A stretch of DNA of 64,000 bases. Origin: Stegostoma tigrinum. Its lineage: Eukaryota. The notes beneath the pieces are model-generated. The model was not told the DNA's origin, did no database searches, and worked only from the letters and a program-made list of their open reading frames with translations. This document shows positions 1 to 64,000 of the stretch, piece by piece (the first letter of the stretch is position 1; each line of letters begins with the position of its first letter). The position numbers were made by a program, and so were the translations under genes. The stretch lies in the NCBI RefSeq assembly GCF_030684315.1, contig NC_081364.1, positions 56,276,588 through 56,340,587 on the forward strand, read 5' to 3'.

Positions 1-1520
1 TTCATGCTGGAGTTCCTTGCATACCCTTTGTAGCAAAATTCATTGGTCAGAAAGGATTCTTAGCAAGTTCCAAATGCAGTGTTCAGCAATTGCTACAAAA
101 CGAAAGATAAAAAGTGGAACAAAATTGGCATTTTTAAAAACTGAAACATCAGCCATGGAAGCCTGGCCTATATCATATAGAATTGCTAAAAAAAGTAACC
201 TGCCCATCTGCTCTATCGAGTTAGTATATCCTGAAACACACTGCAGTGCCATAATTGAACATTCTGCTCAGGCATCTAATGCAACTGCCTAAACAAAGTC
301 TGTTTTCACATCTCTAAACATCTTTTCCTTCTATAAAATGTCACCATAAATAAATACAGCGAAATATATTCAGCTTATCTACTTAGCCGCAGCAGGTCAT
401 AATTAACTTTGTATTTTGAAATTTGGTTCACATAGACAGACATATGCACAACAGGATAGCAGCTGATATATTGAAAGATTATAGTTGCCTGAAAAATTGT
501 CTCCATAAATTAGAACATTATATAACAGGATTTAGTACCTACATTTCAATTATCTCCTTGATCTAGACATAAAATATGTATCAACACCAAAATCTGCTGA
601 AATTGTATACTTTCTGATCAAAGAAAACTAATAGAATAAAATAACCTGCTAAGCTTGATTAAGCGACCATGTATGCAGTTAATGCTAAAAACAAAAACAA
701 TAAATAAATAAATAAATGTCTGCCTCTGGTGAAGAATCTAATCATTATGCTGTTCTGGACCCGAGAGCAAATCATTCCATTCCGTTCACCTCCGGAATTA
801 CAAAGAATGGTGCTGAGTAATTTCATCTCCATTTAATTTATTAACACTCACAGTTTACCAAGTATGACTGCAGCGTTCCTTCATTGTGTTAAATTCATGC
901 AAACTCTTAAATATTGGAGAAAAAGAGAGTGTTTTCTTCAGTTTTGACTGATGGTATGCGATTTACAAACTTCCCTCGCAAGATTTTCTTGGCTTTTGGA
1001 ATCCATGGAGGATCCAAAAGGGAGGAAAAATGAAATTACCAGGTCAAACTGCCTGCTTGTGAGTGGTGTTCAACTTGTGGGAGTTTCTGCTTCCTGGTTT
1101 TTATACAGGGCTAATAACCCAGAGGCCATGATCAATAGATAAGCAGGTAAGAGTTCAAATCCCACCACAGCAGCTGGGGAATTTATATTCACACAGTTAA
1201 ATCAATCTAGAATAAAATGCAAGCATTAGTAATGATGATTCTGAGATTAAATATACACATTGATCTGTTCTCTAAAATGCACTTCAGAGAAGGAAATCTA
1301 CCAATCTTATCCATTCTGGCCTACAGCAAAGTAGTTGACTCTCCTTCTGAAATAATTTTGAGTATTCACTTGCAAAGCCAAGAGAATTAAGGACCTGGCA
1401 TCAACCGAAGCACCAGACAAGACAGAATAAAGCCTAAACCTAGTCTACCTATAAAGTCTCTGCATGTAAGTGAGGAGGACAACTGACTGAATTGGCTGTG
1501 CCATGCACTAATCAAGCCAG

Positions 1521-1714
1521 TGATAATGGGAACTGCAGATGCTGGAGAATCCAAGATAACAAAAAGTGTGAAGCTGGATGAACACAGCAGGCCAAGCAGC
1601 ATCTCAGGAGCACAAAAGCTGACATCAGATGAAGGGTCTAGGCCTGAAATGTCAGCTTTTGTGCTCCTGAGATGCTGCTTGGCCTGCTGTGTTCATCCAG
1701 CTTCACTTTGTTAT
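1521..1714. mobile_element. Penelope pseudo-LTR-derived fold-back mini-insertion (family A)
   Basis: About 70-bp inverted arms around a decayed hammerhead-like spacer. Direct repeat CACTAATCAAGCCAG at 1506-1520 and 1715-1729. Sequence matches the 3' end of the Penelope copy at 33090-33178. Confidence 0.9.
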
Positions 1715-1891
1715 CACTAATCAAGCCAGGCCTAGTTTACTCACAAAATGATATCAAAAAGCCCAGGGTCCCTTCATCAACATCCTTGGGTATGTCCTGT
1801 CCCACTAACAGGTGGTATTAGTCACGAGAGCACTGTCCCTAGAGTCATGGTGGATTCAATCCCCACCTGTCTCATGGTGTCAAATCAAACA

Positions 1892-2110
1892 AGATCAGAA
1901 ATCACATGACGCCAGGTTACAGGTCTATTTGAAAAACACAAACTCTTGGAGTCTTGGTCCTTCTTCAGGTGTTAGTCACCCAATGTCTAACACCTGAAGG
2001 ACTGAGGCTCGGAAGGCTTGGTGTTTTTCAACTAAACCTGTTGGACTGTAACCTGGGTGTCAAGTGATTTCTGACCTCGCCCACCCCAGTCCAACACTAG
2101 CACCTCCACA
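1892..2110. mobile_element. Fold-back mini-insertion of a second Penelope-like family (family B)
   Basis: Inverted arms: CAGAAATCAC...GTGATTTCTG outside and CTTCAGGTGTTAG/CTAACACCTGAAG at the centre. Extra tail on the right arm. Imperfect TSD TCAAATCAAACA 1880-1891 / TCAAGTCAAACA 2111-2122. Confidence 0.7.
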
Positions 2111-2249
2111 TCAAGTCAAACATGGGCAAAGAAACCTGCTGCCAATTACCGCTCTCCCATAGCTGATCGATCAGTACTCCATGTTACACACTGTTTGGAA
2201 GAAGTGCTGAGGGTAAAAGTGTACAGAATGGACTGTTACTTAAAATTAA

Positions 2250-3135
2250 ATTAGTGAGATGCGAACATCGCTGGCTGCCAAATGTTTATTGCTCATTCTG
2301 AGCTACTCTTGCTAAGGCGGTAGTGAGCTGTCTTCCTGAATCACTGCAGTCCATGTGCTGTGGGCTGATCCACAATGCTCTTAAGGAGGAAGTTCCAGGA
2401 CTTGGAGCAGCAACTGAAAGAATGGTGAAATATTTCCAAGGTCAGGATGGTGAGTGGCTTGGAAGGAAACTTGCAGGCCATGTTCCCTGTCCTTCTAGAT
2501 GGAAGTGGTCAAAAGTTTGGAAGGGGTTGTCTAACGTGCATCTTTGGTGAATTTCTACAGTTTATCTTGCAGATAGCACATGCCTGATGCTGCTGAGTGT
2601 TAGTGGTGGAGGGCATGTATGTTTGTGGACGTGGTGCCAATCAAATGGACTGCTTTATCTTGGATAATGTCAAGCTTCTTGAGCGTCGTTGGAGCTGCAT
2701 CCACTTAGGCAATTAGGGAGTATTCCATTACACTCTTGACTTGTGCCTTGTGAACAGTTGACAGGCTCTGTGGAGTTAGAAGGTGAGTTACTCATCACAG
2801 TATTCCTAGCTTCTGACCTGCCCTTGTAGTCACTATGTGGCGAGTCCAATTGAGTTTCCGGTCAATGGTAACTATCAACAATGTTGATGATGTTGATTTA
2901 GTGATGACAACACCATTGAAGTGTCAAGGGCTAGCGGTTAGATGATCCTCTCAATGAGAGGATCATCGCTTGACATTTGTGTGGTATGAATGTTACTTGC
3001 CACTTGTCAGCCGAAGTCTAGATATTGTTCAGCACAAGGGCTGGACAATGTTCAGTCATCAGCGAACATCTTCCGATCTGATGATGGAGAGGTCATTTGA
3101 TGGAGCAAATGAAAATGGTTGTCCCAAGGACTCCT
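2250..3135 (-). mobile_element. 3' part (RT C-terminus and 3'UTR) of an L2/CR1-group LINE
   Basis: Minus strand carries a degenerate RT C-terminal segment (...AQVKSVMEYSLIA*VDAAPTTLKKLDIIQDKAV...). The same 3'UTR recurs at 55290-55600. Confidence 0.65.
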
Positions 3136-3179
3136 GTGGTCTTCCTGGTGCTGGCGTCAGCGATATCACAGAATAGCCC

Positions 3180-3430
3180 CAGGGCTTCTAAAGTAATTGA
3201 TAGATTACTCCCAGTGCTACGGGCAAGCAAGTGCAAGAAAAGAAAAACAAGGCAGAAGAATGTGCGATAGGAAAGATGAGAGAGAGGGGAGAGGGTTTTA
3301 CATTTCTTGGACAGTGGGCCTGGTTCTGGATAGATGGCGTCTCCACAAAGCAAATGGATTGCATCTGAACTGTGCTGGTCTGAATTTTTTGCTGGGCATT
3401 TTACAGGTGCTCTTGAAGAGGTATTAATGG
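3180..3430 (+). mobile_element. CR1 LINE ORF1 remnant (SGNH esterase domain)
   Basis: ORF 3197-3427 ends ...DRWRLHKANGLHLNCAGLNFLLG, matching the DGLHLN block of CR1 ORF1 esterases. Confidence 0.7.
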
Positions 3431-4835
3431 TTTCTGTATGCTTTTCCTGGAAAAGATTAAACTGAAGGGAAAAATTAAGTGGTGATTATTATGAAAGGAC
3501 TAACTTCAAGTTTAAAAAAAATAAAATAGCACATCATGTTTTGTAAGACGAGTGCCTCTTCACATTAAGACTCTGATTTATCCTCTACCATTGCTAATTA
3601 GAAAGGTGTTTAGACTCAGTACAAAAAGAGGAGTATTGGTGACGGCACTCTATCCCAACTACAAGCTACCAGTAGTTTGTACCACAACATGGGACAGGAA
3701 TCAATAAAGTTGCTTGTTAAGGAAGCAATGCTTGTTCCCAGCTTGTGTACTAAGTAGATTCCCAGGAGAAAAGAAAGTTATAAAAAAGGGACTAAGCAGC
3801 TAAGGAGGACAACACAATGTCAAGATCCCAATTGTTCCCTTCAGTGCTGGGAATGTAATAGGATGATATTTTCAGTAGATAACGGAATTTATCTTTGAAA
3901 TGAATCTTCGCCATCTGCGGACTGCATTATTCCCCAGTTATCCATCACATCCCAAACCATGGTGAAAAACATCATCTTTGCAGCAATGCAAGGTGGTCAG
4001 CTTCACATTTTGTTTCTGTTGAACACAACATTATAACTGTGCTTTGAAAACATCTGGAGTCTTTTTGATCACCATAGAAGGCAAGAACCACAATTTTCAA
4101 GCCAGTTTTAGTTCCCAAAATTTTATTGAAACTTTTAGCAAATATGTAGCTCACTGACTTAGACAAAAATCAGTGAAATCTATAAATTGTTTCCTTAGAT
4201 AAAAGTCCCAAATATGTTGGCTTTATTTGGTTTTGCCTTCCCTATTGTGCACTGTGGACATTTCCTTTCTGTAAAAAGGAAAATACATAGCGATCCCCTT
4301 GTATTTTTCTTTGCTTTGGCTAGCAGTTCCTAGCTCTCTCACCAATCCCCCTGAGATTATATGCTTATTGTATAGGAGTGGCCACTTAAAAATCTCTAGA
4401 TTACATTTAAAGAAAGGTGCTTCAGCCTTGTTGAGTTAGTGGTGATGGTTTAAACCAGATCCTTCTCTTCTTTGATACCAGCTTGTATGACCAACCCTCA
4501 TTCAAATCATTAACATGGAGTGACATTTACATTAGAAAGTGGAACCTATTATCATTACAGGCACAGTCAAAATCCTGTTAAATTATTGGGAGCGCAAACA
4601 TTAAACATGTTTCACTCCACTACATCACCTATTCCTAGAGAGTACTTGATATTACTTGGTGTTACGTCAAGAGTGTGAGGAACACTAGAGTAATCGGTTA
4701 TCATTTAAGGAATTGACTTTATGATATTCTCTCTCCTTGGAAAGATTTACTTTGAACAATAGATTACAGCTTGAAACTGCAATATCTTTTATCAGCTTCG
4801 GAAAGATTACTAGATATTCGAATAAAGTAAAATTC

Positions 4836-5420
4836 CAATGCTGGTGAGGCCACACCTGGAGCACCATGTACGGTTTTGGCCTCCTTACTTGAGAGAGGAT
4901 GTGTTGACACTGGAGGGAGTGCACAGGAGATTCACTAGGTTGATTTTGCGAATTAAGAGGGCTGGCTTATGAGGAGAGATTGCATGAACTGTGACTATAC
5001 TCATTGGAATTTAGAAGAATTAAGCGAGGGTAGTCTTACAGAAATGTATAAAATTATGAAGGGACTAGATAAGATAGAAGCAGGGAGGTTGTTTCCACTG
5101 GTGGGTGAAACTGGAACTGAGGGGACATAACCTCTAAATAAAAAGGGGAATAGGTTTCGGACCAAGTTGAGGAGGAACTTCTTCATGTGAATCTGTGGAA
5201 TTCCCTGTCGAGTGAAGCTGTTGAGGAGGCCTTTTTGAATGTACTTAAGGCAAAGATAGATACATTATTGAACTGTAAAGGAATTAAGGGCTATGGTGAG
5301 CAGGGGTGGAAGGTAGGGGTGCAAAAGGATCTGAGTCCACAAAAAGATCAACCATGTTCTTATTAAATTGCAGAGCAGGCTCGATGGGCCAGATGGTCTA
5401 CTCCTGCTCCTGTTTCTTAT
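4836..5420 (+). mobile_element. CR1 (HER1-like) LINE 3' fragment
   Basis: LVRPHLE...LEGVHRRFTRL...YSLEFRR RT C-terminus, and 3'UTR ending CTACTCCTGCTCCTGTTTCTTAT. Paralogous to 56233-57186. Confidence 0.9.
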
Positions 5421-7199
5421 TATCTGCTTATTAAATCACTAAGCTAAAAAGTGAGACTAAAACAAGAAAAGAAAATTAGAAAACACAACAGAAAACTGGT
5501 TGGAATGTGGTGGAAGAGATTAGTGAGTGAGAATCTAAATGATTGTGGAGCTTAATCTGTGGAATGTGTTATGCCTAAAATGGTGGCTAGTCATCCTCCA
5601 ATCTGGAACAAGAACATATACTTTTTTTTCCAGGATCCAAGTGCCAGTCAAAGAAAAACAGCTTTGATATTTATGCAATGAAGCTCAAAAATTATAATCA
5701 AAGCGAATAATAAATTAAACTGAATGAAGAGCCACTAAATTAAGTACTTCTCTGCTTAATAATTCTTGATGAGCCTGTCAGCAAACATGCCATATTATTT
5801 ATTTATAAGCTAATCTTTATTTTAAATGTTACCTCTGATTATGATCGTATGAGCCTTGCTTTGTGTGGAACGTCTGTGTTAATCAAGGCATCCTGTCTGC
5901 CTGTCAGGAATATGCACAGCCCTGAACCAGTATTAACTCAATTTTTATGTAACTTCAACACTTTTTAATGGATGCCGCTCACTTAAAAAAAAATCGCACG
6001 GCTAATGGGAAAGCTGACAATGGTGTTGTGGCCTGGAATTAGGTGAATTAACTTCGATCAGTAAGGCATTTTTCACAATATAAATCACAGCACAGTTCAC
6101 ATCGAGTGGTGTCGTTTTGGGCATTTGAGTTATCATCCTGGTGCAGGAACTATTGTTGCCTATTGTACACTCATTTGAGAAACCGCTTCATGTTTACTTC
6201 CGTCCACAGTGCCCAGGTAACAAGTCCACCCAACGTCCAAATTGTCCAACCTACTGGGGAAAATCTTTGTGACCTCTCAGCACGTGTTGCTAACAAAATG
6301 TATTGAACTCAGTTTTTGTTTAACTGCACGTTCAATCCCATAGCATGAGCAAACAAATAAAGTCGACAGGCATTCAGTTTTTACAGAAATGAGCAAATGT
6401 GGATGATCATACTTCTGCTGTTTGACCCCACCTCTACTCAGAATATTCATCTCCTCCTGTCTATTTTATGAGACAAGGCACTTCTAAGTGTATGGAGGTT
6501 TAAAAAAAAGGAATGCAGTTAAATCATTGACATTTCTGTGAAATAAAGCCACACTATTATTATTTTCCAGCCGGGAATCAATCATGCATATTTAAAAAAT
6601 ATATATAATTGGTTTCAGTTCCTTTTAAAAAGGGTTTTCACAAGTGTGCTAGAGTATTTAAGGAATAAACAGAAAAAGACACAGGAATGAATATTCCCCA
6701 AGGAATGTCCTAACTGTTGCTATAGTTTAAATGCAAGAAAAAAAAGGGGAGAAATATTTTAAAAATCTTCCAGTGATTGCCAAATTTGCTTAACTGGAAA
6801 AGATCCTGTCGGTGGAGTATATAAATGGTTACACGTACACAAGTGGGCAGGCTCTCACACTCTCATTCTAACACGCACAAGTGTGCCGTAATCCATTACA
6901 TTATCTACCCTTGTGTTGTATTAATCACTTTGACTCACTTAGTCATGCTTTTATTACGGTCATATTACTAAATTACTAGTTTTGGTGGTGGTCTGCGTAC
7001 TTGGTTTGTCGCATGGTAGTGACATGTAACTTTGAAGAATAAAAACTGGTACCTTGGCCAAAGAACTGCATTGTGGGTGTGAGGACAAGTAAGCAGGGTA
7101 GAAAAGATATTGGTCAAAAGACTTTAAAAAACACTGCAAAGGATTTTTACTTTATAAAATGTGCTGAAGCTCTAGGAAAGCTATGGCACATTGTCACCA

Positions 7200-7700
7200 T
7201 GGAAACAAAACCTGACTCCTTTGATCCTATATTGAAGATTAATAATGGTGCGAGATATAACACCCTAGTTAACCACATGCATTGCTTAAGAATAGCCTTG
7301 AAAATGGAGCGCAGAGAAAGTGCATCTAGTAATAGATTTTACCTGGACAGGGTTATAAATTAAAAGCCAATTAAATAAGCTAAAACCAGATATTTCATGA
7401 CATGGCACATGGTCATGGTGATGAAAATGGTGTAAAGAAAATCTCAAAACAACTCGCTGCTGTAGCAGTCCCTCCTCCAACAATAGACCAGCAGATCTGC
7501 TGAGACAACAATCCTTGAGATGGAAGTACAGAGGGCCATATAAGGAGGCTCTCTGCAGAAAGGCAAGCCAGCTAAGAGATCTGGAAGGTAAATGAAACGG
7601 TAGAACGTACGTAGACTTGTTAATCATAAAGCAAACAATGATGAAATTACTTCTTTTAAAAAAGGAAGAAGTGGCTTCAGGGAATGTTATCCACGAAATG
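7200..7700 (+). mobile_element. Very old RTE-like LINE RT C-terminal remnant
   Basis: HMHCLRIALKMERRE...KTRYF and GRTYVDLL resemble the EMWCLRRILKISWRE...RYFGH...RTYID pattern of RTE elements. Confidence 0.35.
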
Positions 7701-8959
7701 AGTAATCTAGTAGTTGAAATGGAACAGTTGGAGGGGTTTGACTGACATATCAATCCCAAAAAGGACTATGAATAAATTTAACTTGGATAAAAGTCAGAAT
7801 GGCTGACAGGGATTAAAGAATGTTGTTGACAAAAAGACCCAGAAGTCATTAGTATTTGTACACAAGTCTTATTTCTGCTTACTTCATGGAACTATCTTAT
7901 GTGTGTATCCGCCTGCAAGTGTCAGCGGAAGTTCATTACCCATCTATGATCCAGTACTGTATATTTTAAAGCTGCTGTTTTGTCTGAGAAATGTCTCCAT
8001 ACAAAATTGGTCTAAATATTTCACCACAAAATGCATGTTCCAGTTGTTCAAAAGCAATTGTTTCATTTGAGAGACAGGAATTTCGAGGAGAATCCCCCTT
8101 GGATCAATGTGTAATAAAAGTCAAAGCTGGATAAATAGAAAAATGAAAGTGAAGTGAAAAAAAAAGAAACTCAAAGCCACTTTCTCTTCCTCCCTTCCTC
8201 TGTGGTGTTGTAAGAAATTGTTGTCGATTAGCATTTTAAAACATCTCTTTTAAAAAAAACAACAAATGTTGTTAAATAAAAATGATTATACAGGGATCGT
8301 GTGCAAGTGGGAAGATGCCTCCAATAGTGATATTAAGGGTGAATGTGGGAATGAGGTGAACATTATAGAAAGTTGGAGTTGCAGATTTGTTTGAATGTCT
8401 GGATGAAAAAGAGAGGATAAAGGTAACGTAACATAACTTGAGGGAATGTTAATAAATAAAAGAAATTTTTTTTTAAAGGCACAAGCCCTGGAATCATGTC
8501 TGCAGACCAGAAAGAAGATTCCAGAATATTGATATGCTTAGAATAGATATTTTTCCTTTATGTTTGATAATGCAAATCAGCATGTTTGGAGTGATTATGC
8601 TTAATCTTCTATTGGATCCACATTTGTGAAACAAATTAAAATTAGATACTGTTGATTTGAATTTGAATTTGAAAACAAATTGTGTTTGCCAAAGTGGGCT
8701 CAATTTGGACAACAAAAGATCATTTTAAGAAAACCAAAATATTCAAGAGAATTGACAGAAATCAAAAACACTTGATTTATAGGTGAGACAAAGAAATTGT
8801 GATAGCTAGTTTATTTCGAAAAACATTACAGATAAAAATAGAGGAAATAAATGTTTGGTAGTAATCCAAATTGAACTCAGAACTTGAAAATGGTTTAAGA
8901 ACAGAAACAAAAAGCCTATGTAAAATTTAATCCCTTCCTTCCAGTCAGGAGATGGAATG

Positions 8960-9680
8960 CTTGGTATCATCGTGCAGTGATAGGAATCTCTCCCTCACTG
9001 TCAACAAAACTAAAGAACGGATCATTGACTTCAGGAAGAAAAAGAAGAGGACATGCCTCTGTCTACATCAATGGAGCAGATGTGGAGAGTATCAAGAGTA
9101 GCAAGTTCCTCGGAATGACTAAAACCAACAATCTCTGTCCTGGACCTCCCACACAGATGCAACAGTCTAGAAAGCAAAACACTTCTTCCGCAGGAGGCTT
9201 AGGAAGTTTAGCACAACCGCAAGGACGTTCACCAAATTTTTACAGATGCACCACAGAAAGCTTTCTATCTGCGTGCGTAACAGTTTTATTATAGCGACTG
9301 CTCTGCCCAGGACCATCAGAAACTAGAGATTTTTGTACACAGCCCAGGCCATTTTGAAAGCCAACCTCCCGTCCATGGGCTCCATCTACATTTCTTGTGG
9401 CCATGAAAAGGCTGCCTATGAAGACCCCTCCCATCACAGTACTCTCTTTCTCCTCTTCCATCAGGCAGAGGATACAGAAGCTTAAGCATATATACTAACA
9501 GGTTCAAGAACAACTCCTCCCTCTCCCCCCCCCCCCCCCACCGCCCCCCACAGTTACTCGACTGCTGGATGGGCCTCTCAAATTTCAAATCTAATGTTAA
9601 TCTTGCTTATGTACACCTCCTGTTCGGCTGTAATCTTGTACGCTCCTTAGGTACACGTGACTAATAAATCAAATCAAATA
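8960..9680 (+). mobile_element. Rex1/Babar-clade LINE 3' fragment
   Basis: VYINGADVESIKSSKFLGM, NFYRCTTESFLS and LLPSGRGYRSL-like motifs. Ends AATAAATCAAATCAAAT. Confidence 0.8.
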
Positions 9681-9689
9681 CATAGTAGA

Positions 9690-10290
9690 TGGAGATTTTT
9701 TTAAAAACTGAGTTGGAAATAAAACCTTTGTTCAGGACAGGATTATGTTTGATTTGGAAGGGAGGACGAAAAACATTTAAATAAAAAAAAACTGCAACAC
9801 AGAAAAGGAACTTGAGAGGTACTGGTGCACAAAACACAGTTAGTACACAGGTGCAGCAGGTAATCAGGAAGTCTAATGGAATGTTGACCCTTATTTCAAG
9901 GTGTTTTTAGAGTGCAAGAGTGGGGAACTGCTTGCAACTGTACAAAGCATCAGTGAGACTATGTCTGGAGTATTGCGAATAGTTACGGTTCACGTGTGAC
10001 AAGATATATTGGAGGCAATTCTGATAAGGTTCACTCGGGTGATCCCTCGTGTAGAGAGATTGTCTTGTGAGCAAAGGTGAACCAGTTGGGACATTACTCA
10101 CTGGCGTTTGGAAGAAAGGTGAAACATAACATATCAAGAGGCTTGACAGGGTCAATACTGAAAGAATGATTCCACTATAAAAAAAAAGAGGAGCCTAGGA
10201 CTGAAGAGCAGAGTCCCAGAACTAAGGGGGGCCACATGAAGACTGAGATGAGAAGGACTTTATTCTCTGAAGAGTTGACTGTCTTTTCCA
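9690..10290 (+). mobile_element. Degenerate CR1 LINE RT C-terminal fragment
   Basis: QVQQVIRKSNGML...LQLYKASVRLCLEYC-like translation. Confidence 0.7.
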
Positions 10291-10294
10291 GAGA

Positions 10295-10705
10295 ACTGTG
10301 ACACTTCTGAATCAAAAAGTCCAAGGTTTACGTCCTACTGCAGAACGGAGTGTCAACATCTGGGCTGACAGCGTACCGCTGAGGAAGTACTGCATTCTTG
10401 GAGACACCAAGCAGAGGATGACTCTGACATTGGAGGTGGATTTAGAAGCTATCATGGTTCGATTTGTAAGGAGACCAAGTGGGTTATCTGAGCCAGGCCA
10501 ATAGTTGTCCCTTAAATCAATGTTACAAAAACAAAGATTATCAGGTCATTGTCACATTGCTGTTTGTGGTGGCAGTTTATCAAGCTCAGTATTGAGCTTT
10601 CACATCTCTTGTGATGTAACAGAGACTACACTTCAAAAAAATACATTGTTAGCTACAAAATGCTTTGGAGCTTTGTGGTCAAGAAGAGCATTATAAAAAT
10701 AGAAT
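10295..10705 (+). mobile_element. Deu-domain SINE (SacSINE1/AmnSINE1-like)
   Basis: Contains GATTATCAGGTCATTGTCACATTGCTGTTTGTGG and GACTACACTTCAAAAAAATACATTG...GCTTTGG, followed by an L2-like tail. A homologous copy lies on the minus strand at 58255-58690. Confidence 0.7.
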
Positions 10706-12159
10706 GCCTGCTCCCACCAGAATTTTCTGACAGCTGATGGAAGCACGTTTTCCTTAAACCTCTTTCCTCCCCTCCCTGCCATTGACCGTGCCCCCTCCAT
10801 TTGTCCCATGGCTCCTGGCTACTTCTTTTTGTCACTGCCTCATCTCCTGTACTCCTACTCCTCCACCTCACTCATATCATGATAACTCCAGCTCTGTTCC
10901 CTTGTGTGCCCCTCACCATCCCCTTCTTCCTTCCACCCCTACTCTCCATTCCTAAATGTACAGACCAACAACACAGGACATTGGAAATGCAGCAGGATGC
11001 CGGTTGTGCGACTCCACAACTTCAACGTCAGCTTTCCTGATCCTCGGCCTGGTGTTGGTCACCCAGCTCTACACCTTGCTATCTTCAATCTAAATACATT
11101 CCTAAAGTCTCCTATTGACTTCCGCACAGAACAAGAGTCCCTTTCATTACTTAAACTTGTGCAACATGCAACACAGCAAGCAGGTACCAGTTTGTTCAAC
11201 TGAAACAAACACGACCAATGTTCGTAAAGCCTAAATTTTATTGATCTGGTTTCCAGTTAGGTGTAGAGAAATGCACAGCGCTTTGGAAGTCAAGATTGTT
11301 TCACAAGAATTTTACCAGCTCACCCCACTGCAGGATCTGCTGCTCATAATGAAAATTGATGCCACCACCTTCTTTAAATGAGGGAATCAAAGGTGTGTCA
11401 TGTGACACAGGAAAACCACTTCCTGCTCAAACTGATGGGCATCATCTTGTAGTTAACAAGATTTAGTTTATTGCATATTAACTAGTTATGGGTTACCTTG
11501 ACATGCCAGACAGCTTTACTGAGACATTGATAAGACCAGGCGGCAGGACTCAATCCTAAAACATTCTGACCCCAAGCCCACATGCCATCATTTAGGTGGG
11601 TGATGCTTATTGGCTCTCTCTGGTATTAACCCTTTTGAACTGACTTATCCAACATCAACATATTTTGGTTGAGAGCCAAGAACTCAATGCAAATCACTGA
11701 GCTGCCTGTTTGGAACTCAAGTAGTTCATTTCACTTACCCCTCCATCTACAGAAGAAAAAGCTATGAGGAGTGCATGAAAATATTTTCAGTTTCCTTTCA
11801 AATCGTCTTCAAACTAAAAGTCAATGTTTTGGACAGATAAATCATGGGTATAATAGGCACAAGTTGCAATTGGTTAAGGACTGCACAGAACTAAAAACAA
11901 AAATGCGTAAAAAGAACTTTGTTATTCTGCGAGAAGTAGACCTGTTAATTTTAATTAAGGAAGTTGCTTGGAAATTGCTATCATGAGACATGAGGCTCCA
12001 ACACAAATATTGCAAATTTTTTCTATGTTTCATTTTGAACATAGGTAGATCAGAAGTGTGTTAACAAGCTAAATTTGATACAAATCTATCCAACAAAATA
12101 GAATGATGGATCATCTAGTGTGTGATCAGAGGGGTACGTTTTAAGGAGAACAGAACACA

Positions 12160-12310
12160 AGTTTGCCATCAACATCCTGGGGGCTCAACTGACCAGATGA
12201 ATGAATTGAATCTGCCACATAACTACAACAGCAAGTCAGATGCTGGGAATTCTGTGGTGAAGGACTCAACTCCTGTCTCTCCAAAGTCTGCCTGGCATCT
12301 AAAAAGGTTG
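12160..12310 (+). mobile_element. Short internal fragment of the same L2/CR1-group LINE as 2250-3135
   Basis: CAACATCCTGGGGGCTCAACTGACCAG...GCTGGGAATTCTGTGG resembles the reverse complement of 2780-2885. Confidence 0.5.
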
Positions 12311-12349
12311 GAGGAGACACTTTTGATAATCAAGCACAATGGATGGTGA

Positions 12350-13960
12350 CAGTGAGTGTTCCTCAGTAAGTGACTTGCAAGGTCCGCCCGAGTCTGTAAG
12401 ACCCCGAACATCCAGATCTCCTTCCTGACTGCCTTTTCTGACTTTGCACCTCTCCAGTTCCCCTTCCCCCACCCAATCCAGCTATATGAGCCTGCACTCA
12501 CCCAGCTTTGCCTCTCCCCATCTCCAGCCTTGACATGAGATGTTCATGAAAAAAACCGTGGCCTTACATTTTCCCCTCCAGCTCACCCTGATTTCAGGAT
12601 GAGCTCTTGCATGGACAAATGCCTACACGACATATGCTTTGCAATATCACCCCATGCAGATATTGTTGCTGCCTTTAACAATTGCCATCCCTTTTTCTTC
12701 CCCACAGCCTGCAGCCCCCATCCTGAAGAATAGGTCCCCAAGTCTCCTTCCCATAGCAGTAGCCCCACCCTAAACATGTCACTCCCCCTTAGTCTCTGAG
12801 GACAGGCCCAACACACTGACTGTGGCACGACCCCTTGAACCAACTAACCCAACAGCCCCAGAGAAGAAGTGCTTGTGAATCTCCCCAACCACATCAGCCT
12901 TGCTCCCATGGGCTGGCTGCTATGGAATCATAGACCAATATCGGAGGCGGCCTTTGACTGACTGTACCAGGACCCCTGGCTAAAAATGTTCCTCTACAAA
13001 CTTGGGTGCGGAATACTCCTCTAAGACTTTGAGGTATAGCTACTTGCTTGCTGCTGAAACTGAGGGTGTGTTTTTGCCACTTGAGTTGTTGGCACATGAT
13101 GCAGATCAGAGACTGACATCGTTTAAGTCTACACTTGACAATTGCTACCTTTTGCCAGTGGAGACTCAGTGGGCCTGAGGGTCTCTTGTGTACGGCACAA
13201 TTCTGTGACCACACTGCTGTACAAAAAAAATGCATGGCCCCTTGATAGATGGCTGTTGAGCAGCAAGACAAACTACCTAGCCGGATTAAACTTCGCTAAT
13301 TGTAACAATGAGGCAAGGCATTGGCAGATTGACACTAAGTGATTGAATGTTAGCAGGGTTATTGAGCAGTTCCATGATGTAACCCTGTCCAATCCAATGA
13401 GTTGTGTCACTGATCTCATGCATGGGTGTCCCTACAGCTGCCTTTCAACCCTAGCTGCTGATGTGCCCTACAATGAGCGTTTGTACTTCCTGACCACCCA
13501 GCTAGTGGATCAGAGAGAGGTGCCAGAATGGTTAAGCGGTTGGCAAATGCAAGATATCATGATCCATTGATGAGGGGCAAGTATGGCTAGTGCCAGTGGA
13601 TTATGCCCAAAGATACTGTTTGGCCCAAAGCAGCATGAAAGTCTTTAGGAACAAGCAGCAAGCTGAAGTTGCCTTGATGGCTCCCATTTCAAGTTTTCTC
13701 AACACCTATCTCATATGGTACAATTTGTAGGATAGAAAGCTGAATGTTAGTGAGGTGAGTTGGCCATTAGCAAGGGTTTTTAGACAAGTAGCCATTTCTC
13801 TTAATAGGCAATGTCACTTGTTTGCAAAAGCAGAAAAGGTGCAGCAAGACACTCCCAATGTTGCAGATACCCTCAGTGGGTTTCTCACCTGATTCTGCCA
13901 CAAGTCTCACCATAGTCCATGCCAGTCAGCTATTAGAAGCTTATGTGTATTTGTAGAGGC
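12350..13960. mobile_element. Probable PIF/Harbinger DNA transposon debris
   Basis: GC-richer degenerate block. Minus strand near 13180-13215 reads VVTELCRTQETLRP, similar to the N-terminal helix region of HARBI1-type nucleases. No intact ORF. Confidence 0.3.
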
Positions 13961-13971
13961 CTGCTTCAAGG

Positions 13972-14611
13972 TGTTTTGGATCAGACCAGACTTACTCAAA
14001 ATTTATTAAGGCGGCAGCCTAGACCCTAGCTCTTTCTTATTTTAAAAGATAAACGTGAGGTGCTATGTTCCAGATGCAACTCAATTGACCAAATGACTCA
14101 ATGTGAAGCACAAGACAATTTATTCAAAGACTTTGGTTAAAAGACAACGAAAGAGGAACTCATCTAGGAACAACTCGATTAGAAAACTTAACAGAACAAT
14201 AGATTATTTTGCCACTAAACAGCAACTGTTCCAATACAGTAAAATCTCAAAACTCATCATTGGCAACAAAAGAAACTTCAGAAAACAGATTGTCTAACAT
14301 GTAGTTCTCCAATCCAGGATTAAAAGAACGTCAAAAGTCAATTCTAAAAGTGAGAGAGTGCCAGCCGAGAGAGATTCACTGTCTTCCAACTCTGCTGAAA
14401 TTCCAGCAACAACTGCTGAATGCTAACTAAAAATCCTGGATCTTTGAGAGCTTGACAACACCCACTCAGGTTACTTCTCTTGTTCTAACTTTAAAAGCCC
14501 CCAAGGCCTCAGGTTGTTTAATTTCCCATAGTCTGCTCATCACCCGTCGCCTGACCTCTCTCTAAAACAAACCAGGGCAAAATAAACCTCGAAGCTACAA
14601 TGTCAGAATTC
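13972..14611 (-). mobile_element. Solo LTR (probably Gypsy-type), same family as 54137-54719
   Basis: GCCTAGACCCTAGCTCTTTCTTATTTTAAA and CCAGGGCAAAATAA match the reverse complement of the 54137-54719 element. TG...CA-like ends. Confidence 0.6.
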
Positions 14612-14826
14612 ATTTGAAGATTGCCAAACAGAAAATTATTTTGTTTACCCATTTTCTTGTCAACCATATTTCTAAAAAAAGTGTTCTGAACTGCAAAATC
14701 TGAAAAACACTGGCTGACACAACCCCAAACCTGTTTCCTTAACTATTCATCACTTGTTAGGCTACATGGACTTTTCTTGGAAGGAACTTATGTAAAACCG
14801 TGAAACACATCAAAATGTCTAGCCTA

Positions 14827-15152
14827 GATAATAAAATGTGAGGCTGGATGAACACAGCAGGCCAAGCAGCATCTCAGGAGCACAAAAGCTGACGTTTCGG
14901 GCCTAGACCCTTCATCAGAGAGGGGGATGGAGGGAGGGAACTGGAATAAATAGGGAGAGAGGGGGAGGCGTACCGAAGATGGAGAGTAAAGAAGATAGGT
15001 GGAGAGGGTGTAGGTGGGGAGGTAGGGAGGGGATAGGTCAGTCCAGGGAAGACGGACAGGTCAAGGAGGTGGGATGAGGTTAGTAGGTAGCTGGGGGTGC
15101 GGCTTGGGGTGGGAGGAAGGGATGGGTGAGAGGAAGAACCGGTTAGGGAGGC
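14827..15152 (-). mobile_element. 5'-truncated Penelope (family A) 3'UTR/pseudo-LTR insertion
   Basis: Near-identical to the reverse complement of about 32845-33178. Exact 12-bp TSD ATGTCTAGCCTA at 14815-14826 and 15153-15164. CpGs retained, so probably young. Confidence 0.95.
14889..14920 (-). ncRNA. Minimal type I hammerhead ribozyme motif in the Penelope pseudo-LTR
   Basis: Minus strand reads CT CTGATGA A GGGT CTAG GCCC GAAA CG TC AG: intact CUGAUGA and GAAA core, stem II GGGU/GCCC, palindromic loop-less helix III (ACGU), and a GUC cleavage triplet. Confidence 0.7.
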
Positions 15153-15689
15153 ATGTCTAGCCTACTTTGGTCTTACAGGAAGATTACAAAGAAAACACAG
15201 GCTTTCACCCCCACATGCTTCATCACTGTATGGTATTTGTTTTCAGAAGGGAACAATTGCTCCTAAACTATTGAAATGGAGATTTATTCTAAGAATGCAT
15301 GAACACACCAGCAAATCCAATTTTTCTGCGACTTCTAACATTTGAAGAAATTAAAGCATTCTTTAGCTCTCTAGAAGGCATTTCAGAACAAAATTAAATC
15401 TTTGTGTTAATATCTGTTTGCTATTGGATTTTTGTTGGAAATTGAAGGAACGAGTGGAATGCTGAAGAGACTAAACAGGCAGGGCGATGATGGAGTGAAC
15501 GAATAATCTCAGTTCCAGTATTTTTGTTCTCAACAACTTTTAATTTTGCATTGACCCAAGTTTTCACACCTCACTCTGATCCCATACCTCTGCTTCATTG
15601 TTATCTCAGTTTGAGATTTACCTTCTCTGCTTTGGAGATGTTCAAAATTATTGGAGATTTTAATACCGAATATCTGGCAGAGGGAGCTG

Positions 15690-15975
15690 GTATCGAAGGA
15701 ACACAGATCCAAAGTTATGGACGAAAGAAACAGGGGAGCAGTGGACAATTTCTTCCCTTAAAGTGAGACACAATGATCTGGAACACATTTCTCGAAAATG
15801 TGGTGGAATGAGATTCAGTTTTAATTTCAGATAGATATTTGCTTACAAACATAAAAAAAGGGGAAAAACATTACAAAACTATGGAGAACAAACAAGAGAA
15901 TAGGGTTAATTGGACAGCTGTCTCTTTGATCCAGTAAAGAGATGATGGAACAAATGGCCTACTCCCATGTTTTAA
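15690..15975 (+). mobile_element. Old CR1 3' end
   Basis: ...GATCTGGAACACATTTCTCGAAAATGTGGTGGAA...GATGATGGAACAAATGGCCTACTCC, a CR1 3'UTR pattern. Confidence 0.55.
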
Positions 15976-17119
15976 GGGTGACCATATAATTATTTTATAA
16001 AGATAACGGTAAAAAGAATTCTAGGTCCCACAGTGATCCCCTCTAAGACTGGCATTGGCCATTTTGCTGATTATCATGTAGTGTGTTTGCTGCATAGGCT
16101 ATCAGTACAAGCTGTAGATTTGATATTGACATAGCACAGTGCCACACAGCAAGCATGTCCACTCCCTTGATCGATCACTGCTAACAAGCATTTTAAGTGA
16201 CCTGACCAAGTAGCATGTCTGGACAGAAGTACAGTGAGCATTTAAGGCCAGGCTGACAGTGCAAAACAGGCTTGCTGGGAACAAAGCAATTCACAGCAAA
16301 AGTGACTGAATGTCAAGAGAGAGTGAACACGCAGTCAAATCTGCGATCTGGGTGCCTGTCCCTACACGCAAACCATTAAAATGCTGCTGCAAGCACAAGA
16401 GGCAGCCAGTGCGTTGCAAGGTGCAGCATTGAAAAGGCAGATTCTTACTGTAAGGGGATTGGAGAGGAGTCACTAGGGATCTCAGAGATTGGCATATAGG
16501 ACAACAACATCCATGGATGTGGGATGCACACTCTGTCATTGATCATGGTCCATGTCCTGAGACATTAGTGCCAGGTGTCCAAGAAAGAAGTCTGGAGGAG
16601 CAGACAGTGGACTGGATTTGGCAGGTATCCGTTCACGTTTTAATGTCAGAAACTCTTGTCATCAAGTTTGCATCCACAAGGTCGGAGAATAAGAGATTGC
16701 GTATTAAAGGGGTGAGATTAAGCAAAGATGAACGATAATTTCAAAAGTCCAACACTTGAATGGAAGTTGGGGTGGTTTGCTCTCGATGTTTGTATTTTCC
16801 CAAATTTTTCACCATGGCTTTTGGAGGTTATGAAGCTTCAAGCCATAGACAAATACGGTCTATAACATTCAGTTGTATTATAATTCCAGGTTTTACAATG
16901 AAGGCAAAAGTTTCAAAGTGGAAAATAAATAGCATTCCTTTCTGCTCAATGTCATCCAAAACTCTGGCCTCTCCACTTTGGAGTTTGAATCTTTAAATAC
17001 GTTAAAATTGAGCAACATTATACTTTAAAATTAAATTGGAATTTAATTAGAATTTTACTGAAGAAGAGTACCTTGGCCCTTGGTAATAACTGGTTATTTA
17101 AATGTAATTAACACAAATA

Positions 17120-17245
17120 TTATGGATACTGGAAATTTGAAATAATAGCAGAAAGTGGTGAAATTAGGCAGCATGTCCAGCAACATCTGTGGAGAAGAAC
17201 CAGGGTTTATGTTTCAAATCAAATACTACTCTTCTTCCAAAGCTT
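17120..17245 (-). mobile_element. Old Penelope-like pseudo-LTR fragment (family C)
   Basis: GATACTGGAAATTTGAAATAATAGCAGAAAG...CATCTGTGGAGAAG...TTTCAAATC...CTCTTCTTC, homologous to 21251-21427 and 46100-46255. Confidence 0.55.
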
Positions 17246-17489
17246 TGGGATTAGTGTAGTTTGCTGTTTGTTGATTGGCAGAGACATGGCAGGGTAAAGA
17301 GCTTGTTTTTATATCATATGACTCTCACTGAAGTCAGAAATGACATTTTTTACACCATTGAAGAGAGGGAGCTTAAGGTCTAAAATAGGTTAAAGGGCAA
17401 GATTGACTAAGTGACAAAAGAATCATGGAACAAAATGCAAATGAAGTAGTAATAATGTGTTCCTCTTAGTCAACATTTTCTCAAGATTG

Positions 17490-17975
17490 AGGAAGACTTG
17501 CTTCCACTCAGAAGAATCAGTATTCTGCAGTGGCTGAATATTCCAATTCTGGATCCACAGTTTCTGCCACAAGTAGGGTTGGTGGCGTTTGGCGCGGAGG
17601 GTGCGTGGGAAGCCCTGAATTCATTCCACTGCTTTCACCTGGCCTCAACATGCTCCACTTGAATTTGTTGGCCTTTTCATGGAAGCTTTCTCTGGTTTGT
17701 GCATTATAGGATAAGTGACTCCCTCCTAGCAGTGGAGAGGTTTTATTTATTTATTTATTCCGTGGAGACTTTCAGGAAGTCCTTATAGCATTTTGTCCTC
17801 TCTCCTAGCAATCACTTCCCATTCTGGAGCTTGGAGTTGAGCACGTTTAAGGAAGTCTTATAATTGGGGTTATAGACCAGATAGCCTGGCGATTGCAGCT
17901 GTTCGGGTGTGCCCACTGCCTCAGCACTGGGAATATTAGTTTGGGAAAAGACACTTACTGTGGTACACCATCCAT
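17490..17975 (-). mobile_element. RTE-clade LINE 3' fragment
   Basis: Minus strand shows degenerate SVFSQTNIPSAEA...QLQ and CYKDFLKVS-type RTE motifs. Confidence 0.55.
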
Positions 17976-18539
17976 AACAACTCAACTGGATTAAACAAAC
18001 AAAAGCTTATCTAGAGAGTGAGTGTGAATGGCAAAATAATGATTCATTCTGTCCAAAACCAAAAATGTGACAAACAAGATTAAGACTAGCATGTTGCAAA
18101 CAAAGAAATTTAAAATTGGGAGTTTTGAGCTCAACAATTTCAAACCATGAACTCAATGCGAAATACAGAAGACCGTAAAGGGGATATGCTGTGCCTTAAG
18201 CTTGTGATGGGCTTAACTGAACAGTGCTGTCAGGAAGGGGTAGAAATGTAAGTTTGAGAGTGCGGTGCTGAATTAAAGTGACAGGCAAGTGGAAATTCAG
18301 CGTCTATTGATCTCCCTATAGTTAGAAGGGTTTGCATTGCAAGCAGCACACAAATTTGAAAGAAACAACTAAATTTCCCCATCACATGGATCAAGGTAAA
18401 TACAAATAAAATATGTCTCACTGATATAGGACAGCAACTAAAAGTTACAAAACAGGAGTAAATTGAATATTTGCTGGTGAATAAAGTACACAAGATGTCA
18501 AGCTTCACATTTTACAGGCATTATAATCTTATCTATGTC

Positions 18540-19470
18540 ATAGTAACTTGGCAAAAACTTACAGTTGCATCTGTCAATGTTAAATGGAGATATAAATATT
18601 AACCTCAAATCGATCCATTTCTGCCTAACAGCTTCAGCCAGATGACACCAAACTGGCTGGAGTAGTTAATACAGGTGATGACTTTGACAATGTACAAGGC
18701 AGTACTCAGAACAGACCAACAAATGGCAAGTTAATATTGACAGATAATTACATCGTGGTATTTTAGTAACAAAAGGGAAACCACCTAATATGTGAACCTA
18801 TTATTGTTCAGAAGCAAAAGGCATGGATTCACAAATCACCAAGTTAACAATTTCATTTAAAATTATACATAACAAAGCAATCATTGGTCTTCATTTGAAG
18901 AGGTACAGAATTGTAGAACAGGAAATATGTTAAACTTGTACTACATTTTTATTATTCAATACTCAGTAATCTGTTCAGTTTTGATCATTTAAAGACACAA
19001 AACCAGTAAGCATTTGGGGAAGACAAAAGACATTTAAAAAGAAAGTGTCAGAGCTGAGACGTCATATCCATTAGGAAAGAATGGAAAGTGCTTCGCTTAG
19101 GAAATAGTAGACTGAAAGTTGCTCAAATAAGTGTCTTTAAAATTAAACTGGCATGGCATAAGTAGAAAAGAAGCTTTTGTTTCTTAAGGACTCCAAACAT
19201 GTGGTCATAAATCTAAACTAATCATCAATAAATTCTATGAAAATTGAGGAGAAATTGACTTGCTCAAAAGATGGTCAAAATGTGCAACTTACTACCTCAT
19301 GGAGTAGTAGAGTTGAGCAGCAGAGCTGAATTGAAATACTAGCAAACAAGGAGGAAGGAAGATGAGGGCTTATTAATTGAGCAAAATAAAATGAGGCGGA
19401 AGTAGGTCAATGAGAAGTATAAACTGATTGGGAACGAATAGCCTCTTTGTTTGTGATTGTATGTAACACT
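18540..19470 (+). mobile_element. Highly degenerate CR1 RT/3' region
   Basis: ADDTKL-like CAGATGACACCAAACTGG at 18639, followed by the usual CR1 RT C-terminal layout. Confidence 0.55.
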
Positions 19471-19551
19471 CATCAACATTTCTGTTAGGGCAGAGTGCAT
19501 TTTTAAAAAGCTTACTTCTGAACTTAACAATCCTGCCAATCAAAGCACTAA

Positions 19552-19674
19552 GATAACGAAATGTGAGGCTGGATGAACACAGCAGGCCCAGCAGCTGCTG
19601 GGCCTGCTGTATTCATCTAGCCTCACATTTCGTTACCTTGGATCCTCCAGCATCTGCGGTTCCCATTATCACTG
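19552..19674. mobile_element. Penelope family A fold-back mini-insertion with a zero-spacer palindrome
   Basis: About 43-bp arms meeting at CAGCAG|CTGCTG, tail TTGGATCCTCCAGCATCTGCGGTTCCCATTATCACTG. Exact 14-bp TSD AATCAAAGCACTAA at 19538-19551 and 19675-19688. Confidence 0.92.
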
Positions 19675-21250
19675 AATCAAAGCACTAACTTGGAATCAAC
19701 AACAATTAAAGTCACAACTCTGGAATAATGGCAAGATCACCATTGCAGCGAGGCTAGGTTTCAACATCTCTAGCAGAACGGTCATATCTCCCGCAGTGTA
19801 TTGACTTAGGAGTGTAATTTTTAATCAATTAACAATTAATTACATCTGTGATTATGAAGTAAAGGGTGATTACTTGATAAAATAATTGCTGCTGGAGGCA
19901 GTGTTTTTTAACTCTCTAATCATGTATTCATGTGACATTGGTGCAACTGAGAATTGCGATGTGTTTCATCTGTTTTAAGTGGAATAGTAAAGTATCCCCT
20001 TAATGGAAAGGAACACCAGAATTCTGTTCACCTAATCACAGGGTCAATACAGTTCACACAGATAGACTGCAGAACAGTGACTTTGAGACCTCGAGAAGCC
20101 TGTAAAACATTAGGCATTTAGAAAATCCAATAAAATGTGCTTATTACAATATGCATTTGCTGAGAGAGAAACACAACATTAAAAAAAATTCTTTTCTGTC
20201 TCCCTTCAGGAGTGAACTTTCTAGTCTTTGGATCAAATTCTTGTTCTTTCTTTTAAATTAGCCTGTTTAATAGCCTTTTCATCACAATTACATCCTCATC
20301 AAATTAGCCGAATTAGAGTCTCTGTATTCAAAAACAACTAACTATCAGTGTGTTTCACCAGGGTTAAGAGAACTGTGTATTTTTTAACCTAATCAAGGAG
20401 GTGTTGGTGTTCTGGATTTCACCAGTGTGCGTAAGAATATGTAACTTGAATGCTGTAAAATCTCACCTGTATAAGGCAAGGGTTTATTTTATCCACTTAT
20501 ATAATGTTACCTGTTTGGGAAGATTGTATAATCACACAGTGGAGAAGAGAATCTTTGCCCCTTCAAGTCTATACAGCCAAAGATTACTGATTTTACAATG
20601 GTCCCACATTTCAGCATTAGGTCTTCAGTGTTATGATACTTCGAGTACTCATCTAAGTGCTTTTTTTAAAAAAAAGGTTGTGAGGTGATTTGCCCCAACT
20701 ACCCTCCGAAGACAGAGACACCACTGCCTGGGTGAAAAAGACTTAAAAGATATAGTGAACATTGTATTCCCTTTAAATGACTGTCCCCGTTTTGAGGATA
20801 TAGGAATTCAATTATTTAATGATGGAACTTCAGATTTAATATTGAGAAATCTGCCTATACTACCCTCATGTTTCTGCTTTATCTATTTGATAATTGTGGA
20901 AATGAATGAAACATATTAAAATTCATGGCTTCTAAATATTTATGAGGGACTAAACAATCCGCATCCAGTTGTTCTGCTGTTTTCAGTTTCCCATATGCCG
21001 TTCTTGTTTTACGTTTTATTGCTTAATAATAATGTAAATAAGTCTCATAAAGGATATTTAGAATAGTTCATAATGTCTGCCTGTCCTTTTTATTAAATTG
21101 TGTTATCTGCTTTATGGGTGTGAAAAATGTCATGAATGAATTTATGGAGGAATGCTATTTGTATGGTTTGATGGATAATGAAGGATGAAGCTTGAGGTAT
21201 GATCATTTCTGTAAATTTTCATCCAACTAAACAGAGGTTTAGTTCAGTTT

Positions 21251-21427
21251 CAAAACACGGGAAATTGCTGGAGAATCTCAATGGTTCTGATGGTGTATGT
21301 GGAGAGAAAGCAGGGATAACATTTCAGATCCAGTGACCTATCTTCAGCACATTCTGGACCTGCTGAGTTTCTCCAGCTATTGCTTGTTTTTCTTTCAGAT
21401 TTCCAAATCCACTGTTCTTTAGCTTTT
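21251..21427. mobile_element. Old Penelope-like family C fold-back insertion with a hammerhead-like motif
   Basis: Arms ATTGCTGGAGAATCTCA / TGAGTTTCTCCAGCTAT. Minus strand CTGAAGA T AGGTC ACTG GATCT GAAA TGTT. Direct repeat GTTCAGTTT at 21242-21250 and 21428-21436. Confidence 0.65.
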
Positions 21428-21759
21428 GTTCAGTTTGTTTGCTGCTGTATGTGAATGGGTAAGACAAAACGAGAATGTCACTCTGCAGGCCTGTAATTGA
21501 ATGGCAAGCAGTTGTCTCAAAATTACACGAGCCATTTCAGTTTTGCCAGATTTCTTCATTTGTTTATCCCCTGACCCAATTAACTATTTGGCTCTGAGTG
21601 TAAACAGCCTGACTGTGGGGCTTTACCTTGAAGTCTGATGCAGATGTTCTTCAATGTCCCTCCATTTCCATCTGTTCAGAAGTAATAAGATGCCAACAAT
21701 AAGTAATAAATTGATTTTGCTTTTAGAAGAAGTCTTATTTAGGTAACATCCGCAGTTCA

Positions 21760-22400
21760 AAGACAGATAGGCGATGATTATTTATTACCATCTCCACCAT
21801 GCCAACTCAGCTTTCAACCAGGAGGCAAATACCTGCAGACTAGAATCTCAAAACCAAGAACAAGCTGCGCAGCAGTACTGTTATCTTCTTTGAAGGCTTG
21901 GACTTCATGCAGCAGGCATCTCAAATGCACTCGAGATATACCAGCAGTGGTGCCTTCACAATGTGCTGACAAGAAAAATGATCCAGCTACATCCTCTCCC
22001 AATCCACCATGACCTCCACTGAGGCGCTCCTCACTCAAGACCAGGCTTGCTGGACACAGTGTGTCAATTCGTAGCCTTGAAACCAGATTCCTAAAGAAAG
22101 TGTTCCACTTGAGGTTCCAGACATGGTGGCACACTCCTACTGATTCATGAGAGTCCCTAGCTTGTGACTAAGTGAAATGGAGAAGGCTGATCCTGAAGTC
22201 ACCAAACACATTGAGATAGCCCATTGGAAACACACAGATTCAAAGTGATATTGTTGAAGGGAGCATACAAAACTTTAAAGAACACATTATGCAATCCTAC
22301 AAGCGCCACCATCCCCAATGTGATGATATGTTTCAGACCACATCGAACGGGAGGCAAACCAAGTCACCAATCCTTAGTATTTGATCAAGGGAAGAGAATT
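21760..22400 (+). mobile_element. RTE-clade LINE 3' fragment
   Basis: EAWTSCSRHLK...QQWCLHNVL, TRFLKKVF and TDS*ESLACD*VKWRR match RTE RT C-terminal motifs (WESLAxDRxxWR). Confidence 0.7.
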
Positions 22401-23852
22401 TTCCTCTTCTTGCTCCAGGCCTAGAGACACCGAGACAAATGGTAGCCCTTGGTCCCAATGCAACATCTGTTCAGCCAGTATGAAAGTGTATCATCCCCCT
22501 CCTGAGGGTTTTGTACTACAGTGCATGCTTCTCAATTTTGCCGTCAGGATTTCTAATTGCTTCAGTCCGACTGCCTTGGGCTTCTCCCTGCGTCAATATT
22601 TTTTCTTTTAAAGTACAGTTTTTAAAAAAAAAAATCAAAACAAACAGTGCTGGATTTTTAAAATAAAAATCCTTGACTGATATTTGCTTCAAATACATTA
22701 CAATTCCTTTTGCTGTAAAACAGATTGCTGTAAATTCCTTCTGATCAGAGAGAGCCGGGAATGACCAGAATGGGAAAGGCATCAGTGAAAGCAGGATTAG
22801 ACGCTTTTTTCAAACACATGTCTATGTAATCTGCTTAAAGCCAATGAATGGATTAATCATATATTCTTACAACTTGTAGTGGAATTCAACTCTAATTAAT
22901 CTGGTGAATCTCTAGTAAGCCCAGACTTCAATATTAAATGAGCAGAATTAAAAAAAAACATTCTGGGCAGTTTTGTTGATTAAGCTTGTGACCAGAGGGT
23001 CTGCAAGAGAGACATTGCTGGGAGGAAAGGAGGTTGGGGAAATATTGAGGGCTGAACTTTACAGAAGTAGATGGATAGGAGACAAATGTTATTTTTTCTG
23101 AGCAATTAAGAGTCCAGTATATGTTATATTCTTTGCTCTCATTGACTCCTTTCAGGCTTGTGGGCATGTCTATTACTTTCTATATTCATTTTGTTATCCA
23201 AGGTCAGTAAGATAATACTGTTTAAAAATTGCACCCTTTCCTTCTAAGTAGTTAAATAAGGCATTTGCGTCATTAGCATATGGTCTGATTAGCAAATTCC
23301 CTCAGGTGGGCAACAGATTTGTTAATACTGCAAGCAGGCTGTAAATAACCAAAGTGTGTGTTGCATTTATTAAACCACTTTTATGCATTCTCCACCAATT
23401 ATGTCCCTATTTTTAACATTTGTTCCCCATGCACCACTAGTTTTCACTTGTATCTTTTACGCACCCATCTGTCTGCTTTCTATCTGCTAATGTATGCCTG
23501 TCGATCTGAGTTTAATCCTCATTTCACATTCTCCCTCATTTCTAAAGTAAATTCTGGCTCTGGTGGCAGGCTTCCTGTCAGAACACACTGTAACAAAATA
23601 CATAGCACGTAAAAATAATAAAGTACTTTGCAGGATCTGAAAAAGGACAATTGTTGCGGAGGTAATAATAGCCATGTCAGATGTTAGAAGCTGTTTAAAA
23701 TATTTCAAACATTTTATTTGGAATTTTTAAAATATTTAAACAGGGATGGTGGGCCATGTTTAATTGGGAGGGAAGGAGGAAAATCATTGCTCACCACCCT
23801 CCGAACTTCTGACCAAAGGTGTGTCAAGGTCCAACGAAAATGAAATGTCATC

Positions 23853-24178
23853 ACCATAGTGACTCACAGTGCCAGGGACCTGGGTTCGATTCCACCCTCA
23901 CGTGACTGTCTGCATTGGGTTTGCACATTAGCCCCATGGTTTCCTCAGGGTGCTCCAATTTCCTCCCACAGATGTGCATATTAGGTGGATTGGGCCATGG
24001 GCAATTGCCCATTAGTGTGCAGGGATATGCAGGCTAGGTGTGTCTACCATGAGAATTGCAGAATTACAGGGATAGTGTTTGGGGGTGTGGGGATGGGTCT
24101 CCGTGGGATACTGTTTGGGTGGTCAGTGTGGACCTGATGGGCCAGATGGCTTGCTTCAACACTGTAGGGATTCTATGT
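23853..24178 (+). mobile_element. HE1/V-SINE-type tRNA-derived SINE
   Basis: CACAGTGCCAGGGACCTGGGTTCGATTCC (B box), central TTCCTCCCACAG...GTGCA..TTAGGTGGATTGG, and tail CACTGTAGGGATTCTATG. Confidence 0.85.
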
Positions 24179-24669
24179 TGGCAACAGCAGGCTGCCAGCA
24201 GCGACAACAAGGACTGAGTGAGATGTTCATCACTCACTTGGGAGAATGACCTCCCCTCTGAAGGTGCTTTCTAACCAGATTGGTTGGCATCTATTGCATC
24301 ATACTGAGCCTGGGAGCAGGCAGGAATGTGAGGAAGGCAGTTATGAATTGTGGGAGGAGGGAAGTTGGGGCTTTGGGCTAGGAGGGTTAAAGACGCTGAG
24401 GGAGGAGGGCAAAGAGATAGGCTTTGCAGTGCAGCCAGGAGGGCAGGGGGGGATGGTATCATCTGGGTGGTGATTGGTACATCCCCAATACACAAAGATC
24501 ACCACTCAACAATCTGTCCCCAGTTCTTTTCTGCCATTTTACAAACCCTTTCTCAATTTTAAAAAAAGACCATTCCATCATCCTCCCCTTGCTAACCATG
24601 CTGTGACATGGATAACACAACACTTGGATCATTTGAGCCATTATCAAGCTCAATTGAGCCGTTATTGTT

Positions 24670-25268
24670 CAGTGCATTGATTATAGGAGTTGGGAAGCCT
24701 TGTTTTATGCTGTCCAAGGAATTGGTTAGGCCACTTTTGGAACATGGGTGTGCAGTTTTAGTTACCCTGCTATAGGAAGGAAGCTGTGAAACTTGAAAGA
24801 GTTCAGAAACGATTTACAAGGATGTTGCTAGTGTCACAGGGTTTGAGCTATAGGGAGAGCCTGAGTAGGCTAGGGCTTCTTTTCTGAAATCTTGGAGGCT
24901 GAGGGGTGACATTATAGAGGTTTATAAAATCATTAGGGGCATTGATAGGATGAATAGCCAAGGTCTTTCCCAAACTGACCCCCTGAAGAGCATCCCACCC
25001 AAACAAGAGGGCATAGGTTTAAGGTGAGAGGGGAAAGATTTAAAAGGAACCTAAGGGGCAGAAGGTGGTGCATGGAATGAGCTGTAGAAGAAGTGGTGAA
25101 AGCTGGTACAATTACAACATTTAAAAGGTATCTGGATGGGCACATGAATTAGAAGGATTTAAGAGGATATGGACCAGATGCTGGAAAATGGGGTTAGATT
25201 TATTTAGAATATCTGGTCAGCTTGGAACGAAGGGTCTATTTCCATGCTCTACATCCCTGTAACTCTAA
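24670..25268 (+). mobile_element. CR1 (HER1-like) 3' fragment
   Basis: LVRPLLE...YRKEAVKLERVQKRFTRML...LRGDIIEVYKII, then the 3'UTR. Confidence 0.88.
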
Positions 25269-28200
25269 TAGTTAATTTGCATTTGGTAGGTGCGTTTCCA
25301 ATTTTGACATTCACTCCCATAATATTGAGTACTCTTGGGCGTGGGTGAGAGGTCATAAAATCATAGAAGCCCTATCCCTATGACCAAAAAATCTGATTTC
25401 CTGCTTAAGGTTTCAACAACAAGATGAGATTCTCATTAGTGAGTGGAGAAGGGTCTACTTGTATGCTTTAATAACTCATTGTTACCTGATCGCGCCTCAT
25501 TTACATGCAATGAAATGTCCCCAGACAGCAGAGAGAAACTAGATAAAACCGGTTCCCGACACGAAGGTCAGAGCATGTACCTGCAGCTTGCTGGTGTCTT
25601 CTCCAGCCATCAATCTTGGCCAGGAATCTCCAACAGCACAGGACATACCCTGTATCCAATGGCCATCTGCATATTCTGTCAATAGAGGTTGGCATCAGAG
25701 CAGCAGCAGCCTCCCTCCATCATCATGGCGCATTTGGACTCACTCATAAATCGGTTCTGGGCTTGAGTGCTACACTTTGGCTTCACCAGCAATTCATATT
25801 GCCATGTTGCTGCCAGACTGCTTTATATGCAGGACAGGCATCCATCTCATGCATTGGTAAAAGATGCCTCCTGGGGCTATTGGCATGTTTTCTTAGCATT
25901 TACTTTGATTGCACCTACTTGAATGCACGCAACATCACTGCCTTGCCTTATCTTTTTTGCACTCTATTGCTTCATTCAGAACTTACAAGCTTATTTATAG
26001 TTCCGTTTTGCTTTGCCTTTTGATGCAGACAGAATGCCAGGCAGCTCGTACCAGCCTCACTGCCTCTTTATGGCACACTTCCAATCCACTTGCAATATGT
26101 TTCTGAACTTCCATCTTGCACTTTGTAGCACACCAGTATCTTTTGTTGCAATGCTGTTGACGGGACTCTTCACACATGTGAAACTACAGTGAGGTTAGGC
26201 CTGTACATTGATACTAAAACAAGGGTGTGGAACAGGCCTGGTAGCCTACAAAAACAAAGCTGGTTTAAAAACCCGTTTTTAACATTTTGTTTCAACGACT
26301 GTTTCCATAATCCTTTTGTCTAGACATACATGATGCAGCTAACAATAGATCAGAACCATTTTAGATCATTTCAAGTGCATGATTTACCTTCTCAACCACA
26401 CTGAGATCATACTCATCATGATTATTCTATTGCTTGACATGTTATTAAAATAGCGCTTTCATCAAAAGAACTTTCTTTTCCCACGTAAGTTGAATTATTT
26501 CTGGGGCATTCCCATATAATGTTTTCAGAATTAATAAAGGGATGGGATAAAGTTCAGTGAAATGTTTGTTCTATCAGCGTTGAACATAATTAATGTATGA
26601 TTACATAAAGAATACAAAGGCTAAAAGAGTGTGAAGTCTCCTGTCCACAGATATTGTTGGTGGTGTGGTTGGCTCGGGCAAAATAATGGATAAAAGATCA
26701 GTTCAGCTAATCTTTGTTATGACCTAATCGCACCTCATTTTTGTGCCTCTTGAGCTGTTTCCAGACAGTGGAGAGATACTAAATGGTACCAGTTCCCGAC
26801 ATGAATTGTGGTTGAGCTGACTTGTGTTCGGCAATGTTAGAGAAACTGGAGGAGACAGAGTCAAACGCCATGACTGTTTTATCCTCCAGTCCCAAAGGTA
26901 CCATACTGCAGGCTATAATGACTACAACAAGTGCCCCATAGCAAGCCAGACCAAAGGTTCTTCACAAGCATTTTCATATTCTCTGATCCAGCTAGACTTT
27001 GTTTTCGGCTGAGCCCCCACTTGAGTGGTGGGGAAGGGTTGGGGGTCGCAGGGTGGGGTAGTGGAAAAAGCCCGCTGATAACATACTTAGTTGTCATGCC
27101 ACTCTAGCCAACTTCATACATGACTAAGCTGAAATATCATGCTATTTCAGATAGATATTTTACTCAACTGCTCACAAATGAAAGAACACACCCAGCCCTG
27201 CCAGAAACATTGGCCATAGTGGAAAGACAAAGGACACCGGATGATGGGTTTTGATAGGCAGAAACATTAGACTTCAGGAACATCTGAAATGTTGAACCAA
27301 GCTAGCAGCACGCCTTCGGAATAACAAACTAGGTAAGTAACTCTCTATGTAGGTCATAACCCACAAATCAGTAATTTTCACCACCGTGTCCAATGGGTGT
27401 ATTCCTGCAATTTGTGATGGAATGTCCGGGCAACCTGAAAAAAAAAATCCTGCGGCATAAACTTCAAATTACCTTTGAGGTATATGGTTGCTGATGAATG
27501 GATGGTGACTTTTTGTTGACAGCCTGGGAATTTGATTAAAATGTTTCAATGTTTTAGATGAGGACTTATCTTTTGATGGCTTTCTTAAGTTGACATAATG
27601 GGTAATACTTTGGGCAGAATGAAAAATTACTAAGTGCAAACTTAATTTAATTGAGGATTTTCGTGGAGTTTTTCACTGCTTTGTTTTGCTGTTTGAAAAA
27701 CATTTTCAAGAAGGAAACTTGGGAGCCCTTTCGGCTACACGTCCATTTTGCTAATGGCAAAAGTATCAATTAGAGACCTGATTGGAACAATTGGAAATAT
27801 GGTTGGCTTATTTTTGCAAGTACATCTCCAAGGTAAACTCTTTCCTTACTATCAGTTCATTTCTACTCACCCTTTGTGGGCTATGACAGCAGGGATACAA
27901 CTCAGGCATTCAGTGTATCACCTGAATATTGCTGCTCATTCATCAGCTTGTCAGATGACAAAATTACAAGCCTCATCTGACAAAAGGAAACTGCCGCAAA
28001 TACATCACACTGTGGATTGATTTCTTTTGCGGTATTGCTTCTATTCCTCCTCTTCAAAGTGCAAGCATTTCTTGTTTGGATTGAAACTCATTTGCATGAC
28101 TGATAATCATTTTGGATGACAGTTTCATCGTTTTTTACACTTCTATACTTGGACAACTCCGACTTTTTGAGATCTGCAGGCACTTAATTTACATTAAGAG

Positions 28201-29107
28201 CTGTTAACTCTGATTTCTCTCCACAGACACTGCCAGAACTCCTGAGCTCTTCCTGCAATTGTATTTTTGAGCTTAATTTACGTGTCTCATGCTCCCGCAG
28301 TTTCCAGAGTGCCTGGCTGATAATGATGGTGCATGCATCATGGATCATGCTTAATCAAATCACAAGTTGTTTAGATCTCTAAACCTATTAGATCTAGTCA
28401 CAGATCCTACTGATCATTTCCACAAGGTTACCACATGGATTTTGAATGCTTGGGTATCTTGACTGTGAAGTAACAGGAAGTAATCAAAGGGAATTGCAAT
28501 GTTAAAACAAGATAATTGAAAGCTTTTGAAGACAAATATTCGCTGTTTCTGACATCTTATAAACTTGTTTCAAATTACACCTTTTAATATCAAGCAATGT
28601 TATTGATCATTTTTAGTGCATTTGAATGAAAAATGATGACAACATTTTATGGTATGGGAGGTTTTTTGGAGCATTTGTAAACATTTCCCAATTTGCTAGA
28701 CTAAGGGAACAGAGAATTCCTTGTGCCACTGTACAGACTGGGAACTGGAAATACTGGGTGGTAAATAAGCAGCATAATAGTCAATATTGCTGTTAAACTT
28801 TGCCTTACTGTTCAATATGCTGTCCTTTAAATAAATGTTAAGTTTATCATATCTTGCTCTGTGTTAACTGCTAGTGTAATAAAGTTTTCTACCCATCTGT
28901 ATGTAAAGAAGTTTTCCTGACAGGAGCTAACCAGATATTTTGCTCCCAATTCAGCTCAGTAATGTGTATCTACTCAAGTGGAGATAGTTATCCAACACGG
29001 ACTTTCACACAACTCATAAAAAATGTAAGTAGCTATTAAGTTCTATGCAATAAACCCATTCAAGATTGTTAATCTGCCTTCTTCCAAAGGTATCTGGTGG
29101 AGATCCA

Positions 29108-29126
29108 TCACCACTAGGTGTCAGTA
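29108..29126 (+). promoter_or_regulatory. Candidate CTCF-binding site
   Basis: CACCACTAGGTGTCAGTA matches the CTCF core CCASYAGRKGGCRS with one mismatch, in TE-free sequence. Confidence 0.5.
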
Positions 29127-30065
29127 AACTAAACCAATGTCAAGAAAAGGATTGGTGACTGTAAATATATCCAAGATATTTCACTTGATTCGAGTAGATG
29201 TAATGACAACAGATTTAATGCACATTAAGCCAATATCCGAACATATGTCATGCTGAGAGCGGTGTGGATTTTGCCAAACATGTAACATATCAGATTGTAT
29301 GTTATTTTTATTTTATTACTATGTAAATAGGGGCAATATCAGCATTTTCTTCCTAAAATATAATCCTGCAGTTTATATATAATAAATTGCGTGCTGAATT
29401 TGTTCCAGTACCAAAATAAATTATTTTGAGTTATTAGCAAAGACCACAGGAAATCTTATATTGTCACCTGGTGATCATCTGGTAGCATTTTGTATGTCAT
29501 CTCTGGTCAAAGAGCAGGGCCTTTAAAGTTCAGCATGAGCCAAACTCGTGCAAGCAACAATTATTGTTTGGCTGGATTGATCATCACATCAGAGGTTACA
29601 GATTTTCCCTTTTAACAGTAATCTGCAGTCTCTGCTATCGAGCCCTGATTACCCAGGTTATGTTTAAAGTGAAGCTGATCAAGACAGGACTAACTGAATT
29701 CTAGGGGGACTGCCGTGATGTTCCTCTCACCTTCATATTCAAATAAGCATATTTTTTTGAATAGATGTTCTTTTTGATTGTGGCTTGTAACTACTGCAAG
29801 CCATTGGTTAATTTGGAAGAGGGCACTGCATGATCTGCATAGAGGACCATCTAATTTGGAATCCCCAACATGGGATTCAAACAGACATGTCTCAGATGTA
29901 AGATTTGGTTGCCTTTTCTTATGTTGTTAATGCCCATATGGTGGGTCATGCACTTCCAGTTGGTGATGAATGTTTGCTTTCTTTCTGATTAACACAACAC
30001 AACCTGTATGACATTAAAGTACTTATGAACCAAAATATGACACCAACTCTCAAAGGGCTTGGTAT

Positions 30066-30336
30066 TAGATTTCCTACAGTGTGGAAACAGGCCCTTCGGC
30101 TCAACAAGTCCATACCACCCCTTGGAGCATCCCACCCAGACCCATCCCCCATAACCCACACACCTCCTGAACGGGCAATTTAGCACCCAGCCTGCACATT
30201 TTTGGACTGTGGGAGGAGACCCACACAGACACGGGGAGAATGTGCAAACTCCGCACAGACAGTGGCCCAAGGCTGGAATCAGACCCGGGTCCCTGGTGCT
30301 GTGAGGCTGCAGTGCTAACCACTGAGCCACCGTGCC
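30066..30336 (-). mobile_element. HE1/V-SINE-type tRNA-derived SINE
   Basis: Minus strand GGCACGGTGGCTCAGTGGTTAGCACTGCAGCCTCACAGCACCAGGGACCCGGG (A box, B-box region), and tail CACACTGTAGGAAATCTAAT. Confidence 0.92.
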
Positions 30337-31879
30337 ATCACTTCGCTTGGGTCACTTCATCAAAAGCTTTGTACAAGAAGTAAGTTTTAAAGTGTGATTT
30401 AAATGAGAGTAGAATTAGAAAGTAGGGAATGTGGGGAGGAAAGTCAAGCGCTTGGGACTGTGCCTATTAAAAGTGCCTGTAAATGGGTTCAGTGCACAAC
30501 ATTACTAAACCGTGGAATTCAATTTAATAGACCAATACAATAGATAATGTGCCTTTTGCTTAAAAAAAGACAATTATGCGACACTTCACTCATTCTAACT
30601 TATACATGGAAAAAATGGATTTATGGATTGTGTGCTATCAGCACCTGCTACTAAAGAAGAAGGAAAACATTTTAAATGGGAAATCTGATACAGGATCTTA
30701 TTTTAAAAAATTGCAGTTATGAAGCAGGCAATGGAATCGCTGTAAGTGCAGTCAGGCTAGGAGGAGAGCAGAATATTTCTTGTCTGAAGCCAGTTGGCAC
30801 ACAATCTCCCACTGCTGCCAGCAAAGCTAATTTTACTCAAGATGGAACAGGAAATATAACACAGTAATGATGTGAGACTATAAAATATCAATTGCATGAA
30901 GATACTTGAGGCTTGATTACTGGGACCAGTTTAACACCTGGACATACTGTATCCTTTCCCAATGTTGATAATACTCCAGTAATGTTCTTCCTTCAGCACT
31001 TCATTAATGTTTAGTAACGGAAAGAGTGCATGTAAAAAACCAGGTAATTAACTTGTAACAACATGCTCGCAGTGATTGTACATTCTTTGATTCAATGTCA
31101 ATGATGGGTAGTCTAATGATGCCACTATTCAATACTACCCAGCGAAAATAAGGGTTACGTTCAATCAGTGCTGAACTGTGAAGCAAGTTACTAAAGCTAT
31201 CATTGCAGCTCACCTATTGTCTATTATAGTAAATCAACAAATATAGAAATCTATTGCAAAGCAGGAATTCAAAGGGTCTAATGGGATTCTTTCATGACAA
31301 TCTCGGTTTGAAAATCTATGCTTCAAGTATTTACGTACTTAGTTAAAGCATCTGTATTTTCTTCACCGAATTTGGCCCTTAACACCGCTTGCAGTTAGGC
31401 TATGGGTGTTGAGGCCATGCTGGGAGACCTGTCTTGGGTTGAGTCCATATAGCACTCACTTGCTTGTTTAGTTTTTGTCAGCCTTCCTAACATGAAGTGT
31501 ATGGTCCATATCAGTGCCTCATCAATTGATGACTAGGTCTGGCATGCAGAGGCTATGAAGTTGAAAAATCTGAAAATGCAGCATATTAGTTCTGGATTGG
31601 GAGTGCTAGGAAATTTATGTAAAATAATCTTTGGGTAGATTGTTAATCTTTTGTCAATCTGGGATACAAAACCAGACTGAAGCAAGCACAGGATTGAATG
31701 ATGAAGGCTCAATCAGAAATTTCAACTTCATCTTCTTCTCAAAACTCGCTTTCGACTTAATTGTCAATGTTTTCCAAATCCAAACAAAGAATGAACGAAA
31801 TAACATTGAGCCTATTAGCAGAAAAAGACTGATTTTGGATTATGTCTCAGTGTAACTGACAGTTTAAAAATAACCTGAG

Positions 31880-34030
31880 CTTATCATAGAAAGTGGGACC
31901 AAGAATAGGACATTTGGCCCTTCAAGCCTGCTCCACTGTTCAATGTGATCCTGGCTAATCCTCTGTCTCAGTACGATGACCTGCTTTCTACCCATACACT
32001 TGATGCCTTTAAAATCTTAAAATAAAGCTATTGCCCCCCACAGTGGTCGAGAACGCCCTTGACCGCATCTCCCACATTTCCTGCAACACATCCCTCACAC
32101 CCCGCCCCCGCCACAAATGCCCAAAGAGGATCCCCCTCGTTCTCACACACCACCCCACCAACCTCCGGATACAACGCATCATCCTCCGACACTTCCGCCA
32201 TCTACAATCCGACCCCACCACCCAAGACATTTTTCCATCCCCACCCCTGTCTGCTTTCCAGAGAGACCACTCTTTCCGTGACTCCCTTGTTCGCTCCACA
32301 CTGCCCTCCAACCCCACCTCACCCGGCACCTTCCCCTGCAACCGCAGGAAATGCTACACTTGCCTCCTCCCTCACCCCTATCCCAGACCCCAAGATGACA
32401 TTCCACATTAAGCAGAGGTTCACCTGCACATCTACAATGTGTTATACTGCATCCACTGTACCCGGTGTGGCTTCCTCTACTTTGGGGAAACGGCTTGGGG
32501 ACTGCTTTGCAGAACACCTCCGCTCGGTTCGCAATAAACAACTGCACCTCCCAGTCGCAAACCATTTCCACTCCCCCTCCCATTCTTTAGATGACATGTC
32601 CATCATGGGCCTCCTGCAGTGCCACAATGATGCCACCCGAAGGTTGCAGGAACAGCAACTCATATTCCGCTTGGGAGCCCTGCAGCCCAATGGTATCAAT
32701 GTGGACTTCACCAGCTTCAAAATCTCCCCTTCCCGCACCGCATCCCTAAACCAGCCCAGTTTGTCCCCTCACCCCACTGCACCACACAACCAGCCCAGCT
32801 CTTCCCCTCCACCCACTGCATCCCAAAACCAGTCCAACCTGTCTCCGCCTCGCTAACCTGTTCTTCCTCTCACCCATCCCTTTCTCCCACCCCAAGCCGC
32901 ACCTCCATCTCCTACCTACCAACCTCATCCCACGTCCTTGACCTGTCCGGCTTCCCTGGACTGACCTATCCCCTCCCTACCTCCCCACCTATACTCTCCT
33001 CTCCACCTATCTTCTTTTCTCTCCATCTTCGGTCCGCCTCCACCTCTCTCCCTATTTGTTCCAGAACCCTCACCCCATCCCCCTCTCTGATGAAGGGTCT
33101 AGGCCCAAAACGTTAGCTTTTGTGCTCCTGAGATGCTGCTGGGCCTGCTGTGTTCATCCAGCCTCACATTTTATTATCTCTGTCTCTTGAATATGTTCAG
33201 TAACTCAGCCTCCTTTGCATTCTGCGGTAGAGAATTCCACAGGTTCAGTGCCCTTCCAGTGAAGACATTATTTTTTCATCTCGATCCCAGATGGTCTATC
33301 CCAAATCCTGAGACTGTGGCTCCTGGTTCTAGAAGCCTCAACCCCAACCCCCGACCTCACACATTCCAACTACCAATAAAGGCAAACATTTAGTCTATCC
33401 GGAATTGTATACATTTTAATGAGCTGCCCTCTCATTCTTCTAAACTCCAGTGAATACAAGTCTAATTGAACCAAGCTCTCTTTAAAGGACAATTTTGCCA
33501 ATCCCACTGTTAGCCTAGTTAACCTCTGCTGCACTCCCTCTATTGGCAAGTACATCCTTTCTTAGGTATGGAGACCAAAATTTCACTCAGCCCTCCAAGT
33601 ATGGTCCTTCCAAAGTCCTGTATAACTTTAGTAAGACATCGCTACTTCTGAACACAAATCCTCTTGCAATGAAACCCAATATATCATTTGTCTTCCTCAT
33701 TCCTTGCTGCACCTGCTTGTTTGTTTTCCTTTATTAGTATACAAGGACACCCAGATTCCTTTGTATTTCCACATTTCTCAAAATATCAACATTTAAATAA
33801 TGCACTTGTTTTGTGTTTCTCACACCAAAGTACACAACTTTATATTTAACAATGTACTGCATCAATCATGTGTTTGCTCACTCACTCAACTTATCTAAAT
33901 CACCTTGAAGCCTCCTTAAATCTTCCTCACAATTCACATTCTGCAAAGTTTTGTCGTCTCAGCAAACTGGGAAATGTTGCATTTTGGTTCACTTAACCAG
34001 GTCATTTATAAATGTTGTGAAAGCTGGGGA
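31880..34030 (-). mobile_element. CR1 3' fragment split by a Penelope insertion (CR1 parts about 31880-32030 and 33179-34030)
   Basis: Minus ORF 33370-33555 contains IEGVQQRLTRL...LYSLEFRRMRGQLI. The 3'UTR continues on the far side of the Penelope copy. Confidence 0.85.
32031..33178 (+). mobile_element. 5'-truncated Penelope-like retroelement (Neptune-type): RT C-terminus, Cys linker, GIY-YIG endonuclease (frameshifted), 3'UTR/pseudo-LTR
   Basis: KRIPLVLTHHP...FPSPPLSAFQRDHSFRDSLVRS, Cys linker CNRRKCYTC, RLGDCFAEHLRSV...VANHF...RRLQEQQLIFRLGALQPNGIN. About 39-bp tandem units at 32749-32850. Decayed hammerhead at 33085-33116. Confidence 0.92.
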
Positions 34031-34339
34031 TCTCTGCAGATCAGTCTTCCTCACTGAAAAACAAGGTCTAAAACAAAATTAGAGCTGTTAATAAAGGTAT
34101 AGAGAATGACAAAACACAGTAGATACATTACTTCTTTAGAGTGAAAAGGCACATTTGAATGTGTAGCCTTCAGCTCTTTAATTCCCCATATCCACATTCT
34201 TTTAACTTCAACCATATATTAAATGTAGTACTTGCCTGAACAGGTCTCCCCAGATCCCACTTAGTGATCAACCCTTAGCATGGATATCCAGGTACTGCAA
34301 TTAAGAACTCATTGTAAGCTGTGGGGAGGAGGCAGGGAA

Positions 34340-35640
34340 TCTGTCCTCAACTTCATTACATTGCTTGATTGCACCCTGCTCTTCGTTCATCATGTAACCT
34401 TTATCCACAATCTTTTATCTCTAGACTTGACTATTGCAATGTTCTGCTGGACACAGCCTCCAAACTTTCATACTCCATGAACTTGAAAATATCTTGAACA
34501 TGACTGACTCTATCCTACTCTTCAGAAGGTCCTGTTGACCCAATACTTCACAGACCCTCACGTGCTCCAGTTTAACATTTAAATTTTCATCTTTCTTTTC
34601 AAATCCCTTCCTCACCTTTCCCCCATTCCCATGATCTCCAGCAGCCTAGCAGTGCTCTGAGATATCTACTGTACTCCAGCCCTAATCTCTAGAACATTCC
34701 TTAATTTATTTGATCCATTGTTAATAAACATGCCTTCAGCTGCCCAGACATTGCGATCTAAAATGTTACATCTCTACATTGCTTTCACCTTTGATGTGCT
34801 GCTTATAACTGAAGTCTTCAAACAAGCTTTTGGTCATCTTGTTAGGTCAATTTTCGGAGACCCTCACGGACTTGATGCAATAACAAGACACTGACCTGTT
34901 TAGAAAAACACAAATCTTTTATTACAAAGCAAGTACAAGCCGTGAAGGATCGCTGTACTCAACCCGGCACAGAGTCTTGTAAGCGATTCTGCCCGAGCTG
35001 CGGACAGTCCTCGCTTTTTATATCTTATCGAGTGCTTAATACATAAAGCAATTTTACATCTCACAATGGTATGTTACATGAAACAATCACTACATTGGAC
35101 AATGACATGATACAAAAACAATTACTACATCGAAAACATAAGGAGAGCAGGATACAGTATCGATCATTCGCGAAATGACTGCTAACGACAGGAGGCGATT
35201 TCAAGTTGCTGAAGTGACAGAATGTAATTTCAAGCCGCCGAAGTGTCTGGCTTGAACAGAAGTCAGTGCCCTGGCCCCTTTGTCAGAAACAGAAGTTACT
35301 TACTTTACAGGATTTCAGAAGTCTCACACCTTTACAAACACTTCCCACGTAATCTTATTTGAGACAGTTTCACATACCCCTGTGCAGGAAGATAAGGATT
35401 TACAAAGTTAATACCTAATTCTAGTTGGGCAGGAAGTATTAAGGCAATGTCTGCATACCTCTGTGTAAGCAGATAAAGAGTGTTAAATTATAGAGAATGT
35501 AGACATCAATGGGATGTTATCCCAATAACATCTCAATCTGACCTAACATAGAGTTTTGAGGCTGCCTGTCAAAATTTGTTTGATGACACTTCTGTGAAGC
35601 ATCCTGGGATTTTTTAAATAGAAAATTTGCTATATTTGTA
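34340..35640 (+). mobile_element. L2 LINE 3' fragment interrupted by an LTR at 34840-35535
   Basis: TCTAGACTTGACTATTGCAAT encodes SRLDYCN, an L2 RT C-terminal motif. The 3'UTR AAGCTTTTGGTCATCT resumes as ATCTGACCTAAC...TGTGAAGCATCCTGGG after the insert. Confidence 0.75.
34840..35535 (-). mobile_element. Solo LTR, endogenous-retrovirus-like
   Basis: TG...CA termini and 4-bp TSD ATCT (34836-34839, 35536-35539). On the minus strand a TATAAAAA box (about 35014-35021) lies about 100 nt upstream of AATAAA (about 34918-34923). CpG-rich relative to the flanks. Confidence 0.8.
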
Positions 35641-36140
35641 TTTGCACGCACCACTGAAAACATAATGTCCAGGTGCATAATGGCCTGGTATGGCAAGTGC
35701 TTTACCCTGGACCATAAGAAACTACAGAAGGTGGTGTGCATAGCCCAGAACATCATGGTTGTCAACCTTCCATTCATGGACTCTATTTACATTGCTTGCT
35801 GTCACAGAAATGCTGCCAACATCATCAAAGTCCCATTGTACCCGGTAATGACCCACAATTTCTTTCACAGGCAGAAGGTGCAGAAGCCTGAACACACACA
35901 TGAGCGGGTTGAGGAACAGCTTCTTTGTGACCATTATCCGGCTGTTGAATGGACTCTGCTGCCTCAAATAACGCCAATTTTGCTAATGTTAATCTTGCCA
36001 AGCACTTACTGTGTGCAATGAAGCCTTTGTGCCTCTAAGTCATTTTGATCTGTACATCCTTTGCTTACTATAATCCACCTGTATCACTCATAAACAAAGC
36101 TTTTCACGATATTTTTGTACACATGACAATAAATCAATCA
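35640..36140 (+). mobile_element. Rex1/Babar-clade LINE 3' fragment
   Basis: CIMAWYGKCFTLDHKKLQKVVCIAQNI...LPFMDSIY. Ends AATAAATCAATCAAT. Same family as 8960-9680. Confidence 0.8.
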
Positions 36141-37539
36141 ATAATGTTGTTGATGTTGAGTTTAGACTTGCTATAGATGGGCTGAATCTCTTCCTCATTT
36201 CTAGCCATCTTCTAAACTTTATGACTTAGGCTAGATTTTTCTCAATTTGGAAAAGTGACTGGATTCATCTACCTGTTTATTTGAGACAAAAATGCAAAGC
36301 ATTTCTCTGGAGATGACTGTCCCTGATAAGCGAGGCAGGTACTTAGTCTGCCTGCAGCCTTGGTGCAATTTTCCATTGAGGCCTCCAGTCGTTTTCTTTT
36401 ATTTTCTGATAAAATTTTGAATATCTGTTTCCTGAGAGGGTTTAAAAATGTGTTAGTCTGAGTAATGGTTAGCAATAAAGTAATTGCGAAGAATCATAAA
36501 CACAAGTTGCTTTCTAGTTGGAAATAAGCTGCCTTAGGTCCACCTGTTTGTGAAGATTTATAACTCAAATCTTTCTTGCAAGTGCCCATGGGTTGTCTTG
36601 TTCCATCAGCTGCCTATTCTGAATAATCTCTTCATGCTGATATGATAAGGATCTTCAACAGATTTTGCCCACAGAACAGACGGTCACTTTTTTAGCTTCA
36701 AATTACAGACTATGTGACTATGTTTCTGGGTACTTTTAATGAGCCATCCTGCAATGTTCTTGTGGACGTAGCCAAGCAAAGAAAGCAGGACTTGTGTCCC
36801 AAGTGTCCATCTCGCTTGTGAGGTGCTAGTGTAAAAGTAATGTCACTGGCCTAATAATTTAGCAGTCCAGGCTATTGTCTGGGTGCAAATCTCAACAGAG
36901 CTGGTGGAATTTACAGAGGATATTGGAGAGGGTAGGCTGGAAAGTGTAGTTAATGTCACAATAAGATCAAACAAGAGGGACCACATATACTTTTTCGCAT
37001 TCATGTGATGTGGCGTTTAGTGCACAGCACATTGTTCTACTTCATACTCATGTATGATAATCTAGAGATCATTGGCATGGGTGAAGATGGCTTCAGTCAT
37101 CCCCAAGCCACTTGAAGAACCTGGTTATGTTGGGATTTTAGATTTTAATGGCTGTTGTGGAACCAAAGAACACTGGTATCTCCCAGAGTAATGTTGGATT
37201 AGGTGAGTGACATCACTCTCAAGTCATACATTAAGGATTGAAAACTTATCCTGTAACTGAGCATTGGTCATCTAAAGCCTTTTATACCTTATAGGTTCTA
37301 GTAGATTAATACACTGGAACATACAGACTCCTTCCACTCAAAAGCTCAAACACTTTCACTCACACTTTTGATGGGTCCAGTGGAAAGAACATGTAATGAG
37401 ATGTTAATTTGCACAAGGAATCTTTGTACAAAGATCTTTTCAATAAAAGTCATTTGCTAAGTGATTTAGGTCATCCAACACTCTATGGAATGAATTGCAA
37501 GCCCTCAACAGGTGAAGGCCCCAGGCAGAAAGTGGCCAG

Positions 37540-38030
37540 ACATAGGAGTTGAGACATTATATTCATGTTCTGTAGGATGTCAGTGAGGCCTCTTCTAGCG
37601 TGCTGTGTCTGGTTCTGGACACCCTGTTATAGGAAGGATATTAACAAGCTGGAGACGGCTCAGAAGAGATTTACCAGGATGTTGCGGGTTATGGAGGGTT
37701 TGAGTTATAAGGAAAGGCAAGACAGTCTGGGACTTCTTTCACTGGAGCATAGGCGTGGGGGATTTCAAGAATAGAGGACATATTTTTAAGATGAGAAGAG
37801 AAAGATTTTAAAAAAGACATGAGAGGCAATTCTTTTTACATAGTGGTTCATGTGTGGATTGAACTTCCATTGGAAGTGGTATATGCAGATACAGTTACAA
37901 CATTTAAGACATTTAGATAAGTGCACAAATAAAAAAAAAGTTTGGAGCAATATGGGACAAACACAGAAAGGTTGGCTTAATTTAGTTAAAGATTATGATC
38001 GGCATGGACTGGTCAGACTGTACGACCCTA
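37540..38030 (+). mobile_element. CR1 3' fragment
   Basis: ORF 37565-37774 contains VRPLLACCVWFWTPCYRKDINKLETAQKRFTRML. Confidence 0.88.
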
Positions 38031-40445
38031 GGTATCTTCTGCCACTGCTGAGTTACTTCCAAAATTGTATCTGGTAGACAACTCTCCCCAAATCTCTTCC
38101 TAAAAGATGACCTGGCATTCAAATTGATCATATTTTTGGATATTTTCCTTATACCTGCTTATATGACTTAGTGTCAACTCCTGTTTACTAATATTCCTGT
38201 GATTAATTGAGGTTCCTTTTACCATATTAAGAGTGGTATATACTGCTTTTCCTGTTGGATTATAATAGACCGCTTTCTGCGTCATTAGCTTCTCAAAGGT
38301 GCAGGAGTATTCCTAACAAAATCAAGAGCTTAAAAAATTGCAGAAATGTTGAAGCACTCACTTGGAGTATCCATCTGCAATTTGCTGTTTTTGGATTTCA
38401 CCGTAAGCTTCAATGCAGGCTCCACTGTGTTTTTTAAACCTTGGAGATCACTAGGCTGGAGACTTTTGTAGTGGATGTCTCCCTAGTGAGTGTGGTGAAT
38501 GAGTCATGTCCACACTCCACACTAGGTCAAACTTACATGCAGTAGGACGAGCTGAAGGTAGGCTCTGAAGGGGTAAGAAAAGTGGTAACTGACATTTCTT
38601 GCTGAGGTTTCAAGAGAATGTTTCCCTTTCTCTTATTTTTCTTGGTTTTGTGGACACATGTCCTTGTTATCAAATCTGTTAAGGCCCAAAAATGCTCTCC
38701 ACTTCACCCTTTGAATGATTTCAACATTATTCATTGCACTGCCTCATCCTATATGCTTGTAATTTACATCTGCTATTGTTCTGCACTCTTTCAGATCTGG
38801 TCCAAATGATTTTGTAGTTCCCAAAGAGCCATCTCAGAATCGATTACGTCTCTAATCTGGTGACTTCTGCAAATGTGACCGATTTGTATTCGACTTCTGC
38901 ACTCAAGCAATTGATATAAATTACAAATAGATAACTTAGTAATAATACATTCTGGTGCATCTGATTTAGGAAACTGTACTGCAACTCATCACAGATTGTA
39001 TATGTGTTCTATATTACAGCTTTTTAAAGTCCATTACTGAGTGTCACTTTGAATCCCATTTGTTTGTATCTGGAATTCAATATAGAATTCAGTCAATTTA
39101 CTTTTGCGTGTCCCGTTATGTCGTTTCTATGGGCCACTTCCTCAAAAATAAGGCAAGAGCTTTGTTCTCTGAATCTACATCAGTTCCTGTTGGCCAGATT
39201 ATCCCAAGCTTATTGCTGATACTTCATTACTACATAAAATAATGGTATTGATTTAAGAGTAATGTGTTTATGACTGCCTGTAACAGCTTCGTTGTCCATC
39301 ATGAAAATGGGCAGCTGCCTAGATCAATATATCATCATATCCTTGTGTGCACTGACTCTCTCAATTATCACCAGTGGCTCAATTATCTCACCTCTTGTCT
39401 CTCCCTCTATTTTGAAACAAAGGCAGATAATCCCTGTGGATTCATTTGTGTTGAACCCATTTAACCGATCTAGGACATCCATCTAATTTTTATTGAAATT
39501 AGTAACTGGACTTACTCTTTACACAAGGTCTTTTTATTTGTCAGCCTAATGAGCTTGGAGGCAATAATCATCTAGTCTATTAATTGTCTTGAGCTGATTT
39601 TTTAATATTATTTGCTTTTGCATCTTTTATGGTTTCACCTCATCTGTGATCGCATTCCTCGAGTTGTGGCAGCAATGTCGTCACATTTTATTTCTGCAGC
39701 ATTGCTTCATGTGTTCATCCAACCAAACGGGTACAACTTCTAAAAACCTGCCTTACGCAGGTTCATTTCAAATTGGCTTTGTTTATTTTTGTGCTTGGTA
39801 TGCTCCTACTCACAGAGTCATAGAAATTCACGGGACCGAAGAAAATCCTTGGATGTCAGGTTTCTGTCAATTGAAAGAAACCATTCCAGCCTAATCCAAC
39901 ACTTCAGCTCTTGGTCTATAGCCAACAGGCTATGACACATCTCAAGTCCATATCCAAACAAGTTTTAATGCAATGATTGTTAGAGCTATGGGATTGAATC
40001 GTCTTATATGTTCGCTAAATGTTGTCGACTGTCTCCGTCTCAGATAGCAGTTAGCCTCAGTGGAAGGGAGTTTAGAAGGCACAGAGTATTCTGACTGAAT
40101 CCATTCACTTTTTAATTCTCAAAGTCTCAAATATAAAGTATCCAAATGTTCCTGAATACCAATTGTAAACGATTAAAAGAAACCACGTCAGTCACTTTTC
40201 TGCTACCTCAATTTTGCACTTCTATCAAAACACATCACACAGGAGTGTTTAGCTGGCTAGGCACACCATTCCTTTGTTCTCCTTTATCTCGCCCTCCTAG
40301 CAAGGGATTGCTCATATGCTGTTTCACTCAGAGTTAAGCAAGGTGGCTGAGGGCACAGTGTTTCTTTCTTTCCCTGATTACACCTTTTTTCTTTGGTTTC
40401 TGTTTTTTATAATTTCCCCTGCTCTACTGCCATGCAGCAGCAGTG

Positions 40446-40586
40446 NNNNNNNNNNNNNNNNNNNNNNNNNNNNNNNNNNNNNNNNNNNNNNNNNNNNNNN
40501 NNNNNNNNNNNNNNNNNNNNNNNNNNNNNNNNNNNNNNNNNNNNNNNNNNNNNNNNNNNNNNNNNNNNNNNNNNNNNNNNNNNNNN
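40446..40586. other. Assembly gap (141 N)
   Basis: Run of n characters. Confidence 1.
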
Positions 40587-40619
40587 ACACCAGTTGTGCT
40601 GGTAACGATATTAATATCC

Positions 40620-40805
40620 CACCACCAGGAAGTGCTACACTTGCCCCCACACCACCTCCCTCACCCCCATCCCAGGCCCCAAGATGACTTTCCATGTTAA
40701 GCAGATGTTCACCTGCACATCTGCCAATGTAGTATACTGTATCTACTGTAACCAGTGTGGCTTCCTCTACATTGGAGAAACCAAGCAAAGGATCAAGACT
40801 GCTCA
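40620..40805 (+). mobile_element. Penelope GIY-YIG endonuclease fragment
   Basis: RKCYTCPHTTSLTPIPGPKMTFHVKQMFTCTSANVVYCIYCNQCGFLYIGETKQR, with an intact VVY...YIGET signature. Paralogous to about 32345-32500. Confidence 0.9.
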
Positions 40806-40919
40806 TATGGGGATGCCAAAATCTCCATGTGAAGACAGCCAAGTAAGTTTAATTGTGCTGTGATACTCTCCCATTATCACCACTGTAGATGTGGTCCTTA
40901 TAAGCTTTAGCAGCCACTG

Positions 40920-41770
40920 CCATTTCACAACTTGTTCCCTCTTTTTTCTCCCTTTTGCAGGTATCAACAGCATCTGAGCAGCCTCCATCCATAGCCTCTC
41001 CACCCCCTGAGGTGAAAGCCAAGAATCACTCAGAGTTTACCGCAGCAAGGATGTCTTCTGCACCCTCCACCATCTCTATCGAGATTAGATTCAGAATCAC
41101 ATTCCAACAAGCACATCATTGGCACATCTCCACAGCTGTTCAAGGAAGATTGTTCCAGATCGCTGGCTCTTTGAGGGCTGCCAGAGGCCAGGCACCTCTC
41201 CAGCCTTAGACTGGAGATGACCCCATGATAACAGCCATGGATAACCTCATGCAAATACACAGAAGCAGCAAGCAAGTCAGTGAGAAGCACTTGGTAAACT
41301 GAATTGAAGGTCAGAGGAGTCCATTACTATTATTGGTACCAGCATGGATACATTTGACCATTTCTACTTGTAGGCTAATGACCACCATGGAAAACCAGGT
41401 CTAGCAGAATGGTCAGTGGCTGCTGTAAATTGACACAGACCTGCACTCCATCATTGATACATTGCTGCTCAGAATCAGCAACAAGGCAACCTAAGGAATG
41501 AGGGACTGTAATCTCACATGCCCCCAAGGACACAGACATGCCAGTGGATGGAAGATACAGTTCTCTTCTCAGGACGCATTAGAGGAGCTGAGCCTCTTTG
41601 TCTCCAGCCTGTCTGCAATCCCTAGCCCTGCAGAAATTGCAGCTGAGGAAGGTGGCCAGCATCTGAGCAGAGCACTTTCAACATGTCTGAACACTCTAGC
41701 CAGAAATATATCCAGGGTTGTCTGCCCACTGTTTCCAGGCAAACAGACACCATTGCCTCCAGTGATCTAA
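40920..41770 (+). mobile_element. Probable Harbinger Myb/SANT accessory gene remnant
   Basis: Strong splice acceptor (CTTTTTTCTCCCTTTTGCAG ending at 40960), then a Ser/Pro-rich and a coiled-coil-like degenerate frame with stops. Layout resembles 61200-62200. Confidence 0.3.
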
Positions 41771-42077
41771 CAGTAAATATCCTTTTTTTATGGCATGTAA
41801 CTCTTGGAATGATGGAATATCAATTACAGATCCATTTTATGGCATTTAGCTGACTGAATGAGGCAGGATCTTCAGAGTTATCATAATATAGACATGATAA
41901 CAGCCTCTAGGACATCTGGTGCAGACCCTAAAGATGTGGTGGTGATGATCACAGATGAGTTGGACATTGCTCAAGTGGAATTCTTAAATTAATGAATTCA
42001 AATGCAGTTAATATGGCACTCTCAACAACTTGTGTGTACAGTCTATTATACAGGTCCCCAGTGCATCCTTCAGAAAG

Positions 42078-42682
42078 AGTTATAGAGCCATTAAGCATGC
42101 AAATCAAGCCTTTGGACCAACCAAATATTTGCTTCATGCTGACAATAATCCAAACTAAACTAGTTTCCCCTACCCACTTGGCCCATATCCTTCCAAATAT
42201 TTCTTATTCATGTACTTACCTGAATGTCTTTTACACATTGTAACTATATCTGCATCCATCACTTCCTGTGGAAGTTCAATCCACACATGAAACACTCTCT
42301 GTATAAAACAAATTTCCAATAATGATTTTTTAAAAATCTTTGTCTTCTCACCTTAAAAATTCGTCCCTTGGTTTTGAAATCCCCAACCCTGGAGAAAAGG
42401 CACCTGCCATTCACCTTATCTATACACCTCATGATTTTATAAACCTCTACAAGATCACCTCTCAACCTCCTGAGCTCCAGGGAAAAAAAAATGTACCAGC
42501 CTATCCAGCCTCTCCTTATAACTCAAACCCTCCATGCCCGGCAACATCTTGTTAAATCTCTTCTGAACACTCTCCAGCTCAATAATATCCTTTACACAAC
42601 AGGGAAATCAGAACTGGACACAATATTCCAGAAGAAGCCTCACCAATGTCCTATAAAGCCTCAACATGATGACCTAACTCCT
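42078..42682 (-). mobile_element. CR1 3' fragment
   Basis: Minus ORF 42259-42465 reads RGDLVEVYKIMRCIDKVNGRCLFSRVGDFKTKGRIFKVR. Confidence 0.9.
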
Positions 42683-43164
42683 ATAAAATAAATGCATTGT
42701 CCCCTTGACAGCATCAGGGTGGAAAGGCCATCCATTCCTTCAGCAGATGGCACTGTTTTGTTTTGGTGTCCCAGGATGTCCTCAGTCTGTGCCCGTACTG
42801 GATTCAGTCATCTGAGGAAATGACAGTGAGAACAGTACATCCTGAGCTTCTTAAACAACCTCCACATCCTGAAGGGGATCCTCTATTGTGGCTTCTCCAT
42901 GTGGAGGCTACTTGGCAACCACTGGAGGTTACTGTTAATCCTGGGCTAGGACCCAAGGAGGATGTCTTGGAATAGTGCATGGGATCCTCTCGGAGTCTGA
43001 CGTCACTGTCAGTGATGACAAAAAGCATTTTCCCATTTCGGAGGTGAACCAGCAATAGAAGCATCACTGTATGCTACTTTCAGTTTTGTTGCTTAACTGA
43101 GCTTTAAGTCCAGTTTTAAAGCCAAAGCCTCTTTTGCAAACAATGAGATAGGGAATAAAAGAAA

Positions 43165-43394
43165 CCTGTCTGTCCCCTCTCACCCTATCTTCTCCTTTAT
43201 CCATCTTCTATCTGCATCCCCCTGTCTCCCTATTTATTTCAGAACCCCCTTCCCCTCCCTCATTTCTGAAGAAGGGTCTAGGCACTAAACATCAGTCTTC
43301 CTGCTCCTCTGATGCTGCTTGGCCTGCTGTGTTCATCCAGCTCCACACTGTGTTATCTCAGATTCTCCAGCATCGGCAGCTCCTGCTATCACTG
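43165..43394 (+). mobile_element. Penelope 3'UTR/pseudo-LTR fragment including the tail
   Basis: CTGAAGAAGGGTCTAGGC...CTGCTCCTCTGATGCTGCTTGGCCTGCTGTGTTCATCCAG...TTATCTCAGATTCTCCAGCATC...TATCACTG. Confidence 0.88.
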
Positions 43395-44012
43395 TAACCA
43401 CAAATACACTTTGTTTTATCCATATGCTGCATAAGTACATAACTCATGCTTCAGCTCACTAATTGCTTAATCCTTAGCAAACTTCCCCACTTAAAATACT
43501 CAAACTGATCCCAATCGCTAAAAATGGAGGCAGGATAATATGAATTTGTGAAATGGGAGCACTCGCTAATGATATCCATCTTTCATACTGAAGGTTTATA
43601 CCTTTACAGATCTCTTCAACAATCCCAATATGCTGCTCCACACAAACACTGTTTTTGTTTTTAAATGTCCCACTGATTTCTTTCAAATTGTTTGTTTGGA
43701 TTTTTACCTCAATTTTTCTGCACTTACTTTGTGCAGTAGCAATATCTGCAAAATCTCCAATGGATTAGTTAATGCTTGAATCTATGTTTTTTGTCAGGGT
43801 GTGCTTTGTGAAGTGCTTTTTTTCCCGTCATATTTCAAAATCATTTTGCATATTGCTGAAAATAATTTTCCATGTTCAGCAATGTGGCCATGACTATAGA
43901 AAGAAATGTCTTTCAGTGATATCCCCAGAGAAACAGAAAATAATGAGATTCACGCTTTTCAATTGGCTCAAAACTTCCACAAAGTAATAATAAAGGTCAT
44001 TTACTTCACTGT

Positions 44013-44157
44013 GATAACAAAGTGCGGAGCTGGGTGAACACAGCAGGCCAAGCAGCATCTTAGGTGTACTCCTCTGATGCTGCTTGGCCTGCTGTGTTCA
44101 TCCAGCTCCATACTTTTTTATCTCGGATTCTCCAGCATCTGCAGTTCCCATTATCTC
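44013..44157. mobile_element. Penelope family A fold-back mini-insertion
   Basis: About 50-bp inverted arms plus tail. TSD TCATTTACTTCAC(T/C)GT at 43997-44012 and 44158-44173. Confidence 0.9.
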
Positions 44158-44338
44158 TCATTTACTTCACCGTAATTGTCAGCCATGCATCTTGCTCAAC
44201 TGAAAGTTCTAGTTCAAACAAGACGTACAATCATTAGATTATTGGATTGTTTTCTTGCTTAATGAAGACATCTTTCTCTTAGTTGATAAATAAGTAATCA
44301 AATAAATAAGCATGATCGGACATGAACCCTCTTCAGAA

Positions 44339-44620
44339 GGGTAACATGGTGGTTCAGTTGTTAGCACAGCTGCTTCACAGTGCCAGAGGCCTAGGTTTGA
44401 TTCTGCCCTTGGATGACCGTCTATGTGGAGTTTGAAAGTTCTCCCTATGACTGCTTAAGTTTCCTCTGGTTTCCTATCACAGCCCAAAGAGGTTTAGGCC
44501 AGGTGGATCAGCCATGGGAAATGCAGGGTTGCAGCAATGATTTGGTTGGGGCCCTCTTTGGAGGGACAGTTTGGACTCAATGTGCCAATTTGCCTGCTTC
44601 CACACTATAGGGAATCAATG
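44339..44620 (+). mobile_element. HE1/V-SINE-type SINE
   Basis: GGTGGTTCAGTTGTTAGCACAGCTGCTTCACAGTGCCAGAGG head, and tail CACACTATAGGGAATCAATG. Confidence 0.8.
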
Positions 44621-44704
44621 AAGTCTGAATTTAAAAATTTTCAGCCTCACCTCTCAATTTCATTTCATTTTCTTTGGTCTGGTAATCAGGTTTATTTAAA
44701 GACC

Positions 44705-45592
44705 ACGCATTAGTGAAAAAGGTTTTCTTGGATTATTGAGGAATCTTGATGAAATGGGTCAATGGACTGAAAAATGGCAGATGGGGTTCCATCTGGATAA
44801 ATGCAAGGTACTGCATTTTGGTACAATAAACAAGGGTAGCACTTACACAATTAATGATAGGGCTTGGAGTAATGTTGTAGATCAGAGGGACTTAGGAACT
44901 CAGGTACATAATTCTTTGAAGCTTGTGTCAGTTATAGACAGAACGGTTAAAAAGGCATTTGGTACACCTTGCCTTCATTGCTCAGTCCTTTGACTATCAG
45001 AGTTGGCAAGCCATGTTGAGGTTACATAGGACGTTGGTGAGGTATCTTCTAGAGTACTGTGTCCAGTTCTGGTCACCCAGTTATACGATGGATATTATCA
45101 AGCTGGAGAGGGTTTAGAACAGATTCAACAGGATGTTGCTGGGTATGGAAAGTTTGAAATATTAAGAAAGGCTGGATAGGCTGGAACTTTTTCCACAGGA
45201 GCATAGGAGGTTGAGATGCAACCTGACTGAAGTTTATAAAATAATGAAGGGTATAGATAGAGTTAATGGTAGGTATATTTTCCCTGGGATGGGGAATTTC
45301 AAGATTAGGGGGCACATTGCTGAGGTGAGAGGAGAGTGATTTTAAAAATGATTTAAAGGGCAAATTTTTTTACACAGAGGGTGGTTTGCATGTGGAGTGA
45401 ACTTTCAGCACAATTTGTAGATGCAGGTACAATTACAATCTTCAAGAAACATTTGGATAAGTACATGAATAGGAAAGATTTGGAGGGATATGGGCCAGGA
45501 ACAGGCAGGTGGGATGAATTAAGTTTCGGGTTATGGTAGGTATGCACTGGTGAGATTGAAGGGTCTGTTTCCATGTTGTATAACTCTATACT
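44705..45592 (+). mobile_element. CR1 (HER1-like) RT C-terminus and 3'UTR
   Basis: WTEKWQMGFHLDKCKVLHFG...QRDLGTQVHNSLK. 3' end TCCATGTTGTATAACTCTATACTCT. Confidence 0.92.
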
Positions 45593-46099
45593 CTGGCTGA
45601 TTACCTTCTGCCCTCATCCACCCCACCACATTGGTATGTACATGTGCAGGGCTACTGGTGCTAGTGGTGGAAGGGAATGGAGGGATAGAGAATTCAACAA
45701 CTGCAGAACTTTATCCATAAGCCCAGTCAAGATTTGAGAATTGGGATCGTTGTCATATCTGATGCATGCTTGCTGGTTTCTGCTAATGTAATTATTCCTA
45801 AAAAAATAGTTTGTGCATAGCACAACGATATATATTCCTTTACAGCAAGTGTTAAATGTTGCATCACATTCAGACACACTCTCTATCTCTCTTCCTCTTT
45901 CTTCTTCTAGATATGTATTCATTTCAGGACTTTTGACTGTTTTACTGATCAATGGATGGCTGGGCCCAATGGATGTTTCCTTCATGCAGTGTTCAAAGAG
46001 AGCTGGAGGCAGGAGGCACGGGGGAGGATTACATTTTTCTCCTTTCAATACAGTTCCATTCATATTCCCATATTGTGTGCTACCACACCTGACTCACTT

Positions 46100-46255
46100 C
46101 CAAAAGAAGGAACCGTGGAAGCTGGAAATCTGAAATGAAAACAGAAATTGCTAAAGAATAACTCTGAAGAAGCTTGCTGAACTTGAGACTCTAACTGTTT
46201 TCTCTCCATAGATGTTGCCAGACCTGTTGGGTTACTCCAGCAATTTCTGTTTCTC
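46100..46255. mobile_element. Old Penelope-like family C fold-back
   Basis: AAACAGAAATTGCT / AGCAATTTCTGTTT inverted arms around a decayed CTGAAGAAG hammerhead core. Confidence 0.6.
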
Positions 46256-49200
46256 TCTCATTCTAGTATGATTTGGTTTCATTTGTCAAACACACTGCCA
46301 ATATATGATCTGAAAGCTGCTGTATTATGTTAGCTCATATAACATATATCACAGGGATTGGGCTCTGTTGAGTTACATGTCTTGGAGTTTATTAACTACA
46401 CTAATTACTCATATAAATATTATGTTACAGGCTTAAATAATATCCGCTTTGTGCTCAGTGATGTATCTATAAATTGCATACACATTACTCACTAACATAC
46501 CAATCTGATTCAATTACACTGACAGTCATCTTTATAATGGAATGCCATATATTATAACGTCACTTAATTAACTTAAATATATTCTTCCTATATGGTCTGG
46601 AATTCATGCATTAGCACAACAAGGTCGTCCCTCTGTAAAGTGTTGAGGGTGGGGATAAAAGACAATACATTCCGTAGTAGCTTGCTGGTCCTGCCTGCCC
46701 CACATCTGAGGAAACAATGGATTAAATTGGAAATCTAAAGACACGATATCTCATGGTCAAGCAGTAAATATGACTGAAACAGAACTTGTGCATTAAAATG
46801 CTGGGAGAAACTTAAGCATCTTTAATCGGCCTGTCCAATTTTGTTATAAGTTTGACCAATGTTGACTTTATATTTTAATTTTATATTTGTTACGCTGCCT
46901 CAATCATTTCTCTGACATATAGAATTAACTAGGTCACTTATCATCTTTCAACATCTGGATGTCAAGTGGTAGAGCTTGAATTGCTTCTGGCTTCAAAATA
47001 AATAACATTTTTACGCAAATTTAACTCAAACAATGAAACTCGGAGAATTTTTCTTCATTTCTAATAAGCCAGCCTCTTGTCCCTGTTGTAAGTAAATGAC
47101 CGAAGCTCTTTTGTTGGCAGTATTAAAATAAATCATAAATAAACAAATCTGAGACATACTTCATCAGTAGTTGATCATTCTTCATCCGTTATTTTACCTC
47201 ACCAAAAATAACCCAAACTGATAGATGCTCCAGGTATCACTGACACATTCATAGACTGGCATCACTGTAAGGACTGTGCTATTGTTTATTTGTTCTCACA
47301 GTTACTTTTTAGTCCAGACAGGATTACGCCAGGTAAAGTTTAAACCGAAAGCAATAGCCTGAGGTCTGAGTGTATATCTGAAAAATGTGTGGATCTATAA
47401 ACTGTCCATCAGATCAAAGTGCCCTCCACTAACTTTCTTTTCCACAGTAAATAGGATTATAGAAACCAAAATGGATCCACAAATTACTTCAGTCACTGAA
47501 GCTTAAGAGTCATTGGACAAAAAAGAACAGCTCAATAAATAAAGCTGCAAGCCGCCATCAAGCTGCATTCTTTTCCATCAAAGTCTTTTTTTTCACCATT
47601 CAGTAATTATGCCTCTGAAAAGCACACAATAGATTTGATATAACAAGCTCTTCATATCTATAAAAAAGAAAGCATCCCAGCATCAGGCTCTCAGCAATGG
47701 CTGTTTGACCCCTTATTCCACAGCTTATGTATGGTGCAAATCCAAATAGCAATTATTCCAAGCATTCTAAGCTCAGTGGAGTTCTAATTCAGTGTCAGTG
47801 ATTCTGCATCTCTGTTAAATTTGGCATTTATCAGGCTCAATTTCATCAAAATCGTTGCACTTCATAATGAATTCACACTCCTTCCCCAAACTCAAACTTA
47901 TTAACCTGAAACATGCTCCAGTCAGGAAGTTGAATCACTGCACCATCACCGTTGCCAGTTGTCGCTAAACAAACAGAATGCACCTGATGTAGCCTAAGCT
48001 CTGCAGTGAGTTGGGAAGCTAGATGATGCTATTAATCTGCTTGAGTAAGCATCGCACATTTCCCAGAATGGACTGCATTGAAATAAATTTCAACCTCGAA
48101 CGCAACCTCAGCAAGCAATGTCAGACATATTTACACAAAACAGCACAGTGTGTTAGGTTTGTTTTGAACGAAAACAGAAGTTGCGGGTTATATATTTGGC
48201 AGTGTACTTGAATGTTTACAAAGTGGAATTTGAGTCAGATGCTTTATGATTTGTGGAGGTACTATTTTATTACTCTGTAGACAAACAAGGGAAATGGGTT
48301 TCTATGTGTTTTCCCACATGGCAGATGGAAATAGTGTCAAGACTGTGCTTGCTACCTACCTTGCTGCACACGTGACGTCTTCACCCATGGTAAACTCACC
48401 TAGTAATCAGGAAATCTTCACCAATGGTAAGTTCTGATCTTTGATGGGTTCTTTTAGAAGTGTTTTTCATGTAAAAGAAGGGAACTTATAAGGATACCAA
48501 CCCATATTATTATCCTCCTTATAGAAATCAGATAAAGAACAGGGCAGTAGAGGCTACAACTAGATTGCTGACCCAATTCTACTTTGCTCAGTACATCAGC
48601 GTGAGATCAAAGATGATGCGTTGTAGTTTGAAAAGTTGGAAGCAAAACAGTAAGGTTAAGTATTAAGGTCTCATAGATTTTACAAAATATATATAAATCT
48701 ATAAGTTGGATGTAATTATTACATGTAATGCTAAGTATACTACCAGGAATGATGCACTAACTGTTGCGTATACAAGCTCAAATTGGATATTTCTTGACCA
48801 GAATACTGGCTTAAATGAAATATTTACTGACAAGCGTATTCACTGGTATGGCGCATTGCCTTGCTCATGCATCTGTGAGAATGTGACAATGTGGAGTACC
48901 ATTGGAATATAAGCGCCATTCAGCCCATCAGAAGCCTCTGTCATTTCTTGGTAGCTTTCAGAAATGTACCCCTCCCAACAGACACTTAATTATAGAATTT
49001 GTTGAGTGTGTATTGACATGTTGTTAGGTATCCAGCAGGTATTGACTCCAATTTGCGAGAAAATGCAACACTCATTCTACTAGAAAACACTGAAATACAG
49101 AATAAAAATTTTAAAATGTAATGGTCCTGATTTTTCAGTAGCAGTACGGACAAAATTGCCATTATACCTCTAGCTGATAGCAATTTTTGGAATTGAGACC

Positions 49201-49702
49201 CATGAAGAATAATATAGAAATCCAGAAATTGCTGTGTACAATTTTGCACTTCTCAAGTGGTTGTAACATTGAACCCCCTCCACTACGTCTCTCCCACTTC
49301 CTGGAATGTAATCAATTAGGAATCTTTGATATGATAAGGCCTTAATTTCTTGAATTCTTAGTCTGATTGTAAAGAAAAACTTGAAAAAATTATACATTTT
49401 GAACATGACATAATTGGGTTGTTAAGGGTGTACAACGTTCACCCATACTGCTGAAAATTCTCATCGGCCCAAAAGAGGAGCTTTATATTTGTGGAATTCC
49501 AAGGTTTATGTCAAATCAATGTTAAGCTTGGTTATGATAAATTGGCTTCTATAATTATTCATTTGTATGCTCGGGTTTTTTTGTTTTAATATCTATGAAC
49601 ATTATAAACATAGAGTAAAGGTATTCAATGGATTTTACCTGGTTTGCTGCCGAGAGCAATGCTGCAGTGTGAACAGCTCCTGAACCTGCTTTATGATGCC
49701 AC

Positions 49703-49937
49703 TGTAACTATTGAAATGAGGGGAGCCCAGGGGACCCCAGACAACATGAGCTCGCTGATTGGGGCTGTTAATCTGGTTCAATCAGGGATTCCTGGCTGAC
49801 AGATAAGAACACAAATGTCAGAGGCTCTGTTCACTCTGACAGCTCTATCTGAGGGAACTGTATCAGTGTCAAGGACTCTTCACGCCTCAACAAGGAGTGA
49901 CCTGATGAAGTATACTGGCCTCTGTGGAGTAACTTCA
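49703..49937 (+). mobile_element. Short solo LTR (Gypsy-like)
   Basis: TGTAAC...TTCA termini, flanking GCCAC/GTCAC (49698-49702, 49938-49942). Resembles a recalled shark LTR family. Confidence 0.6.
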
Positions 49938-50094
49938 GTCACTGTTACTAGATGCAGAAGCAATCTGAGGTTAGAAAAGGGAAAATCAACAGCACACAAT
50001 CGTTAAATTTTTGTGGCAACTTTCTCTGAAGTCAGTGGCTGGCACTGTTGCTTTTCTGCTGACTGCAAAATCCAACTTCAACTTAGTTTTGTGT

Positions 50095-50230
50095 ATTCCT
50101 AAGGAGAGTCACTGGACTCAAAATGTTAACTCTGTTTTCTCTCCATGGAGAGATGTACTGAGTTATTCCAGCAATTTTCGTTTTTGTTTCAGACTTGCAA
50201 CATCTACAGTTCCTCCTTTTATTTTGGCTT
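50095..50230 (+). mobile_element. Old Penelope-like family C pseudo-LTR fragment
   Basis: GAGTC ACTG GACTC AAAATGTTAACTCTGTTTTCTCTCCA...CCAGCAATTTTCGTTTTTGTTTCAGA. Confidence 0.65.
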
Positions 50231-50719
50231 TACATATCATCCTTTTTGAAACAGCTGATCTTCCTACATAATCTGCCAAGTGACCATGTCACACCACCAG
50301 GAGGAGTGTTCCTTGTTGATGTTTGATTTTTTTGGCAACATGTGCTAATAAATCTTATCAATCTTTTTTCACCTTGTTATTAATGTTCCATCCTGCGTAA
50401 CACCGCTATCTGCCTGACTCTTTGTCTCTCTTTGTAACGTCTATCTGACTCTCTGTTCCCCTCTGTTTATCTCTTTCTCTCTGTCTCAATATTAAAGCAG
50501 GTAATCTGTAAATAATGAATATCAATTACACCAATGTGGTTCTATTATAGACAGAGACGTTTCATAGGACAGACTATGTTTGTGCCTCAGTGACAGAATG
50601 TAACAAGTTTTGCTTTCTCCATATATTCTCAATTGACAAGGAGAGTAAGAAGATAAAACTAAAGGCTCTGTATCTGAATACACGTGGCAGTTGAAGCAAA
50701 AGAAGTTAAATGAATAGTA

Positions 50720-52835
50720 CAATGAATACTACAGTCTGGCAGCCATTACAGAGACATGGCAGCAAGCTGGCATGGGTTGGCACCTGAATCTTGAAGAGTA
50801 CATGATATTTAGGAATGACAGACCATTCGGAGAATGTGCAGAAGCAACTCTGTTGGTTAATGATGGAATCAGCACAATAGGTAAAGATGACTTAAGTTCT
50901 GGAAATCAGGATGTGCAAACAGTTTAGGCAGAAATCAGGAATGATAAAGGCAAGACACTTGCGCATGTGACATACAGGTCTCCTAACAGAAACTATATGG
51001 TCGGTAGAGCAAAAAGGAGGCAATAATGAGAGATTTTCAGAAAGATGCAACAATAATCCTGGTATATTGTAATCCACAGATCAATTGGAGAAGTCAGATT
51101 GATAAAGGTTATCTAGATGAAGAGTTCATACAACATTCTCAGGGTAGTTTTTTTGGAACACTAGGTTCTGGTACAGACCAGAGAGCAGGCTATACTAGAC
51201 CTGGGTATTGAGGAATAAGACAATAGTAACTAATGATCTCAATGTCAAGGCCACTCTAGGAAGCAGTAACTATAATATGATTGACTTTTACATTCAATCT
51301 GAGCGAGTGAATTTGAGTTCAAAACTATTTTTATAAATTTTAATAAGATAACGAGTGTGTGGAAGCAAAGCTAGCCAAGTTAATTGGCAAATTATGTTAG
51401 AGGATAGGTCAATATAGATGAGGGGGCAGATATTTAAAGGGATATTTCAAAAAACACAGAAGAGTTACATTTGAATGACTTAGGAAAATTCTGTGGTTGA
51501 GTAGAAATATTGACGACAGTATAAAACTGAAGGAAAAGGTATATAATTGCGCGAAGATAGGTAAATTCAGTAAATTGGACGGAATATAAAAAGCAGCAAA
51601 AACTGAGCAAAAATAGAGAGGGAAATATTCAAGTACGCGAGAGAGCTGACCAAAAATATATAAAAAAAGATAGTTAGAGAGTCTATAAATATTCAAAGAA
51701 TAAAAAATTTCCAAACTGAATTTAGTCCTATAGGAAGTAAGACTGAACTAATAATAGAAATAGTCAGGTAATAGTAACAATGAACAAGTATTTTCTTCAG
51801 TCAATCTTCAGTTGTTAGAGGAAATATCCCAGAATCAGCAATAAATCAGGAAATGGAAGAGAAAAGAAGAACTCAGGAAAATCACAATCACCAGAAAAAT
51901 GGTATTGAGTAAATTGTCACTATGAGTTGACAAGTATTTGAGTTCTGCTGGACTTCATCCTAAGGCCCTAAAATAAGTGGCTAGTGAGATAGTTGATGCA
52001 TCGGTTTTAACTTTCCGAAACTCCCTTGATTTGGGGACAGTTCTTAAACAACATAATTCCTTTATTCAAACAAGCCTTCTGGTCTTAGACATGAAGACAG
52101 AAAGCAGGAAGTTACAGTTAACCTAACATCTATCAGAGGGAAAATATCAGAAGCTATTCTTAAAGAAGTCACAATAAGGTACTTGGGTAAGTTCAAGGTA
52201 AAATCAGGCAGATAGTTTTATGAAAGGGAAATTGCAAATGCTGATAAACAAGTTAATCGAAAACCATGTCTGGAATACCAATACCTTGCATGGTATTTGT
52301 CATCATATTCAAAGAAGGATGTTCATATGATTTCATGTGGATTGCCTCATGATAAAGGTTTGAAAAGTTGTAATCACTTGGGTCTGGAAGAGGAAGAAGG
52401 ATTTTGTATGCAACTTGGAGGAACTCAGCAGGCCTGGCAGCATCTATGGAGAGAGAAAAACGGAATTGAGTTTTTGTTTTGAGCCCGAGATCCTGTGGAG
52501 TGTTGTTAGATGGTTAGGGAGAGAAAGACTCTCTTTAAAGATGTTTCACTGTCGAAAAATCAGGATTTTTTTTAGTTAAAGCAGATGAGGTAAATTTATT
52601 TTCCTCACACAGTCACGATTCTTCAGAATTCTCTCCTGAAAAGGTGCTGGAAACAGAGCCCTGGAATATTTTAAAATCAGAGGTAAGTAAATTCTAATTA
52701 AGCAAAGCATTGAAAGATTATTTGGATAGGCAGGAATGCAGGTATGAGGTTATAATCAGTTCAGCTATGATCTATGAATTGTGAAGAAGACTGGAGGAGC
52801 TAAATAATCTGATCCTGCTCCTAATTCATGCGTTC
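50720..52835 (+). mobile_element. Old CR1 ORF2 (AP-endonuclease to RT, internally deleted) and 3'UTR, with a small family C Penelope fragment at about 52410-52490
   Basis: AITETW endonuclease motif near 50740, GSSNYNMIDF (SDH-like) near 51260, GLHPKALK near 51950, and 3'UTR ...TCCTGCTCCTAATTCATGCGTTC. Confidence 0.75.
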
Positions 52836-54136
52836 TTACGCTGGTGAGCATCGCGTCCACCTGTGAGTGATTTTCACTGTTCATTGGAAGTCAACAATTC
52901 CTCAAACCATCCAAATTATGTCCTTTGTGAATTATTCTGAATAGGTCCATTTGGGTTCTTCATGAGTCCACTTTGCTCGGGAGAGAAGCTGCATATCAGC
53001 TGGCACTTTACTACCTTCTGTCATCCAAAACCCTTCAAAGAAAAGGGAGTATGACCACTCAATTAATTTTGAGGCACATATTTAACAAGTGATTGTGAGC
53101 TTGAATCAAAATTAAATAACTTTACTTCAGGTTCAGGTAATGTTCAGCGAATGGCATATGTTTTGCTCAAGTGACCTAAGACTTCAAAATCTAGATCCCA
53201 CGATTAGGTTTTGTAACCCAGTCTAATAATTCTGTAGTTTCTCTCATCTGTGCATAATTTGCCCAAAACAGGCACTGATTTGCAGCCTCAAATCTCACAC
53301 CCAAGCCGCCACTATTCTTTATGGGAACAAGACATTTAAACTTACAGTTCAACTTGTAATTAATTTCTGGAGTCGTGCTGTTATGTATTTAAACTTTGGA
53401 CTTTCAGCATCCAGCTCAGTCCCAGCCATCCACTGGTGCATGTAATCTGCTTTCATAGATGGTCAGCACTGAAATACCAACTTACTTTAAAAAAAATCAC
53501 TTTACAGCTAATGGATCATTTGAGAATTGGGTGACATTTACTCTGAATTGGTTCTCAATAAACAAAAATCTCAACAAGAAGATCTTAAGTAATACACAGT
53601 GAAGATTAACATTTAAAAAGTAAGAATGTAGCAAATTAACCAACTTGTGAGAAATGCACGATTAAGTGATTCTTCAATAAGCCTCATTTACAAAATTCCT
53701 CCTTCACTCTCAGAGTAGCTGCCTCTGTTGAAATGAATAGGAGATGTATTCATCCCCAAGGCAAAATTGTACTGAAAAATATGTCTTAGGTCAACAGATC
53801 CTAATTTGCCCTTGATCGGCAAAAATAACTTATGAAGAGTAAAGCACGAGCTGCAACAGACTATATGAAAGAATGCTCACTAATTTTTGGTAACAGACTT
53901 TTTCACCTTTGTAAAACAGAAGCAGTTCATCACAAGTACCTATCCTAAGCTGGGTATGTAGCGTGGAGACTGGTGGGATGGTCAAAATTGAACGTTAACT
54001 AGGCTGCCTATGCACGATGGTGATTTGGTGCCCCTTCGCCCATGGGATTTTCCTTTTTATTGGCTACTGCCATTATATGCATCCGCAATGATTGAATTTC
54101 ATTCTTGTCTTTTATTTTTAGATATAAATTCGTACT

Positions 54137-54719
54137 TGTTATGGCGCTGTCACTTCAAAAAGGTTATTTTGCCCCTGGTTTCAATTTGAAGAGAGGTTGG
54201 AAAGTCTGAGGTGATGAAGAGTCTATGGAACAACAGTTTAACAAAGGAAGGGGAGTGGCCAGTTCTCCCAATAGAGTATTTTTTCAGGTTTTTTTAGAGC
54301 TAGAATAGTCACAAGATGTTTTGAGCAGCAGGTATGTTGCTAGCTTCAGTAAAGGACTCCTCTGACTTTCTCTGAAATCTCTCTCTGGATATTGTTCCCT
54401 CTGTCTGCAGGAATCTGTTCGGATTTACCTTTTTGACTCGGGGTGTGTCTATGGGTTGTTACTGGACTGGAATGGTTAATTAGTTTAGTTGATGTATTGG
54501 GTCAGTTAGTTTTTTACAATAGTTAAGCTACTCTAAATTCTGCTTTCTTTTGTTCATGTTTCAACTGTAGGGTTTAAATAAATGCTGTTTTGTTTAAAGC
54601 TGAGTGATTTGACCGGTTACATCACATCTGGAATACCCACTCCATATCTCTGCCTTTAAAATAAGAAAACGTTAGGGTCTAGGCTACTATTTTGAGGGGT
54701 TCTGGCCTGGTCGACAACA
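54137..54719 (+). mobile_element. Solo LTR (probably Gypsy-type)
   Basis: TGTT...AACA inverted termini, AATAAA near 54576, and an inverted homologue at 13972-14611. No clear TSD. Confidence 0.6.
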
Positions 54720-55289
54720 TATGTGGAGTATATATATTTGAAAATGAATTATATCTGAAAAAAAGTACAGAATTACAAATTTAAGGAAAAAGAAGGTGGA
54801 TGGGTCTAGACAGTAATTTTTCAGAACTAGCACATGCATGATTGGCTGAATGGCCTCCTGTTTTGTTATGAATCTATAATGAGGCAGATGCTATGCTGTT
54901 TGCAAAGTTCATTCTCCACACCCATTACGTTTGGCAATTAATATGACCTACACTGTTCAGACTTAAGTGTGTCTCTGGGTAATTGAGGCCAGAAATGCTT
55001 TTTTGGCTCATTGTTTGCCACAATAAAACTGAAGAAATAAAAACTGATTTTACTTTAGCAATGGATCACGACATAGAAATAACCAAAATGCAGTTTGTGG
55101 CTCATACTTCCATTACAGAAGCACAAAGAAAATTCTCAGACAGCCAAGGTAATAATACAAAGGCAGAACCAGAATGAAAGGAGAATGTGTATTTAAAGGA
55201 GTAAGAAAATTTAATAAAAGAATTTCATTCCACCATTTAACATGAAATAAGATTTTTCAGAAAAAGTTGTGAAGTTTAGAAAGGAAAGC

Positions 55290-55600
55290 TTTTTATTATT
55301 CATTCAAGGATGCGGGCTTTGCTGGCTAGGTTAGCATTTATCACTGTATCCCTAATTTCCTGGATAATGTGTTGGTGAGCTGTTTTCTTGAACTACTGTA
55401 GTCATTGTATTGTAGGGACACTTATAATGCTGTTCGGAAGGGAGTTCCAGATTTTGACTCCGTGATAGTGAACAGTTGAAGATGTTGGTCCGGGTCAAAA
55501 TGTCAATTACCTTGGAGAGGAACATGTTCCTATGCACTTGCTGCCATTTCCATGAATGGTGGAGTTTGTGAACTTGGAAGGAGTTATTGAAGGAATCTTT
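55290..55600 (-). mobile_element. 3'UTR of the L2/CR1-group LINE seen at 2250-3135
   Basis: ATTCATTCAAGGATGCGGGCTTTGCTGGCTAGG...GGGAGTTCCAGATTTTGAC parallels 2255-2530. Confidence 0.6.
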
Positions 55601-56232
55601 GTATTTTTATGGATGATAACTTTTTATTCTCCTCCACTCACGGTGCTCACGGCCTTCATTTTTATAGAATATTTGCTGGTGCTTTTGATCAAAGCATATG
55701 TTTAAACTTTCAGCCCTGTGGTGATCCACTGGGCTCACATTTCCACTCACAGGCAGAACCTGTCGGCAGCAATACTGAATGAATGGTTCTCAAGGAGCTC
55801 CTGTGAAACCCAGTGAATATCCTGTGACGCTCCTCCTGAGTGGCAGACAAATGCGAGCAGTCGAGAGTGTGCTGCAGCAGTCCGTACATGAAATGCCTTC
55901 ATGCCATTTGATGGGCACAGGAGGAGATTCCTTGAGATGGCTCAGATTGTGGAACGTTGCATTCTTGGGGAGGATTCAGTGTACAGGGACCATGCCAAGC
56001 TCCAGAAACAATCTTCCTTTCTTTACTGGCCAAAGGGCCTGTTTGGGTAATAGTGATAGAAGCTGAATCGCCTATGTGTCTTAAAAATAAAGGGACACTT
56101 GTCTTTACAACAGGATGTAGTTTATTGCATTATACAAATTGGTACTTATATGTTGCTTAGTTAGACAAAATAACTAAGGTGGTGAGGAGCCAGAGACAAC
56201 ATGCGTAACCTCATTGAGATCTGGAGCTGTAC

Positions 56233-57186
56233 TTAAGAACTAAGAGCAGGAGTAGGCCATCACCGCCATTTAATAAGATCATGGCTGATCTTTTTGAGAC
56301 TCAGCTGCACTTACTCGCCCGCTCACCATAACCCTTAATTCCTTTACTGTTCAAAAATTTATCTAACCTTGCCTTAAAAACATTCAGCGAGGTAGCTTCA
56401 ACCACTTCATTGGGCAGGGAATTCCACAGATTCACAACGCTTTGAATGAAGAAGTTCCTTCTGGCTTCTGTCCTACATCTGCTTCCCTTTATTTTGAGGC
56501 GATGCCCTCTAGTCCTGGTTTCACCTGCTAGCAGAAACAACCTCCCTGCCTCTACCTTACCTATTCCCTTCACAATGGTATACGTTTCTATAAGATCTCC
56601 CCTCATTCTTCTGAATTCCAATGAGTATAATCCCAGTCTACTCAGTCTCTCCTCACAATCCAACCCTCTCAACTCTGGAATCAACCGAGTGAATCTCCTC
56701 TGCACCCCTTCCAGCGCTGGTATATCTCTTCTCAAGTAAGGAGACCAAAACTGCACACAGTACCCCAGGTGTGGCCTCACCAGGACGCTATACAACTGCA
56801 GCATAGCCTCCCTGCTTTTTAAACTCCATCCCTCTAGCAATGACAGACAATATTCCATTTGCCTTTTTAATTACCTGCTGCACCTACAATCCTACTTATA
56901 GCAATTCATGCACAAGGACACCCAAGTCCCTCTGCACAGCAGCGTGCTGCAATTTTTTCTACCATTTAAAACATAGTCCATTTTGCTGTTATTCCTACCA
57001 AAATGGATGACCTCACACTTATCAACATTGTACTCCATTTGCCAGATCTTTGTCCACTCACTTAGACTAACTATATCCCTCTGCAGACTTGCAGTGTCTT
57101 CTGCACACTTTGCTCTACCACTCACCTTAGTGTCATCTGCAAATTTTGACACACTACACTTAGTCCCTAATTCCAAATCATCTATG
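56233..57186 (-). mobile_element. Relatively young 5'-truncated CR1 LINE (RT catalytic region to 3' tail)
   Basis: ORFs 56892-57176 (SKFADDTKV...WQMEYNVDKCEVIHFG) and 56301-56858 (LYSVLVRPHLGYCVQFWSPYLRRDI...TRGHRLKI...VVNLWNSLP), separated by frameshifts. Confidence 0.95.
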
Positions 57187-57979
57187 TATCATATCATATC
57201 CTATCATATGTTCTTATGTTCTTAATACATTTGTCCTCAGTGCACTATCCTTATCTGTCACAGCTTGGGTGCTTTTTTCTGTCCAGTTATCTCATAAATA
57301 ATATCCAAGCTGATGTTTCTTAATAAACTTGAAAGTGCATAAAATTACTTGCAAACTGTCTATCTACCTTGGGTACCTGTGACGCTCGAATCCAAACCTT
57401 TACACCCCATTCTATATTTTCCTTCTTTTATAAAGTGTAATTTGTATTTTAATAATTCACCTCTTCTGCCCAAAAGGAACTAATGTCCACACTTAACAAC
57501 TTTACAAAAGAATGACAAACATTTAGAGCAGATGTCTGCCTCTCATGATGTTTTGGAATTAACTCACTGTATTGTATGCACCATGTTTTAGTGACAACTT
57601 AACTGTGGTGATCGAGCCCTTTCAGCTTCAAAGTCCTAACTTAAATACGTGCACTGCAGTTGTCCTGCCTGCCCTTTTTTTATGATGAGGTGGCTAAGTG
57701 AACATTAGTGATTTATATAGCCAGGAAGCGACTAAGCTGAGGTGCAATTTTGATATAATTATCTACAAACAATGAGGTATACATATGCCAGAACTAAACC
57801 TGAAAATTAAAGTGGATACTAAACAGCTGGAAATCCAATGTAATACGTTTCAAGTGTGTATTAAATTTGGCTACATTGACTGGAAAACCTACTATGCTTT
57901 CATAAGGCACAATAAAGATATTGAGGAAGACATTCATGGAGGCACAAATTTGAATCCTTCAATCTAATACTGGACTTGC

Positions 57980-58078
57980 ATGCTCTGATGAGGAGTCATC
58001 TAGACTCAAAACACTAGCTGCTGTCTCTCCATGGATGCTGTCTGACCTGCTGTGATCCCCGACATTTTTGTTTTCATT
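57980..58078 (+). mobile_element. Penelope-like pseudo-LTR fragment with a hammerhead-like motif
   Basis: CTCTGATGA G GAGTC ATCTA GACTC AAAA, followed by CTCTCCATGGATGCTGTCTGACCTGCTG. Confidence 0.65.
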
Positions 58079-58254
58079 GGGCTCCAAGAATTGGGTATAT
58101 TTAGCTGCTTGTACTGATGAGTAAAAATCTTGGGGAAGACAGGCCATTTTGGAGTGAAGAATGAGACCAACATTGGTCAGAGAAACACCAATTTATGACA
58201 CTGCTGTTTTTCTGTAGATAGGCCAAAGCACCTCATCGGCCACTTAAAAATAAA

Positions 58255-58690
58255 AGAAAGTAAGAAGGATTGCATTTACACTGCAGCCTTAAACACCTTC
58301 AAGACATGTGTGTTACAACCAATGAAGTGTTTTGAAAGATAATGACAGCTGGAAATAGGAATCATTGCATTGAACATACATAAGGCAAGATACCACAGAC
58401 AATTTGATAATGCTCAGATAATCAATTTCAGTGATGTTAGTTGAAGGATAACAATTGACCAGCAATCCAGAAGCACTCCGCTGCTCTTTTTCATGGAACG
58501 CTATAGGACCTTTTACAGCTATCCTAAAAGAGAGACAGAGTTCTGCTTTAACATATCATCTGAAATTCAGCATCTTCAACAGTACTGCCTTGTGAATGCC
58601 AGGCTAGATTGTATGCTCAATGCTCTCACTTTAGAGTTATACCTATGACCTTCTAATACAGAAGTGATAGTGCTACAGAGTCACAGTTGA
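58255..58690 (-). mobile_element. Deu-domain SINE (SacSINE1/AmnSINE1-like)
   Basis: Reverse-complement homology to 10295-10705 (CAGATAATC...GTGATGTTAGTTGAAGGATAACAATTGACCAG). tRNA-like head at the right end. Confidence 0.7.
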
Positions 58691-59779
58691 GTAATTCTAA
58701 TCAGATGTACACATGACCTTGAAAATCCCCACCTCGTAATTTACCAATCTGATTGTGGAAAACAGCACAAATCCCATTCTATTGCTTAACCTCAAGAATA
58801 TATCTCCCTGTTAGAGTGAAACATATTCAAGAATCAATGAGGCATTTTGCCTTTGATCCCAACTAAACTCATTTCATTCGCTAATTAATTCAAATTTGCG
58901 TGTTTGTTTATAAAGCTTTTTTTAAATGTTGCAGAAAGCATTTGTTTTATCAAATGCAATTTAGAAAAAATTACCCTTCAGTAAATTACCAACAAAAATA
59001 AATAACAAAACTTAATGAATAACATTAAAGCAAATTGAAATCCTCAGAGGAAGATACATATTTGCATTCTTCTCGAAAAGGCTCTGATTAATGAAGTGCT
59101 ACTCACTTCATTTCACATTCCAGTACTGCCACTGTGAAACTTTGATTGACAAAATTTATAATTAAAATATTTAAAAGACAAAAGAAAACTTGCACTTTGA
59201 TTATCCTCTGCTGAAAACCCATAATGGCAAAGCCAATGTGTGATGACTGGAGATTGTTTCATTCTGCTCAAAGATTTTGTCAATGCTTTATATTTGTTGT
59301 CACATTCCCCTGCCCTTTCAACAGAGGCAGGAACATCCTAAGGTTTGATTTATGGACTGGCCCAGAAATTAGTTTGGCATTTGACGTTCTTTTGCGCAAT
59401 TGGCGAAGGCGTGTCTGGAATGGAGCAATGCTTGATGTTGTCCCTCTGGGGGTTAAACGAGTAGCTGAGACAGTCACACAGATCCAATATTTTGCATCAC
59501 TAGAGCGATGAGCTGGCCTCACCAGATGCTGCCAGGCCAACTCATGCATCTTATTTAAATAAGCCATCTGCAGTAGTTTAAGCCTCACACTGTGAGGATG
59601 CTGGAGGTAGTTTCTGATTACAAATGGGGAGTAGGCAGCCCTATTCAAAATTACAGACTCATGGCCAACCACAATAAAATCATAACGTAGGGGACTTCAG
59701 AATGGTGAACAGTTCTTAAAAGGAGATAAAATGATGCCAACCTTTGCCCTGCTTGTATTAACACAGAAACAGGGGCTGG

Positions 59780-60435
59780 GTTGCGCATGTTCTGTTATTC
59801 AACGAGATCCTTGTTGATCTATGCTTCAACTTAATTTACCTTCCTTTAATTCTTTTCCCCCAATATCTTTAACAAAGGAAAATGTATGTCAATTTTAATC
59901 GTGGTAATTTCAATCGATCCAGCATCCTCTCTCTTCTTGAAGAGGGAATGGCAACTTTCAGCACATTTTAAACAAAAGACTGTTTCCAGATTTCACTCTT
60001 AACTGGTTTCACTTGAATTTTAATGTTTGGTCCTCTTGTTCAGAATCTCTTCCAACAAAGGAAATAGCTTCCCTGGGCCTACCCATATCAACACTTAAGG
60101 CCATTTAAACATCTAGATCACCAGCTGTCAATCTGCCACAGTCAAGGAAACAAAACCCAAATTATTGTTCTGTCGAAGTTAAGTCCTGCTGTCATTTTGG
60201 TAGATCTGTGCAATTTCTCCCCAAGACCAAGATGTCCTTCTGGATCATGATACTGAGTCTGAGCAAGGCTGTGTACAACTGAAGCATACCATCTTCTGTT
60301 TTGAAATCCAGACTCTGTAAAACCAGCATCCCCTGTGTTCTTGTGGCTAGAATCGATGATTTTCAGCACATTTTAAATGGAAGATTTCACTCCTGACTGC
60401 TGTCACTTGAATTTCAATGTTGTATCCTCTTGTAT
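59780..60435 (-). mobile_element. Old CR1 3' region, present as two tandem partial copies
   Basis: TTCAGCACATTTTAAA...AGATTTCACTC...TCACTTGAATT..AATGTT...TCCTCTTGT occurs at about 59957-60040 and 60362-60433. Confidence 0.55.
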
Positions 60436-60451
60436 AAAAGCTCCAAAAAAT

Positions 60452-60765
60452 GGGTGGCATGGTGGCTCACAGTACAACGGGCTGGGGTGCAATCCCAGCC
60501 TTGGGCGACTGTGTGTGTGGAGTTTGCATATTCTCTCTGTGTCTGTGTGGGTTTCTTCCAGGTCCTCCAGTTTCCTCCCACAGCCCAAAGATGTGCAGGT
60601 TAGGTAGATTGACCTTCCTAAGTTTCCTCATATTGTGCAGGCTAGGTGGATTTGCTCTGGGAAATATAGGGTGGGGGATGAGGCTCAGGGTGAGATAATC
60701 TTTGGATATTCAGTGTGCATTTGATGGGCTGAATGGCTTGGTTCCACACTGTAGGGATCCTACGA
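60452..60765 (+). mobile_element. HE1/V-SINE-type SINE
   Basis: GGGTGGCATGGTGGCTCA head, CGACTGTGTGTGTGGAGTTTGCATATTCTC, CCCAAAGATGTGCAGGTTAGGT, and tail CCACACTGTAGGGATCC. Confidence 0.88.
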
Positions 60766-61199
60766 CTTATAAAACCAAAAGCAACATTTCAATATGCTTT
60801 CCTCTCATTTTGTTGTGTTGTATGGGCTGGGAGGGAAGACACAGCTTGTAAAACAGAAACTTCAGAATATCCATCAGGGACTGGATCAATCCTGACTCCT
60901 TTTTTAAGAGTGGGTGATGTTAGCTCACTGTTGGGTGACCTGGATTCCCCTGTTTGTTGCTGGAGAGCTATCCTTCAAGGCATGACAGTTCTAGAATATC
61001 TACCGGGTCCCTGCTCATTCTGAATTCAATGTAGGATATCAGGGATAACCCACCTGAGGACACGAGCTGTTCCTGTGAAGATGGGAGCAGTGTATATAGA
61101 GGTCAATTATTGACTCTGCCGGAATGGTTCAGAGCCAGAGTGCTTCCAAAAAAAAACTGCTAACATTGGAACATACAGTTTTTTTTTAAATGAATAGCA

Positions 61200-62200
61200 G
61201 AAACTTTGACCAAAGAAGTCAATAATGCTTTACCTCTCTCTCTGTTTCTTTTTACAACACAATTGGCCAGGGAGAAGCCAGACAGACCAGGAGGTTCCAT
61301 TTTCATCACTATGGATGAGGGGGAAGTGGAGAGCACCAGGATGTGTGACCGAGGAGTACTCAGAAATGCCAGGATAGGCATCCATGTTGGAGATGGTGAT
61401 TGGGGTACTTAAGGGGGGATCCAGCAGCAATGGGAAGCACCACGGAGGTTTCTGCTCCCTCATGTCAGGGTAACTCTTATGATGACACAGTCACCTTGAC
61501 GGCTTTTTAAGCACAGTTAGATAGGGCGGCCCTGGGTGATGAGCATAGTGGGAGTTCCACAGGAAATGCCAAAGGTGGAGGACAGACTCAGTCAAGCTCA
61601 GTTGGGCACAGATCATGAGTCACAGTAAAGAAGGCTCGACCTTAACCAGTAGTAGCAGATGTTCTCACATGTCAAAACACCCTCAGGCAGTGTGTGGTCA
61701 TAGATTGACAGTAGAGGTGTCCATCCTGCTTTGTGTAAAATGTTGGTGCAAGGTTTTGACAGTGTAGTCCTTATGGAGAACTATATGAGACAGTATCTGG
61801 AGTGCATGCAGGAGTTCACAGAATCTATGCCACTCAGTGTAACCTTGACTGGTCAGTCATGCTGATGATGGATAACCTTCAGGAGAGGATCACCCTCCCC
61901 AGCCTTCTGGAACATTAGCCAAGGACTGAAACAGTCATAGCTGAAGGTGTCACCTTTCCTGAGGACACCAACACGATCATTCGTTTCCTCCTGGCCCCTC
62001 TGACTGAGTGACCATTGGTATAGCAGAGGCTTTTGTTGGAAACTGTCCCTGCAATAACATCAGTGCAGCAGGGCGCATAGCTGCCCTCAGTGCCATCTTC
62101 ACAATGAGAAGGGATGTGCTGGGCACCAGAGACAAGTAAGCTGGCTACTCCCACTGACGTCACGACTACTCGATTTAAAGAAAAGTAGACGCCAATTTGT
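61200..62200 (+). mobile_element. Probable Harbinger Myb/SANT accessory gene remnant
   Basis: CACAATTGGCCAGGGAGAAGCCAGACAGACCAGGAGG resembles the HNxRERxxTGGG block after the Myb/SANT domain, followed by degenerate coiled-coil-like sequence. Confidence 0.35.
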
Positions 62201-64000
62201 GTATGTGATAAAACAGGGTAAATGTCATGCTCCCCCACTTCACTGTACTACCTAAATGGCAAATTGATTCTGATCCCTTTGAAATGGTGTGAACTAAGGT
62301 GGAGGTATGGGTGGGTGACCATCTGCTATATGAGGGGCAGCCAGTCGTTTAGATTATTAAACGAAGTTGTGTATTTGAATGTTTATCTTTGTTTCTGGAG
62401 TAACATTGCCTCACCCAGTTTTGTGGATCTCTGTAAACTAGACTGATGAAGGGAAATGGATACATCTCATAGGCTAAGGGGAACAGTAGAGCTCCCCCTC
62501 CCCAGTTTATTAACAACATTTGCTTCCATTCTGCAAATGAGCTCATCTGCCATCATTAATCACCTCCCTGCCATATTACCCTCCAATGTGGTTGGATTTC
62601 CGAGCAATTGAAGGCTCCATAGATTCTTAACCGACCTCCCACATCTAAAGCCTACACCCCTCAATTCTGATCGGAGTATTCTCATTGATGGATCAGTTAA
62701 GTCCAGCTAGGATCCAAAGGCTCCCAAGTTGACTAGATGACCACGTTGACATGGAAGAGAAAAAGTCAAATAGCCATTACTGCAATGGTAATGAGCCAAT
62801 GGAAAGCACTAAGTGTTAAATTCTTGATTCTTTTCCATTTTGAAAAGCAAACATTAATGAGAATAAGAAAACAATGCTTCAATCTTATCAAAGAAACGCA
62901 GCACATTTGCATAAAGCATTGGTGAGCTGTGACAAATTCCAATGGAACTTTACCTAGAAATTTATATATTTCATCTCTCTTAGATAGTACTCTACATTAA
63001 GTAGTTAGATTCAGTGAAGTAATGAGTGAATTTGTATGACAAGATTAATTTGGTCTATGAGATTAATTTGAACTCAGTTCTGAAATATATTATTCATGAA
63101 TGGTGCATACATTCTCATTCATAATGAGGTCATTCCATTAATCCTCTCAGTATGTGTAGTGATCAAATACATTATGATAATTTGTTTCTGGTGCAAATGA
63201 TGGTATGGAAAGGTAGGAAGATGTCATCGTGAATGTGAAGACTTCAAATATGTACATTAGCAAGAGCAATGTTCTATTGTTATTGAGTGATGTGTCAGTT
63301 TGATTTTGAATGTTCAGTGCCAGTAATTGTAATTCTTGTCATGTATTTAAAGAACAAATTAGTTTACTGTCTGTTGTCAAACAACTGGTTTAGCACACTG
63401 TCAGATGTTTCACCTCACTCACAAAACTGTTGTTGGAGGAATTACAAAAGCCACACAATAGTGGTCCTATGAGGTCTCTGAGGGGAGTGGGGTGCTTGGG
63501 TGGATGAATATTATTGAATATTATTGGGCCACCTGAGTACTCAAGGCCTCTGGGCATCAAGCAGATTGGCACATTAGAGGCAGTGCTACCCCAGAACCCT
63601 GAGTCCTCGGTAGTTACGAATCATAGCGGCCGATTCAGTCCAGGGTTACAGATGGACTGAAGGAGCTGACCAGGGCTGAGCACAACTGTCAACAGATGCA
63701 CGTGATTCTGGCCTCCAGCTCCTCTGCCACATATCAGATATTGGGTTACCACTGTCACTGCCAGGCTTTGAGCTGACCCATTTGTCCTCATGACATTTTA
63801 ATTTTCCGGCTAAACAATAACAATTGATGGATGACTATTCTCCATCTTTAGATCTCTTGGCCTGGATTCAGGGACACAATCCCAGGAGTCAATAACTCCC
63901 CATTCCCATTTCTGATGATTTTCGCCCGGCACAGGATCAAATCAGCTGCACACAAGCCTTTGCAGACTCCACCGCAGGGTTGTGTATTTTAATTGCACTT

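Follow-up and report, generated by a model that had tools for sequence, protein, structure and literature searches.

Inverted layouts in Penelope-like elements and comparable systems

Insertions of Penelope-like elements (PLEs) typically hold an inverted, 5'-truncated copy, carry a 30-40 bp tail at one end and have complex junctions, as described in passages of PMC8557442, PMC8969392, PMC3846280 and PMC2377424. The origin of the tandem and inverted PLE structures is stated to be undefined in the relevant part of PMC8557442. The protein of the anole Poseidon element PAc, a predicted dimer, nicks and extends both strands in vitro and begins reverse transcription at two adjacent internal sites, between which the tail lies (PMC11167929); this work, on the only in vitro system, stops before second-strand synthesis and joining, and the parts of the report covered here contain no inverted-arm model. 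For L1, twin priming is described in sections of 10.1101/2024.08.27.596794 as the priming of both nicks on one RNA, followed by joining through microcomplementarity, where read-through past the internal primer gives an inverted internal duplication inside one target site duplication (TSD). Further, retrozymes are hammerhead-bearing, non-autonomous PLE relatives that are short, ORF-less and high-copy, and that occur as monomers or direct tandem repeats (10.64898/2026.07.22.740005, in the portion covered).

The window analyzed here, a 64-kb stretch of Stegostoma tigrinum DNA, contains six short hairpin-shaped inserts (fold-backs E1 to E6), each composed of two inverted PLE-type ends and belonging to one of three families, A, B and C. 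The fold-backs are the smallest form of the known PLE insertion layout. They share the head-to-head inverted truncated copy and the 30-40 bp tail at one end only with endonuclease-bearing PLE insertion units, as these appear in passages of PMC8557442, PMC3846280 (e.g., Pen2a_Av) and PMC2377424. In the rotifer cases covered, TSDs are also variable (8-10 bp, compared with 9-16 bp here) and palindromes are found at the inverted junction. Unlike the published units, the arms of the fold-backs are shorter than approximately 130 nt, they contain no ORF and they make up six of the 15 PLE-end insertions in 64 kb, whereas the published passages deal with ORF-bearing or cargo-bearing units and solo pLTRs, with no ORF-less two-armed inserts among them. 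Neither an ORF-less two-armed PLE class nor shark PLE hairpins were reported in the literature searched, the scope of which lay outside Repbase, Dfam and the subscription reviews of 2005 and 2006. The initial annotation had presented the inserts as a separate, poorly described class of mini-retroelements; this was overstated: 5'-truncated insertions form a continuum with the present inserts at its short end, and the layout is already found in parts of PMC8557442 and PMC3846280. Other dispersed repeats in the window, LINE-like or SINE-like by appearance, lie at 4866, 24748, 37546-37907, 45000-45445 and 56301-56870, and at 23938-24175, 29989-30351, 44462-44618 and 60550-60762.

Anatomy and source of the fold-back inserts

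All six inverted inserts named in the initial annotation are present with the anatomy described there (Table 1). Five of them (E1-E5) are flanked by TSDs of 9-16 bp with scores of 10-15, and the lengths first proposed were borne out against a null set in which a score of 9 was reached by none of 1500 random 120-220 bp windows given the same search freedom; for E6, where no clear TSD had been claimed, our TSD search also found none. As also claimed, one arm ends at an internal site and the other carries an extra tail in each of the six fold-backs. The tail lies on the left in two of them and on the right in four. In family A, the tail measures approximately 34-37 nt; it is present in E1, E3, E5 and the copy at 43173-43394, and absent in the copies at 14827-15152 and 32016-33179. 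The E1 arms are 100% complementary over 58 nt and flank a 23-nt spacer.

Folding of the complete inserts gave z-scores of -14.4 (E1), -9.9 (E2), -13.0 (E3) and -15.3 (E5) against 40 shuffles each, while the decayed E4 and E6 folded no better than their 40 shuffles (z of -1.2 and +0.9, respectively). When single arms were folded alone, none had a significant structure (z between -0.96 and 0.57). For E4 and E6, the evidence of inversion comes from opposite-strand profile matches and from alignment, with one E6 arm at E=0.87.

Table 1. Coordinates of the fold-back inserts and of related single-arm copies and fragments in the window.
Feature	Position	Strand	Description
E1 TSD, left copy	1506..1520	+	15 bp, perfect; present once at the empty orthologous site of organism B
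E1 tailed arm, family A PLE 3' end	1521..1625	-	tail ~1521-1554; internal end site 1555
E1 untailed arm	1626..1714	+	starts with mutated minimal hammerhead core (1626-1653); ends at internal end site
E1 TSD, right copy	1715..1729	+	15 bp, perfect
E2 fold-back, family B	1880..2122	.	untailed arm 1892-1982 (-), tailed arm ~1982-2110 (+); TSD 1880-1891/2111-2122, 12 bp, 1 mismatch
E3 fold-back, family A, zero spacer	19538..19688	.	untailed arm 19552-19595 (-), tailed arm 19594-19674 (+); TSD 19538-19551/19675-19688, 14 bp, perfect
E4 fold-back, family C	21242..21436	.	untailed arm 21251-21347 (-), up to hammerhead core, tailed arm ~21349-21427 (+); TSD 21242-21250/21428-21436, 9 bp, perfect; extended, 13 bp with 1 mismatch
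E5 fold-back, family A	43997..44173	.	untailed arm 44013-44067 (-), tailed arm 44068-44157 (+); TSD 43997-44012/44158-44173, 16 bp, 1 mismatch
E6 fold-back, family C, decayed	46100..46255	.	tailed arm ~46100-46162 (-), untailed arm ~46161-46255 (+)
Single-arm 5'-truncated family A copy	14815..15164 (insert 14827-15152)	-	untailed end; 12-bp TSD; intact hammerhead core
Single-arm family C insert, 79 bp	28183..28281	+	10-bp TSD; wider search, 1/200 null windows as good
5'-truncated, frameshifted family A element	32016..33179	+	CX4CXXC linker, GIY-YIG endonuclease, 3' UTR, hammerhead core, untailed end; no TSD found
Endonuclease fragment, family A PLE	40627..40794	+	82-86% identity to P0001/P0002; beside assembly gap
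Single-arm family A copy with tail	43173..43394	+	no TSD found

Profiles built from the window copies detected 15 PLE-end insertions, namely the six fold-backs and nine single-arm copies that the initial annotation had omitted. Single-arm copies end at either site, tailed or untailed. TSDs were found in two of the nine (10 bp around the 79 bp insert and 12 bp around an insert of 326 bp), and the search at the other seven gave none. Since the same ends occur as nine single-arm copies, the fold-backs represent the short end of ordinary 5'-truncated insertion.

Family A ends lie physically on an RT/GIY-YIG ORF, which supports their Penelope-like origin. Relatives of the ORF fragment at 32016-33179 are annotated proteins from zebra shark (87% identity) and whale shark (82%); these proteins, P0001 and P0002, match the window at 32016-33128, from the linker onward to the 3' end. 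Pfam searches with P0002 returned RVT_1 below cut-off and GIY-YIG above it, both at E 9e-05, while the broken PLE frames of the window itself gave no Pfam match and the window copy is without the RT core. The CX4CXXC linker is found in the frame at 32013-32411 and in P0002, in line with the CX2-5CxxC pattern common to Neptune and Nematis, and the family A ORF fragment has two cysteines between the GIY and YIG equivalents. Family A thus shares the linker, the cysteines and, in its relatives, RT plus GIY-YIG with Neptune/Nematis-type PLEs (CX2-5CxxC linker and CCHH GIY-YIG, in the relevant part of PMC8557442), although the linker is common to both groups and the TSD-bearing sites here hold no microsatellite targets. 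Family A, the main family, is the 3' end of a PLE bearing RT and GIY-YIG endonuclease, with a Neptune-type linker. The further PLE traits of family A, in addition to RT with C-terminal GIY-YIG, are the hammerhead motif, the optional tail, 5' truncation, inverted copies and variable TSDs; a direct pseudo-LTR partial tandem was not found in the window. The 3' UTR of the family A element contains three 39-nt C-rich tandem units (32725-32841), and a 141-N assembly gap (40446-40586) lies just ahead of the endonuclease fragment.

The Penelope origin put forward earlier therefore stands for family A, with its attached ORF, and is a matter of resemblance for families B and C, for which no linked RT-endonuclease ORF was found within the window. 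Family C cross-matches the family A profiles (E down to 1e-6) and carries a hammerhead core; family B shows the layout and a decayed core-like motif only. From these likenesses, we infer that both families are PLE-derived. The family motif of the initial annotation gave nothing in viral or metagenome contigs; in the contig search, the family C motif was likewise found in no viral contig and gave one chance match (L001) in an apparent bacterial coding sequence.

The minimal hammerhead core lies approximately 85-90 nt before the internal end, a position like that in metazoan PLEs (PMC4209133, in the passage concerned). A core with a 5-bp stem II is present at 14918(-), with variants at 33087, 57985 and 21347(-), and the E1 copy is mutated. 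The ribozyme is a prediction, and Rfam gave no match at the gathering score in the window. At 22-26 nt upstream of the core, a pyrimidine-rich run ending in CAG resembles a splice acceptor (14938-14960(-), 33040-33065 and 43220-43243); in D. virilis, the intron end coincides with helix I of the ribozyme, according to the part of PMC4209133 covered.

Empty site and inner junctions

Contigs from four public runs (of 19 listed) were compared over window positions 1150-2240. In two runs of organism B, a related species, originating from two studies, the E1 site is empty: contigs of approximately 92-93% identity and single-copy depth join 1198-1505 or 1162-1505 directly to 1715-1906. They are without exactly 209 nt, which corresponds to the 194-nt insert plus one 15-nt TSD copy. 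E1 is present in both organism A runs, in the pieces listed. The check at the related species' orthologous site, suggested in the initial annotation, thus revealed a single TSD copy in both studies, and shows directly that E1 is a genuine insertion with a genuine TSD. In such a dense family (15 PLE-end insertions in 64 kb), a hairpin might also result from two separate insertion events, or from neighboring inverted copies that recombined or underwent deletion after integration, but a single TSD encloses both arms in five of the six fold-backs and the E1 empty site is without flank loss, which largely refutes this reading for E1 and leaves it highly improbable overall.

The empty-site contigs of organism B extend 15 nt into E2, and a further contig spans 25 nt of the E2 tail together with the right flank. 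This reach of 15-25 nt, although below the 31-nt bridging rule, makes it probable that organism B also carries E2 and that this insert predates the divergence of the two species. The sequence around E1 and E2 (~1400-2240) resembles a decayed LINE endonuclease region, which would provide an internal empty-site test for E2; two protein searches with this region gave no LINE endonuclease match. Together with one TSD copy, E2 measures 231 nt, a length that keeps the flanking reading in frame. Alignments of other genomic copies extend 3 nt into the TSD where the tails of E1 and E2 end (1518-1520 and 2111-2113); these two cases suggest a short primer-template match. The PAc report, in the parts covered, describes no primer-template homology (PMC11167929), in contrast with this 3-nt match to the target.

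With regard to the inner junctions, the family A fold-backs E1, E3 and E5 have three distinct turn points and different subfamily states. The contigs of the four runs contain at least 843 joints on the 1150-2240 stretch, none of them dominant, and the 12 skip joints among the 15 joints listed of these fall at 12 different places. This multitude of inner junctions without a dominant one supports the original view that the junctions differ and that the fold-backs are not one amplified MITE. A MITE family shows a single structure, with repeats at its termini and TSDs of constant length. Fold-backs are also short, ORF-less and high-copy, but their repeats are non-terminal on the tailed side and their TSDs vary. 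A MITE was ruled out by the differing junctions, the TSDs of 9-16 bp and the one-sided tail outside the repeat. A non-LTR retrozyme was likewise rejected: retrozymes and fold-backs share small size, lack of ORFs and high copy number, but the fold-backs are inverted pairs, and E3 and E5 are without the hammerhead core.

The deepest junctions reach a depth of approximately 1200-2270 (some, 300 upward) vs. 9-19 in the unique flanks, that is, about 100-fold single-copy depth for some, where the summed arm depth runs to millions and depth is not equal to copy number. Some junctions recur and some are common to both species, and repeated formation, re-amplification or later deletion could each account for the recurring ones. 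Some hairpins may have been re-amplified. These depths and shared junctions would be expected if a few hairpin masters had formed once and been re-mobilized as non-autonomous, MITE-like or retrozyme-like units, their centers varied by later deletions; a short unit of this kind would also begin at the hammerhead core, as all five family C arms that reach the core do. Nevertheless, the three junctions and different subfamily states in three family A copies, the absence of a dominant joint among at least 843, TSDs of 9-16 bp, inverted repeats that are non-terminal on the tailed side and a tail on the left in some copies and on the right in others make such masters very unlikely as the general source.

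Microhomology of at least 1 nt was found at nine of the 12 best-supported skip joints (eight by the tool's own column) and of at least 2 nt at five of the 12, compared with 36% and 15.5% expected over all possible pairs. The excess is modest, and the test is soft, the 12 joints being a selected set, the best supported of at least 843, with inserted letters in three. Ten of the 12 best-supported joints are near-symmetric, within 16 nt; symmetry was dropped as evidence on grounds of ascertainment, since 42-67% of detectable pairs qualify anyway. On opposite strands, joints 1519/1522>1563 and 1522>1628 connect the tail end to the untailed end or the core start in 24-63 organism A contigs each; these could be tail-to-tail joins, partial tandems or neighboring insertions on one contig.

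The 5' ends of the arms were also compared. The five family C arms that begin at the core share, pairwise, 9-14 of 30 upstream bases; three of the four family A arms at the core continue upstream (22-25 of 30 shared). Contig loose ends accumulate before 1628 (822 and 876 records) and before 1631 (75 and 113), with a consensus extending approximately 8 nt upstream only, its agreement being low (0.41-0.48) and unitigs favoring flank-bearing ends. There are hints here of a preferred 5' boundary at the ribozyme edge, perhaps an RNA start or a short source RNA. Arm starts within a few nt of the 5' edge of the core are seen at 21347(-), 46163, 57985, 50100 and 17236(-), along with the loose ends at 1628/1631; they comprise family C arms and many copies of family A, and the sequences preceding them have nothing in common.

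The ribozyme cut site, placed according to the published hammerhead layout, does not coincide with any of the six junctions in the window. Joint 1616>1654 (1616-1620/1654-1658), among the best supported, is a symmetric turn with a 4-nt palindrome starting at the predicted cut site; ribozyme cleavage and microhomology are confounded at this joint.

Proposed priming at two fixed sites and its alternatives

The reading that we favor, with a probability of roughly 0.55, is that fold-backs arise by twin priming, with two fixed start sites on a single RNA. Nicks in the two target strands, set 9-16 nt apart by the element protein, would provide two free ends for priming on the element RNA, one at the tail end and the other at an internal site approximately 35-40 nt upstream. 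Chance complementarity of 1-4 nt between the growing ends would then link the two short cDNAs, and the TSD would be left once repair had closed the gaps. With both primers on the same RNA, only one tail would be copied, as in L1 twin priming with internal duplication, except that the start points would be fixed; where a single nick was used, a single-arm copy would result. Fold-backs are very short PLE-end insertions and were likely dead on arrival. In L1, as described in the sections of 10.1101/2024.08.27.596794 covered, internal priming takes place at random sites and the duplicated segment usually accounts for little of the insert, whereas in fold-backs the site is fixed and the duplication comprises almost the whole insert. 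PAc resembles the fold-backs in its two start sites bounding the tail and in the hammerhead upstream, although it belongs to a different clade (PMC11167929, in the parts covered).

The RNA-3' ends of both arms face outward, against the TSD copies, and this polarity fits two primed nicks with 3' overhangs. Under independent end choice for each arm, the six mixed pairs out of six would have a probability of at most 0.016, and no tailed/tailed or untailed/untailed pair was found among the 15 PLE-end insertions of the window. The untailed arm reaches further in by 21-23 nt in E1, approximately 45-55 nt in E4 and approximately 60-70 nt in E6; reach is even in E3 and E5, and the tailed arm of E2 goes approximately 5 nt further in. 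If a single RNA served both fixed start sites, a fold-back should have only one tail, its two arms should stem from the same template, and the untailed arm should reach at least as far in as the tailed one. The mixed pairs, together with the longer untailed arm in the three clearly uneven cases, thus favor twin priming at two fixed sites, on an end-to-end reading of six elements, as the contigs are too short for genome-wide pairing of arm ends. A tail at one end only would also be expected from endonuclease trimming, the view taken in part of PMC8557442, and a later loss of 20 nt from a perfect palindrome could explain the unevenness of E1 as well.

Such trimming belongs to an alternative in which one primed cDNA folds on a tiny palindrome and copies itself, after which its second end is trimmed by the endonuclease at the internal site and joined to the other nick. 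E3 and E5 turn without a spacer, E3 at a self-complementary dinucleotide, and the arms of E1 and of E3 are near-identical within each element, as self-copying would have it. Self-priming at palindromic junctions and endonuclease resolution of the tail have been proposed in parts of PMC3846280 and PMC8557442, respectively, and small-hairpin self-priming yields inverted duplications at L1 sites (10.1101/2024.12.14.628481). This process predicts, however, that the loop lies on the tailed, primed arm, while it is the untailed arm that reaches further in E1, E4 and E6. Further, single-arm copies ending at either site fit two start sites, and two start sites were measured in vitro (PMC11167929, in the parts covered), so we regard self-copying as improbable.

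The number of templates was addressed through the subfamily states of the arms. These are shared within E1 (0 substitutions and 1 gap in the core) and within E3. The E5 arms (44060-44075) differ at a dinucleotide that separates subfamilies, one being nearer the 14827/33179 type and the other matching the 43394 type exactly; this difference speaks for two templates. If each dimer subunit held its own RNA, with the asymmetry of the dimer setting tail vs. internal start before the cDNAs were joined, this difference would be explained with the same polarity and TSD logic as on one RNA; the model in the initial annotation can also be read in this way. On the other hand, the E1 arms are identical over 58 nt, the E3 arms share states absent from the other window copies, an extra rule would be required for the mixed ends in all six, and the E5 difference lies approximately 7 nt from the junction of an old copy with four other arm differences. 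Two separate RNAs therefore seem rather unlikely to us.

Regarding the earlier proposal that both target nicks prime reverse transcription and that the cDNAs join by microhomology, the polarity, the fixed outer ends and the modest microhomology excess are in agreement with it, while priming itself, its restriction to one RNA and the microhomology-mediated joining are steps that we infer. More tentatively, and with the odds against it, programmed twin priming may be the normal mode of PLE integration, in which a dimer would place the two target ends at fixed sites of a single RNA. The ORF-less inserts would then be short run-off copies ending near the 5' edge of the ribozyme, comparable to strong-stop DNA, and not random truncations. 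If this were true, the tail, the inverted pseudo-LTR and the TSD would all arise from one step.

The fold-backs are whole integration products of 120-220 bp, present at about one per 10 kb in the window and readable end to end with both target ends. They would allow counts of arm-end pairing, arm reach and template mixing, by which twin priming and snap-back could be told apart. What is new here is the empty site, the junction diversity and the arm bias, which make the integration step testable. In genome annotation, fold-backs could be mistaken for MITEs. Heavy editing can occur in palindromic repeats, as reported in part of PMC5625713, and fold-backs, where transcribed, would be ready-made double-stranded RNA.

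Follow-up and report, generated by a model that had tools for sequence, protein, structure and literature searches.

Minimal hammerhead ribozymes (min-HHRs) of Penelope-like elements (PLEs) have been described by Cervera and de la Pena 2014 in the Xena, Poseidon and Neptune elements of fishes, lamprey, coelacanth, Xenopus and reptiles (PMC4209133). These motifs are unable to fold alone. Two copies pair via a palindrome, and cutting in vitro is low even then (PMC4209133). Dimer cleavage of PLE hammerheads is also credited to Lunse et al. in a review (PMC6765202), and the in vivo role of PLE hammerheads has been called unclear by Craig et al. 2021 (PMC8557442). One vertebrate PLE, the Poseidon element of Anolis (PAc), has been tested by Frangieh et al. 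2024. The PAc hammerhead, within which the PAc ORF starts, cut only in the presence of added protein. Insertion in vitro did not need the ribozyme, and RNA-seq gave no reads with a start or end at the cut (PMC11167929). PLE-derived type I hammerheads are also found in the animal non-LTR retrozymes, which the available text of Li et al. 2026 defines as tandem repeats with the hammerhead in consecutive units; the same text finds repeats with PLE-related hammerheads in its single chondrichthyan genome (10.64898/2026.07.22.740005). Table S1 and Fig. S3 of PMC4209133 list no cartilaginous fish, and a description of the shark PLE family analysed here was not found in the open-licence literature searched, although the supplement of the 2026 preprint may name it.

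The window analysed here, a 64-kb stretch of zebra shark (Stegostoma tigrinum) DNA, contains a motif of this kind on its minus strand at 14918-14889. The sequence-only reading had identified it as an intact minimal hammerhead on the sense strand of a PLE. Direct reading confirms the sequence as given there, and a position-based parse divides the motif as follows.

14919..14920, minus strand: 5' strand of stem I, only 2 bases able to pair.
14912..14918, minus strand: core box C3 to A9 (CUGAUGA).
14899..14911, minus strand: extra A (14911) and 4-bp stem II with a 4-base loop.
14892..14898, minus strand: box G12 to A15.1 and ACGU palindrome (14895-14892); helix III would form only between two copies according to the dimer model (PMC4209133).
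14889..14891, minus strand: C17 (14891) and 3' strand of stem I, with the predicted cut, placed from hammerhead numbering, between 14891 and 14890.

All core bases of a minimal type I hammerhead are present at minus 14918-14891, from C3 at 14918 to C17 at 14891, with zero core faults. The boxes CUGANGA, GAAA and NUH are intact, the extra base follows A9, and the G10.1-C11.1 pair opens a 4-bp stem II (G-C, G-C, G-C, U-G) capped by a CUAG loop. C15.2-G16.2 and U16.1 follow, and the 15.2-16.2 segment is palindromic with no helix III in the monomer. Stem I has only 2 bp, a point missing from the sequence-only reading; the published min-HHR consensus has 3 and some of its rows have 2 (PMC4209133, Fig. 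S3). A strict descriptor modelled on that consensus has one match in the window against 0.013 expected, the expectation being the mean of 300 Markov-2 random windows, 4 of which held any match. A looser pattern finds two matches (14918 and 21347) against 0.01 expected. The Rfam hammerhead families give no match at their gathering score across the window.

The motif agrees with the published min-HHR class in its core boxes, the extra base between 9 and 10.1, the G10.1-C11.1 pair and the palindromic 15.2-16.2 segment, as well as in its place in the 3' end repeat and the predominance of solo truncated copies (PMC4209133), and perhaps in its short stem I. Its assignment to the dimer-type PLE hammerheads with a palindrome, made from the letters alone, is supported, and the motif matches the consensus in Fig. 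S3 of that paper. With 4 bp in stem II and 2 bp in stem I, the shark motif falls at the short end of the published list, in which 2-bp stems I occur in a few rows, from Drosophila, Culex and Oikopleura. The hammerhead PLE class, known in bony fish, lamprey, frogs and reptiles, is hereby extended to a shark element.

The insertion that carries the motif, hereafter the 14889 copy, is bounded by a perfect 12-bp target-site duplication.

14815..14826, no strand: target-site duplication, left copy, 12 bp, identical to 15153-15164.
14827..15152, minus strand: 5'-truncated PLE end (part of the pseudo-LTR) of 326 bp, with the short 3' end and no tail.
15153..15164, no strand: target-site duplication, right copy, 12 bp, identical to 14815-14826.

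The insertion is a single unit between the duplications. It starts 234 bases upstream of the motif, which lies on the sense strand of the element, ~64 bases before its short 3' end, and it is 92% identical over 333 columns to 32847-33179, the final 333 bases of a longer copy in the window. Seven CpGs are kept in 327 bp, compared with a CpG observed/expected ratio of 0.25 for the window, and at two or more positions it differs from at least 97% of the family depth in public contigs (see below); 14931 is one of its private bases. With its perfect duplication, kept CpGs and these differences from the family, the 14889 copy looks fairly young, in line with the earlier description of its setting as a young Penelope end. 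The copy contains no ORF, and the window contains no second intact hammerhead copy. Identity with a non-LTR retrozyme has been set aside for the 14889 copy; as a monomer between duplications it departs from the tandem definition of those elements.

The longer copy places the motif in a recognizable element.

32030..33179 (5' boundary approximate), plus strand: longer, frameshifted, 5'-truncated copy of the same family as 14827-15152, with 74% amino acid identity to the shark proteins P0001 and P0002.

This copy consists of the C-terminal part of a reverse transcriptase (RT thumb), a CX4CxxC linker, a GIY-YIG endonuclease and the end repeat, which holds a hammerhead at 33087 with a G12 to A change. 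Its frames align at 74% to P0001 and P0002. In P0002, GIY-YIG passes the Pfam cut-off and RVT_1 falls short of it, with both domains in one protein. The RT core itself is absent from the window, and the order of RT and GIY-YIG is read from the relatives; the broken element frames of the window have no Pfam family match of their own. A protein search with one window frame gave 14 matches among 202 candidates, the named relatives being from zebra, whale and bamboo shark and one brittle star. No full-length element is among the copies seen. A separate fragment of the endonuclease region at 40626-40781, from the same PLE family (83%), adjoins an assembly gap at 40446-40586.

The linker bears on the clade. 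The pattern C-x4-C-x2-C is found in the 32013-32408 frame and in P0002, and a CX2-5CxxC linker is given for Neptune and Nematis, not for Penelope or Poseidon, in Craig et al. 2021 (PMC8557442). Poseidon has been dropped as a clade label because the linker is present, and the same linker distinguishes the shark element from PAc, a Poseidon element. Judged by this one motif, which does not separate Neptune from Nematis, the shark element likely belongs to the Neptune/Nematis group and would be of Neptune type. According to the same source, Neptune and Nematis share further features with the shark element, namely a C-terminal GIY-YIG after the RT, heavy 5' truncation, inverted 5'-truncated arms and a 30-40-bp tail. 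The PLE traits found in the window are 5' truncation, inverted arms, an optional 30-40-bp tail and target-site duplication. Copies end at either of two TTATC sites ~33 bases apart, ~64 and ~97 bases past the predicted cut. PAc also has a hammerhead near the repeat end and two internal reverse-transcription starts that define an optional tail, like the two TTATC ends here (PMC11167929).

Nine close-family end fragments occur at six loci in the 64 kb, and a second family is also represented. The further copies and motifs are listed here.

43175..43392 (3' boundary approximate), plus strand: older-subfamily copy with tail, 79% identical, with a broken hammerhead at 43266.
1521..1714, no strand: two element ends inverted head to head, with a 15-bp duplication; the core is scrambled where the arms meet, and the right arm begins one base ahead of it.
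19552..19674, no strand: head-to-head inverted pair of element ends without hammerhead, 14-bp duplication.
44013..44157, no strand: head-to-head inverted pair of element ends without hammerhead, 16-bp duplication with 1 mismatch.
57983..58066, plus strand: end fragment of the second family with a 5-bp stem II and two faults in the core; it matches the end of the first family with an nhmmer E of 2.7e-8.
50099..50129, plus strand: motif of the second family with a stem II of 5 bp, two faults in the core and stem I absent; linked to the family by inspection, with no nhmmer match.
21318..21347, minus strand: second-family motif, core intact, stem I 0 bp; a few bases upstream it meets an inverted end fragment.

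In the three head-to-head pairs the 33-base tail is on one arm only. Inverted end pairs of this kind, with duplication and tail, are an arrangement described for PLEs in the literature. The PLE link of the second family comes from the end sequence at 57983 and from inspection rather than from an adjacent ORF. Six related motifs had been pointed out besides the 14918 motif. Their places are about as stated, but the damage to them had been understated. The core is broken in five of the six, at 33087 as above, at 43266 (G12 to T, with a mismatch in stem II and the palindrome broken), at 1626 (U4 to A at the inversion junction), at 57985 (G12 to A and U16.1 to C) and at 50099 (G5 to A and G12 to A), and the sixth, at 21347, is without stem I. 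The same or related families have left more decayed end fragments at 46130-46260, 52416-52493, 17168-17215, 28219-28257 and 11024-11084; at 46162 an inverted tail is joined 2-3 bases before the core. Another decayed inverted-repeat element (1892-2077, 71% arm identity) has a core-like box at 1968 on the minus strand. Other interspersed-repeat fragments are found at 4841-5371, 24658-25177, 37542-38020, 42179-42699, 44971-45558 and 56265-56885, and the frame 56301-56870, which has no Pfam match, resembles what we take to be the end of a CR1-type LINE.

The proposal that stem II is compensated across families fares less well than the motif itself. A MAFFT alignment of the nine motifs was out of register; therefore, stem pairs were counted from the position-based parse. 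Two stem II families are present in the window, and between them one pair is changed on both sides (G-C versus A-U) and one on one side. The motif at 21347 alone adds an A-U at the first stem II pair. What holds of the claim is the pair of families, a single two-sided change that separates them and another found in one copy. These differences fit the known pattern of compensation and lend it weak support, the rows being too few for a test. Among the 40 of 85 variant rows listed from public contigs, which give single-site frequencies only, there is no compensatory change in stem II. In stem I, 14920 is changed in 99% of the X18 depth, which turns C-G into U-G, a one-sided change that keeps the pairing.

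The family has been followed in public sequencing contigs from 4 of 21 listed runs (X1, X9, X10 and X18, from four organisms), aligned to 14790-15180 at 80% likeness; contig depth is not copy number, and some of the counts are minima ("at least"). In X1, 181,730 contigs match the element end, so the family is very abundant. No copies were found elsewhere in metagenome or viral contigs, and full-length tandem elements bearing two pseudo-LTRs were likewise found in neither set. Within 14889-14918, the only changes among the variant rows listed (40 of 85) are four CpG transitions, with shares of depth of 12-16% in X1, 5-9% in X9 and 7-11% in X18. About half of the X1 copies would keep both core CpGs if the sites are independent, and a copy with an intact core is therefore not special.

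Two kinds of junction in these contigs concern the motif. Among the 24 of 801 loose-end rows listed, ends with long unrelated flanks pile up at 14919, one base before C3, in 929 contigs of X1 (compared with 1539 at the 3' end) and 218 of X18. The flanks are AT-rich, with a median of 255 and an agreement of 0.37-0.38. X9 and X10, both with few contigs, have no 14919 row among those listed. Three long X18 contigs (records 17, 19 and 20) match from 14826 or 14843 to 14918 or 14919 only. The older subfamily differs at 14920-14922 (at 14920 in the 99% of X18 depth given above), so that ends a few bases further upstream collapse onto 14919; this subfamily may supply most of the pile. No pile at 14890/14891 is among the same 24 rows. 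The second kind is the tandem joint. The top one among the 12 of 117 rows listed links the element end at 14826, extended by four bases from the start of the tail, to 14890, the base that directly follows the predicted cut. It has a depth of 545, with variants of 129 and 68, while other partners have 95, 60 and 57. Set against a single-copy depth near 20, this amounts to ~37 copies if read literally, which could be one amplified composite. The same four-base acceptor is also joined to 14880 and 14922, beside an ATT motif like the preference of the Anolis endonuclease, and X1 has tandem duplications of ~40 bases (14879-14922) that span the whole hammerhead and would put two motifs side by side.

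Folding predictions have been made for the monomer and for pairs of copies. In short constructs the predicted energies are -5.5 kcal/mol for the active dimer, -22.8 for two folded monomers and -38.0 for an inactive duplex, so that the active dimer comes out 17 kcal/mol less stable than a pair of inactive monomers. In these constructs, pairing between the core of the monomer and its cut-site strand has a predicted probability of 0.97-0.99; in a longer context other inactive folds are favoured over this core-blocking pair. The probability of stem II is ~0.9 in short constructs and at most 0.15 in the longer context. The gap of 34-54 kcal/mol obtained with long constructs is overstated, and the short ones are relied on here. 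Nearest-neighbour energies of this kind cover secondary structure only, leave out tertiary and protein effects and have no benchmark on a cutting motif. The folding z-scores of the nine motif regions are unremarkable (0.56 to -1.58). Stem II and its loop (14899-14910) are almost fully self-complementary, and a 12-bp inactive duplex is predicted between two copies.

Taken together, the motif is, with high confidence, a minimal type I hammerhead sequence belonging to the end repeat of a shark PLE that is abundant and probably of Neptune type, and the solo truncated copy at this locus a likely inert relic of insertion. By analogy with the published systems (PMC4209133, PMC11167929), two motifs in a tandem transcript of an active parent element would pair via the ACGU palindrome and the short stems I and cut after C17, probably only with the help of the element protein. 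Reverse transcription would start internally at one of the two TTATC sites, mostly on uncut RNA, and would usually stop early, which would leave short end fragments like the 14889 copy. The inserted motifs would then decay, first at the two core CpGs. On the same analogy, if the parent element uses the motif, it is likely for slow cutting within tandem transcripts, assisted by protein.

The sequence-only reading had gone further and proposed that a self-cleaving RNA is retained in several shark PLE lineages, where it would set the transcript ends, and that the 14889 copy may still cut. The intact core, the same layout kept by two families with different stem II sequences, and the 14826-14890 joint, the best supported of those listed, speak for this proposal. 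But the insertions have their 3' ends at the TTATC sites past the cut and not at the cut, and none of the nine mapped window copies has a 5' start exactly at the predicted cut (the nearest are 3 and 6 bases off). The loose ends listed show no pile at 14890/14891. In Anolis, insertion was unaffected by ribozyme mutants and no RNA-seq read ended at the cut (PMC11167929), and only one of nine Xenopus dimers cut in vitro according to the bioRxiv preprint (10.64898/2026.07.22.740005). The 14889 copy itself is solo, with no partner and no ORF, and its 2-bp stem I and predicted core-blocking fold suggest that it is likely inert. Given the large number of copies, pairing of transcripts in trans could occur. 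A naked monomer or dimer that fails to cleave would not be decisive, because the Anolis motif cut only with added protein. We regard the proposal as a whole as very improbable. Domestication of the motif as a host ribozyme acting on a gene at the locus is more improbable still, to the point of being negligible: an intact core within an isolated insertion could be read in this way, but the insertion is recent, with its perfect duplication and seven CpGs, and is one of very many, about half of which are expected to have kept the core CpGs. A search for host exons gave 0 Pfam matches in the 149 ORFs located between 1 and 35.3 kb, out of 350 ORFs listed for the window, so that no host gene fixes the strand of any read-through.

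The 14919 pile could instead reflect a non-autonomous mini-element of ~80-130 bp, made up of the hammerhead at its front and the tail, and copied from an RNA that starts at the 5' edge of the motif, the 14889 copy being a longer side product of the family. The pile in X1 and X18, the three X18 records and the window copies at 1625, 21347 and 46162, which start within ~5 bases of C3, would all be accounted for. The pile is nevertheless listed in two of the four runs only, the other two being the runs with few contigs, and the subfamily differences at 14920-14922 push nearby ends onto 14919. A hairpin of 30 bases starts at C3, and drop-off of the reverse transcriptase there could mimic the pile without any special RNA. 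The own start of the 14889 copy, 234 bases upstream, also argues against a mini-element, which we consider unlikely. Snap-back of the cDNA as the source of the 5' ends is not favoured, the DNA hairpin reaching only -1.2 kcal/mol.

Under the preferred reading, of a PLE hammerhead in a relic of insertion, the 14889 copy itself matters little, and its possible value lies in scale. A genome with so many copies would allow insertion starts to be counted relative to the motif and the cut. The insertion ends might even be a fossil record of hammerhead-shaped template RNA, with many mini-insertions from the 5' edge of the motif and a few tandem joints exactly at the predicted cut; we put this forward as a speculative idea that is probably wrong. 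If true, the insertion ends would be genomic evidence for ribozyme cutting in the germ line and for occasional copying of the cut RNA.

A further tract lies close to the motif. At minus 14942-14960, ~23 bases before the hammerhead, a pyrimidine tract ending in CAG is kept in three copies and resembles a 3' splice site.
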